A stretch of 63,619 nt of DNA, the filler included, from Sphacelaria rigidula (Eukaryota), in assembly GCA_964200075.2 (NCBI GenBank). It is 10 parts of 10 records of this genome, joined end to end, with 100 filler letters (N's around TTAATTAATTAA, not from the genome) between each part and the next. Parts side by side here need not be neighbours in the genome. Positions count along the whole stretch, not along the records: positions 12,746 to 19,017 come from CAXNAA020021090.1; 9 more parts are not named here. One strand, given 5' to 3'. Of the stretch, positions 1-63,619 are shown piece by piece; the first letter of the stretch is position 1, and each line of letters begins with the position of its first letter. The position numbers and the translations under genes are program-made. A model generated the notes under the pieces. The model was not told where the DNA came from. It did no database searches and saw nothing but the letters and a program-made list of their open reading frames with translations.

Positions 1-1390
1 TGGTGGGTACACAGAGCGGGGCTTAACCACACGCCCCCCCCCCCCCCCCCCCAATTATGCTCAGTTCATTTCTGGTTACCTATTCAGCTCCGGTGGAGTT
101 TGCATGGTGTGTGTTTGGTGAGTGAAGAGTGGAGTGAAAAGTGAAAGGGATTAATACGAGAAGATATTATAGTCCCCCCCTGTCCTGAGCACGTCGTTCA
201 AGAGGCCTTCGATAACGCTAGCGATAAGATAGGTTCGTAGAGCAGACGCCGTACAGTCGAAGATTTGCCGACTGCGTGCGCACTGAGAAAATATACTGCA
301 TTTTTCGCGGGGACGGTTGAACAGTTGAGTGAACTTTTGAGCATAGAACTCGCGTGGTGATTGATGACTGGCAGCAAGAAGCTAAAACACGATCGAGAGA
401 CAGTTGAGCAATGGACAGCCCAGAGGAAGTAAGCACTGAAGAGATGCTAACCAAAACGTTACGACTGATGGAAGCCATGCAGAGAGAGTTGATCGAAGCG
501 GCGAAACGAGACGCCATCACTGAATGTGTGTGTGAGCGAGAGAGAGAGGGAGAGAGAAAGAACCGGCCCACAGGGCATTCCTGTGCACAGTGATGCAATT
601 AATCGATTAAGCAACCCAGGGTTATCCCCGAAACAAGGCAAGATAACTACGTAGGAGGGCAAAGAGCTCACACGAACATTGTGCGAGAACGTAACTACAA
701 CAAAAATGTTTTCGTCAGAGTGAGAGAAGAGGATACGATCGAGAGTGAGAAGGGGGGGGGGCGAAGGGGTTAATCGACGAATGAACCGTTTCATTCCCCA
801 AAGGCCCCTGCACGAGGCTCGATACAGCTTTGTGTAGTGCAGTACTGGGCGGCTGAACTATTTATTTTGTAATTTGTTCGTAGTTGGCAATGTTGTTAGA
901 CTCTTTCGCGTACCATCACTCATCACATTAGAGATCTGACGATACTCATATCCCCTCCACAGTTCAATAAACAAAATCTTGTGTTCAATATTGAGTGGCT
1001 TACAGGCTGACCGGCCATCGGAGGTCCTAGTACGTTTTAGCCCAGATTCTGACTCTTCGGTATTTTCCGTCGATCGAGCCTGTCTCGATCGTGTTTGTGA
1101 AGAGATGTACAGGATTGTTTTCTAAAACTCCTACCTACTCATTGCACTAGAGCCGAAAACCTGTGCTTCACGGTCAATAATACCCTCCTGGTGAACGGAT
1201 ATCTACTCGTATCGCCCGATAACACCAAACAGCACTAACTTGAGCACTGGGGGGGAAAGACGATTCGGGCAATTACAAAAATCTACTGATGCTAGCACTT
1301 TCGAGGTCTACCCAAGAGCAGTCGCGAGAAAAAACCCTTCTGAACACAAAATACACACATGAACAGATAGCACCCTGTTGGGCACGTGTA

Positions 1391-1556
1391 CAGGGTTCAG
1401 GGAAACTGTGCAGTGTTTGTCGCGGTGATTTTGCTGTAGGGTGTTTTTTGCGCCACACAGTACGCTTCACAGGGTTTCAGGGAAGCTGTACAGCGTTTGT
1501 CGCGGTGATTTTGCTGTAGGCTTTTTTTTCGCGCCGCGCAGTACGCTTCACAGGGG
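1391..1556 (+). repeat. Tandem duplication, about 79-bp unit x2
   Basis: cagggtt(t)cagggaa.ctgt.cag.gtttgtcgcggtgattttgctgtagg...cagtacgcttca occurs twice head-to-tail. Confidence 0.85.
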
Positions 1557-2589
1557 TTTGTCACCCCGAGTGCTACTCATTGTTGTTAATATGCTGTAGA
1601 GCTCTTCTAGTGCACATGCAATACACTCCATATAGCATGGTACTGGCAGAAAGAAACGGTCGAGAAATTGTAGTGGTAGGAATCGCACTCACGATTTTGA
1701 ACCCGGGAGTGCATCCAGGTGTACATTGAGCTACTCGATTTGTTATTGCCACCGAAATATTTTTTATGCTTTTAATAACTATCGAGCAAAAGCCTCCATA
1801 AACAAAAGCATGATTGAGTGATTTTTTCCAATCATTTAGTTTTTGTTGGTAGACACTGGACCGCGGGGTTTTCATAAGCTATGTGGATTCATATGCGAGG
1901 TACGTATCCTCAATCCAGCATTCTTACTACGCCTGCAGCGGAAGCGTCACTTCAAAGCACAGGCGTGTGGACATACACTCATAAGCAGTGTGTGGGATCT
2001 CTATTCAGCGGCAGCTGTTGAGAATTCTATCCTTTAGCCCATTTGGTACATGAACTGGGGGGCAAGAGGATGAATTACTTTCATCAATTTTTTCTGCGTG
2101 TCGGATCCCATACGCTGATAACGGTGCAGTATGCGGGATATGCAGCTACACACTCTTCAGAGGGTGCGGTAGCGTACACTCGTAGCAGCACTGCAGGCAA
2201 GTAGGTAGCTACTGGATTGTTTCTGCCCAATTCGAAAGTGTGCATGTCTGCAAACGACGACCACCGCGCTTGACCCCAACGGCTCCAACACCGCTGCCGG
2301 GGCACACACCGTCCAAGGAGTATAATATCGCCAACCCACGACGCTTTTTACTCTACGACATAGCCAAGGGTGTCACTAGCAAGGTTCCTGATGATTCTCG
2401 CATGCTTGCGAGCGCCACGGCGTGCACCAAGGGCAGCTCTGCGGAGTATTGCGCTGAGGTACGAAATATTCGGCGTTCGACACACTCGAAGGCTTGGCGA
2501 AACAATCTAGCCGCTTCCTTTTTGGAGAACGTCGAGCGCCAGGTGCGAAAACGCCTAAAATCTTGGCGATCTCCGCAAAAACTGTGTCG

Positions 2590-3480
2590 ATAATGACGGG
2601 GTTAGCACACACCACGCTATTTTCGCGGAATCATTTATACTAGAAGAGTATTAACAGAGACTGCTGCGAGTACGTTTGATCATACGGGCGCAGACGCTGG
2701 AAAAAGACCGGTTTCGACAGGAAACGATGGCACCGAGTCGGGGTTTTTTGTAGCTGTGGATGATATTGAAAAATGATTTTCAGGGCACTCACTGCAACTC
2801 TACATCCGGTAGTCGATACATAAGTAACACTGGTTATCGACCGGGCATAACAGACCTGTTGCCTACCCTCGATCATCAAAAGAGTCTATGCCAGTGGCCT
2901 GTATCTTATTGATATATATGTGTTTAACGTTTGACTTGCCTAGATCATTTCACAGCGACAAAGGGTGGGGTTTCGCAGCATCGGTAGTAGGGGACCTACG
3001 TAGATGGCTTTGGGTATCACTGGACTAGGGACCCGCAAATCACCCAAAAGGTCAGAGTGCAGTTGAAAAGGCAGGGGCATGGATGTATGATGTATTATCC
3101 GAACTGTGAAATCATATCCTGACAGGTGGGACGAGTACGTGAATCCAGCGGGTTGGATCAAATGTGCACTCCTAGATCGATCCGTCTTCCGACATGCCCC
3201 CTTTTCGAGCCCTCTTCGGCCGTACTCCTCGGACTGCCCTAGACACTCTGGTGCCACATATGGACGGCAATGACACGTCTGGAGAATTTCGTAGAACAAA
3301 GGAAACGAACACTAGAACAAGTGAAACAAGTCCTGGTAGCACGACGAAATAACATGCTAAGAGCACAAAACGACCGATATACAAGTTTCACAATGCAACT
3401 TAAAGGGGAGTCGGATGGGGTGAGATAACTGCTGTTGGTGCGAGAACAAGAAGGTACTTGGCGTGGAGATGAACTCCAAC
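2590..3480 (+). mobile_element. Degenerate Ty3/Gypsy LTR-retrotransposon integrase (pol remnant)
   Basis: Manual translation across stops and frameshifts gives GLAHTTL..NHLY*KSINRDCCEYV (zinc-binding region), LVIDRA, CLTFDLPRSFHSDKG, LRRWL..LD*GPANHPKGQSAVEKAGAWMYDVLSEL, YPDRWDEYV and MPPFRALFGRTPRTALDTLVP. These are the rve DDE core and C-terminal motifs in the expected order. Confidence 0.85.
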
Positions 3481-6273
3481 CACAGAATGGCAATCATTGC
3501 CTCACCCGTAATCAGTGTAGAAACAATCAATTAAAATATTTGGGGTTGAACACTAAAATGGGGTTCAAGCGACATATTTGTTTGCAGTAATGGCGCGAAA
3601 CGGTTACACCACGAAAAAACATCTCCCCCCCAAAAAATCTGCAGCAGTCAAGCAGTTGTGGCTAGGTGCACCGAACGAATGCGGTGTACACGCGTGTCGA
3701 TGACGATGCCACCGGAGGAGTAGCGGCAGAGAGGAAGCCCCTTGCCCGCATCCTTTACATGTCCTCGCTTGTCGATTCCCAATCGCTCGAGAGACTGGCA
3801 TCATGCATGTTACCAGAATGTACCCAGTTTCCCATGTGCCGGTAGGCAGGTTATTGCTGTACAGCCCCCCAAAGAAATTCAAGGTGCGAAGGGATCTCGT
3901 CTCTTCTTGTCTGTGGAGCTTACCAATGCAAAGGTGGATTCCTCTCTGCATCTCGTTTTGGACAGGACGCGCCTCTGTGCGCTGCAGAACACGTCCTTGA
4001 AAAACAGGGCGATATTTCTGTCACCGCTACCGTTTTCTGTCATACACATGCCAGTAAGGACGGTGCTGCTGTGGAAATAACAGACTCAACCGCAAGTTGG
4101 GGGGTGTTATCCATCGCTGATTTTACACGACATGTGTCCTCGTACCTTTGCGTGCGCAACAACAAGAAGAGCGTACCACACGCCAGTTTGGGGGATGTAG
4201 AGATCAAACACTTGTGGAGGCTTTCCTGTCATGCGGAGTGAAAAACGATACCTATGGTGGTGACCTAACTGTTGCTGGCGTGGCGCATGAGGGCGCCTCT
4301 ATGCTGCAACCTTGAGCACCCACTCACCCTCTGCGTGTGTCGCTGTGGCTTTTGATAATCCCCAACTGAGGAGGTCATTCATTACAAGCTGGGGCGAGAT
4401 ATATTTCACGGGGAACAAGAGTGCTCTATGAACAGCCAATTGTCGTTGCATTTGAGACCCATGCCATCAACCGCCGACCGCAAAGGTCTTGTGGCTTTCA
4501 AGCCACGCGTGCGGCAGTACGCCAAACAAACCTGGTCAAAGCTAGCTTTCGTTTCTGTACTGTCTGTACTGACTATCGCGGCGTCTGTACAATCACCTCC
4601 TAACATCACCGAGATTGACAAGGGTTGTGAAAATGAAACAGTTTCATTGTTTCAACTAATCCCACACCGTGCACCATGTAAGGGATTCTCGAGGACTGCG
4701 GGAAAGTAGCCGCCTTGGGTTCGGTCAACCGTGCGAGGATACGGTCGAACAGCAATACCACACTATGCCGGGATTGGCATAAATCAATCAGTGTAGAACC
4801 GACGTGAAATTGACAGCTTTACGTTCCGAGCAGAACGCTATGCACCTGGAACGGTTTGCATGTGGAAAAACGCAGATTTTTATGAGGAAAAACTCTCTGT
4901 GACCCCGTCAGTGCTACATGAGCTGGCAAAAACTCTATCGTCGTTTCTTGAATACCTAGTGGGGGGGCGGGGAAGCCACCCTCCCGCAGCTCTTGAGAGT
5001 CCTTTACATTGTGTTTGAAGCCCCCGTTTCATTTCACATGGTCCCGGGTTGGCTGCGCTAGTCTCAGTCCAATTAGGTATGACTGGTAAAACAGTTGGTG
5101 AATCTATTGGGGGGGATATTATAGGGTGGATACTGACCTTGTAAAGAAGACCATGGTGAAGTAATTCGACTGCGGGTCCTGGCACCCTAACCTGCTCGAA
5201 GATGAGAGACTGAAAATAATGGGATATGTCACTACCCGTGATCCCTACCCGCTTGGAAAAAGAACATATCCCAAAATGATCTCTGAGACCCATATTCGTC
5301 CCTCGATAATAAACTGCCACTCACTGCTGAACACTATAAACGACGCCACCTGTCCTTCACCAAGGAATGGCCTACATGCTGAACGCTGTGCGTGCGTGTC
5401 GCTTCATCGCTACTAGAAAATAGCAACAGGCAAGGTCGTATCAAGCAGCTTCAGCCTTAGGCCGCGGCTTTTGATACGTAATATGGATGTTATTGGAGCT
5501 AGTCGCGGTATGTTACGACAGTAAACATGCGTAGCTCGCCTGACCAACGACGTAGCTCATATTCCCATTGCGTGAGTTGCCCCATCCATGCCTGACAAGC
5601 GCAAAACATACTCGTCTGTTGAGACACGTGTGCAAGTACATGGAAAAGTGAGGTTTTACAAGAAGACTGCTATTCGACAGTAGTCAAGAGTTCTCCGGCA
5701 AACGTTTGCAGCGGTCAGTAAGCTAATGGGTCTCATCAAATTTTCAGGAGTTCGTACCGCCCAACCATAAACGGTGGGGTGGATGGAGTCAACCTAGCGA
5801 TGTCGTAAATGCTGTTGATCATGATTCGGCGAATGACAGACAGATTGGAATTTGTACCTGCTTTTTGTACAAATTAAGTAAAACCTATCGCTTCACGTCG
5901 CCATCGGTCTCGCACCAAGCGACATTCACATTGGTCGCATGCCGAGGTTGCCGCTACGATTGATCTTGCGCACTAATTCACTCACACTCGTTACTTGTTT
6001 TGCCACAGACCCAAGCAATCGATCTGACTTGTCGTCCAAGCTTTGCTTTGCTATGAGCCGAGCCGGCGATGACGTATCGCCTAGGGAAATGGCCTAAAAA
6101 GGTATACCTTCTCGTTTTTTTGCCTAGGAAAGGTACGAAAAATGGCCAGAATCGCGAAAATAGCCACAAACACGCCATATTGACCCTTTACGCTTCGGAG
6201 TTTTCATGCACATCGTTCGGGGGGGGGGGGGGGGCTTGGGCACCCGGTTCTCTAAAAAAAAAACTACAACAAA

Positions 6274-6373
6274 NNNNNNNNNNNNNNNNNNNNNNNNNNN
6301 NNNNNNNNNNNNNNNNNTTAATTAATTAANNNNNNNNNNNNNNNNNNNNNNNNNNNNNNNNNNNNNNNNNNNN
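6274..6373. other. Artificial contig linker (N44-TTAATTAATTAA-N44). Identical linkers at 12646-12745, 19018-19117, 25390-25489, 31762-31861, 38134-38233, 44506-44605, 50878-50977, 57249-57348
   Basis: Nine identical 100-bp spacers with a six-frame stop core separate contigs of decreasing length (6273 to 6271 bp). This is an assembly concatenation, not biology. Confidence 0.98.
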
Positions 6374-6481
6374 TGATCATCCTGCATTTGGATGACAGGC
6401 TACAATGAGTTGCTTCATTCTGTGGTATCGCCACTTCCAGAGACAGCCACGGCTTATACACTGTCTCATAGGTGTCGAACC
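6374..6481 (-). mobile_element. Family A (poly(C)-tailed non-autonomous retroelement), internal fragment at contig end
   Basis: Reverse complement closely matches 63494-63600 (ggtt.gacacc.atgag.cagtgtataagccgtggctgtctctggaagtgg). Confidence 0.85.
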
Positions 6482-6489
6482 TGTGTGTG

Positions 6490-6575
6490 TGGGGGGAGGG
6501 GGGCAGGGTACTCATTTTTTACTCGTCTTAGTCGTTGACCATTGACCGTGCATCCCTTTCGAGACGGGTCACCGC
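6490..6575 (-). mobile_element. 5'-truncated LINE 3' end (family B) with C-rich tail
   Basis: gggtactcat...ttagtcgttgaccattgaccgtgcatccctttcgagacgg matches the 3' terminus of the LINE at 40150-41290. G-rich sequence lies on both sides. Confidence 0.8.
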
Positions 6576-7513
6576 CTGGCGGGAGAGGGGTCGGGCGGGG
6601 AGGGCGTTGATCGTAAAGCTCAACGTTGGAAGTTGCGACCCATGTCGTGAAAACATTTCACACGTCGGACAGGTGATGAGCTACCATCAAATGGTCATTC
6701 GAAGAGGACTCCCACGAGGATATCCGTAGTCCAAGAAGACAGAATACGTGATAGTTGAGTCCGGGAAGCCAAAGCGCTACCTTTTGTTGCGCTACTTGCT
6801 GTACTTTGGGGAGCGACTGCGAAAAAAAGGGCTAAGTGAGCTGGCTCATGAGCTGTCCGGCGTGTGGAACATTTCCGTTTGGGGTTGAAAACAAGGGGAA
6901 GCGGTTGAGAGTGCGACAACGTTTCGGCAGCTTGAACGGGCGATACCGCGATAGCCCCTCCGTCAGAAGAATGACTGGTTTGAAGAAAAATCTACATGTA
7001 AAGAACAAGATGACGGAAGCCAGGCACACCAAGCAGCTGGGAGTTCACATGCGTGATATCGTTTTCACCAACGTCGCCCGTGTGAGGCTCTTCATGAAGT
7101 CTGAAACCGGCTATCATGTGCTGTATGGTCTTTTTTTTTTTCGTGACAGTTTTGTGGATGGTTTGGGGAGAAGAGCTATCGCGGCATCGCTCACCCATAT
7201 AGGTGGAATGTCAAGTTATCTTCTCCACACCCTGGACAATAGATTATATTGTGGAAAAATGTGCTGCGTACAGTATGAAATCTCTTGTCTGTTGCGATAG
7301 GTGCAAAAGGCGATACTGTACGCAGTACACTTCATGACTGTGTATTCTCTTGTCCAGGGTATGATATTCTCAGCACAAACTGCTGGGGGAGGTACGTGCC
7401 TTTGTCATATGTTATTTTCCAGGATAGAAACACCTCCGCTCCTTCTCCAAGCTCCCTCCCTTCCTGCCCCTCCCCCACTCCCTCCTCCTCCTTTGCCCTG
7501 GTGCCATAATCAG

Positions 7514-10500
7514 CCACGTGGTGAAGAAGTTGAATTTCGGGACGCAATTCCCCACTCGGAACCGGTGGGTTAACCCGGACGCCTTGAATCTGGAGGGGAT
7601 GTTCACCTTGGAAGACCGGACCTATACCGTGGATAGGCTCCACAGTGCTCCGCACCACTACATCAAGGTGAAGAAGTGGGCTTCCCTTCCCCCCCCCCTC
7701 TCCATCCTCCCTCTCCCCCCTCCCTGCTCTGGTCCGTCTCGAAAGGGATTCGTGACCAGTGGTCTATTGAAGGCTTGCAGCAAATAAGTACCCCCATTCT
7801 CACCCAATTTTGGGGTTGTTACTTGTTGAGAACGATTCATTTATAACTACTGAGAAATCGATGATGGGAAAAGTCGAGCAACGAGTACGTTGGTATTGGC
7901 GTTGTACCGTACACCATGCGAAAAATCTAGAGTGACGTGACGCGGCGTGAATTGATCGAATGTGGGGGAGGGGGTTGAACATGATGGGTGTTGCCTCTGT
8001 GGTGTGTTGTGTCGTGTGTTACATACACGAACGCTGTTTTTGTGTGGTCTTGTGTTTAGTGTGAGGGAGTGTTGCTTGCATGTCGCGTTTCGGCTATCGA
8101 GTGTGTTGTGTGTTGTGTGCCGGAAGATGTCCCAAGGTTGTGTAGAGTACGGGTACGGGTATGTTCGGTAGGGTATGATATTTCTTCCAGAACTTGCGGA
8201 ACTGGCGGGTACCGGTGTGAAAGCCTTACACAACTTACAGAACCTGTCGGGTAGGGTACGGAGATTGCACAGAAAGCCTTACCCGTAACCGGGTATTTTC
8301 TACCAGGGTACGCCCGTACCCCGGGTAAGGGTGAATGTTTCCGTGCAGATACGGGTAATACCCAGGTTACTACCTCGGGTATACTAAAAATCGCACCCCA
8401 CGGAACACAAGCTTGGAAGATTCTCTTGGTGGACAGTTTTTCGTTGGTTGCGTGTGGTGTGTTGGAGTCGTTTGCTCGCGTTGGGATCCCACTGTCCTTT
8501 TGTGTGGCCTTTCATTGCGTGCAGCACGTTGACGTTGGGTATAATCCCCTGCCCCCTACTGAAGCGAGCCGAAGTCCAGATCACTGTTTCGTTGGGGAAA
8601 GGGACGTCATGGTAAATGACGATTTGTGCGAAAAATGTACGGTACGTGGACATTAATGCCCCACTCCCCCTACCTCCGTGCTGCATTTACTACACGGGAC
8701 AGTATTTTTTTCAATGAACCTCATGCTGCATGTGTATGTGGTGGTCGCCGTCGGCGAGGAGGAATGAAAGAAAACAATGCCGTGCACCGCACTGCGGTAA
8801 CTTGTCTTCCGTTAGTTAGTGTAAGAGGAGCTCGTGTTTCTTTCCAGGGTCTTCCACACTCCTTTATGTCCCTCTTCGGAGAAAAAAAAATACTCTTGAC
8901 CGGAAACGAATATGACAGCAGTGAGAAAAGCCTCTCCAGGCAGTTGTTTATTGTTTTTGTGTAACTTTTTCCCTCCATGGTTTTTCGGCACTTGGTCTAC
9001 TTTACTTGCTTGCCTACCTACCTGCCTACCTGCCTGCCTAATTTTGTTGAGTGTGCCTGTGTGTTTGGATACATGCATGCATGGATGAATTGGGCCGCCT
9101 GGGATCGAACCAACGAATTGTCAGGTCGTTTCCACGTTTGTGGGGCCGCGAAAGAACTTCGCGAAGAACGACGATGACACTCTTCAGTACCAGATGATGA
9201 TCTCCAGTCAGAACATGCCGTACGAGCTTGATCAGGTGAGGCTTGAACGAACACGGCGTTGTGCAACGGTACAGTACGGTACATATGTACATGTCGCCTT
9301 GCGTTGCAGAGTGTGCGGTGTGTGTGTTGTGTATGCGAGTTTACCGGGCTATTTGTGTCGACCGTTCGGTGCAAAATATGTCTGTCTGTTTCGATGAACG
9401 GCGTGAAAACATTCCTGCTGAACGTGGGAGGGCCAAAGACGAAATATATGAGGGGAAAAATGAACAGTAAATGTTGAAAGGAGAGAGGGGCCTATAATAG
9501 CAGGATGCTCGAGAGTAAGTGGCAGTACTGCTCGAGCCACGCCTTACCTTTCAGGGGTATTTCATTCGTATAGACACGCAAAAAGTCGTTCGTGTATATA
9601 ATGACCAAAGTGGGGACGAACCTTGACTGTTTATTGCGGGGGCTACGTGTACTGATGAACGCGGCTATGCTGCGCATAGCGATTGGAGAGGAAGGGATAT
9701 TTGCGGATGTAGACACCAGCAAGTGACTTCGTCGGGCTCTGAGCATACAAGGTGGGTTAATGGGCAATTTTCCACGCGTGAGGGAGCTGCTCTGCATGTA
9801 TGCCCCCGGAGAACACGGTTTGTTGCCCAGCAGTGAAGAGGCAAACCCGCGACCCTTTGGAAGGGTGCTTGTTGACTGTTGTGAAGAACAAATTCAAGTT
9901 TTTTTTGGCTCGTTGACGTTGGCCACTTGTTACAGGGACTATGAATTTATTTTCTCGTATGTGTATTTTCAACAATCCGATGTGCCGATTTTTTTGGTTT
10001 TCTATGCCGCTGGGCCTCAATATCAACAGCCCACATTTTCCCTTGTTTTTGTTTGTAAAAAAGTAGAAAACCTTACCCAACACTTACCCAGTGAGCGGGT
10101 TTTTATGCCGATTACCTGATGGCTCGGCTATACCGCCTCGCGGCGGTCATGTAGGGTGAGCGCCTCGAGCGTTCGGAAAGCGTTTGCTTAAGGCAGTGCG
10201 GGGTTTCGAACCCACTGAAATCCCTCGTCAACTTGGAGCAGTGCGCGCGTTGCGTTACTCTCATGAGCTTCGACGGTAGAGCCCACATCTTCACAACTGA
10301 CAACTACCTACCGTTCCACTTGGGTTACTTCTGACGATGTTACTTCTGCCGGCGACGACACCCCCCCCCCCCCCCCCCCCAACAGATACCGGAGGCGAAG
10401 TTCAGCTACGACCTGAGTCCCATGTCCGTCCACGTCAAGGAGCGCCGTCGCAAGTGGTATGACTTTCTCACGTCAGTATTGGCCATCGTAGGGGGCACGT

Positions 10501-10562
10501 TCACCGTGGTGGGCGTTCTTGACAACGTTCTGTTCAGGGTCATCAAGCAAAAGAAGATCTGA
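7514..10562 (+). CDS. ERGIC/Erv41-Erv46 family (COPII vesicle protein; PDI-C/PDIL5-4-like) C-terminal part. Exons 7514-7667, 9125-9235, 10386-10562; 5' end missing
   Basis: GT-AG exons splice in frame: HVVKKLNFG...SAPHHYIK|VVSTFV...LQYQMMISSQ...DQ|IPEAKFSYDLSPMSVHVKERRRKWYDFLTSVLAIVGGTFTVVGVLD..IKQKKI*. YIKVV.T, F.YDLSPM and AIVGGTFTV are hallmark ERGIC C-domain motifs. It ends in a TM helix and a KxKxx retrieval signal. Confidence 0.93.
8140..8385. mobile_element. Intronic non-autonomous DNA transposon fragment (probably hAT-like) with GGGTA/TACCC subterminal motifs
   Basis: Dense direct and inverted cgggta/tacccg motifs. A related cagaacttacagaac motif occurs at about 43925. Confidence 0.5.
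10120..10290 (-). mobile_element. tRNA-derived SINE-like element (intronic)
   Basis: Minus strand has agctcatgagagtaacgc (A-box-like) followed by gggttcgaaacccc (B box). No complete cloverleaf. Confidence 0.5.
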
Positions 10563-12745
10563 TGAAGATGAACGATTCAAGTCGTCGCAAGAAAAAGGAA
10601 GGGATTGAAGAATCGTTGAAAAATTATTACACTGCAACTGAATCTGAGGGGTGAGGAAAGAAGAATGAAAACGAGGGATGAGTGAAGAAGCTGAACTGGA
10701 GAAGCATATAATAGAGTGGTAGCGTCAAGTTAGTACGACGCTCGGGGAGGAAAGGAGGGTGGAGAAATAACGCTAGGGCGAGATGTGTGTGTCACGCGCT
10801 AACGGCTAACGAGCGTACAGTACATACAGTTATAGCAAGGCAGGCGGTCCTTTTTTTTTTCTCGTGTGGTGCTCGTGGTGATAATGACCCAAGTCTCCTG
10901 TACCTGTAGTTGAACGGCTGAAGGAGGTGCTGCTGCTGCTGTGCCCACTCTCTTTTTTTTTCTTCTTGCCCGGCGTTTTTTGTCATTCGGTATTGAGTTA
11001 GGAGGGGGGGGTGGGGGGCGTTTTTGTTGTCTGTGGGTGTGTGAATGTGTCCGTGTTTTTTCGTTCTTCGCGTTTTGACTTTGCCAGAGCTCCCTGGTGT
11101 GTCCCAGTGTGTGACGGTGTATCTTCACCTCGCGCAACGATCCTGTTAAGCCCCATCAAAATGCCCACCTTTCTCGGAAATGTGTTATCTCGAATTAACG
11201 CTAACGCCAACCCTAACCCCAACCCAAAGGCAAAAGGACAAACCTCAGGCGAGGGGGGTGAAAAGTGCCCCCTAATGTTCCTGGAGTGTGGCGTTGGTGA
11301 ACTTCAATCGGCGCGGCAGGCACGCGCCGATTTTGACCAGGAAGCATTTCTGCATACGTTAGGTGCACTTGGAACTGCCAGCCCCACTACTGATCCATAT
11401 ATCGGTGTTCACGCTCAAATCGAGCAACGAAAATCCGGGAAAGTTCCATCCGACCAAGTAGTGGAAGTCTACAGCTTTTTTGTCGGTGAAAATGTTTGTA
11501 AAAGATACGTGCATAGGGTGTATGCCATGTGCACACGTGGGGAAGTGTTTCATGCCGGTCTGACGCGTAGGACACCTTCGTGCGTAGTGATACATTGGGG
11601 TTGCGAAGTCGCACCGTATTCCTGATGTTACTGTCTGTTGGCCTTCCTCCCGTGTGATTTAACAGCGTTTTCGTGAGATTGAGGAGATAGAATATGGTTG
11701 AGGGTGAAGAGCGGTCAATTACTGAATGAACGGCTTCAGTTCCGGAATGCCCCTCCATGAAGCCCGATATGCTTTCTACAGTTTTTTGCCACTAAAGCCC
11801 TTGATACCCCTGAAAAGGATATCGATGTGTAGCTGTAAGCACACAGATGATGAGAAATTGGTCAAGTTGAAGCGAATGATCAAACCCACTCTCGATCAAC
11901 GCCTTCTCAAATCTCACAAAAACATTGCATGTAATATACCGAAAGGTGTGGACTGGCGTTCGAAACAGATTGGATGGAAACACACGCACTGTTATCAAGT
12001 TATCCCCTTGTCTTGGGGAACATGAGTTTTTACAGGACCTCCCATCCTCGGAGTACGTCTGTTTTAATAGAAATGCTCGAAGTACACCCGCGTGCGTTGT
12101 TCTTCACGTCGACTCTATCCCCCACCCCTTCCATCCCCTTCATGGGGACGAGAGCGTAGTCTCAAAAATGATTAATCGTCCGTTCCTCGACCGGTACGGG
12201 CCGGCAAGTTGCTATCTATTGGGCTTTACATCACCGCTCCCGCAGCCGGCATCGCCTAGCACCATCAAATTAATTGTTCTTACCCCTCGCGTCCTGACAT
12301 TTTCGACGACGGTATCGTCGGTCGGTGTTGAAAACCACAAGCTCCGATGGATTGGGCGAAAGCCCTCACCATAAAAATGACAGGGTTTGAGGAAGTAAAG
12401 TCTACATGCTATGACAAAAACGGAGCACACCGAGGAGCTGGGCACGCTCGGGATCGTTCTCGTCAATGTTGCCCGCATGAGGTGCTTAATGCAGTCTGAA
12501 GCGAGCTATGATCATGCGTTGAATGGTCATTTTTTTGTGTCAGTTTTGGAGCTGGTTTGAACAGTGTTTTCGTGAGATTGAGAGTGAAAAGCGGTCAATC
12601 AGTGAATGAGAAGTTTCAGTTCCGAAATGCACTTCCACGAGGCCCNNNNNNNNNNNNNNNNNNNNNNNNNNNNNNNNNNNNNNNNNNNNTTAATTAATTA
12701 ANNNNNNNNNNNNNNNNNNNNNNNNNNNNNNNNNNNNNNNNNNNN

Positions 12746-12820
12746 CCGTTCCGGCTTTGTAGGGATGCGAGGTCAATGGTGTTGATGACTATGGCATGCA
12801 TGATCATGAGTAGAACCCCC
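12746..12820 (+). mobile_element. Family A 3' end
   Basis: ccgttccggctttgtagggatgcgaggtcaatggt..tgatgactatggcatgcatgatcatgagta followed by a C run. Confidence 0.85.
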
Positions 12821-15633
12821 GGTACACGCCTGAAACCTTCTTAGACGTATTCTCAGACTATCTGTGAGTTCATATCAATGGTTTTGAACGATATGAGATA
12901 TGTCTGGAGTTTCTGTACATGTTTACTTGGTATCGATAAGAAGATCCAAGACATGCTATTATCAGCACACTCTACGTGACCCCTTTTTCTCTGTAAAACC
13001 GGTCACACAACTCCCACAATATGTCTCTGCTGTTGTACAAATGACCGACTGGCATCTGTACTTATTGGGTATTAAGACGTACACACGTGCAACAGAGAGC
13101 TGAAGATATTTGACCACAGTACGTGTATATATACAGATCGGCGTATTCGCGTGCTTTCAATGAGATTCGGCAGATCTCGATATTTTTCTCTTCAAGTACA
13201 CTGACCACGTCCTGTACGAAGGAAACAAATCACTGGCTCCCAACCATCGGATGGATCGCCGTCCAGCACACGGGATATCCGTTTTGCATTTCCAGCGATC
13301 GAGGAGAACACAATCAGGACAGATATGGACATCCCCAGATACATACCCAGTTGAGAACAACATTCTCCGACGTTTGCAGGTATTCTGCGATTTTGAAGCA
13401 GCGATTTACAATGCTGTATGGTTTTCTCCGAGTCTTGGGCATCATTCCTAAAGGTTGGCAAATCGTTTATTCCATGAAAACGTGGCATGTTTCATATCAG
13501 ATATCTAAAGCAGGGGTATATTTTTGATCTGTCGAAAGTATTGAAAACTCATGCGGCATCGACAAGAATGTTCGTTTATCTCGCTTGCCTTGTAAAACGA
13601 ACGGAGAGCACGCGCGAACAGTAAACGCGACCAACGCAATGCCGCCCGTCCGACCATCGATACTGCATTGCGTCAAGGTGATTGGTACACGTCCTAGGCA
13701 GCATGCGTTGCTCTTTGTGACCTCAGCACCGCGCGGCAATGTATAGTCGGTGTGCTCCACAGTACATTCACTTTTTGCAATGCTGGTGGTGAACACTACG
13801 CTTGCACATGGGTCTCACATCGTACATGCTATTGGCGTCGCACATTACTTGGGTTGGGGGACTATGGTTTGGTGTTGCATGCACCCTCTTGCTCATCATC
13901 ACTCCCATGCCATGCCGGCGAGCGCTTCGTGATGTGTTCATGCTCTGCCTCATAGGTGACTGTTAAAAAGACGTGCCCTGTGCAGGTAGGTTTGATCATT
14001 CATGAATCCCATGGAAAGTAACAATTTATTTTCTGGGAATAACCTAATAATCCTGTCCCGTTTATCCATGGGTTTGTTCTGTATTACTTCGCACGGTGGG
14101 AATTCCACCATGGTGCAGTCAACACTACTTGTCATACTTGTCATATTTCCTATCCGCTAGTCTACCTAACTAGCTCCACTTCACCAGTATAGCGCAAGGG
14201 CAAACCACAGTGCGGTGATCCGGGCCTTCGATCCACTGTACTCTGCTGAGACTCCCAACATAACGTATGGTGTGTGCCCAGGACAGCTTTGAGTATTCGC
14301 TGGGATATTCGAAACATGTGCATCATACATCTTTGTGTTTATGTGTCGATAGTCCTGCATCCAAAAAAGATCTACACCACTTCCTGTCGTGAGTTTATCT
14401 CTCATCAGCGAGTTGCTCCCCTTCTTATACGGTGTCTTGTAGAAGGAACCCTCACGGGCTTGAAGCTACGCAAGAACAGCTGTACAGGATCGCCTTCACA
14501 CCTTGGTGTAGCTCATTCAAGCCGGAAAGCGTATACATGATCGCTTAACCTCATCCGGATGGTGCGCAGGGCGCGATCTGCACACATATAAGCCGTGTGA
14601 GCACAGGACTTGCTGCCTTGCATCAAACTGTACCATTGCCTTCGAATTCACGGCGAGCGCAGTTCCCATGTGTCGACACCACATAGTACCCCATCAAGTA
14701 CGATTCATGTGGCGTCGTATATGTAGTCTCACCACTGTGGCTTTTGAACACCAACGGCAGCCACGGCAGAACACAGCACAACGGCTCATTGGTACCATTC
14801 CAGTGATGAAATTCCGGTGCCTTTGCGTATAGAACCTCTTGTGGAGCCTGTCTTACATGCGATCAGAAGTCATGTTGATCCAGTACAAGCACCAGAAACA
14901 AATCAAGTTGCGGGGAGCGAATGCCTCCTTTCCATGACGGCGCGTAGCTGACAGGGCTTTTTGAACCATCTCACCGCCGATACACGGACCGTGTTGCGAT
15001 AGTGCATCTGAGAGTTGCCGTCTTCACCTGGGGTGCTGTGCAAGCTAGAATACATCGCCGACGATATTTACCGAGGAATACCCAGCAGGAAATAACGATA
15101 AGAACATGGCCTGGACCATGTATCGCCTTCGCACGCCGGCGTGTATCTGCTAACCCTTGTCCAGCCGGTATCGATGCATGAACCGTGTCCCCCTAGTTCG
15201 TCTTGGCCTTCTCGTGGTATATGATGCCCTTCAGATGCTTCATTCGCCTTCGACCCCTACTTCTATAGTGTACAGGATATCTCGTTTGCTGGAACTCTCT
15301 TGCAAGTGGTGCTGCAGTTGTTACGATCAGTTTACATGTATCGTCGTGTAAGTTGAATGCAGGCAGCCTCTTTTTCTCCGGAGTATGTACCCCCAACAAA
15401 AGTGCCGATCGCTCTGTAAAGCGTGCCAACTCGCTTTCACACATGGCTCACGGAAGACTTCCCGCCGTTTTGGCATTTGCGCTACCGTGAGCAGTTAGTC
15501 TTCGAAGAAGCACCACGCGAAGGACATCACGGCCGACGTCGCTGAAGAAAATGGCATCACCACGGGCTGCTCCGAGCCGCCACGCCACAGTGCACAGGGC
15601 CACACGGCGGAGTTTTGCCCCAAACATGCGAAG

Positions 15634-18501
15634 TTGAAAGTGGTGAATGTGAAAAACAAGTGCGGTGAGGAGGGCTGCTCCTACCGGCCGCCTCAACGAG
15701 AAGCAAGAGGCGAGAAGGAGGATTTCTGCTTTGAGCACTTTAGGGCGGGGATGGTGAATGTGAAGAAGAGGTGCGGCGACGAGGGCTGCTCAAAGCGTCC
15801 GTCGTATGGTGTAGTGGGAAGCAAGAAGGCGGAGTTCTGCTTTGAGCACTCTAGGGCGGGGATGGTGAATGTGGTGAAAAAGAGGTGCGGCGGCGAAGGC
15901 TGCTCCACTCAGGCGTCTTTCGGTGTGGTAGGAAGCAAGAAGGCGGAGTTCTGCTTCAAGCATGCCATGGCGGGGATGGTGTATGTTTTGAAGAAGAGGT
16001 GCGGCCACGAGGGGTGCTCAAGGCATCCGTCTTTTGGTGTGGTAAAAAGCAAGAGAGCGGAGTTCTGCTCCAAGCATGCCAGGTCGGGGATGGTAGATGT
16101 CGTGAGCAAGAGGTGCGGCGAGGAGGGCTGCTCAAAGCATCCGTCGTATGGCTTAGTAGGAAGCAAGGCGGAGTTTTGCTTTGAGCACGCCAGGGCGGGG
16201 ATGGTGGACGTGAGAAGCAAGAAGTGTGGCTACGAGGGCTGCTCAAAGCAGTCGTCTCATGGTGTAGTAGGAAGCAAGAAGGCGGAGTTCTGCTTTGAGC
16301 ACGCCAGGGCGGGGATGGTGGACGTGAGAAGCAAGAAGTGCGGCTACGAGGGCTGCTCTACGAGGCCGTCTCATGGTGTAGTGGGTAGCAAGAAAGCGGA
16401 GTTCTGCTTTGAGCATGCCATGGCGGGCATGGTGAATGTTTCGAAGAAGAAGTGCGGCCACGAGGGGTGCTCACGGCATCCGTCTTTTGGCGTGGTAAAA
16501 AGCAAGAGAGCGGAGTTCTGCTCCAAGCATGCCAGGTCGGGGATGGTAGATGTGGTGAACAAGAGGTGCAGCGAGGAGGGCTGCTCAAAGCACCCGTCGT
16601 ATGGCTTAGTAGGAAGCAAGGCGGAGTTTTGCTTTGAGCACGCCAGGGCGGGGATGGTGGACGTGAAAAGTAAGAAGTGTGGCCACGAGGGCTGCTCAAA
16701 GCAGTCGTCGTATGGTGTAGTAGGAAGCAAGACGGCGGAGGTCTGCGCCGAGCACGCCAGTGCGGGGATGGTGATGGTGCGGAACAAGAAGTGTAGCAAC
16801 GGGGGCTGCTCTAAGCATCCGTCGTATGGTGTGGTAGGAAGCAAGAAGGCGGAGTTCTGCTTTGAGCATGCCATGGTGGGGATGGTGAACGTGAGAAGCA
16901 AGAAGTGCGGCTACGAGGGCTGTTTAAAGCATCCGTCTTACGGTGTAGTAGAAAGCAAAAAGGCGGAGTTCTGCTTTGAGCACGCCATGGCGGGGATGGT
17001 GAATGTTGTGATCAAGAGATGCGGCTTCGAGAGCTGCTCAATACGGCCGTCTTATGGTGAAGTGGGAAGCAAGAAGGCGGAGTTCTGCTCCAAGCATGCC
17101 ATTGCGGGGATGGTGAACGTTGTGAACAAGAGGTGCGTCTACGAGGGCTGCTCCACTCAGGCGTCTTATGGTTTGGTGGGCAGCAAGAAGGAGGGGTTCT
17201 GCTCCAAGCATGCCAGGGCAGGCATGTTGATTGTGCGGAACAAGAGGTGCGGCTATGAGGGCTGCTCCACTCAGGCGTCTTATGGTTTGGAGGGCAGCAA
17301 GAAGGCGGAGTTCTGCTCCAAGCATGCCAGGGCCGGTATGGTGAATGTGAGAGACAAGAAGTGCTATTTCGAGGGCTGCTCTACGAAGCCGTATTTCGGT
17401 GTAGTGGGAAGCAAGAAAGCGGAGTTCTGCTCCAAGCATGCGATGGCGGGCATGGTTAATGTTGTGAACAAGATGTGCGGCTACGAGGGCTGCTCGAAGC
17501 ATCCGTCTTTCGGTGTAGTGGGAAGCAAGAAAGCGGAGTTCTGCTCCAAGCATGCCATGGCGGGGATGGTGAATGTCCGAGTTGGTGAGTGCGGCTACGA
17601 GGGCTGCTCTACTCAGCCGTGTTTTGGTGTAGTGGGGAGCAAGAAGGCGGAGTTCTGCTCCAAGCATGCTAAGGCGAGGATGGTGAATGTCAGAGTTGGT
17701 GTGTGCGGCTACGGAGGCTGCTCTACTCAGCCGTCTCATGGAGTAGCTGGAATCAAGAAGGCGAAGTTCTGCTTCGAGCATGCCAAGGCGGGAATGATGA
17801 ACGTTGTGAGCAAAAAGTGCGGCGGTGACAGCTGCTCCACTCAAGCGTCATATGGTTCAGTGGGAAACAAGGCGGACTCCTGCTCCAAGCATGCCAGGGC
17901 GGAAATGGTGGATGTGGTGAAGAAGAACTACAGCTACGAGGGATGCTCCAACAGGCGGTCGTTCGGTGACACGGGCAGCATAAAGGCGGAGTTCTGCTCT
18001 GAGCAAGCGAGGGCGGGAATGGTGAATATGGGGAGCAAACGGTGCAGTGAAGGGGCGTGCTCCAGATGGGTTATCCGCAAGAAGCACAACGTTGTTGATG
18101 AAGAGACGTCATGTCGAGAACACGCTAGTGCACGCAACGCAGCTGCGGTGTCTGATACCGCGAAGCTCAACACTTGGGAGGGCGCCCCCGGCCGTGGCCC
18201 GACGGAGGCCAGTGGAGAAAGCGTTGCTGATGTACAAGGAACGAAACGCAATCACGCGGCATTCTCGGCTCCTGTTGCAAACGACTTTGTTGGTGCTCGC
18301 CGCAATGCCGATGCCGGTCCCAGGCAGGGTGTGAGAAAACCGTTGCTCTCGGGATGCCCACTTTTAAGGACTGGTGGAAGGGTGACTTTCAGAACAAGAG
18401 CAGGAGCAGGGATGAAGGTAGAGGTGGCAGTCCCTTCGCCCACTCCCAGTGGCGATGAGATGAGGGAGTATCGTAAGTTGGCTGCCTCTTCGAGCAGTTG
18501 A
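15634..18501 (+). CDS. EsV-1-7 cysteine-rich repeat protein (about 22 tandem 37-38 aa C-x4-C-x15/16-C-x2-H repeats), intronless. First in-frame ATG at 15751; possibly a disrupted 15385-18696 gene
   Basis: 955-codon open frame with unit consensus KKCGYEGCSKHPSYGVVGSKKAEFCSKHARAGMVNVV. This matches the EsV-1-7 motif known from Ectocarpus siliculosus virus-1 and the expanded brown-algal host family that includes IMMEDIATE UPRIGHT. Confidence 0.92.
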   Translation: MKVVNVKNKCGEEGCSYRPPQREARGEKEDFCFEHFRAGMVNVKKRCGDEGCSKRPSYGVVGSKKAEFCFEHSRAGMVNVVKKRCGGEGCSTQASFGVVGSKKAEFCFKHAMAGMVYVLKKRCGHEGCSRHPSFGVVKSKRAEFCSKHARSGMVDVVSKRCGEEGCSKHPSYGLVGSKAEFCFEHARAGMVDVRSKKCGYEGCSKQSSHGVVGSKKAEFCFEHARAGMVDVRSKKCGYEGCSTRPSHGVVGSKKAEFCFEHAMAGMVNVSKKKCGHEGCSRHPSFGVVKSKRAEFCSKHARSGMVDVVNKRCSEEGCSKHPSYGLVGSKAEFCFEHARAGMVDVKSKKCGHEGCSKQSSYGVVGSKTAEVCAEHASAGMVMVRNKKCSNGGCSKHPSYGVVGSKKAEFCFEHAMVGMVNVRSKKCGYEGCLKHPSYGVVESKKAEFCFEHAMAGMVNVVIKRCGFESCSIRPSYGEVGSKKAEFCSKHAIAGMVNVVNKRCVYEGCSTQASYGLVGSKKEGFCSKHARAGMLIVRNKRCGYEGCSTQASYGLEGSKKAEFCSKHARAGMVNVRDKKCYFEGCSTKPYFGVVGSKKAEFCSKHAMAGMVNVVNKMCGYEGCSKHPSFGVVGSKKAEFCSKHAMAGMVNVRVGECGYEGCSTQPCFGVVGSKKAEFCSKHAKARMVNVRVGVCGYGGCSTQPSHGVAGIKKAKFCFEHAKAGMMNVVSKKCGGDSCSTQASYGSVGNKADSCSKHARAEMVDVVKKNYSYEGCSNRRSFGDTGSIKAEFCSEQARAGMVNMGSKRCSEGACSRWVIRKKHNVVDEETSCREHASARNAAAVSDTAKLNTWEGAPGRGPTEASGESVADVQGTKRNHAAFSAPVANDFVGARRNADAGPRQGVRKPLLSGCPLLRTGGRVTFRTRAGAGMKVEVAVPSPTPSGDEMREYRKLAASSSS
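15652..18123 (+). repeat. Coding tandem repeat, 114-bp unit (111 bp in three units), about 22 copies
   Basis: Recurrent gagggctgctc ... agcaagaaggcggagttctgc ... gcggggatggtg at 111-114 bp spacing. Confidence 0.95.
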
Positions 18502-19147
18502 AGAAGCACGCGCGGTGGTAGTGACTTTGTCAGCAGTGGTGGTGAAAGTACGAGGTGGCTCTGTAGTTCGGTGGCAGTGGTACCTGAACGCCTGGGCGGA
18601 CTTGATGATGCCGCTTCTGAAGAGGCGAAGAAGAATTCGAACGTGAAGTTGGAGCTAGGAGTGTCCAGTGCGTATCCTCCGGCGTCCGAAGCATGATGGA
18701 TGGCACGATTCCTTATACCGGCGCTGTTGCGTGGATTAATCTAGAAGGGTGTTGGTGTGTGCCCGTGTATGTTGTCAGCGGCCTCAAACGACAATTGGTC
18801 GACAAGATAGTTTTTTCTTCCATTGATGCGAAGCAGTTTGTGAGACTGCGGCTTCCTGATTTCCCAGCGCTACGTTCCACCAGATTCTCTTCGAGGCGCA
18901 GTTTTCATGCCTGCTCCTACCTTGTGCTTTGGTGACAATTTGCCAAGAAACAGCAAATTGTGCGAATTGAGGTTTAACTCTGAATTGAGGCTCAAGTGGG
19001 CAACCCGACTTGCGAACNNNNNNNNNNNNNNNNNNNNNNNNNNNNNNNNNNNNNNNNNNNNTTAATTAATTAANNNNNNNNNNNNNNNNNNNNNNNNNNN
19101 NNNNNNNNNNNNNNNNNTTGGATCAGCGGTCAACTTTTTTCTCCCTT

Positions 19148-19225
19148 CTGGGCAATCAGGCCGAAGAAATCGTGGATTTGGTGATTTGAACCCGTGATGA
19201 TTCGCCCTAACCGTGCATTATTTGC
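19148..19225. repeat. Interspersed repeat shared (inverted) with 57178-57248
   Basis: gggcaatcaggc.ga.gaaatcgtg.atttggtgattt..cgtgatgatt.g.cctaaccgtg is the reverse complement of the last 70 bp of contig 9. Confidence 0.75.
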
Positions 19226-19334
19226 TCATACTTTTGATCGTCCGTGACGTAACATCACTCATATCATTGATGACCATCGTTCGCCCATGTACTCAACATA
19301 GTCTGTGAAGTGACATCACGAAGTCACCGACGGT

Positions 19335-20600
19335 CACGGTTACTCATCATACCCAAGTGATAATCTATACCTGAGTATTACTGAGAGTGCTTACCCAATA
19401 GTTGAGTAGACTATTTGAGGCCATACTCAATCTACCCAAGTTTGAGTAGCAGTCTTACGCCGAAAAAAAACAGAAAAAGATTCGGAACAGAATTCGACAT
19501 ATTTTCGCACCAATACGCACGCACACACGACGCAACCCCAGACTCAGGAAGATGAGGTTGATGTCTGTTGTCTACATGACATGTGGTCTAAGTTTCAGCG
19601 CGTGAAAGCCCTGACAGCGCTTGCACGGCCGTGCCTCCTGAAGTGAGCACCTCTAAAGGCGAGACCAAGATGTGTACCGCGTAGAATGACATCACCCAGA
19701 GTGTGCCCAATGCGGGTCGATGTTTGTTTGCCGGGGCAGGGGCCACCCAGCAGGAAGTGAGCGCATCTGCGTGTCAACATATGCATCCACTGACGTTTCA
19801 CGCAGTCTGGGCCGAGGGGACTCCGTTTTGAGGGCGTATCGATGGCATTGCCCAAAATCCGTATTCGCTTCGTGCGTGTGGCGCACCGTGTAAAACGTGC
19901 TGCCGATCCGGGAATATGCTGTCTGTGTTGTGGTATACCTCTATGCCAAGCTTCAGGCCGGTTCGTTCAGACACGGCGCAGAAACCCAAGAGCAAAGTAA
20001 CGCTTGACTTGTACTGAAAATACGGTACTAAACCGTCGAAAGATACATGAGGTGCGTATGATTCTTGTATGCGGGCATCTTGGCATTTGAGTTGATTCTG
20101 TTTTTTTGGCGTAAGACTGGTAGAGTATTGAGGTCATACCCAAGGGATACTCTATACCCAAGTATTTCTCAGAGTGCTTAAACAATTTTTGAGTAGAGTA
20201 TTTGAGGTACGACAGGAGAGGAGCTGGAACTCTAATCTCCAATGTAGGTGTAACCGCTTTTTTGGTGGTCGAGTGTCGTGTCCGAAGCAAGCTCAAAATG
20301 AAGACAAGCTTTGAAGTGCCGAAAAGACATAAATAGATTGTGAAACATCCTTTGATTGATTTTACATGTACTGTACTTTGTGTCGCTTCACTCCGAGTCA
20401 CAACCTAGATCAGAGATCACACCAAAGTCAGAAAATGGAGAAGAGTAAACGCGAGGGGGTGCGTGCGGAAAATACCTTCTGCTCTCACCCTTCTGTCTCT
20501 TCATCCCTTAACGTACTTGGCAACCAATCTGTGATTTTAACTCAAAATTACTCACTCTTCATACTCAGAGTACACCCAACAGCTCGTTTTTTCTTGCTCT
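19335..20600. mobile_element. Non-autonomous DNA transposon remnants with TACTCA/TGAGTA/TACCCA subterminal motifs
   Basis: Motif clusters at 19335-19450, 20120-20210 and 20540-20570, with a similar cluster at 35380-35485. No ORF. Confidence 0.45.
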
Positions 20601-21697
20601 CAGTCCGATATATGTCCACCCCTACAGCTGAGACCTTCCGATCCGGAATACAAGTTTTTATTGACTTTGATTTCGTCAACCGAGAACATATCAGCACACT
20701 TGTAATAAGAAACTAGGCTTGTGGCTTAAAATACTTTCAACCCTTTTGGGACTGGGCCTCCAAAACGACCAATGAGGCTGGTAAGGAATGACGTGTCCCG
20801 CATATGCGTGAAACAGTGGCTTCGTGTGGCTAAAAATCAACGTAAGTATGTAACGGCAGGGTTTGATGAAGACCGAAAGTGTCATCCAATCCATTTTCAG
20901 GTGCAGGTGCAAGCTGTCTGTACTCTAATTCGGGTGTTGTGCGCATCAGATTTTATACTATTAATACAGATGTATCAAGCAGTATGAGTCGCGGTGGAGA
21001 GCTTTCGACAGGATGTGGCAACCGCCGCCCGCTTGTGGCCTTGGATATTGTCCCCATCACCTTGCCACACAGCCCTTTGTGATCGGGGTGGGTCGCGATT
21101 TCCCTCCTTGTTGCAAGCGGCAAATTCTCTTCGAACGGCATGGGTGCTGCGCCGCAGATACAGTACAGTACAGTGCAGCATGCCTTTCCGAATGCAGCAG
21201 CAGCTGCTGCTGCATGCTCCCTCACATGTTCTGGGCAGTTCTCCGCGACGGAGATCAGCTGCCTATACACAGCTTGTTCGTTACCGTCGATTACATACGA
21301 CCTCACCGCCGCTTGTACTGCCTCGACAGAGGGATACGCGGAACTCATGCCTCTAGCTGGGTCTCTCGTCCCACAGTGTTGCCAAATTCAGTCGCCTTGA
21401 GAACATGACCACATGTATAGTAGGGCACATTTATTCCCGAATTTTCCCCGAGCACGACTGTTAGTGTTATCAACCAGGGTTTACTATAGGATGGTGACCC
21501 CAAGAAAATCGGGGGATGGGAGGTCGGGCCTGCATAAAATGCAAGTAAAAGATAAAAAATCGGGAATCCGAGCCCCGACAACTTGGGGTTTCTTTTGCTT
21601 CGAAGGCTTTTCTGCGGGCCAGGGACAGGGTACACCAACCTTGCAGTGACATTACACATTACTCCCGGCAACAGCCCCCCCCCACTGGTCGTTCTGA

Positions 21698-21967
21698 TGT
21701 GGTCGATAAATTTCGCCTCGCCCTGATTGGACAGGTCGCTCCCAAGCTTGTCAATTATTATTTTACTAACACATGGTGAGCCCCTTGTTAGTAAGCTTCA
21801 GTTCAAAAGGGTCAAGCACCACAATACAATCTCTGTACTTCGTGTACTCCGGACAAGGATTATTTCATCATGTTTTACCCCGATTCTCACATACACGCTT
21901 CTGTCTTTTCAAACTAGAACTGGTTCAGCGCGAAACAATAATGCCTCCGAAAACTCGGCTCGCCACA
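21698..21967 (+). mobile_element. Probable LTR (TGTGG...CCACA, 270 bp)
   Basis: Begins tgtggtcga and ends tcgccaca (TG..CA with short inverted termini). The 3' 100 bp recurs at 24098-24195 ending in tcaca, and an internal part recurs at about 23120-23160. A gag-like frame follows. Confidence 0.65.
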
Positions 21968-22179
21968 TTAGCCTATTCTGTGAACCTAAATTTTCATCTC
22001 TTGTTCGGATGAATTTGGTGACGATAACGTGAACAACACCGTACGTTCGAGTCGAGGCTAGCGACGGGCCGACCGGACACAGGGGGGTAACTGCTACCCG
22101 GGTAAAACCAGTGCCATCGTCTCGATGAGAACCTCGAATAGGTGCTCGGTCGGATGGTCGGTCGGATGGTCGGTTTCTG

Positions 22180-23108
22180 TTGTCCACGCAACATCGTGAA
22201 TTGTTAGCAGAACCAATAGTGACCACGTGCGCTACCTCTGTTGCGGGTACTTTCCCTTCCCCGGCAGACACCAATGCTCGCACGGTAGTCGACGGCAAAT
22301 CTCCGAAGTCGAAATCGCCGGCGGTGGGATTGCCGGGAGTAATGGTTCCTCACACGTCCCGCCCCGAGGAGGCCGGCGCCGCCAGTACAGCTACCCCCGC
22401 GGAAACTCCGGCTTCTCATGCCGAGGAGGTAACCCCGCACGGTAAAATGGTAGCTGATGAGCTTGCTCCTCCTACTAACCCCGCGGTAGGGTTTGACGAA
22501 CCAAGTACGATGGTGGATTATGTGATGGAAAATGTCCGCTACCGGTTGGGACTCTTTGTCGCACGCGGATAGATGCCGAGTACTATGAATGGACGCCGAA
22601 GATGGAGGTCGCTCAGTTACGACGGTCGCTGCGCCGGGGGGGGGTCTATACCCCCATTCCGTCGGGTAGGACGAGGCCCATGTTGGCTAAGAAAATACTC
22701 GAAGAGAATAAACCCATCCTTAGTACGGCGGCCGCGGTAGCTAGCCTAGTTGCTGAACGCACACTCCTTGTGAGGTCTTCGTCCCCAGTTAGTGTAACCT
22801 CCCAGGGGGATTCTGACACGGATGGCGGTGAGGCTCTCGCTCGAGTTTTGCATAAAGCTGAACTCCGTGCTGCTGCGCCTAGACAGAAGCAGCTGGCAGC
22901 ACTTATAATAACGAATGAAGCAATGGCTCGACGGCTGTCCTCAAACCCTGTAAGTGAAGTCGAGGCTTGCAGTCAGCCTACCGCGGGGACGTCCATGTCA
23001 GCTGATCCAGACTGGCAGGTGGTAGGACAACCCCACAAAATATACGCTCAAGTGTTGAACGAAAGCCTCATCCCGGGTGGCGGGACAGAAACTAGGGTTA
23101 TGGCTTGA
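22180..23108 (+). pseudogene. Frameshifted gag-like ORF downstream of the LTR
   Basis: Two consecutive ORFs (22180-22572, 22602-23108) read as one P/A/T-rich then helical protein with a single frameshift. Position right after the LTR. No diagnostic motif seen. Confidence 0.4.
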
Positions 23109-24097
23109 AATACTTTCAAACACCACAATACGATCTCTGTACTCCGGACAATTATTATTTTATCGGCACTGGGCCCACAGATAGGGGCCAGATTTATGAG
23201 TTGCAAAGTTTCTCGACCAATCAGAGTCTTTGAATACACCAAAATGCGGCGACCTTTCTTCAATCAGATGAGAGATATGAGTGGGAGGTAAGTCAAAAAG
23301 CAGCTTTGATTGGTCCACACTCTGCGCCGCTGCGACACAGACAGCTGCTACCGGCAATAAACGAGGATACAGCAGCTCCGTGCTGGCTCAGTTTGTTTGT
23401 CCCAACCTGCACGCACCCGCCTGGCGTGTCTTCCCCGATCACAGCACCCGACTACAACTGAAGTACCAGAGAAGACTCAACAGACAGCTGTACAGCCGTC
23501 ACGAGACGAATGTTTCAACCCTCCTTTGTTTCAACAGCACCTTGATCCCACCCCGATTCTGTGCAGCCCGAAACACGGCATGCAGCAGTACAACTGCTCA
23601 GGCACTCTCCAGTGCACATCGCACCGTGATCGTCGTAGAGTGGATGCCCAACAGCACAGCGAGAACAACAGCATAGAAATGGTGGGTTTGGGGAGCGCCT
23701 TATTCCTTTGACTCGAGACGAAACAGACAGCACACCATGATTGATTCAACTGTGTATAGAGCACTGCGTGCCGACATTATTTTTCATAGAGACGAACGGA
23801 ATGACAATATAAAGCAACTCAGGCACTCCCAGCGGAGATCAAATCGTCTCCACAAAGGCCTGAAGACGCCACAGCGCAGCGACAGCTACGGCACACAAGG
23901 CAGAGCATGGGTGTGTCTGTGCTGCAGTACAGTGGTACAGGACATGTCCCATTCGATAGTTATTTCCTTGATTTCGGGTGGGTCCTCGATTTTTGCTCAG
24001 GGGCGATTTTCAAACGCTCGGCCATAATCGCGCTTCGCGCGAAGATATTTTGATTCGCCTTGAGTTACCTCTATCTGTGGGAGGTGAGCCATCCTAT

Positions 24098-24195
24098 CAT
24101 GTTTGATCCCGATTCTCACATACACGCTTCTGTCGTTAATACTAGAACTGGTTGAGCACGAAACAATAGTGCCTCCGAGAACTCGGCTCATCACA
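24098..24195 (+). mobile_element. LTR 3' fragment related to 21868-21967
   Basis: cccgattctcacatacacgcttctgtc....actagaactggtt.agc.cgaaacaata.tgcctccga.aactcggctc...aca is shared. Confidence 0.7.
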
Positions 24196-24552
24196 GGTCG
24201 TACTCAATCTACTAGGGTTGGGGACTGGACCAGTATCTACTGACAGTATTCCTGCACTGGCAGTTTTCCTGTACTGCGTCGGAGGCTGCCAGTACAGCCA
24301 GTACATACCCATCTTGCGTACGTCCATTATTATGCCTCCTACACCACATGGAAACCCACCGAAACTGCGCCGCATGAGAGGCAGGAGAGGAGAGAGGTTG
24401 AGAACAGGGCACACACACACTAGAGGGAGACCGCAAAATCGATTGACCAATATGTCAATAGCAGCAGCAGCCCGCCCGCTTCAGACCCGAGCCCGGGGTC
24501 TCAGATCTTTGAACCCGCCGCGGCCTCCAGCGAATCTGGTGACGCAGAAGTA

Positions 24553-24850
24553 GTGGCGGTCGTGCCTCGCGGTGTTCAGAAGGACAAACTGCGCGAGGAG
24601 TGCCTGGTTAGGGTCAAGACGCAGTCTCGAAAGTCAAAACCGGCTGCTGCGACTGCACCTAGCTGGGCGTACTTCGAAGGTTACGTTTTGGGGCGTTTAC
24701 GGGAGTACGCCTTGTGCACTCTGTGCATCGAGCAGGAGGAACATGAGCGAGCGGAGATCAAATATTCGCAGTCTCCAAGTAACCTTCTGAGGAACCTCAA
24801 TACCGAATTCCCCGGTCACCGAGATGCGTACAACGCCTGCATGGCGATTA
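24553..24850 (+). pseudogene. BED zinc finger, truncated hAT-type transposase N-terminus
   Basis: SWAYF...YALCTLC...IKYSQSPSNLLRNL...H fits the BED consensus (W.YF, A.CxxC, S.SNL.RHL...H). The frame runs into unrelated repeat DNA afterwards. Confidence 0.75.
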
Positions 24851-24914
24851 CGAATGAACGCTTGCATTGGTTCAACACGATTGTTGAAGTTTTTCTACGG
24901 GTATACTAACAGCT

Positions 24915-25091
24915 GTTCACACCCTGGACAGTATATGGTCAATAGATTCAATAGACGAGAAGTGTACTGCATGAAGTATGGGCCTATTGCAACTATTGCC
25001 GACCGACAATAGCCGCGGTAGGCCTATGCTTTATGCAGTACGTTTCTTGCCTTTTGCAACTATTGACCATATATTGTCCAAGGTGTGCAAC
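24915..25091. mobile_element. Foldback MITE (about 177-bp near-palindrome); second copy at 61150-61327
   Basis: cacaccctggacagtatatggtcaatag...gtactgcatgaagtatgggccta pairs with taggcctatgctttatgcagtac...ctattgaccatatattgtccaaggtgtg. Confidence 0.85.
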
Positions 25092-25264
25092 TATTTGAAG
25101 AAGAAACGTTTTCACACCCGGGCAGGCATCATCGAAGTGGCCCAAAATCATCCAAAAAATATCTTCTAGTGAAGCCAAATCGCGTAAAAATATGCCTCCG
25201 GCGGGCCCCCCTCACCAACCGGGGGGTGTCGGTGTTCGCGACTTCGCCGCGACACCTCTGTATT

Positions 25265-25318
25265 GATTATGATTATGATTATGATTATGATTATGATTAT
25301 GATTATGATTATGATTAT
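25265..25318 (+). repeat. (GATTAT)9 microsatellite
   Basis: Perfect hexamer run. Confidence 0.95.
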
Positions 25319-26932
25319 TTCCGCACATTAGTCCGATCTCGCGAACCCGTGGTCACAGACGTAGGCTCGCCTTTCCAATACCGTCCCTGNNNNNNNNNNN
25401 NNNNNNNNNNNNNNNNNNNNNNNNNNNNNNNNNTTAATTAATTAANNNNNNNNNNNNNNNNNNNNNNNNNNNNNNNNNNNNNNNNNNNNCGAATCAATTA
25501 TACTAAAACCAAGTAATTTCCAGACGAATCATTATTTGTCCGACCCTTGTAATCTTGTGTCATCTGCGTCGGCGTTGATGATGACCTTGCGGCCATCATG
25601 TTGATGTGTAAATGAGTGAACACTCTGTTGTACGCGCATACAGAAGGTTGGTTCTTTGGCAATCTCGCGTTGTTCATACACAGCGGTGGTAAGGCTTCTA
25701 GCGTGGTCGGCGGCGTCGGTGTCGGAAGGTGAAGTTCATCAGTGTGTTCAGTATCGCGCAGTACCGTAGGTTGCCGCTCGCCTTTTTTGCGCACAGTTGG
25801 GGCTGGTGCTACTTATGTTGCTGGCAAAATGGACACCTGGACATTACTGTTGGGTTTTGGTAAGGCTTCACGATGGTGACTTCTAGTAGATTTGTGCTCG
25901 CAAAGACAGGTGTTGATCGTAGTTTGTGAGCCGCGGACATTTTTCAAGTTTTTACTCCGATGTGAATACAAAACCGAACATGAATCTTCTCAGTCGAATA
26001 GTCTTGTCTGCCTTATTGGCTTGGTCAGGCGTTGTAATACGTTCGAAGCTTGTGTAGACGGCAGAGATCTGGCTCTCCTTCTTCCAACTTGACTTCTTAC
26101 AGAGCCACGAGCTGTGATCTGATGTGTCATGTCGGCAATGGTTTGCAGTGTCACCTCGACCGGATTATGGGTGGATTTCCGGCAAGCCTCCCCGTAGAAC
26201 CACGGCAGGTTCCAAGTCAAGCAAATCCGGCTACGATAGTGAGTTTCCAAAGGGTCGACCTTGTGATGTGGGTCAACAGACATTTCCGTACTTCTACCCA
26301 CTGTCCGACTGTGCGAATGATCGTGTGCGAGGCTTCGGTAAGACCATAATTGCTTGCGTGCTGTTCAGGGGTCTCTCGACTGTTGACATTTGTCGGATCA
26401 TGAGCGGGGCTAAACACTCCCCGCCCCCTCCCCCGTGGAGACCTTCTTGAACGGAGACAGGCTTGAATCGCGGTGCGCTAGCGCGTCTAATCCAGTGCCC
26501 ATCTGTTGGAGGTCTATACGCCCCCCTTTCCCGTTCTACGGTATGCGAACGACGTGAGCAAACGCGCACGCGGTAAATGAAATGTCTGAGGTAGTTCTTA
26601 TTCTCTCTCATCATTGAACTGTGTTGAGAGAGTCGCTGTAGATTACAGGAAAGCTGCACGCATCCCCGAATATGCCTGTGTCCAAAAACAGTGTTCATCT
26701 CAACCGAGTGGCCCTTTCCATTGTGTGTTGCTTACCTTACGCTTGGATGTGTGTTTCCAGTTACGGTACCTGCTTTGCAGCGTTTATTGTCGGCAACGGT
26801 CACCACCGTTGCCCCTCTCAACCCCCCTGCACCCTTCCGCCTAACTCGCACTCTATTTTTCGGTCGGAAACCACCTAACCTTGGTTAACACCGTAAGCAC
26901 AAATCCCAACAAATCTAATGTTGTCCATGCAG

Positions 26933-29900
26933 GGGGGCGCTTAAGCAGCTTCATGCGACCGCATATGCTGCACGCCCCGCCACCCCTCAATTATGGCCCG
27001 GGTGTGCCCGCCGCTGGCGCTGGCCCTGCCTACCTCCGCAAGCATTCGTTCTTCGATCTCGACGAAGACGAGGACGACGAGGTGTTTGACGCCGCCAAAA
27101 AAGAGGCTTTATCGACTCCGTCTGGTTCCGCCCCTGCAGCCGGATCTTCTCCATCCGGGAGGTCTGTTTCCGCCACGGGGTACGGTTCGGCCGGCCCGCA
27201 GAAAGGAACCGGTAGTGGTGCTACTTCTAATGTGTCGCCCGCATCGCCCTCCCCTCCCGGCAGCACGGGTTCATTTGCCGCACCTGCTACAAGTCCGGAT
27301 CAAACTGCCGCCACCGTGGAAGTGAAAAAAGACTCCCGGTCTTACGCGGATGTGGCAGCCGCCGGCTTGTCCAACAACAAGGTCGGCGCCAGCAGGCGAA
27401 CGGCTTCATCAACCGCCCCCGACTTTGCCTTCTCCGGGGACGATGATGCCGCGCGAGCGGCCGGAAATGCAGGTGGGCGGTCGGGCACTGGTGGTGCCAA
27501 CGTTGAGGAAGCGGGTGGCAATAACGAGACGGCAGGCGGGCGATTGGTGGATGGGGTCGGGGGTGGTGGTGGAGGGGGTGCTCACGGTTCGTCGACGCCC
27601 CTGATGCGGGGCGGGAGGCGCACGGTCGCGGGGGCGATGGAACGGCGGCGTATGCTGCTGGTGAGTACGCTCACCCATGTGTTCGTGTCGTCATTTCCAT
27701 TTGTGTGCTTTTGCCATGGTGTGTTTTATGTCCATGTCGGGAGGTGCAAATGTGAGCCTGTGCACCTTTTAGTCTGCGAGCACGAGCGGAATCCGTTAGG
27801 TGTAGAATAGCCTTCAGTACACGCCAGATCGCGCGAAGTGATGGGGGAACACTCGTGTCGTATATATGTCTCGACAGGATGGTCGCACGAGGTGTATGTG
27901 CTGGTGCTGGTGATTCAGCATCGTCGACCTGCTGTACATATCGATGATGCATAGAAGCTTCAGTTACATTTTTAGCAATACTCACGCAATAAGTGCAAGA
28001 TACCCCCCGCCCCATGTACATGGTGATTACTTGATCACACAGAAGGGGGCAATACAGTATGCTCCCCGCTCGTCCAATAAACTTGTCATGCCTTCAACGG
28101 TCATCAATTTCCCTCCTGTTTGTTCCGTTCACTTCTCTATGTTTTTGCTATTCATGTCGCGGTGTCTGTGAAAAGGCATGCCGCACACTGCGAGCGCAAA
28201 TAAACCATTATGAAGCGGCCTTCCAACAAGAGTACGGCCATGCCCCGAAGGGGCGGGAGCGATCGCCACTGGTGTCAACCTATGCGCAGTATAAGAGCTG
28301 GAAAAAGTTCATCAGGGATGACGCAAGCACCCAAATACAGGTACGCTGACTTTGGGGGTAATCAGACCAGCATACAGTCGTCGTTTTATGTGCATCCATG
28401 GAAACCGGTCCCTTGCGCAGGTTGAAACCTTCGCGTAGCTTCAAGACCACGCGGTTGCCGACACCCGTAAGGGCATGGAAGCAACGGCCTCCATTCTAGA
28501 CGCTAACACCTGACCGTTTCGTATCCCCCAAACGAGCCTTCGCCATCACTCACGCGCTCCTCATGCCCCATTACAACTACCTGTTCCTGTTGGCGCGTCC
28601 GACGTGTACCACTTCCCACGATGCGGGAAAAACAGTCGTTCTACCGTGGTTACCGAGAAAGAAATCACCACCCGGAAGTCCCACGCCTCCTGCGAAAGAA
28701 TGCACCACCACCACCACCACCGCCACCGCCATTATCCGTCATCCCAGGCCAAGCTCAACAACAGCAGCTGTCTCAGCAGCAGCAGCAGCAGCAAGCCGTA
28801 GGTGGTGCGGGAGGCTCCCTGTCCCCCCCGGCAGTGGTTCCCGGCGTCGGCGGCGGGCTTGGGTCTGCCGGCGGCGCCGCCCCACCGTCACCCTCTTCTG
28901 CGGTGTCTGCAAAAGGAGGCCTCTCGTCGGCACTGTCACCAACGCCAGCACAGCATTCACCGCAGCAGCAGAAGACCGCCGTCACGGGGGCAGGGGTGGT
29001 GGGAGCCGGGGCAGGCGCAGGGGGTGGAGGGGGAGGAGTAGGGTTTGGTGCGGAGCCGCCACCGTCATTGTCGAACTCGTCGCCACATCAGCCGCAGCAG
29101 CAGCAGCAGCAGCAGCAGCAGCCAAAACAGCAGCAACAGCAGCAGCAACAACAACCTCACCGTCCAATGCTGGCGTCGCGGACGCTCAGCACGAGTCCGA
29201 CAACCCCGAAGGGTGCGTTTTCGAATGCAATAGACGCCGCTGCGGTAGTGGGGGCGGCGACAGACGGAGCGGCGGGAGGCAGTGCAGGGTTCGGGGCGAC
29301 TCCAGGGTCGGGCTCTGGCGTTGCGGGAGGAGGAATGGAGGTGATCGTGAGTGGCGCAGTAGCAACGTCGGCTCCGACGGCGCCCGGGGGTGCGGGCGGG
29401 ATGACTGCGGAGGAAGAGGTGCGGGTGGCTTTGACGACGAGGTTGACGCATCTTTTGGACGAGAAGCGGCGCATCAAGGCGCAGCTGAAGGAGTTTGACA
29501 TGAATTTCTTTGGACGAAGTGGCCGCCTGGTGAGTAGTATGATACTTTTTTTGTCGCTGCTGTATTGCTATGCGTGTCTTACTGCGGCGCTGCATTCGAC
29601 CGTCAGCCTTTTTCGCTCGACTAGTGCGTTGATGAGGAAAATGACGGGGTACGATACCATAGCGTACACTGACACGCAGGAGGTGGTTGAACTCCCCGTG
29701 ACCACGTGTATTCAGTATCGTCTGATTCTCTGGCGGCTAATGACAGGGATTAGCGGGTTCGTCTGCCAGCAGGAGACGAATTGAATGGTCTTTATTTGTC
29801 GCGGCTTTGAGGTTGGGCCGGTAAGAGAACGGGTCGGAAAGACCATCACAGGGATATCCACGCAGTGTTTCTCACCATCTGGTATTTTGGGATGTTGAAC

Positions 29901-31661
29901 TTTTGTGAAACAATTTTGGATGTTATTTTACAACCTCTCCTCAATCACCCAACGTTGTTTTTTTCATGTTTGATCGACGTTCAGCCCACAAAGGCAGAAA
30001 AGGAACCGATGCGTCATCTCTACGACAAGTACAATGGTCTCAAACACCAGATTCGCGACGTGGAAGGGTTACTCGTCGCGCACCGACAGCAGGTGAGGGT
30101 AGTTAAACATGTATGCGTCTACAACAGTGTGATGATAACCATCAAATTTGCGCCCCTTGTGCCATTTTGAGCTGGAGGGGTATTGTGGTGTAAGCTGTGG
30201 GCAGTGACTGCAGGTTTATTTCAGTTCTGATCGGCAATATCGTCAGCCAGTGTTCCGGTTGGGTACGTATGTGTTGTGACCACGACGAGATTTCGTAGCG
30301 GAAATATTTCTGTGCAACAATCAGTCAGGTCCAATGGTATTAATTGCGATGTGCTTGAAAACAGGGCTTCTAACGGGATGAAGGTCGCACGGGATGGAAC
30401 GGGTCGAGAATTCTCGTCCCGTCCCGTCGTGTTTTTGACCACGGGATAATGGTCCCGTCTCGTCAGTTTTTTGACGACGGAAAAATGTTCCCCGTCACGT
30501 AACGTGTTTTCATGACCGGAACACGTTCCCGTCCCATCCCGCCCCGTCCCCAGAGGGAAATGCTCCATGTTTCCCTGGGAAATTCCCGTCAGATTTGACG
30601 GGACTTTTCCGTGCAGCAACGGAAATTCCTGTCGAATCTGATGGGAACTTGAGCTCATCTTCGCACATGTGAAATCATCTTTTTTCATTTTCAGGCTTAG
30701 GTTCCTTGCAACCCACTCCTACATTTCACACGAAAGATGACACGTCACTATCATCGTAACCGGGGCTTGCAATGGGACTTCGAGATCGGACGGGACCGGA
30801 CGGAAATTCGACTCCTCTCGAAGGCTACGAGACGAGGGTTGGATTTTTGTTTATTTCAACGCCGGCCACGAAACGTCAGGGAAAGACTTGTCCGATATAT
30901 ATATATATATATATTGCTTAGAGTGTGCCTCGCATAGCCGCCATCCCCGTCCCCCCAGCGCCCCCCTCCTCTTCGCCGGGACTGTCGGACGATGATGCCG
31001 TTTCGAACATTGCGTTGGGCTTGGAGCATTAAAGAACTGCTCACCTGCATATTCAGGAGGATGAGTTTTAGCAGTTGAACTCGAACCTATTCCCGCCCTC
31101 CACCGCTGTCGTTGTTGCCAGCACTCGCCCCACATGCAGTACACGCCGCCGCAGAGCCCGTACACAGCTTCCCCGAGATCAGGATGGAGCACAGCAAGCA
31201 GCACAGGCGGAGCGGCAACAACACCAGCAGCAACACCATCTACAACGACGCCAGCGGCCATCGCAGAAGCGGTGAGTATTGGAAACGTGAACACATCCCC
31301 TAATACCCCAACGATGGTCAGCAGCAATAACACCGTCACTGGCGTGCACGAGGTCCGCACCAGTCCGTCGTCATACGGCAACGGTCCTGGCGCGACGAGC
31401 ACCGGTCCGCGAGCCGGCGCCGTCGTCGGATCGCCGTCTAGCGTGGCCGGGGCCGTGGCGGCTTCTGCTGCTGCTGCTGCGGCGGCGGCGGCGGCCGCAG
31501 CGGCAACGGCGGCCGCGGTGGGGAGCGGCGAAAGGGGGAGCGGCTCGGTGGGCGGCGCGAGTGCCGCCGAGAGGCTCGAGCAACTCAAGAAGGAAAAGCG
31601 AGTGCTGCACGTGATGCTCAAGAATTTCGAGAAGGACTTCAAGGAGAGGAATGGCCGCGAG
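26933..31661 (+). CDS. IQ-motif protein with repeated FAM13-like C-terminal helical domains and Q/G/A/S-rich linkers. Internal exons 26933-27660, 28176-28340, 28636-29529, 29985-30092, 31122-31661; both ends missing
   Basis: GT-AG exons join in frame: [62 protein letters not shown] (IQ motif), [46 protein letters not shown], and [26 protein letters not shown]|. The EK..L...L..F...F....GR.....P....Y..YK pattern resembles the FAM13A C-terminus. Confidence 0.85.
30364..30835. mobile_element. Intronic MITE-like element with ACGGG/CCCGT subterminal repeats
   Basis: Many direct and inverted acggga/tcccgt motifs inside the intron. Confidence 0.55.
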
Positions 31662-31701
31662 GTGTGTGGGTGTGATGGTTGAGGGTGGGGGTACAGGGCG
31701 G

Positions 31702-31761
31702 GAGGGGGTGGGGGGGGGGGCGTACTCATTTGTTGCTTGCCTTAGTCATTTGACCATTGAC
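31702..31761 (-). mobile_element. LINE (family B) 3' terminus with poly(C) tail
   Basis: G run followed by cgtactcatttgttgcttgccttagtcatttgaccattgac, which encodes VNGQMTKASNK* on the minus strand. Confidence 0.85.
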
Positions 31762-31861
31762 NNNNNNNNNNNNNNNNNNNNNNNNNNNNNNNNNNNNNNN
31801 NNNNNTTAATTAATTAANNNNNNNNNNNNNNNNNNNNNNNNNNNNNNNNNNNNNNNNNNNN

Positions 31862-31924
31862 GTAGGGATGCGAGGTCAATGGTCTTATGACTATGGCATG
31901 CATGATCATGAGTACCCCCCCCCC
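31862..31924 (+). mobile_element. Family A 3' end with C10 tail
   Basis: gtagggatgcgaggtcaatggtcttatgactatggcatgcatgatcatgagtacccccccccc. Confidence 0.9.
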
Positions 31925-32281
31925 AGTGCCTCTTACCCTACAGTTGATTGTAAAGAAAATTGGACCGGTACTCCCGGAGGTTGTCCACTTGCGTGAAGTC
32001 ACTGTGCTAATACATTGTTTTGTGGCAAAACTCCAAGCGAGGTAGGACATAACATAGCAGCAGCAGCTGGAAGACTGTGATCCTGCCCTACCTACGAAAC
32101 CTTTTATCATAACGCTACTCGTGCGTGTTCATATATATATATATATGCGTGTGTCAATTGCGCTGTCTACGCTGTCGAAACATGACGGAGCATGTGGTCT
32201 TCACCCATAGATTATTACCCGCCGATGGTCACATTATGCAATTTCCTGCTTTTCGAATATGCGTTCCAAACGGCGATCCAG

Positions 32282-33136
32282 ATGGGTTTCTTGAAGTATG
32301 TGTACAAGGCAGTGGACAACCACAAGACATGCAAGTCGAACGCGAAGCTGGCGGCCGAACTCGCAGCCTCTCGAGCAAAAAAGCAATATTGCATGGGCAA
32401 TTCGCCTCGGGTTGTGGATCGACGCGGCAAGGCGTCCTCGTCAACCTCACGTTATGCTCGGGAAGAGTCGTCCAAGGGAAGAAGACGACTCTTGGAGCAG
32501 AAGCGGGGGATCCTCCTTGAACTGAAAGGTGTCGTGTCCAGACAAGCAGATGCCTTAGACCGATTGGCAGAGGGGTGTGACACCGGCACCTCTGCCAGCT
32601 CTAGAAGAACCAGCACTACTTCCTCCAGAGCAAGCTCGCTTCTCGGCCGTCATAACAGCGATGGGATTGTGGTCGATCTACGTCGAGATGCGTCATCATA
32701 CAGAGATGGTATGGAGTCCACATCTCGTGGTCATCACCGTCATCACACGTCCGCGGTGTGTTCCACCGTACCACCGCACTCGTCAATCCGATCCGGGCGA
32801 ACATATTGTACCGACAGCTCCAGCGGAAACAGCAACGCTATCAAACCGCAGCGAAGGTTATCACCACCAACCCAACCAGAAAATGACGCTACGTCAAATT
32901 TCTTGTCTATGGGAGGGCGATGGGGAAAGGCAGCCAAATACGCAGAGGCCGACATGCCCACCAGCGGGCATCGGAGTTCCATCGCGTCCTCCGCTTCGTA
33001 CGCTTCGTACGGCGGGCGGGGAGACAGCAGGCGCAACGGGGCGAAATATTGTGCGGAATTGCGTGTAAATAAGGGCGGTTGCCGTATCCCAAAAGGAGTG
33101 CCGGCGCTGCCTATTGGGCGACAGAAGTGTGCATAA
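32282..33136 (+). CDS. Hypothetical S/R-rich protein (open frame 32192-33136)
   Basis: Long open frame with a short helical N-terminal segment (AKLAAELAASRAKK...LLEQKRGILLELKGVVSRQADALDRL) followed by a disordered Ser/Arg tail. No recognised domain. Confidence 0.4.
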   Translation: MGFLKYVYKAVDNHKTCKSNAKLAAELAASRAKKQYCMGNSPRVVDRRGKASSSTSRYAREESSKGRRRLLEQKRGILLELKGVVSRQADALDRLAEGCDTGTSASSRRTSTTSSRASSLLGRHNSDGIVVDLRRDASSYRDGMESTSRGHHRHHTSAVCSTVPPHSSIRSGRTYCTDSSSGNSNAIKPQRRLSPPTQPENDATSNFLSMGGRWGKAAKYAEADMPTSGHRSSIASSASYASYGGRGDSRRNGAKYCAELRVNKGGCRIPKGVPALPIGRQKCA

Positions 33137-35048
33137 AGCGGGCGATAAATCTCTGTGCGTTATCGACGTAGCCATAGAAGTAGGAGCTGGTAGTGATGAG
33201 TCATGAAGGTGTTTTTTGTGATCCCGAGAGCGGGGGACCGGAGAGGGAGACTCCGACAGAAGTGCTTTCCGGAGACAAGGGCCGAAGCGGCGTGCGAAAA
33301 CAAACACAACAAGATAAAATTATCTTCTACATGCACGCATTCGGGAATCATTTCAGGAAGGTGCACAGAAAGTACGGGATGCAGCGGTGATTATTTCGAC
33401 GGAAGCGACAGAAATAGTTAAGCGGAATTCAGAAAGCATGCTGAACCCCCTTCTGAACACGGCTTCTCTGTTGAATGACAAATCCGAACGTTCCGCCCCC
33501 GCGGATACACTCAGATCAAGAATTGCTCACACTAGAGGCATTTCTCGATTCGGCGCTGTGTTGGTACTCGAACACGTCATCGATCAATCGATAAACCTGG
33601 AAGATATCACGTCACGCTTTGTACGCAGATGATTTTCCTCGTCTAACAATATAGATCGTTTCATTGTTGGGCTGGTACTATCCCCTCGACATATAGTTGT
33701 CAAGCTGTAAACAAAACATTTTCGACGATAGCGTTTTGTCCAGGTTCTTCGGTTACCACGACTCCTCATTGTTTCTGCTTGATCCCAAAATTTGGAAATC
33801 GAAAGACAGGAGTACCCGGCACATTAAAAAATAATAATAATATACTCGACGACCAATTTTGATGGAGGTATGGACTCACCGGTCTTTTAGGGTCCTATGA
33901 GTGTACATTCCTCGGTTCTCGCTCTTTGATATTTTCTCTCGACCGAACCGATCCGGATCGTTATAATGAATGATTACATTCCTTCGGTTTTTCAATTTTC
34001 GCGATATTCATGGCCCTACCCCCCGAAAAACCATGTTTTTGGGCCGTATACGGTCAATAATACCCCCCGATGAACGGAGTGTTACTCCGCATCGTTACGA
34101 CAACACAACATTACCAAACATGTCCTGAGTACGACCTACTTCATTTTCCAACGCCTACCGACTCCCAAACTCTCGAGTGAAGGTGACGAATCGCCTGTGA
34201 AAAAAAAAATGATTGGTTGAATACCATATTTGAAGTTTAACTGCTGTACAGTACATGACATGGATCGCCGCGACCTCGTGACGAACTCTTCTCGGAAACG
34301 AGGGCGCTCTTCCCCGCGACGACGACGCAACCGTGAATACCCCTGCGCTGCAATACAACAACGTCCACTCAGAATCCATGATGGAGCGGCACCGAACAGC
34401 GCCACCTCCCCAGGCCATTCGTTTGCCACCGTCAAGTACCGGTAACATCTATGGTCTGCTTGTGAGGGTAGAGTCGGCCGCACTGCCTCGACCACATGTG
34501 GGTTTCCGTGGTTTACTTCGATTTTCAGGTCGAGTGAGGCCCCATAGATCTGGGATAGTAGAAGACGAACTCGTCTCCAACAACCACGAAAACCTGTTCC
34601 TCGCGTACATTTCCACCGCTCCTCAGAGATATCACTACTTCCGCGCTACGGGAAGGTAGGTCATGTCTCTATTTGAGTTTGTCGCGATGCTCCACGCGTG
34701 GTTGAAAGCAGCCAGGGAGGGGACGGGCGAAGGGGCCGACAACAGGGAGGTGGAGGTTGGAACGCAGTGGAAAGACGAGGTCACCGAGTCCGTGTTGCTT
34801 CCGCTGCAAACTCTCTGCGAAACATACTGGCTGTCAGTGCTGGTTTAACGTCTGGTGATGCTGAGGGGCCAGTCGCCTCACATTTCTTGAAGTAAGCGTC
34901 ATTCCGAGACCATGATAGCAGCAGCCTCCGCGCGCTGGGAGAAGCTGTGGCAAGTTACGACGCGGTAAGCACTCCCAGATGTAGTTGATACATGCCTTCC
35001 CACGGTAATCTAGCCGAACACCTGTCGTTACATAACTGTTCACTATGC

Positions 35049-35352
35049 GCCCCGGTGGTGTAAGGGTTCGACTGTCGCCATTAGGGTGGAGAGAACGAGG
35101 GTTCTATTCCCGATGCGTTGGGTTTTTCTTCGTAATATATGATTTTCACCGTGGAAAGCGTGAGAACGCGAGTAAACAAAGTAGTTGACTCAGTTTGTTT
35201 GGCGTGAGTTGACGAGGTGAGGGAGTGCTGTCCCAATCCGCGAGACTTAAATGCAAGGCGTGTACCGGGGGAGAGATGGGTTGATCCCTTGAGACCACGG
35301 ACTCATCCCGAGAAAGGCGAGGGGTTCAAAGTGCGACAAATAAAATAAAATA
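35049..35352 (+). mobile_element. tRNA-derived SINE with (TAAAA)n tail
   Basis: Head gccccggtggtgtaaggg...gagggttctattccc. The 3' part ttgatc.cttgagaccacg.actcatcccgag is shared with 60775-61129 (-). A-rich tail. Confidence 0.7.
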
Positions 35353-36451
35353 CTGTAATGATATAACAATAATATCGGGTAGATTTGGGTACGAGCTCGA
35401 TGCCTTTCAAACTTTGGGTATTGAAGGTACGAATGCAATTACCTGCCCATAAACTGAGTACCGAGAGTATTGGGTATACTCTACCGGACCGATCCTTGGG
35501 ATGTTTGTTAGTAGGTTGTTGAGAGGCTGGTACATTTGATGTACTTTCCTACGATTTTGCGGCATGTTCTAACTCCTGTTGACTGTATCTTTTTCCTTGT
35601 GACCGGCCATATTTTGTCGCACTATTCGAATAACGCACTGTAGTCATTCTGAGATGATTAATGGTATGCTATCACTAGCCACTCCTCGGTTTATTGCTCA
35701 GGTTCCACACATATTTGCGTAGGTTTCGATAGTGGTTGGGCGATGTCGGGTTGGAGTTGTAACAACTGGCGCTACTCTCTCTGGTTTTGTTTTATTTTTA
35801 CGGTAGAGAGTTGGCTGGAGTCTCCGTGGTGTTGATGTGAGCAGTTTACCCGTAGTAGATAATTTATTGCTGACTGTAAATATATAGTTTTTGTACGTAC
35901 CTTCTTGGTGAAATTTTGAAATGAACAGCCCCCCCCCGCCCCCCCCCCCCCCCCCCCCCCCGGCGCAATGTTCAAACTGAAATCGCCAGTTGGAGGTTGG
36001 GTGTATCGCGTATGGCCTTCAGGCTGAAGGGGGCCGGTATGGCGAGCGGTATCGCTATGCAGCTGAGACGACAGCGCCTGTTATTCTACAGGAGTAGTAC
36101 TTCTCTTGCGTGTACTCTCACACCCAGTGAACAAGCGCTTCGGCCCTCTGCAGGACGGGCGGTGATTTTGACGCCTTCTGCAGATCCTCTTCACACCTCG
36201 CTTTCCGCCCTCTTACTGTTGAGACCTTGTTCCTTTTGCGATGCTTTGTTCCCGCTTCACGGTTCCGCGGATCTGCTGTTGTAAATTGCCGTAGTCGGGG
36301 TGGGATCGACTAGATATGTTGCGTTTGATCTCCACTATGATCACGTTGTAATGCGTGGGAGGACCGCGAGTTTTCTGGATCGCATCGTAGGGGAAAAAAA
36401 AAACAGGAACGTTTTTCAAAACCAATCGGGCCAGTCCCTGCAGGGACCGCG

Positions 36452-36540
36452 CCCCTGACCCTAACACTAACCTTAACCTTAACCTTAATCTTAACCTTAA
36501 CCTTAAACTTAAACTTAAACTTAATCCTAACCCTAACCAT
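36452..36540 (+). repeat. Degenerate interstitial telomere-like (CCCTAA/CCTTAA)n tract
   Basis: About 14 hexamers ccctaa/ccttaa/acttaa, preceded by the palindrome gtccctgcagggac. A shorter similar tract lies at 11197-11226. Confidence 0.8.
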
Positions 36541-37699
36541 AGGGGTGTTTGAACTCCTATGCGGTTCCCTAAGCACGCGGTCCTCCCAAGCATTACAAAG
36601 TGTGCTGCGTGCGCTGAGCGCTACTCCCGTGGTTGGTTGTGTGTTTGGTCGTGGCAGAACGCTTCATCTGGCTGGAGTAGGGTGTGGGGTTGCCGGAAAT
36701 CCTGTGAACGCCCTGCAAATCGCGTTGTCCGCGGATTCTGGGGGTAGGGGGGCAAGAACGACGACGGCTTGATGTCCGACTATGGCATCTCGTTCAACTT
36801 CTGGCGGTAGTCGAGCGTTGGCAAACGCCACCCATATACTCCCGTTCGACGAGCGAAATGTTTCTCGGGCCCGATGGATCTCACGAGGGAAATCGCAAGA
36901 AGGAGTGCCGCGAGAAGTACCCCGGGCTTTGTTGGTCTCGGTAATTGCCCGGGGCGAACCTGAACGTGCACAAGCAGCACCATTCAAAGCTTGACAAGGA
37001 TTTTGCTAGCCTCACCGGTATGACTTTCGACGCGTTCACGCTTACCGCGATCTTATTGAACGAGCTGAAGAACGCCTCCATCACCCGGCGCTCATCAGTC
37101 TTGATGCTTGGATGCACCAAAAGTCACCCCACAGATTGCCATGCAGCTTGCTGCAACGAAGTGTAGAGCTCATTCGTTGGCTCAGGCACAAGATAGATGG
37201 TTCATATCGTTTATTGGAGAGTATCTCAGTAATGCTGGAACTCAGGAGAGTATTGTTGAGAAGAAGCAGAGAGTGACATGAGTTGGCTGTTACCACCCGC
37301 CGACTGTACTGTACCACATTTGCGGAGATCTATCCTACTGGATGCATCTGAACACACGAGTACGTCCCCTGGTCTGATACCTCGGTGCTTAAACCTCTAT
37401 CTCTTGAAAAAAGAATATGTAAGGAGGAAACTCGGCCTCTCGAGCGATCACCCCCTTCGCACAAACTCCAACGCTTGAGCTCAAAACGCAACAGCTCTCG
37501 TCGTAAACGCCCAGGTCAGGGCACATGCACATCACGTCGAGAAACGCCCTACAAATCCACGCCCCATGGAGTAGCGTGAGCGACTTCACCCGCGACTTCA
37601 CCCGACATACGTACAAATGCATTACGAAAACCATGACCTGACACGCCTAGAGCCAACAAATCGACAGACACGCATCACCAAAAAATGAGTTGCCCACAC

Positions 37700-38060
37700 A
37701 CCATCCCCCATATTCATCATGGCGCGTCGGTGCCTGTTGAACAGCGTGACTGGGCGCCGTTTCGCCAGGACATCAGCGTACTTCCACTTTGAATCTACGT
37801 GCACCATATATCAGGATTTTGTCTTTACCGAGTCCCGAATAAAATGTCATCCGACATCTATGTGCTTGCTGCGGCCTAAAATGAGCGCCTTTTGAGCCAT
37901 AGCCATAGCCCCTTTGTTGCCCTCATCAAAAGCACTAACACACTCTGCCGCACGCCCGAGCACAACGTTTTGTCGTAGTAAAGATAGAACTGCCCATGCA
38001 AACATACATTCCTTGCCCCCTTCGACCATCACAACACACCCGGCCTCGGTAGTGGAAACG
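37700..38060 (-). mobile_element. Degenerate Ty1/Copia RNase H C-terminus
   Basis: Minus strand reads STTEAG.V.M.EGGKE...DEGNKGAMAMA...RSKHIDVG*HFIRD...VHVDSKWKYADVLAK..PVTLFNRHRRAMMN. These are the canonical Copia STTEAEY / DN.GA / SKHIDVR.HFIR / ADILTK motifs. Confidence 0.9.
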
Positions 38061-38540
38061 TTAGAGGGAAATGTACCAATTAAGATACAGAGCCAATTAA
38101 GATACAAGTTGTTTTTAATCGTTCATATCAGATNNNNNNNNNNNNNNNNNNNNNNNNNNNNNNNNNNNNNNNNNNNNTTAATTAATTAANNNNNNNNNNN
38201 NNNNNNNNNNNNNNNNNNNNNNNNNNNNNNNNNGACTCATCATACTAAAACCAAGCAATTTCCAGACGAATCATCATTTGTCCGACCTTTGAAATGGTGT
38301 TTTGTAGAAGGGAATGCTGGCGCTTGCATCCACACATGCGGTGTATCATCATCTGTCCCGCGTGTCATCCTTCGTTCTCCGACACTGCTGCACTATACTG
38401 TACAATACTGTATTTCCTGGAACACGTGATCCTACCGAAATGTTCCGAAAGTCTCCCTCGCAACGCCGCTTCTTTCACAATCTGAAAACGGACTCTCTGA
38501 GAACTGCCCTTCTTGAGCCTTTCATCACGGATTTTTGCCG

Positions 38541-38865
38541 GAATACGGGCCTTGGCGGATTGGGCTTTACCCAGAAGATCCCCTCTGTTTTTCATGAGGA
38601 TTCTAGCACGCTTTCCCGATTTTCGTACGCCCACTTTTACTTTTGGCCGGATTTTGGATTTTTCAGTCCCCCCAAAACCTTTGAAGTGTCGGGAAAAGTA
38701 CGTTTTTTTTCCGGCATCTGGACGATTTTTGGGGTGCCTGAAAAGATCCAGAATCCGGCCAAAGGCAAAACTAGGCGTACGAAAAATCGGGGAATTGCGC
38801 TAGAATCCTCGTGGAAAACATGGCAAATCTTTCCGGGGAGGCCGAATCCGCCAAGGCCCGTATTC
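38541..38865. mobile_element. Palindromic MITE, 325 bp, TIR GAATACGGGCCTTGGCGGATT
   Basis: Perfect 21-bp terminal inverted repeats, with imperfect complementarity continuing almost to the centre. Confidence 0.9.
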
Positions 38866-40149
38866 TGAGTATGAAAATTACATCGGGTGTTAACCCTTAG
38901 ACGACGAGAGTCGCCTGGGAACAGTTGTACAGACTGACAGTTCCGAGACATCCGGGGGTTTCCATATCTAGGGGGGGGCGGGGGGGTTGAGGGGGGGGCT
39001 GTCTGTACGCAGAGCACCGGAGAAGCTCACGGAGTCAACCATGTGTGTTTGAAAGTTTCCCTCAGAAAATTATGAGCCGTGCGCGAGACCCGAAAGGCGC
39101 GGGATGACCATTCTGACCAATCACGGTCGTCACAACGACTTTTGGTTACGGTAGAGGTAGACACCTGGTAGACACATTCTCTCATAACCCATTTTGATCA
39201 TTCCTAATCAACCATAGATTATATAACCAACACGCAGGTGTTGAGCATTTTCGGAAGACTGTGCGTGTCTGTCTGTTCAGTACTGCCTGAGCGTTGTACT
39301 AGCTCCACACCTCCATCTGGTATCGAACGTCATGGCGCAATACGCGAGCGGCGGCCACGAGTACCCGACGCACGTAGATGTAGACAAGGTACTTCGACGG
39401 TGAGGCGACCGCCATCGCCGAGCAATGGCTCTACGGCACTCAGGGGCGTTCGCGGCGGTAGTCATGGTGCCATATCCAAACGCATGCTGCGTACACTCGT
39501 CACGTTCAACACTGTAAGATCCAGTACGCCGCAGACCGCACGTGCAGCCGCGGCACGATACACTACAGCCTGCACAGCAAAAATATGAGGCTTAGTAATC
39601 AGGTGGTCGATAACCACACCACCGTCTGTGTTATGACGCAACGATGTACTTGTTATGCACTCGCGGTCCCTTCCGCCGTAGTGTAGGCATTTTGAGTCGT
39701 GACAAAAGAGTGATTCTGAACCCAAAAAGTGTAGTGTCTACCTCAGTCCACGAGCGGGGGGGTCGCTGTCTAAGGGTTAGAGATCAGAATCTGTCTCCTT
39801 TTTTTCCCCTACAGTTTTGCCACTTTTTTTCACGTTTTGTTCCCCCACAAGCAGTCATGTTCTACAACGAAATTGGTTCGTCCAACAGCCCCAGAACAAG
39901 AGCAGTCTGTAGAAAGCGTTGAAGAACTTATAAGAATCACTCGCGCGTGCTGAAAAATGAGATACGGGGGGAGGGGGAAGGGAGGGGGGTAATGCGTGTC
40001 CAATCACACATTGACGTGGTTCCCGAATCTCTTTTCTCCGTCCCCGACAAGACACGGTCGTAGCCAAGGTGCATCGGAGCAGGTTGCCTCAGGAGTCATA
40101 GCCCAAAAACCTTGGAAATCGGAGAAACAGAGGCGAAAGGGCGGGGCAG

Positions 40150-41290
40150 GGGGGTACTCATTTCTTGCTTGTCTTGGTCGTTTGACTATTGACCACGCAT
40201 CCCTTTCAAGACGGAGCACCGTTCCTACTCCTAATAGAAACACCTCCAACATTTGGGTGTTCATTCCGTTTCTTCCATACGTCACACAAAATATTTTATA
40301 TCGCATCCCCTTCCCGTCTGTGGCCACCGTCTATCTTCTGGTAGAGCCATCGTTCTCTCGCTGCTGTGTAATGCATGAAATGATTTATGCCGCCTTCGTT
40401 CACTTCCCACATTTCCTCCTCTAGCACGTCCCGTTCCTCCTTGTACAGTACACATTATGTCACTGTATGAGTGCTATTCTCTACTGCTTAGCCACAGGGG
40501 CAATTCTGTGCATCTACTTCCTCCTCCGCTCGACTACTGCTATGTCTCTTCCTTCTTTCCGGCAGGTCCAGGTCCCCCACCCGAAATAGCAGTTTCATTT
40601 TTGTCGCGGAGTTTCTGGGCCATGCAGACATAATTTCGTTTCATCCGCACCGCCTTTCTTAACCCGCCGTATACCTTCATGTGTCCTTCCTCTTCTACTT
40701 TGCGTCGTAGCGTTCATTTTGCCGTCATGTCTAGCTTGTCTCTTCCTCGTGTCTTGTACCCCCAGCCTTCACCTTTGGGCTTTATCTCGTTTTGGTTTCC
40801 TCCTACTGCATCCCCTTCCATAATTTCTCGACTTCTCTATCCCGCCTTTTTCCAGCCTGCCCGTTCGTCATTTTCTTCCTACAGTCATATCAACTATGGT
40901 TGGCGATCTCTTTTTTGGCATGCTCTTTACGCTATATTGCATTTCAACTTCCTCATGTCCCGGTTTGTTTCAAGTAGGTACATTCCCAAGTCTGATCTCA
41001 ATACTGTACTACTCGTCGTTTTTTAGTATCCGAGTAATTCTTAGCTGCTGTCATCGGTACTGTTTCTAGCTTCTCAATCAACTTCGCGTTTCCTTCCCGT
41101 AGTTCCCCTGCATATTCTAGCGTCGGTACACGAACATTGCTCAAAATGCATCTCTTATTCCCAGCTCGAGTCCTCGTCTCTTAGATTCACGTCCATGTTG
41201 CCTCATCTGTACCTTCCCCTTTCCTGTTACTCCATCTGTGCTTGCATCCCAAGAACAGTCTTCTAATATCTTCACGCCAAGTTAATGCTT
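40150..41290 (-). mobile_element. 5'-truncated, degenerate non-LTR retrotransposon (LINE, family B): end of RT, thumb region and CCHC knuckle, ending in a C-rich tail
   Basis: Minus-strand translation across frameshifts gives LGVKILEDCSWDA, STVLRSDLGMYLLETNRDMRKLK, VYGGLR, FRVGDLDLPERRKR, NCPCG.AVE..TH, YKEERDVLEE, VWKKRNEHPNVGGVSIRSRNGAPS*KGCVVNSQTTKTSKK*. The stop is followed by gta and then a C tract. Confidence 0.88.
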
Positions 41291-41899
41291 ATCGGCCATT
41301 CCTCCTCTCCCCACTTCCAAGATGAGAAGCCAGGAGAATTGAAATGGAACGAGGCGCGGTGCGGGTACCATGACTTCACGGACCCCTACCCCTCGAGACT
41401 GTGATTTCGATAACGCCCCCTATTCGCTTCTCTTCTGTCGTCCTTAACCCTAATCCTCTGGAGGTGGGGAGGGGGGGCGGGTGGAATAGTTATTTTGGTG
41501 ACGAGGCATTGTCTGCATATGGAGGGCCGTGGTCAGGCATACCTGACATCCTGCTGCACGCCTTGTAACTGAAACTCGTGGCTGTGCAATACTCCCGCCG
41601 CCAAGCGTCCATGCCCTTTGAGCGTCCATCTGCGCCTGCAAGAAACACCTTCCAGAAAAAGATTTTAAAAAAAGTGCGGGACTGTCAGTGGGGAAAATCC
41701 CAGAACAGAAAAATTGCTCGTTACACGTACACACATGAAGGAAAAGCAGACCAGGACTTCTCTGTACTTAGTGTGCATTGGCACTTGATATGGTGAGATG
41801 CGCCCGCCGACTGAGGATGGCTGCATCAGATTTGTACAATTCGACCACCCTCTGCTCCTCGCCCGCTTCCTGCGCTCCCGCCCCTCCCGAAACGGACAG

Positions 41900-44381
41900 A
41901 TGGACGACCCGGCGGGGTGCACAGCGCTTGTGCTCTACGCCGGCGATGAAGCTGCCCCCGCCGCCGACAACACCCCCCCACATTCTCAAAATGACGCCGC
42001 CTTGGTCAGCTCCGCCGGAACCGCTGGAGACGAGGGGGGCGCCGATGAAGGAGGTGGCGGCAGCGGAACCCTCAGTGCAGCGTCGGGAGTGGCGGCGGCG
42101 GCGGGGACCGTGGCGGCAGTGACAGCGGTGAAGTCAGTGCCCGAACCGGAGCCGAGGCGCTTCGTGGGCCTTTCAAATCAGGGCGCGACGTGCTACATGA
42201 ACAGCCTGTTGCAGACATTGTACATGACGCCGGAGGTGTGTGGGGGGTGGGGGGTGTACTCATGGTCTTGCATGCGAGGGGGGGGGGGGGGGGGGGGGGG
42301 CACGTACCGTGTTCTTGGGTGAGGCTTTGGCTGCCATATTGTGTAAATGTGCATTGCCGACCAGGGTTGAGGGTTGATTCCGGGTGCCGTGTGTGTTACT
42401 GGATGGCTGCGGTACAAACTCGAGAAGGGGTATGTGTGGATGGTGCCAAATGGTGCCAAATGGTGCCAATTACAGCCAGTCTCTGTTTACCCCGTTTCCC
42501 TTCCCCTCTGCCCTTTCTCTCCCTTCGCCCGCCTTCCGTGAGAGCATATATATCCGCGGTCGTCAAGGCCACGTTTTTGAGAAGTTTATTCACCCTTTCG
42601 GGACCGGACCCCCACCAACAAGGTGTGGGCGTCCCTCGTGAATTGGCACCATATTGACTTGAAAAACGACTGAAAATGATACCCTTTCACAAGTGGACCA
42701 GCGCTCGCAGTCAAAGAGATATGCTCCTGGTTAGTTGGGGTCCGGTCCCAAAAGGGCTAAGTGGTTACCAATTGATAGATAACACATCATATTATGTGAA
42801 TAAAGCATTGAGCAACTTGCATTTGGGCGGCGGGGGGGGGGGGAGACGAAAAATACCCCTCCCCGGGGATAGTTTCTACCGTGAATTTTAGGGCGGTATC
42901 CACGGTCTCGGCCTATAGTGTGAGAATGACCACGCTTTGGCATGATATGAGAGTATGTTTGAGATACGGGAAACATGAAAAAATGAAGGAACATAAGTCA
43001 GTTACGTGGGCATTTCACACTCTGAACAATAAAAAATACTGTCAACAAGTGTACTGTGTACAGTATCGCCTAATACGCCTATTGCAGCAGACAACAGATT
43101 CCATACTGTACGCAGTACGTTTTTTACGGCAAGATCACTGTCCAGGGTGGGGGGCATTTACACACGAATGGCGATACCTTCCTGCTTTATGGACTCTCTT
43201 TCTCCCCATCTCCTTTCTCGGGGATAATTCCAACGCATCCCCTCTCCGAACTTTCTCGGTGAGAAAGGGGGTGTTATCCGACGTGTGAGCTATTAGCGGC
43301 CGGACAACAATGACTATGAACATGTAAGCAGTACCTAAGAAAGCCTGCAACCCGAAGTAGTGTAACCTTTTGTTTTTCTTGAACGGGATTACAGACACCT
43401 CGGGGAAGATCTTGTCCTATCCCCTCCCTAAGCGTTTGTTTCTCCCTCTCGTGTTTTTGCGGTAACCGTGATGGTGGTCGAGTCAGATCATATCGTGCGG
43501 GGTGGGATAACCTCATCTCCGCTCAAACAGAATGATCGAACTACGTAGTGCTTGAATGATGAGACATCCATGACGCAGTGTAAGCCGTGGCTGTCTCTGG
43601 AAGTGGCTGTACCAGAAAGTAAAGCAGCTCATGAGGTTGCCATCCATGTGGAAGATGATCACCACGGCTCATGCTGAACAATCTCAGCAGGATGCAGCTC
43701 ATCCCCCATGCGACTAACGGCGCTTCGTGGTTGGTCAATGCGAGCCTAGTCCCGCGAAAACCCGGTGTGCTCCGTCTCGGCTTTGCAGGGACGCGAGGTC
43801 AGTGGTCATATGACCCCTGCATGCAAGATCGTGAATACCCTCCTCTCTTGAGTCCGTGCTGGAGTCATAATTTACCGTCAGAGTCTGTTCGATACGAGTG
43901 GCAATGCCTGTGGGCTCGCGAGCCTCACAGAACTTACAGAACTGTCCGGCGTACGGTATTACTGCTGTACAGAAAAACACGGATCTATAGACCGTGCCCC
44001 TCTCCTCTATGACTACGGAAACGTTTCGCTTACTCACACATGCGCACACACAGACACTGCTCACCCAGCGTACGTACGGCACGAATATATATATAGTATA
44101 TATATATATAGCACGCCCCAGCACTTACGTCATATTTCCGCCACTGCTTGACGTGACAGTTTCGAGCAGCGCTGTACGCGTGGCAACACGAAGAACCTTC
44201 GTCCAACTCCATTGAGGGGGGAAACTCGGCGGCGGCGGCGCCAACGGGGGAGGGGGAGGCGGAAGACCCGAGCGAGAGCATCCCTTTGCAGCTGCAGCGG
44301 CTCTTCGGGCAGTTACAGATGAGCGACCGAACCTGCGTGGAGACACGAGCGCTCACGGATAGCTTCGGTTGGACCGCGCAG
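41900..44381 (+). CDS. Ubiquitin carboxyl-terminal hydrolase (peptidase C19, USP7/USP47/USP40-like), 5' part. Exons 41900-42235, 44160-44381
   Basis: Cys box FVGLSNQGATCYMNSLLQTLYMTPE splices (GT-AG, phase 0) to FRAALYAW...SIPLQLQRLFGQLQMSDRTCVETRALTDSFGW, typical of the USP7/47 subfamily. Confidence 0.93.
42256..42277 (-). mobile_element. Minimal (about 22 bp) 3'-terminal stub of family A embedded in a poly(G) tract
   Basis: ggggggtgggggt-gtactcatggtcttgcatgcga-G run; the reverse complement gcatgcaagaccatgagtac matches the family A terminus gcatgcaagatcatgagtac. Confidence 0.75.
42593..42756. mobile_element. piggyBac-like MITE (164 bp)
   Basis: TIRs ccctttcgggaccggacccc / ggggtccggtcccaaaaggg with CCC..GGG ends. 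Flanks ttca and ctaa are each one mismatch from a TTAA TSD. Confidence 0.75.
43450..43843 (+). mobile_element. Family A, long diverged copy (intronic)
   Basis: Colinear with 58610-59023 from g.taac..tgatg...gcgggg..gg...ctccgc through gcatgcaagatcgtgaataccc. Confidence 0.85.
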
Positions 44382-47300
44382 GTTAAATTGTCGTGCACAC
44401 GTTGGGGGGGAGGGGGGGGGGGGGGGGCATAGAGAGGAAGAGCGTGGTGTAGGGAGGGGGTGTAGATCACGGTGGTCCACGTAGCATGAAAGCAGAAAAG
44501 AAAAANNNNNNNNNNNNNNNNNNNNNNNNNNNNNNNNNNNNNNNNNNNNTTAATTAATTAANNNNNNNNNNNNNNNNNNNNNNNNNNNNNNNNNNNNNNN
44601 NNNNNGTGCAAGACAGATATGCCACTTCAGCCCCATATTTTGTTTGAACCCCAAAATATAAAATCGGCTGTTATTAGCTGTTTGACTGTTGACTACGAAT
44701 CCCTTTCAAGACGGAACAATAGGGGGGGGGGGAGAATTAAACCAACAGTCGCGGGTGTGCAGCAAACCGGAGGAAGGGACTTTGCCTTCCGTCTATCACT
44801 CGTGATCCTGTGTCGCTCCAGTAAGCGCCACAAACAATCATGCCGGTCGCATAAGCAATCTGAATTTGGTTGAGAGTTTTGCACAAGCGCAGCCGGGCGT
44901 ATGTCATCACCATTCGCACACGACTCCAGAAATAGCCGAGCCTCCGGAATTCGTGCCGCGCCAAGATGACGCCAGGCATTGATTGCCTTTGCCGGGTCCT
45001 GGTCGATGGCAGGCAAAGCACAGTCGCGATACCGGGTCGTGTATCCGACCGCAAGAGGAGCATGTGTTGTATGCGTCATCGACGACGGGGAACTGGATGT
45101 CACACACATCATAACAAATCTGCTTATGTCTTCCCCCCCCCCTCATACTACAAACCGGGGTAGACCCTGCCGGCGCAGAACTCACCCTCCTGCAGCCATC
45201 ACAATTGCCGGGGGTACCTTGAGAGCTACTGCGCGCGTCGACGTCCTCCCTCTTTCACCGCGCGCGCGATGTCCACCTCGGGGGTGGTGTTCGGCGGTCG
45301 GGATTCCTCATTAGCTCGCTCGCAACCCCGTTCGTAAGCGCCCACGCTACCTGCGCTTGTCCCGAAGCCTCTAAACATGAACTGCAAGACCTTCAACTCG
45401 ACACCGGTCGACCCCAGGGTGGCAGCATATGAAGCCTTCTTCTTTTTCTGCTTCGATTTCGACGCCGACGCGCCTCCAGGAGTTGGTTGCGAGGTGCATA
45501 GTCAGCCTCGTCGCTTGTCACGGTGTCCCGACGGCTTGGAAAATCCCCCCGATAACCCCCGAGTAGGACCCCGTCTTGCGTTATATGGGGATGCGGATCT
45601 CGGCGCTTCCTCTGGAGAGTGTAAGTCGAAGAGGGGCACTTTCGTATCTCGTGGCTGGGGTGCCACGATACAAACTCTGCGGTGCAGCTGGTCACGGCTA
45701 GCAAAGCAGGTCCGTATACAAAAACAAACTGGAAGAAAAGTATACACAATTGTTTTTATTATATATTATCACAGCGCTGAAGGCTCAACACCAGATAACC
45801 AATACACAAATATGCTCGACACCAAATATGCTCAATCACCCTGGAAAGCAATACACAAAGCTCAACACAACAAACTCACTAACTGCTGAAACCCGTAAGA
45901 CGACGGTGGAAGCAGGAGTAGAAAAGTGGAGTAAGAAGCTGAAGTCGAGGGGAGCAAGGTGAAGAAAGGTGGAGTAAGGTGGAGTGGGGCAAGTGGGTTG
46001 CGTATCAACCTCATCAAGCCCACAGAGCATAATTTCCCATGACCGAAAATGCAACTAGCCAACGTACCTCAAACACATGATAGACCACACTCCAGTTGTT
46101 TCACAGCGCCACATTTCAGCCTGATCCACAGTCCACATCTCGGGCTAGTAATCCACCACACAATCGCTTCCTCATATGTCGAATCATAGCCACACTCCTT
46201 CATGGTTAGACATCCTTCCAACTTATCGGTTTCATCATGCCCTCATGTGAAACAAAGCACCGAAATACCTGACAATTATCCGTGACCATAGTACGCCTGT
46301 TTGACCGTCACATTCAGGGTACAATCAACTATCATACACCTGCGGGGAAATTGGTGCGGGTAAAATCGATTAGAGTGTATTGTCAGCAGCAGAACTTCGT
46401 TTACCTCGTTTTTGTGCTGTGCCACAGCTTTCTGTTGTTCATGCCATACTTCCCATGCGCTGTCAACCTTCGGGTGATTCGTTGCGGTCCTCTTCCGTCT
46501 CTATGTACGTATGTGAGCATGCGGGGGTGTGCCTCCGCCGGAGTTGGGCGGGGTACGTCTTTTCTTGGTCTTGGCTGGCGGAGTTGAAGTCTGTATCTTC
46601 ACGACTTTATCACCGGCAGCTCTCCCGCCCTCGCGGGAGGTGTTATGCACTTCCTTGAGAGGCACCGTCGGCGGATTCCATGGTGACACCTCCCATGTAG
46701 TGTTTTCCGACGCCGAGTTAGTGGAGATTTCACAAGTCGCGCCTTCCTTTCCCTATCGAAATTTGAAGTTATTACGTTCTGCGCTCGAACGATCGTTGCA
46801 CCCCTCCAACCTCTGTTTTTGTACTGATGCGCCATCAGTGGACGCCGTGGACGCCTCCGACGCACTGAACAGTACAGCCGCCCCATCCCTTCCGTACAAA
46901 AGGAGGCTCAGCCACTTTTGTGGTTTGACTCGTTCGCCAGGGTGACCCTCGGCGATGTCCCTCAGATTTTCTACCGGCGCTGTACGTTCGGAGTGCGTGA
47001 GTGTAGGTCTGCCTTTGACCGCGGATGTGGCATGTGTCGGACGGGATGGCGGAGACAGAGGTGCTGGCGCCTCACTTCCTGTCCGGAAGAGACGGAATAC
47101 GATAGATGGGCACAACATGGCAGCCATGTGGTCTAGCTCGTTAGATTGTAAAGGGTCGAGGGTTCGTGTGAAAGGACGATCTCTCGAAATATAGGCATCC
47201 TCAATGTCGTTCAAAAGTCACAATCATCAGCGAGGACAAGGGGAAAGCAGTCGGATGCGCGGGATCTTCAGCACTTCTACTTCGCGCGGCATAAGTGCTC

Positions 47301-47814
47301 TCGCCTCGAGACCGATTGCGGTGCCGTATCGCATGTTCGATCTGCCCCGGCCGGCGTCCCAGAAGTGCTCCCGACGTTGCACCTCAACGTCAGTCTTGGT
47401 GTCCTTCTACATCTACGGTTAGCGAATGTGTCGGGGAGTGGATGCGTATAGGATTATACGTCAAATCTTTCGATCACAGGTGCCGTCCCACGACAACGGG
47501 GTTTTGGTTGCTGCTCCATCAAATCTCATGATCACTGTAGGCGATCGTCGTACTGTTGTATTGTTCAACTTCACAACTCGAAATCTACGTCGACGTACGC
47601 TCGAATGATCTCGCTCCACGTAGGAGGTCGTTGAAACCCGGGCGCATGTTCTCAATATGCGATCGCTGGCGAATAAAAAGGCACCAGGTGGGATTAATAC
47701 CTTCCTTCATCTAGTGCGTAACCCACAGAATAACACATAACCCACGGCCGCATGTTGCATATCGTGAATCCTGATGGCTTCGACATGACCGTCATATCCG
47801 CACTACAGTAGGAC

Positions 47815-48167
47815 TGTGTGTGTTGTGTTGTCGTCCTATCTATTCTGGACGCCGGTCTACACCTTTCGGTATATGTGGGCGCACCAGCCGGGGTCACACA
47901 GGAGGAAAGTCAACACACGAGCTTTTTATTTTTCATTCGTTTTTAGTACCCCACCTTCCTCCTACGGTGCTTGCCTTTCTTTTTTCACGAGAGGGGTTCA
48001 GCTGTCCCTTTCCCTCGTCGATCGTCAAGTCGAATTTTATGTACCCACGACATAATCGCTCTCCACTGTTGGGCATGGTGTGAGAAACAATCCCAGATTG
48101 CTCCGACAACTGAACCCACGACCCAACCGTCAGAAGGTTTCGAGGTTACCAACTGAGCCACCGGGGC
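47815..48167 (-). mobile_element. Full-length tRNA-derived SINE with (CA)n-type tail
   Basis: Minus strand: gccccggtggctcagttggtaa (A box) ... gtgggttcag (B-box-like) ... ccccggctggtgcgcccacatataccgaaagg..tagaccggcgtcca + caacacacac. Second copy at 57628-57912. Confidence 0.85.
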
Positions 48168-49257
48168 GACCGGCTCTAGGACTGTACAGTATACTTGTAT
48201 TGTTTCTTCTTGCAGTCGGCGCTGTTCATACCCAAGCACTACACTTCACAGACTGTACAACACTCTGTGCTGCACCACACTTCACTGAACGAGGTTGCGC
48301 AGTTCTGTGCTACACTACGATGCACGGTATTGTGCTGCTCGGGCCTGTACTGCACTGGGGTAAACAGCTTGTAAAACAGGGAGGGGGCTACCCACTGCAC
48401 CCATGTGCTGGTGCGGAACAAAATTTGAACCTTATAAAACTTCAGTCACGTCGTATATTTTTCGGTACCGATGGATTGCAGTGAATTATTTTGCAACAGA
48501 CAGTTTACTTTCTTTATATGGTGGAACATTTCTCTATATCTCTACCGGCGGTGTAGACCGAGCGCCGTGCCCTCCCATAACACCGTACAGAAACGATCCT
48601 ATCCCGTCCGGAGAAGCTCTTGTTCCTGTTGACCGCTCTGGGCTGTCCGTAAACCGTTTGCGGATCTTGGTACCTCGGGGAATCTACCGCCCAATTGAGC
48701 CCCTTTCTGCATTTTGATCTCAACATTGAGACCTGGTATCACCACCTGATATCCGTGGCTCCTCAGTTGAGGCCCCCCCCCCACCAGGGTCTTGGTCTGA
48801 CTTCCGCTCTACCTCTTGAACCGACGAACGAGTTATAGCGGCTCCTCAAGCCTTTGGTAACTCTGCTTCGTCACGAGGCCACATCGTAGCGAGCGTGCTC
48901 AAATCCTCATCCTCACCCTGGATATGAGTCAGGCTTAACAAACCTTCCGCTTCCATTTGATAGAACCACCTTCATCATCCACGGATGAACGAAATTAACC
49001 GCAACCTATGGCATAGCGTCGATATTCACCGGGGTGGTGTCTGGCGGAAACACTCTCAATCATCAACGGCGTAAAATATGATGAGTCCAGTAACATGGAC
49101 AGCTACGCTTCACCAGTATAATAATAGCGAACAAAAATTAAAGCGGAAGGAGAACGAAGGGAACAGCAGTATAACTAGACAAAACAGGTTCACGCGTGTG
49201 CATTTGTCCAGGGTATCACGTGTCGGGGACAGCCAGGTATAAATTCATGGATTCCCA

Positions 49258-49747
49258 AGGGAATTCTGGCTCCCTGTCAACCTGTTCAAACACACATGGG
49301 AAACTCCTGGCTCCCTGTCAACCTGTTCGGACAGCATGGGAATTCCTGGATGCCTGTCAACCTGTTCGAAAGCGCATGGGACACTCCTGGCCCCCTGTCA
49401 ACCTGTTCGAAAACGCATGGGAATTCCTGGATCCATGGCAACCTGTTCGAACACGCATGGGAATTCCTGGCCCCCTGTCAACCTGTTCGAAAGCGCATGG
49501 GACACTCCTGGCCCCCTGTCAACCTGTTCGAACACGCATGGGAATTCCTGGATCCATGGCAACCTGTTCGAACACGCATGGGAAACTCCTGGCCCCCTGT
49601 CAACCTGTTCGAAAACACATGGGAAATCCTGGATCCACGTCAACCTGTTCGAACACGCATGAGTAAATCCTGGCCCCCTGTCAACCTGTTCGAAAACACA
49701 TGGGAAATCCTGGCTCCCTGTCAACCTGTTCGGACAGCATGAAAATT
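49258..49747 (+). repeat. Minisatellite, 39-41 bp unit x12
   Basis: Consensus gggaattcctggccccctgtcaacctgttcgaacacgcat. Twelve caacctgttc cores with no unique spacers. Confidence 0.95.
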
Positions 49748-50977
49748 CTATTCCGCATGCATAGTCCGACATTTGATATTCGATGGTGATTCGGAATAGT
49801 TCTGTTTCCACAGTGAAAGCACATTACTCATGCACTGTTAGACTGAGTACATAGGTGGATTTTCAAGGAGGAGATAGTCATTTTGTACAGCCATCCTGAA
49901 ACAGCATCACAATAAATAAAACGGTAGCATGTCGTAAAACCAAAGGGTGTTATCGCAATTCAATGTGCGGAGATGGAAGCGGTTTTTAATCCAGCGGGTC
50001 TTGTCGAGTTTGAGTATGTGTAGCGTAGCATATTGTAGCGTGGTTCCATTTCAGTCAGCTGTATCAAACTGCAAAAATCCTAGCGTGTAGCAACACCAGA
50101 GTCAATTGTGAACAAGTCTAACGTTAGTCCGTCCAGCGGCGCACCCCGAGCGTGTGGTTACAGCATTACGAATTGCGAACAAGACCAGGATTGTTTTTGT
50201 CAGAAACCGCCCAGACAGTGGTGCGATATACCTATTATTTTGTTTTACAAGTGCGGAACAATTGACCAGAATTCGTGTGCAGAGCAATCATGAAGCAGGA
50301 GATTTGGCTCTGTCAAGCGATCGATGAGTGTGCAAAATACGTCAGTTGTTGGAAGAGCGCTAGCGCTTGTTTGCACACTCACACCCAGGGCACCACTCAG
50401 TCAAGACGTGAATGCAGCAATAAAATTTTGTGTGCACAACGGGCACGACGGTTGCAAGCAGTAGTACAGACGGAGCAACACAGTACAGCAGCTCGAACCC
50501 TAGACCGCGGTGCGGGTAGTCCATCTGCGTTATGCATACTTTTCCCAAGTGAAAATTGATGCCAATTCAGCATGTAACCTACCCTCGTGGTCAAAGGGTC
50601 AATACTCACAACGATAAGGCGGCTTACAGCCCCCCCTCTGCGCGGTGTACAGAGCAGCATTGTTTGTTTCATCCACATGACGGGGTGTAAAGATTCATCG
50701 CTTCAACGCTTTCATTACTGTGTGCAAAAGATTTGACCTGCCATGGCGTGTAAAGCAAGCATAGCATGGCATGGTCGTTTACGTGGTCGCAGGTGATACC
50801 CCCCTAGACACTTTCCACGATAGCCCCCCCCCAAAACCAGCTAAAATTGTCACGAAAAAAATGGCCGTACAGCACCTNNNNNNNNNNNNNNNNNNNNNNN
50901 NNNNNNNNNNNNNNNNNNNNNTTAATTAATTAANNNNNNNNNNNNNNNNNNNNNNNNNNNNNNNNNNNNNNNNNNNN

Positions 50978-51044
50978 TGGGAAGGGATGCGAGGTCAATG
51001 GTCTTATGATTATGGCATGCATGATCATGAGTACACCCCCCCCC
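50978..51044 (+). mobile_element. Family A 3' end with C tail
   Basis: agggatgcgaggtcaatggtcttatgattatggcatgcatgatcatgagtaca followed by a C run. Confidence 0.9.
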
Positions 51045-51341
51045 AAATCGTAAGATGACGCATGATTTCCTTTAATACTGCTTTTGAATGGTTGTTGTTG
51101 TGTCAATGTTGTCTTCCGCCTTGCGAGTTTTGGATTCAGTTAATAATCTTCGTATTTGATTGACAACCTGACTGTATTTGGCGTAATTCATCTAGGTAAT
51201 TCGCTATTTTTTCTCTGCCGCTCAAACATACTGACTTGCTATGTGCCCAACGCCAGGAAGCGCACCGTTGGAGAAGAGGAAGGGGTCACCCTCGCACGAG
51301 CATAGTTGATCCCTTCTGGCAGCCACTGGGTCGCTTTGCAG

Positions 51342-54300
51342 GCAGCATCAACGAAGGAGCAAGCTCAGCTGACCCTATCACGCGAACAGCATCAGACCCT
51401 TTGATGACGGAGTCCATATCCGCACCCGCTCCCCTTAAATCAGCCGCTGCCTTTGTACCCAGCAATCCAAGACTCGGTGCTGCGACCTCGACAACACGCG
51501 ACGCGGCTCCTATAGGCCCCGCGGTCTTTCCGTTCCCACCTCAGGCTAGCGCCGCCGCTGTTCCTGATGCCCCTCAAAATACAAATCAAATGCATGCCCC
51601 GTCAGCCGCGGAAAGCGCAGCAAACGTTTGGCCGGAAGGAGGGGCGATTTTTGGCCTACGTAGCAATAAGCACCCAACGGTACCGCAGGCATGGGTGCCA
51701 ACCGGTGTACGGCCTGCAATGGGGTCGGGGTTAGAGGCAGGGGCGAGAGCAGGATCGCCTACTCGAACCGGCACGGCGCCGTTGTTGGGAGAAATAGATA
51801 GAGGAGCGCTTATGACAACATCCGGGGCTGATGGTGGTACGCAAGTACAGAGCAACAGAGGCAAGCAGACTTCCGGGGCAGGAATAGTAAAGGTGCGGGT
51901 TCCCGATTTGCGCTCAGGGGTGCGTGGCTCTCTCCATGATCTCATCCTCGGTTGTTGGGTCACGTCTGATGATATTCACGATTCTACACGACACGTATGA
52001 CACGATCTCTTTCCACTCTTGAGTCACATGAGAAAGCTGCGCTTCGTTGTTTGTCGGCTGGGATCTCCTACCTTGCTATTACATCTGATTAATCACTGGA
52101 GTGTTAGCCAGGCATGGCACTCGATAGAGTCGCAATCTTTGTCGTCGATTGACCAAAAGTTTCACGGTCCTCCTACGAGGACATTGTCTACCGCGTTATT
52201 CGTCGCTTCCGGCAACAATACTCAGATTCCCACGAGGGCAACCACGAGAGCAACCACGAGTGGAACTACGAGGGCAATGCGAGCGGCCGCGCGTGGGCGG
52301 CAGAATCGAACGGCAGACCGACTTGCTGACCCAACAGTGGTCGCACCAGATCTTTGCGGGTTTGAAGGAGGGGAGTATTTGTGTACGGACGGCATTACCC
52401 TGATGCCGTATGCTGTCGCCGGAAAGGTGGAGTTTTCGACGGCGACGGCGACGGCGGGGGTGGAGAATGACGCGCCAGTATCGTTGAGTCAACCGGAAAG
52501 TAATGATCTCATTCGGGAGAACTCGGTGGTTATGAGTTTTGTCGCCGTCCACGACTTCTTTGATACGCTGGAGAAGACGTTTCTATTGTTTAAGCCTCTG
52601 ATTCTTCGGAACCCCGGGTGTCAAGTGTTGTGCTTCAACTCTCCCGGTCAGGCAGGGACGCAGCTCCCCCCCGAGCCAGAAGGACTACTGACAAATGACT
52701 GGGTGGCGGACAGGCTCAACGAGCTCATGCAGGTGCGAAAAGGCCTCAAGATATATCAGAGTACCTCGAAATACAGCAACGACCTCGAACGTCTACGACT
52801 CTACCCCAAATACATCGCTGATCACTGCAAAATATAGTAGAATGACTCAAGCCATGGCAAACGATATCGAATTACCGCAGAATGCCTTTGAATACAAGCG
52901 GAAGGAGTCATACAGCAGTAGTACTGGAGCTACAGCTGAACAACTCAAAATAATACAACTTCGTTCGGTTAATTCGTTTTCTTCGCGCGGCAACGAAGAT
53001 TCATTTTCAATGCGGCAGGGGGCAGAAGTCACACCACAGGTAGTGCTTTGCTGGGTACGGTCCAGCAACGTAGTGTTCATAAATCAAGAGGTTGATAACA
53101 CAACTACCGGGGGATGAAGCAGAATATTTTACGAAGAGATTCCACCTTTCATGTTCGAGGATTTTCCCCTGTATCTCAATGTCCAAACCCGCCCCAGGGT
53201 CAAGTAACTCCATGCTCTCCTGGAGCCGCTGTGATCCGTCTCCGCACTACTTCCCCCATTCCATGTGCTGTGGGTTCACACACAATCGAAATATACTCCT
53301 CCTTTGTCCTAACGTCAAATACTTTGCGCAGCACGTTGATAACATGGGTTTGATGCCTCTGTCCGGTCGACCGTTTCATTTGGTTGGGATCGGCAACGGC
53401 GCAAGCGTGGCCACCGCGTTCGCGTCCCGCTATGTATCCAGCCCTAGATGGAAGCCTACCCTCAGAGGGCTGGTGTGTATCAACGGATTCGCTGCGGTGG
53501 ATACGCAATTGGCCGCAATATTGCACTCCGTGCAGGGGGCGTTTCGGTGTTTCCCACCAGAAAGGCCCGACCTTCCCGTCACGTTCTGGAGCAAGTAAGT
53601 GCGGGCGGACCGGTGAATTAAATCCGTCCGGCCTCCCTTTCCCCCCCGCTTATTCTGTGTCGTGTTTTTCGCACCTTCGTGTGGTACCGTGCCTTACATA
53701 TACAGCAGCGCTGTTTCGCCGTTAGTGGCGCCCGTGACAGATGTTTACAGACACGTAAAAACACGCTTAAAGTCATCAACACGAGCTCAGGATTCTACCC
53801 ATTCCACCGCAGGTTCATTTTCAGCGATGCGTACCTCAAGGCGGTAGGGTCAGATCTGGCGGTTAACATTTACTGCGCCGTCGCTAATCCGTTGGGTGCG
53901 GAGGGCATGGTACGGATCGTGAAAGGGGCCCTCCGCAGTCGCGATCTCAGGAAAGACTTGCTGTCGATGGACTTGCCGCTGATCCTGGTCCAGGTACGGA
54001 ACCACTACAAGCATTTTCCGCTGTGTGGGAGAGGGTTGGGAGTATCCAGGACAGTTATGGCGAAATCTGTTGTGTGCCCATTATACAGGATTAGGAGGTA
54101 TCAAAAACACAGCGGCAAACCATTCGCATTTGTACCTAGTACAGAGTGTAAGGAGCCTCGAGTCTGTACAGTAATAACAGCACAGTTCAAGTATGCCTGT
54201 ATCATCACACCGTACATTAACTGTTTGTGCCTCGTTTTGTATACCACCTCCGAACCCTCAACATCACGGTCCCCACTGGGAACCAGCAAGCATTCGAAGG

Positions 54301-54891
54301 ATAATTTGTTCTGGGGTTCGGTAATTCTAGTCTGATATCAGTTCAAGCATACCTGTGTATCCTCACTGTGCGTCGCGTTTTCACCTTTCGTATTCGCACC
54401 ATCGTCCTCTCCATCACGCTCCGTCGGATACGCACATGTTCTTCGCTTTTGCGATCCCTTCGTCCTTCGACAGCTACAACGGTCATCACAGCGGGAAACA
54501 AACACAGCAGTCCGAAGATAATTTCGAGGAGTTCGTACCACTGGTATATTGATCCACGGACGACTGCACCACCTGCCGAAGCAATCTGTCTCGCCTAACA
54601 TATTATGTGCTTTGTTTGCACGTCACCCCTTGTCCCCTCGTCGTCACAACGGCCATCACCATGGGGACCAAATGAATAAGCAGTCGACGGATAATTTACT
54701 GGTCAATGCCGCAAACGTGGACGCTTTCTTGGAAGGACGACGACCTCGCCACGTATGGTCGCACCAGCTCCGTGTCCGTCCTGGTGGCAGCGGCGGCGTC
54801 TCGGCCGACCCTGCTATAGCGGGAAGACCCGCGACAGTCGGTGCTTCCGCATTGGCTGGCGCGGCAGCTTCAGAAATTCAAGGTGCAGTAG
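51342..54891 (+). CDS. Alpha/beta-hydrolase-fold protein (probably non-catalytic), partial. Exons ~51342-51892, 52226-52732, 53332-53594, 53813-53993, 54684-54891
   Basis: GT-AG exons with consistent phases give GITLMPYAVAG..SFVAVHDFFDT..QVLCFNSPGQAGT..ADRLNELMQ|HVD..PFHLVGIGNGASVATAFA..LRGLVCING..|..DLPLILVQ|STDNLLV. This is the strand order of an ABhydrolase_1 fold. The first acceptor is uncertain. Confidence 0.85.
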
Positions 54892-56049
54892 GTACGCTTG
54901 TCTTGTATCAAGTATCCACGCACGCGGCATTGCCCAATCGCGCGTGATGTTTTGGAAGCTACACGTATTTTGTAGACATATAGATTTAGCATGAACTCGC
55001 CACTTCTACGCGAGGTAATTCCGTATATGCGGTACGTCTTACGGCGTGGGGCTATGGCAATGTGTATGCGGCTACCTCCTGAACTCAAAGAAATTTTGTC
55101 ATAGTGTGGCTTCCTTTTTTACTTACTTCGACTTTTCATTCTAACTGACTGGATCCCGTCAGGGAATTTCAAATGAAACAGCGCATCGCTCTGCCTCTAC
55201 CACGTCTCGCTGTACCTAGAGGTAGGATACCTGGTGCGTCGCGCTTTTCGTCCAGGGTTAATCCACTATTTCCTTCCACTTGACACCATCTAGTTACGAC
55301 CAAGTCAGCACCAACCCCACAGTTCGATGTCGTGCCAGCCACTGCAAATGTTTTTGCCGTTCACATTTTTCTCCACGTGGGATCCAAAACTGGCAGCAAG
55401 TCTTCCCCTTCCTTCGCTGCACCAAAGCAGAAGCGATATAGGCGTAGCAGCGCCAATGTATTATGCTTTGCGGACACTTGGTCGTCGCCAACGGTGGTCT
55501 TGCATTACCGTACAGCCATCACGTGGGATACAAATATCCATATGGGATATTTATCTGGGATATATATATATATATATCTGGGATCTACAAAGTGCTAAGG
55601 TATGGATGTACAAATATTTTATGGGGTTTGAATTGTTAGGAATCCTTCATCTCATCCAAGAAACGACTCACGACAAACGTGAGAGCACACCACGATTAGC
55701 ATGTCAATGGACTAGGGATATCCCGAACGAATTTGAAAACGGCAACGTCCTAACCCATAGTCTTGTGTTTCTCCTGAGTTTAGGAGCCCCTGAATGTGAA
55801 AGATCTGGGCTCAAGTGTGCAAGCCCTACCATAGCATTCCTCTGCACGTTCACGTGAGATACGCTAGTGGCGTATCCATCTTGAATACTGCCGTCCATTC
55901 GAGACGTCCATCTAGGATATGGGGGTATGTCTGGAGTGTCTGAGATCACTCGATGACGTTGAAGTCAAGTTTGTCGGTGACGTTCACGCTATACTACTAC
56001 TTCGGATCAAAGCTTCTCGGGCGGGATATATGGCGTGAAACCTTCGGGT

Positions 56050-56640
56050 GAAAGCAAGGACAGCCAGAGCAAGTCTCTAGTTTTAAGCTACGAAGAGGAA
56101 TTTGAAACTAACCGGCATACATATTCAAATCACAACTTTTTTATGAGGTTAAGAGGCGTTTACCGCATCTTCTTCTCAGAGTCATAAATTGGTAGTTGCC
56201 TGAGATCTTAGATCTCCGGTCTGATCGGTAGAATAACAGTTAGCTGTGATGAATCTAAGAGTGCAGGTCTGACCAGCAGACGAATATGGGTATGTGTCCC
56301 CTAGCTTGTGTCAACGCCTTGTTGTGCACGTATATGAGGCTGAGCGTAGCCACCCGTATCACGTAGCCGCTCGGGGTCATCTTATGGCGATGCTGAGAGA
56401 GAGCGCAACAAACAAAACATATTAAGTGAAAACAAGTTTCCTGTCTGACAACTCGTAGCGACAATTTTTTCCTACGCGTGAAACCGAAAGGAATAGACAC
56501 AATAGTGTTGTTGACTATGTGTCGGGTACAGATAGTCGAGCAGTGATCAACCGGACTGTGTCTGGTAGTAGTGTTTGCAGAGCGTGTTGACTGTACCTGT
56601 AATCGCAACCTCTTCACACCTCGAGGTCCGAAGAATATAT
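56050..56640 (-). mobile_element. Highly degenerate hAT-like transposase remnant within a GGGATAT/ATATCC-motif DNA transposon (about 55520-57170)
   Basis: Minus strand IVSIPF..KMT..RVAT..IFVCWSDLHS loosely resembles the hAT (R.WC..H.LDL) region. Flanking regions are rich in gggatat/atatcc motifs, also seen at 12840-13510. Confidence 0.4.
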
Positions 56641-57419
56641 GCTCGTGGAATGTCTCAGATGGGTTTTCATACCCCAAATGACCCGTCCAGCTGGGATATG
56701 CCAGATTCAAACATACCCTCCAGATCGATCTGATATCCCGTTATCCTTGTCGAATACCCCAGTAGGATGCCCCAGTTTTGTTTGCGGCACAATTTCAGCC
56801 CCTCTCCTTCCTCGAGACGAGTCTGTGGTCTCATCGGATGAGCCCGTCTCTACTGCTAGACGCACCTTGCATTTTGGCGTCGGGGCGGATCAGCACCTCC
56901 GCGTCGCGTCGATTCTCATCGAATAAATTCTTTTTTGGTACTCACCTTCTCATGTTGTCAACGACGGGAATGAGACACCTTTTTGGGGGAAACAAATGTT
57001 GAGTGTGTCTACCTATCGGGAGTCGAGGGCGCGTTTTTTGCGATCTAATGGTATCAGACTTATTTTTTGTTAGACAATCGGGGTGTGACAAAATATCTGC
57101 ATCCGTGTGATATTAGACGTCTCACATGGATATGACGTCGCAGATGAAGGTCCTAGATGGGTATCCTAGAAAACATCCACGGTTAGGACAAATCATCACG
57201 ACTCAAAATCACCAAATTCACGATTTCCTCTGCCTGATTGCCCGAAAGNNNNNNNNNNNNNNNNNNNNNNNNNNNNNNNNNNNNNNNNNNNNTTAATTAA
57301 TTAANNNNNNNNNNNNNNNNNNNNNNNNNNNNNNNNNNNNNNNNNNNNTTTCCTGAAAGCCCCCCCCCTCCCCCCCCCCCCCTATCTTAGCATGACTCCT
57401 TGTGCGCGCCCGCCTGGAA

Positions 57420-57495
57420 GGGGGGGGGGGGGGGGAGCGAACTATTTGTTGCTTGCCTCAGTCCGTTTCCCATTGACCACGCATCTGTTTCAAGA
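57420..57495 (-). mobile_element. Diverged LINE (family B) 3' end next to poly(G)
   Basis: G run followed by actatttgttgcttgcctcagtccgtttcccattgaccacgcatc. Confidence 0.7.
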
Positions 57496-57626
57496 AGTAG
57501 CTCACACCTTCACTGTGCCTCTTTCTCCATTCCTTCAACTCTCTAATCGCCATGGTGGATTATCTGGGCCTTACACTCATTTTCCAAGTGAAAATAAGGT
57601 CGATTCGATAGGTTCACCCACCCTTG

Positions 57627-57627
<1 letters not shown>

Positions 57628-57665
<38 letters not shown>

Positions 57666-57912
57666 GTCCCATTTATTGTGGACGCCGGTCTAAACCTTTC
57701 GGTATATGTGGGCGCACCAGCCGGGGTCACCCAGGAGAAAGGTCAACACGGGAGTTTTTGTTCATTTGTTCTGGTTCTGCACCTTTCTTCTGTAGTGCTT
57801 GCCTTTATTTTTTTATCGCGACAGGAGTTCAGCACTCCCTCTTCCTTGTCGACCATTACGTCGAATTTCGTGTACTCACGACATAGTCGCTCTCCATTGT
57901 TGGGCATTGTGT
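57628..57912 (-). mobile_element. 5'-truncated SINE copy (family of 47815-48167) with (CA)~18 tail
   Basis: Shares ggacgccggtcta.acctttcggtatatgtgggcgcaccagccggggtcac and the downstream body. Lacks the tRNA head. Confidence 0.85.
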
Positions 57913-58609
57913 AAGCTGTCGAAGGGTAAAATCAAGTTATCACTTGACAAAATATGACCCGCGGTCCGCGAGATAATTCCGTGGACTGAAGAAAACGCGC
58001 AGAAAATTCAGCAAGCACCTTCGGTACCCTTCTCGATGATGAAAAAGTGGTGGGCCAGATCAGGACCGTGATACATGAATAACTTAAACACAAAAAATAA
58101 AAAGAAAGCGTGAACAAATGAACCGATCAGTTTGAGGGAACGTATTCCGTTTCCTTCTCATGACTGCAGCGTCTCCTCATTCGACGCGAAGAGAATAACA
58201 TCACGAACTCTAGAGAGATCAATCTATCAAGCAACCAATCAACCAACCAATCGTCACGACGAGCACATCAAACCTTGTGGGATCGAATGCCATACACCTA
58301 ACAGGTATGGTCAACGGAAAACGCGTGTTTACATCCTCTGCTGTAACACTGGTGGCAGTTTCACTCGTTCGACAGGGGCCCCCACAACCTCATCAAGATA
58401 AACACACATACGTCTCCACCATTAGTGATGAATCCGTTGAGGGTATCCCCTTAGCCTGGTCCAGCGAAAACCCGGCGTGCTCCGTCCCCGCTTTGTTAGG
58501 ACGGACCCCCTATAGGCTTGGCGTCGGTTGGTCATGACACTGTAAAACACACCACTCACTGCGTAAGCTAGACACCCAGGTTACCGATTGTGTCGGCGCG
58601 CTTGATTTT

Positions 58610-59023
58610 TTGTTTCGCCGTAACGATGATGCCGGTCAAGCTATATCATATTGTGCGGGGTTGGAGAGCCCCAACTCCGCGCAAGGGGGGTGAACCGCAC
58701 TACGTAGTGCTTACATGGTGAAACATCCATGAGGCAGTGTATAAGCCGTGGCTGTCTCGGAAAGTGGCAACACCAGAAAATGAAGCAACTCATTGGAGGC
58801 TGTCATCCAAATGCAAGATAACCAGGAGGCTTCGGGCCGAACAATCTTGGCAGGATGTAGCTCATCCTTTTCGCGACTCGCCGAGCACACCACGGCGCTG
58901 GGCGCTTGGTGATTGAGTGCGATCCTGGTCCGGCGAAAGCCCGTTGTGCTTCGTCCCGGCTTTGTAGAGGTGCGAGGTCAATAGTCTCATGACTATGGCA
59001 TGCAAGATCATGAGTATACCCCC
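58610..59023 (+). mobile_element. Family A, longest copy
   Basis: Includes the 5' hairpin gcggggttgg-agagcc-ccaactccgc, the body and the terminus gcatgcaagatcatgagtataccccc. Confidence 0.88.
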
Positions 59024-60009
59024 TTAGTTTGACATACATGGAGCAGAACGCTCCGTGTGGATACGAAGGCGGAGCAAGGGGTAACCAATCGCCCAGGGAC
59101 CGTACAGAAATGACCGGACAAAGACACCCGTGCGTGGCACGACATAACCGTCAAGGACTGACTGCACCGAAACGACTGACAAATTACACCCATACGGGTG
59201 ACAAAATCACCGCCATGGTCTGTACCTGAATCATCAGGGGAGTGAAAACATCACCCATTGTCCCGCTGCAGCACCACGTACCTTCGGTCCCCGTCCCGCC
59301 AGAGCCGTTCCAATCGCATCCGGTTCCACCATGAACAGCAGCAACTCGTGCTCTGTGAACACCTGGATGAACCAAGTCGCCAAATCCGTGTCCGTTCGAT
59401 TTTCTCATTCGCAGCTCGGGGCAACAGACGGAATTCTGAGGCCTCTCTGAGGCCCACCGTCACTATACGAGGACTTGAATTGAGTTTCCTTTTTTCTCAT
59501 GTTGCTGCGCTTCACCCCCCTTCCCCTTTCTTCCCCCTTCCCGCATGTTTTGCGAAGAAGTTGGCGAGTACAGGAACTGTTCACCTGAAGCTTTGCAGAC
59601 GGCTGAATACTATGCACAGCCTTTTACTTTTTTCAGGTCGTGTCTTGCCAGACATGGAGAGCATCGACAAGTGCTACACTAGCGCCACCGTCGGCAGGAC
59701 GAGGGTCCGTATTCGAGCAGAAACTGCCCCTTGGGCCCCGCACGCCCTGCAGGATCCTCTACAGGATAAAGGGTAGGTATAGTACGCGAATAGTCAATCG
59801 ATCAAGGGGTCAAACCACATACAATCGCATGGGGAAGAGTTGGCGATTTCACGGAAACGTTTGTGAGGTGATGACGTGTTCCGTGTGTAGAAATTTGACA
59901 ACGTTGTCTCGAACTCCCTCCCCTTCCCAGGGAGCTTCAACTCCTCAATCCACAGCCACCCGGCAAATTATTGTTGATGTCTGGGTGTACACGCCGTACT
60001 CAATATGCT

Positions 60010-60080
60010 CTCAAGGAACCTGATTCGACACTTCAGATTGAGGAAACTGCTTGCCTTTGCATCGAAATCATGCATCCTAC

Positions 60081-60111
<31 letters not shown>

Positions 60112-60241
60112 CCCCCCCCCCCCACCCCCCCACCCACCACCACCCACCGAGCCCCGATATTCGNNNNNNNNNNCCATCTTCTCAAGAAACCCGTTTCGCC
60201 ACCTCAGATTGAGGAAACCGCTTGCCTTTTCACCGAAATCA

Positions 60242-60278
<37 letters not shown>
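60010..60278 (+). repeat. Two ~60-bp direct repeats, each followed by a long poly(C) tract (10-N gap between them)
   Basis: tcaag.aacc.g.ttcg.cac.tcagattgaggaaac.gcttgccttt.ca.cgaaatcat at 60011 and 60182. Confidence 0.75.
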
Positions 60279-60279
<1 letters not shown>

Positions 60280-60304
60280 AGCCACCTACCCCCCGCATGA
60301 CCTT

Positions 60305-60657
60305 CGCACAAAGGGGATGATCATTCTGAGTAGTGATGATATGGTGAGACAGCCGTGAGGCAGTGTGTAACTCGTGGCAGTCTCTGGAGCTACCAAAACA
60401 CAAAAAATGAAGCAACTCAATGTGGGCTGTCATCCGTACGCAGGATAATCAGTACGCTTCGGGTCGAAAAATCTTCGCAGGATGCAGATCACCCTTCATG
60501 CGACTTGCCGAATACATCACAACGCTTCGCGGTTGGTGATTGATTGCGAGCTTGGTCCGGCGATAACCCGGCGTGCTCCGTCCCAGCTTCGTTGGGTTGT
60601 GAGATCAACGGTCTTATTCGTGACTACGGCATGCGAGATCATGAATACTTCCCCCCG
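60305..60657 (+). mobile_element. Family A copy, directly after a poly(C) region
   Basis: Body tgaggcagtgt..aatgaagcaactca..ggctgtcatcc..ggtccggcga.aacccgg; terminus gatcatgaatacttcccccc. Confidence 0.85.
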
Positions 60658-60774
60658 CACGTTCACGCATGTATGTTGGCGGCACAGCGGTACGCGATAG
60701 GAGATACCAGGTGATCCTGCCACCATAGTGCATGTGCTTCATTGAACGAACCCAGGGGATCCATGGGTGTGCAA

Positions 60775-61129
60775 TGTATGGTACACTACCCTCGGTACTC
60801 GGGATGAGTACGTGGTCTCAAGAGATCAAGGCGTCTGCCCCTCGGCACACGTCTTACTTTTCGGTATCGCGGATTCGGTCAGCACTGCCGCGCGACATCG
60901 ACGGTCTCCTCATGAATTCAAACCAAGAGAGTCTCGTTGCTATTACTCACATCCTTACGCCTCCAACGGCGGGAATCAGATACTTTTCTGAGAAAAAAAA
61001 ATGAAAAAAAACGAAAAAAACGAAAAAAAACGGAAGCCGAACTGGACACATCTAGTGGGAACCGAACCCGTGCTTTTCCTGTTCTAACTAATGATTTCAC
61101 CTGCACGATTACCCGTGCACCACCGGGGC
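60775..61129 (-). mobile_element. tRNA-derived SINE sharing head type and 3' tail with 35049-35352
   Basis: Minus strand gccccggtggtgcacggg...gggttcggttccc head; tail ttgatctcttgagaccacgtactcatcccgag. Confidence 0.7.
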
Positions 61130-61149
61130 ATATGTGGTTGGTTGAAAAC

Positions 61150-61327
61150 GCTGCAAACCCAGAACAATATATGCTCAACAGATGCAATAGACAAGAAGTG
61201 TACTGGGTAAAGTATAGACATGCTGTAACTGCTGTCGGCCGTCAATAGTTGCAATAGGCCTATACTTTATCCAGTACATATTGTGTCTATTGCGATTATT
61301 GACCATATATTGTCCAGGGTGTGCAAC
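61150..61327. mobile_element. Foldback MITE, same family as 24915-25091
   Basis: acaatatatg.tcaa.agatgcaatagacaagaagtgtactgg.taaagtatag pairs with ctatactttatccagtaca...tattgaccatatattgtcc. Confidence 0.85.
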
Positions 61328-61864
61328 GCTGTCAACCGGTGTGAATGCATCTTGTCCGATTGATTGATATCGACAGCATTGAAATCAAGGAAGTACTTCC
61401 AGTGAAGCTTTCAAAATTGGTTCCTGAGCAAGCAAAACGTGACTCGAAACACCCCTCATGCCCTCCAATCAAAGGACCAATCACTCCACGCCTTGCCTGG
61501 GGACTGTCGCCGAATCCCTTCGCCTTGACCTTCCGGCCAACCTTGAGCTCCTCGAACTCGGGGTGCACGTCCGACAGGCGGAGGTCATCTCGACCCGAGT
61601 ACATGCAAGAGTCCACCACATGGGTCTTCATCACGCTGGGGCGGCGAACATCAAGTGTATGTTGTGGTGGAGGGGAATAGGAAAGTCATTAGCCGTTTAA
61701 CCAGCAAGATAATGAATAGTACTATCACCATTACAAATTTTGAATGTCGTGGTCATCATGCAACCGATTGACAATCACATACAGTATTTCACACGTCGGA
61801 CGAGCACGAATGTGACTCGTAGCACTTGCACTCGTTGGGCTGCTGGTTGGCCATAAAAAATAAT

Positions 61865-61975
61865 CGGGCGAGTACTCGAATCGAGTCATTGCTCGTTGTA
61901 AAAAGTAGTAATGACTCGAGCGCACGAGTCATCGCTCGTTGTAAAAAAAAGAAATGACTCGAGCACACGAGGCAT
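61865..61975. repeat. Short repeat of about 42-bp hairpin units (cgagtcat...atgactcg) x2, probable transposon subterminal region
   Basis: cgagtcat.gctcgttgtaaaaa...aatgactcgagc.cac occurs twice. Confidence 0.65.
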
Positions 61976-62935
61976 GCTTGTTGTGTCTTCAAAAAACATC
62001 CATGAGTGCACTCGTTCCGACGAGTAATGACTCATCCGATCTGTGCAGTATTTCATCATCACAGCATCAGCATCATCATCATCATAGTACCAAAATAGCA
62101 TTGAAAAAAAAAACGCGAATATTGAAGCAGAACAATCGAGAAAAGCTCCAACATACAAGAAAAACAGCTACAACAAATACAGCCACAGTCTCTGCAATCG
62201 TTTCATGCCTCTCGTTCTCGTGCCGAAAACAGTACCGTAACACCACACGCACTGCCTGTAGTACGAGACGGGACAACTCCAATCCCACACCGGGGTCAGT
62301 CAGGGGAACCATGAAATCACGTACAACACTGTGGCATTAATTAAGTCAAACTTGACTTCACGGACGGACGCTCCGCGCGGTGAAGGATTCCCACACTGCA
62401 CGTTGGAACACGGCATGAACATCCACTTTGTTGATAACCGCCGTGGATTCATGCATATTTTGGCACTTTACCGGTACCCACGGTACTGCACCGCAGTACA
62501 GCGGGGATTCCATCACAGTGCGGCGTCCCGCGACAGTGCAGGGTCCCACCACAGTACGGTCAATATGCATGTGATAAGTTCGAGTTTCTAATAATCGTAA
62601 TATACCAGTATAGTGCAGGGTCCGACCATAGTGCAGTCAGTCTTGCCGAGTTTGCGACCCACCGCACGGTGATGGGACCCCCATCGTATGTTGTGCATCA
62701 CTTCCCTCTGCCGTCATGTAGGTATCACCCGCCCGTGATGAAGTATCGAGCCCTTCCAAGCATCATCGCCCAGCAGTCGTACACACCGTGTTCTACTAAT
62801 CTATTCGCAAAACACTTCAACGTAACAGTTGTCACGTCCGACAGACTGCCCCCCTCTATGGGTCTCACAAAACATGAACGCTCAGGAAAGCGTTCAAGGT
62901 ACCCCCCCCCCCTCCCGCCCCCTACTCCCCCCGGC

Positions 62936-63201
62936 CACCATACCAAAAAATGAAGCAACTCATTAGGGGCTAGCATCCAGATGCAAAATAATCCGTACGC
63001 TCCGGGCTAGAGAATCTTGGCAAGATGCAGGCCACCCTTCATACGACTCGCCGAAATCATAGCGGCCCTTCGCGGTTGATGATTGACTATAACACTGGTC
63101 CGGCGAGAACCCGGTGTGCTCCGTTCCGGCTTTTTAGGGATGCGAGGTCAACGGTCTTATGACTACGGCATGCAAGATCACGAGTACACCCACTCCCCCC
63201 C
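62936..63201 (+). mobile_element. Family A, 5'-truncated copy flanked by C-rich tracts on both sides
   Basis: Preceded by ccccccccccctcccgccccctactcccccc; ends gatcacgagtacacccactccccccc. Confidence 0.88.
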
Positions 63202-63394
63202 GCCGCCTTACAGGATTCGACTAGCACAAGAGTAGTGAAACGAAGCAGGGTTCAAACCACTGTCTCGTGGCGGAGGGATTGATGCAGTCATTCTCTAGTG
63301 GAGTTTTTGCGAGAAGAGGACGCCCCTGTGTATAGTAATTCTACAACGTTGTCCATTGTCCATTGAACATCCCTCGCCACCCGCCCCCCTCTCT

Positions 63395-63490
63395 TTTTAT
63401 GAGGAGTAGGAACGGAGCTCCGTCTCGAAAGGGATGCGGGGTCAATGGTCAAATGACTGGAGTAAGCAACACATGAATACGCCCCCCCCC
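63395..63490 (+). mobile_element. LINE (family B) 3' end with C9 tail
   Basis: aggagtaggaacggagctccgtctcgaaagggatgcggggtcaatggtcaaatgact...atgaatacg + C run, encoding RSRNGAPSRKGCGVNGQMT. Confidence 0.85.
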
Positions 63491-63493
63491 ATT

Positions 63494-63619
63494 GGTTAGA
63501 CACCCATGAGGCAGTGTATAAGCCGTGGCTGTCTCTGGAAGTGGTGATACCACAGAATAAAGCAACTCATTGTAGGCTGTCATCCAAATGCAAGACAATC
63601 AGTAGGCTTCGGGCCGAAC
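63494..63619 (+). mobile_element. Family A copy beginning right after the poly(C) tail of the LINE end; runs off the window
   Basis: ggttagacacccatgaggcagtgtataagccgtggctgtctctggaagtgg... Confidence 0.88.

Follow-up and report, generated by a model that had tools for sequence, protein, structure and literature searches.

Proteins with EsV-1-7 repeats have been hypothesised to be zinc-finger transcription factors (PMC12629598), and a preprint describes them as the largest orthogroup in brown algae, with no other Pfam domain (bioRxiv 2026.04.27.720984). According to two further sources, a mariner transposase of Ectocarpus has an EsV-1-7 domain at its N-terminus (PMC12477816), and MIGE elements are described only as zinc-finger ORFs (bioRxiv 299784). 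EsV-1-7 genes include the developmental regulator IMM, and their molecular function has only been hypothesised. The portions of the EsV-1-7 literature consulted contain no mention of selection at single sites, of motifs in the tail or of relatives fused to a nuclease, and a literature search, with subscription papers and preprint supplements outside its reach, listed no paper that deals with selection in this repeat, with a code or with its fusion to nucleases.

The gene described here lies in a window of 63,619 nucleotides from Sphacelaria rigidula, in which N spacers recur every 6372 bases and only positions 12746-19017 (contig CAXNAA020021090.1, C21090; no strand assigned) are genuine context, the rest being other, unrelated contigs; positions 1-6273, for instance, map to C21088. 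It shares the EsV-1-7 repeat with IMM of Ectocarpus, which has five units against 22 here; the IMM-specific N-terminal domain ahead of the repeats is not seen in the frame, for which an upstream exon was not located. KRAB zinc-finger genes and PRDM9 resemble this gene in that a long array of tandem fingers is encoded without interruption in a single frame, the paralogue family is large, the array is rewritten faster than its flanks and short conserved effector motifs are present; the few fast positions per finger may be a further likeness. The gene differs from KRAB zinc fingers in its three-cysteine-one-histidine (C3H) ligands, its 38-aa unit, the lack of a C2H2 or KRAB match and the C-terminal placement of its putative effector motifs. 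TAL effectors have near-identical tandem units in which some two residues vary, and the array is capped by degenerate units, as in this gene, but the TAL units are metal-free helical hairpins of 33-35 aa with adjacent variable residues, whereas the unit here is a 38-aa Cys/His module, strand and coil in a low-confidence model, whose variable residues lie 11 apart. The reading that we favour, at a probability of about 0.55, is that the gene encodes a many-fingered zinc protein which would act as a sequence-specific DNA-binding nuclear regulator.

The gene and its repeat array

A single open frame of 1000 codons (15499-18501), found also on the contig by itself, encloses a tandem array with a period of 114 nt at 15713-18027 (20.4 copies, 79% matches). 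The coding region counted from the first in-frame ATG (15751..18501, plus strand), a start that is deduced, is uninterrupted for 916 aa and takes in the whole array and the tail, with the exception of one and a half degenerate units in the open frame that precedes it (15499..15750, plus strand). This preceding stretch is either 5' UTR or entered from an upstream exon. In L065 and L080, two close paralogues, the first unit is preceded by a stop at a distance of 13-15 codons, and an upstream exon for the loose end at 15493 in sequencing run X2 had no match in the window or the genome contigs. Run X2 is RNA by guess and run X5 is of a kind not given, no RNA set being on record; contigs of the two cover parts of 15751..18501 without differing letters and give almost no cover across 12956-15475, although contigs alone cannot prove absence.

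The EsV-1-7 array (15661..18123, plus strand) was delimited by tandem-repeat, PF19114 and ligand checks and consists of 22 units of 37-38 aa, the first-Cys codons of which run from 15661 to 18043. Pfam PF19114 matches the frame in 21 stretches with 977 bits, against a curated cut-off of 25, and is the sole Pfam family matched in the gene, with no C2H2, KRAB or TAL match, which bears out both the tandem array and the family assignment of the original prediction. All four zinc ligands are present in 19 of the 22 units (units 2-20), while units 1, 21 and 22 are degenerate, as had been anticipated for the two array ends. In units 2-21 the ligands were rightly described as near-invariant: the cysteines are retained in 19/20, 20/20 and 20/20 units and the histidine in 19/20, so that 78 of the 80 ligand codons are kept, with a spacing of x15 instead of x16 in units 5, 9 and 20. 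Judged by these residues the units would bind zinc, and their mean net charge is +3.0. The 20 five-residue words previously listed for units 2-21 all match the translated units by eye, but they are not independent, because the blocks formed by units 4-6 and units 8-10 arose by duplication, being 96, 96 and 90% identical in DNA.

The gene is an ordinary member of a large brown-algal EsV-1-7 family. For comparison, 60 paralogue loci were chosen for high repeat scores and long frames, a choice which makes the set favour intact genes. The five closest paralogues have flanks that are about 80-88% identical and arrays of 10-20 units with differing residue strings; array content is thus rewritten among paralogues faster than the flanks.

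Variable columns and the question of a code

Columns are numbered from the first Cys as column 1, which places the five-residue patch of the original prediction at columns 8-12. Column 9 lies three after the second Cys, and column 36 is the linker residue three before a first Cys. An example of the former, the fastest site, is 15796..15798 (plus strand) in unit 2, which recurs 24 bases after the start of each first-Cys codon; an example of the latter, the second variable site, is 15877..15879 (plus strand) before unit 3, outside columns 8-12.

Variation had been thought to concentrate in the patch. In the 16 canonical units of the gene, columns 36, 3, 28 and 38 carry 1.80-2.35 bits against 0.67-1.75 bits for columns 8-12, and in 906 repeats of the Sphacelaria rigidula genome column 9 (3.18 bits) is the sole hypervariable column of the patch, columns 10, 11 and 12 being conserved at 1.22, 0.96 and 1.19 bits. 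The patch is therefore not the unit of variation, since three of its five positions are conserved in the 906 repeats and four columns outside it vary more in the gene, and the second variable site, column 36, had been missed. The restriction of the second patch residue to H, Q, R and K holds within the gene and fails across the family, where column 9 is also L, Y, N or T.

The dN/dS comparison that had been proposed for the variable positions gave a mixed answer: most tests put column 9 above 1 but one control left it at the neutral value, and column 36 is ambiguous. Ratios are high family-wide (0.47-0.67). Column 9 has a dN/dS of about 1.5-1.9 overall and about 1.0 in that control: the values are 1.84 by tree count, with purifying ratios at neighbouring columns 10-12, 1.20-2.02 over eight pair analyses, all above 1, and 0.98 (0.81-1.19) in the one control matching. 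Its local test gave p 0.006, which was lost after correction for 33 columns, and no column of the viral set was significant in the local test. For column 36 the range is 1.0-1.8, the value being 1.0 under GTR when the synonymous rate of the column itself is the reference. When each column was left out in turn, column 9 ranked first and column 36 second of 33 in the host and viral sets alike, but high ranks in both sets would also be expected of tolerant surface positions. As read from these codon comparisons, the selection signal at column 9 is model-dependent and that at column 36 is ambiguous. When pairs were matched without regard to the candidate columns, these columns came out too high, and the values were dropped because control columns reached 1.44-1.46. 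Covariation between columns 36 and 9 is weak (z 2.5 and 1.9 pooled), and in the host alone it is unsupported (ranks 79 and 118 of 445).

These results bear most directly on the alternative that the array binds nucleic acid with no per-repeat code, either gripping DNA or RNA by charge or having a few units that read context-dependently, in which case the variable columns would be surface sites that tolerate change and have been spread from repeat to repeat by gene conversion. The neutral values at column 36 under GTR and at column 9 in one control fit this alternative, as do the variation at columns 3, 28, 29, 35 and 38 and the fact that H, Q, R and K are near neighbours by single-base change. 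A residue-to-base search in 30 viral genes with their own flanks also recovered no code, its scores of 6.5-13.2 (steps 1-2) and 77.5-82.3 (step 3) lying within or below those of shuffles; the search is uninformative, because a planted control (18.4) fell within the null range too. What makes a codeless array unlikely is that the tree count, the eight pair analyses and the leave-one-out comparison all place column 9 above 1 beside purifying neighbours, and that no other column has as many codon changes of more than one base (59 of 138 codons that differ). A TALE-like code in the strict sense is itself doubtful on this sequence evidence.

Structure prediction adds little to the placement of these columns: a five-unit AlphaFold model (pLDDT 63.4, pTM 0.29), mostly strand and coil, is too poor to place columns 9 and 36. 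Foldseek with the repeat model gave no match at E<=0.001, the best wide match had Z 3.0 (SBP structures not being among those returned), an Atlas search of the repeat gave no usable match outside PF19114, and sequence search found no solved relative. Homology to the first zinc site of SBP, the spacing of which is presumably the same as that of the EsV-1-7 repeat, was considered as well; of 124 fragments, 90 matched PF03110 weakly (E<=1), and the likeness was not used because the unrelated Phe_ZIP matched in 101 of the 124.

Giant-virus arrays with a nuclease-like domain

Giant-virus arrays resemble the gene in having the same repeat and the same top variable columns. When queries held the repeat only, a C-terminal nuclease-like domain was present in 20 of 23 viral frames, a set that includes near-identical genes, and the same domain occurs in 92 of the best 150 representatives, with the PD...ExDExxH motif kept in 90 of these 92. 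A second viral scan, in which 62 of 65 frames had the domain, was left uncounted because its query itself included the nuclease. The phaeovirus protein EsV-1-7 carries the same domain (E 6e-20). A profile of the domain matched none of 64 host frames, the present gene being without a nuclease. Among 54 nuclease-free representatives that were scanned, 52 had no match besides PF19114 at 1e-5.

The best structural matches of the viral domain are the homing endonuclease I-Bth0305I (3r3p; Z 7.0, rmsd 4.5 over 95) and Vsr (1cw0; Z 7.0, rmsd 4.1 over 120), scores that lie below the tool's caution line of 8. Atlas matches are PvuRts1I-like (0.90-0.91), profile searches against Pfam, PDB and PHROG did not name the domain, and Foldseek gave only matches at E>=0.02. 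I-Bth0305I likewise has putative DNA-binding motifs ahead of a Vsr-like domain (PMC3239194). It uses two NUMOD2 motifs, not zinc repeats, and the viral ExDExxH motif differs from the EDxHD motif of the EDxHD homing endonucleases.

The same matches are relevant to the suggestion that the arrays recognise RNA (transcripts, or viral or transposon RNA) in a PPR- or CCCH-like manner. The Z of Vsr is nearly tied with that of the RAP module of FASTKD4 (Z 6.8), which is RNA-binding, and three-Cys-one-His fingers often bind RNA. RNA reading is nonetheless improbable, given that DNA is the substrate of most nucleases named among the matches (I-Bth0305I, Vsr, McrC and Bax1), that a DNA transposase carries the repeat as a fusion too and that the host tails have nuclear-type motifs. 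Still less should be expected of a protein-binding or ligand-sensing solenoid, comparable to LRR or TPR immune-type receptors and diversified against pathogen proteins. Fast sites in a fixed scaffold and repeat shuffling are typical of such receptors too, and the phaeoviruses carry the domain as well; yet no signalling domain accompanies PF19114 in the gene or, as noted, in nearly all nuclease-free representatives scanned, the units are basic, and the fusion partners seen are a nuclease fold and a transposase.

The tail and the proposed role of the family

The tail motifs were found where they had been described. The basic patch GTKR (18238-18249, plus strand), a nuclear-import-like motif, belongs to a K[RK]x[RK] pattern that 47 of 61 tails carry, against a mean of 9.5 and a maximum of 19 in shuffles; it is weaker in this gene, as most paralogues have further basic residues after it. 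The first psi-K-x-E motif, MKVE (18412-18423, plus strand), presumably a SUMO-acceptor consensus, has K in 90% and E in 93% of 41 aligned tails, against a median column of 59%. The terminal one, VKLE (18643-18654, plus strand), with V, K and E at 95, 100 and 95% in aligned tails, now lies past a premature TGA (18499-18501, plus strand), where 5 of 5 closest paralogues have Trp. This copy has thereby lost 64 codons from the end of the tail, the family-position stop being at 18694-18696, and contigs of X2 and X5 span 18471-18661 without differing letters, premature stop included. Of the 61 closed paralogue frames, 50 have a terminal psi-K-x-E within their last 30 aa, where shuffles give 1.0 on average and 5 at most; among nuclease-free representatives a terminal psi-K-x-E occurs in 20 of 58 (shuffle mean 1.2). 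By the same K80-weighted counting as in the leave-one-column-out comparison, tail dN/dS is 0.95 (0.84-1.35 against the five paralogues); by this count the algal tail evolves near-neutrally while its basic and psi-K-x-E motifs are conserved. The best reading of this copy is a partly decayed member which has lost its last tail motif. That it and much of its clade are near-neutral debris of a repeat-prone multigene family is the least probable account, since the premature stop, the lack of an ATG ahead of 15751, the weakened patch, the tail ratios and the 11 of 61 closed frames without the terminal motif are set against ligand codons that persist in units differing by 4-41% in DNA, a frame open for 1000 codons, and contigs of X2 and X5 that cover the gene.

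In the favoured reading of a DNA-binding nuclear regulator, the array would bind DNA sequence-specifically and the short tail motifs would provide the regulatory function. The viral array may aim the nuclease at DNA, and the algal array may have kept a DNA role after loss of the nuclease. Column 9, probably with column 36 (and column 11 in viruses), would set the preference of each unit, SUMO on the tail would recruit co-regulators, and the family would turn over by segmental duplication and repeat shuffling, like KRAB zinc-finger genes. Of the modular nucleic-acid binding originally proposed, the general idea gains indirect support from the nuclease-fused viral relatives, the positive charge, the column 9 ratios and the rewriting of arrays, while the five-residue patch as its basis falls away.

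A broader proposal, which we hold tentatively and regard as more doubtful than the DNA-binding role, is that EsV-1-7 may join C2H2 fingers and TALEs as a third repeat by which nature reads DNA programmably, with each 38-aa unit reading one to a few bases through columns 9 and 36. Viruses would then possess an array-guided nuclease, and brown algae, which are without classical repressive chromatin marks, would possess hundreds of SUMO-tailed regulators tracking transposons or integrated viruses as KRAB fingers do in vertebrates. The variable patch has been narrowed to one or two residues per unit, and the same residues vary in the viral nuclease-fused arrays; single-residue swaps could therefore be read out by cleavage or SELEX. 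If there is no code, the gene is one more member of its family; if a code exists, the repeat would add a new scaffold to the modular DNA-binding proteins, and the targeting of regulation in brown algae would have an explanation.

The array gene and its paralogues

The array gene lies on contig CAXNAA020021090.1 (window 12746-19017), which is its sole genuine genomic context: the window joins ten unrelated contigs of ~6.27 kb end to end (bases 1-6273 being contig CAXNAA020021088.1 of a 244 Mb assembly in 27,214 contigs), so nothing about gene order can be concluded beyond the spacers. N runs around a short all-frame-stop spacer occupy 6274-6373, 12646-12745 and 19018-19117, and then recur every 6372 bases to 57348. 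The array is as the original prediction described it, with a period of 114 nt, 22 units and 21 matches to PF19114, and 78 of the 80 ligand codons in units 2-21 are kept. Its open frame extends over 15499-18501 on the plus strand, with the first ATG at 15751, directly ahead of the first intact unit, where we infer the start codon from the sequence; several homologues have a comparable starting Met, yet this holds for only 28 of the 64 frames collected from the source genome. By comparison with its relatives, the TGA at 18499 is a premature stop: all five closest paralogues have Trp there, and the family tail runs 64 codons further, up to its last psi-K-x-E motif. Contigs from the sequencing runs X2 and X5 (two studies; X2 is RNA by guess only) span this TGA with no differing letters, so the stop cannot be put down to a mistake in this assembly. 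Both contig ends (12746-12820 and 18944-19017) are very high-copy in the same runs, some of whose contigs link the two, and one interspersed repeat possibly flanks the gene on either side.

The five closest paralogues have 0.5-2.9 kb of upstream sequence in common, and 0.6-0.8 kb of downstream sequence (~80-88% identity in long matches), so the genes were copied as DNA segments. These paralogues carry 10-20 units each, and their residue strings at columns 36 and 9 (counted from the first Cys as column 1) differ; since the flanks are alike while the strings are not, array content is rewritten faster than the flanks diverge. Two paralogue loci, L036 and L076, are broken copies whose arrays are split across several frames. 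The homologues that carry an organism name are from brown algae (Ascophyllum, Ectocarpus, Sphacelaria, Laminaria, Pylaiella and Discosporangium), and the family size in the source genome is compatible with the published brown-algal range; both point to a brown alga as the probable source. Unrelated contigs of the window contain a 40-bp tandem repeat of ~12 copies (49259-49748), two short hexamer arrays (36453-36538 and 25264-25318), one of which we take to be telomere-like, and an exon that encodes the first part of a ubiquitin carboxyl-terminal hydrolase domain (41798-42322; PF00443, E 7e-7).

Variability and selection within the repeat

The source genome holds 4575 candidate repeats, and all 150 that were scored lay above the cut-off. 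Sixty contig stretches, selected for long open frames and thus biased to intact genes, gave 64 frames with at least four units and 906 canonical 38-aa units, the pattern excluding units that miss a ligand or have another length. The variable patch had been predicted to comprise five residues, columns 8-12, but their entropies in these units (1.93, 3.18, 1.22, 0.96 and 1.19 bits) reduce it to one hypervariable residue at column 9, a two-state column 8 and three conserved positions. Column 36, in the linker three residues ahead of the next first Cys, is as variable as column 9 (3.24 bits). Within arrays of the source genome, the most variable columns are 36, 9 and 35, in that order; 91 nuclease-fused arrays give 36, 11, 35 and 9, and 45 other arrays give 9, 36 and 35. 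In the window's own array, which contains a block duplication (units 4-6 and units 8-10), columns 36, 3, 28 and 38 are each more variable than every patch column.

Counting on a 904-repeat tree, which gene conversion can distort, gave dN/dS of 1.84 at column 9, 1.80 at column 36, 1.29 at column 35 and 0.40-0.70 at columns 10-12. Tree-free pairs (four pair sets under two mutation models) gave 1.20-2.02 at column 9 and 1.31-2.05 at column 36. Pair matching blind to the candidate columns inflates their values, and a control matching under GTR gave only 0.98 (0.81-1.19) at column 9. In the fairest test, which leaves out one column at a time (33 columns; 1005 host and 273 viral units), column 9 ranks first and column 36 second in both sets. 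Against its own synonymous rate in the host, column 9 reaches 1.83/1.56 (K80/GTR; p 0.006, not significant once corrected) and column 36 reaches 1.61/1.00, while in the viral set no column is significant by this local measure; a rough neutral yardstick is the tail, at 0.95 with K80 weights. From these codon comparisons, diversifying selection is likely at column 9 and possible at column 36. Viral nuclease-fused arrays vary at column 11 (3.5 bits; third rank in the leave-one-column-out test), where 86-87% of host units have a fixed Ser; one reading position may thus have become frozen in the algal clade.

A weak five-unit model has columns 12-14 and 31-33 as short strands, contains no helical hairpin and found no match among solved folds. 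In the pooled sets, column 36 covaries more with the column 9 that follows it (z 2.5, 1.9) than with the one before it (0.5), a link that the host set by itself does not support. In ligand spacing and first knuckle the repeat unit is similar to the first of the zinc sites in plant SBP domains; Pfam matches to SBP, Zf_WRKY19 and zf-C3Hc3H are weak, no stronger than spurious ones.

Nuclease fusions and the algal tail

A repeat-only scan of viral contigs found 23 loci, several of them near-identical and so representing fewer independent cases, and 20 of the 23 frames share one conserved C-terminal domain; one other is cut by a contig end and two lack the domain. The repeat profile matches 8240 representatives, and 92 of the best 150 carry this domain, 90 of them with a PD...ExDExxH motif. 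Profile searches gave it no name, but Atlas places it near PvuRts1I-like nucleases (0.90-0.91), and its model (pLDDT 78.8) best matches I-Bth0305I and Vsr (Z 7.0), in a tie with the FASTKD4 RAP module (Z 6.8). When the repeat model was searched against the viral library, 4 of 28 matches already bore the name 'Endonuclease'. PMC12477816 describes an Ectocarpus mariner transposase with an N-terminal EsV-1-7 domain. Two proteins, P0244 and P0235, have arrays whose C-terminal domains miss the viral profile, are unnamed by Pfam and by eye resemble other nucleases of the Vsr type, a hint that fusion happened more than once. One viral contig of 370,920 bases carries three copies of a short array-nuclease gene (L105, L106 and L113); their nuclease-like domains are similar, their residues at columns 9 and 36 differ, and they form a good small test system.

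The nuclease domain occurs in none of the 64 host frames. Of the 61 closed frames, 50 end with psi-K-x-E among their last 30 residues (mean of 1.0 in shuffles, maximum 5). Two or more such motifs occur in 46 frames and a basic K[RK]x[RK] patch in 47 (9.5 in shuffles, maximum 19), an excess for which shared ancestry accounts in part. The motif lysines and glutamates are 90-100% conserved in 41 tails, against a median of 59%. A terminal psi-K-x-E is also present in 20 of 58 nuclease-free representatives (shuffles 1.2); two of the 58 have tails that by eye resemble those of genes in the source genome. We take psi-K-x-E as a candidate SUMO motif and the basic patch as a candidate nuclear-import signal.

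Function of the array gene

The window's gene belongs to the EsV-1-7 family; it is neither a TALE nor a KRAB zinc finger nor a nuclease. Its best reading, with a probability of about 0.55, is as a sequence-specific, many-fingered DNA-binding regulator, in which the array would read DNA, column 9 and perhaps also column 36 would tune each unit, and the tail would import the protein and then silence or activate. A true residue-to-base code, as in the TALE-like scheme first proposed, is doubtful. Nucleic-acid binding with no per-unit code is unlikely as an alternative, recognition of RNA is improbable, and a protein-binding receptor is slightly more so; that the gene is debris is the least probable of all.

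The EsV-1-7 family and its expansion have already been described, as has the hypothesis that its members are transcription factors (PMC12629598); among the papers listed by our searches, none was seen to treat selection at single sites, motifs of the tail or fusion to a nuclease for EsV-1-7. According to PMC12477816, in Ectocarpus 5mC is negligible, H3K27me3 and H3K9 methylation are absent, and the means of transposon silencing are largely unknown; with those marks lacking, a KRAB-like role for EsV-1-7 arrays is an attractive hypothesis. The gene may work like a TALE or a KRAB zinc finger, and the residues named here make the question of EsV-1-7 function testable.
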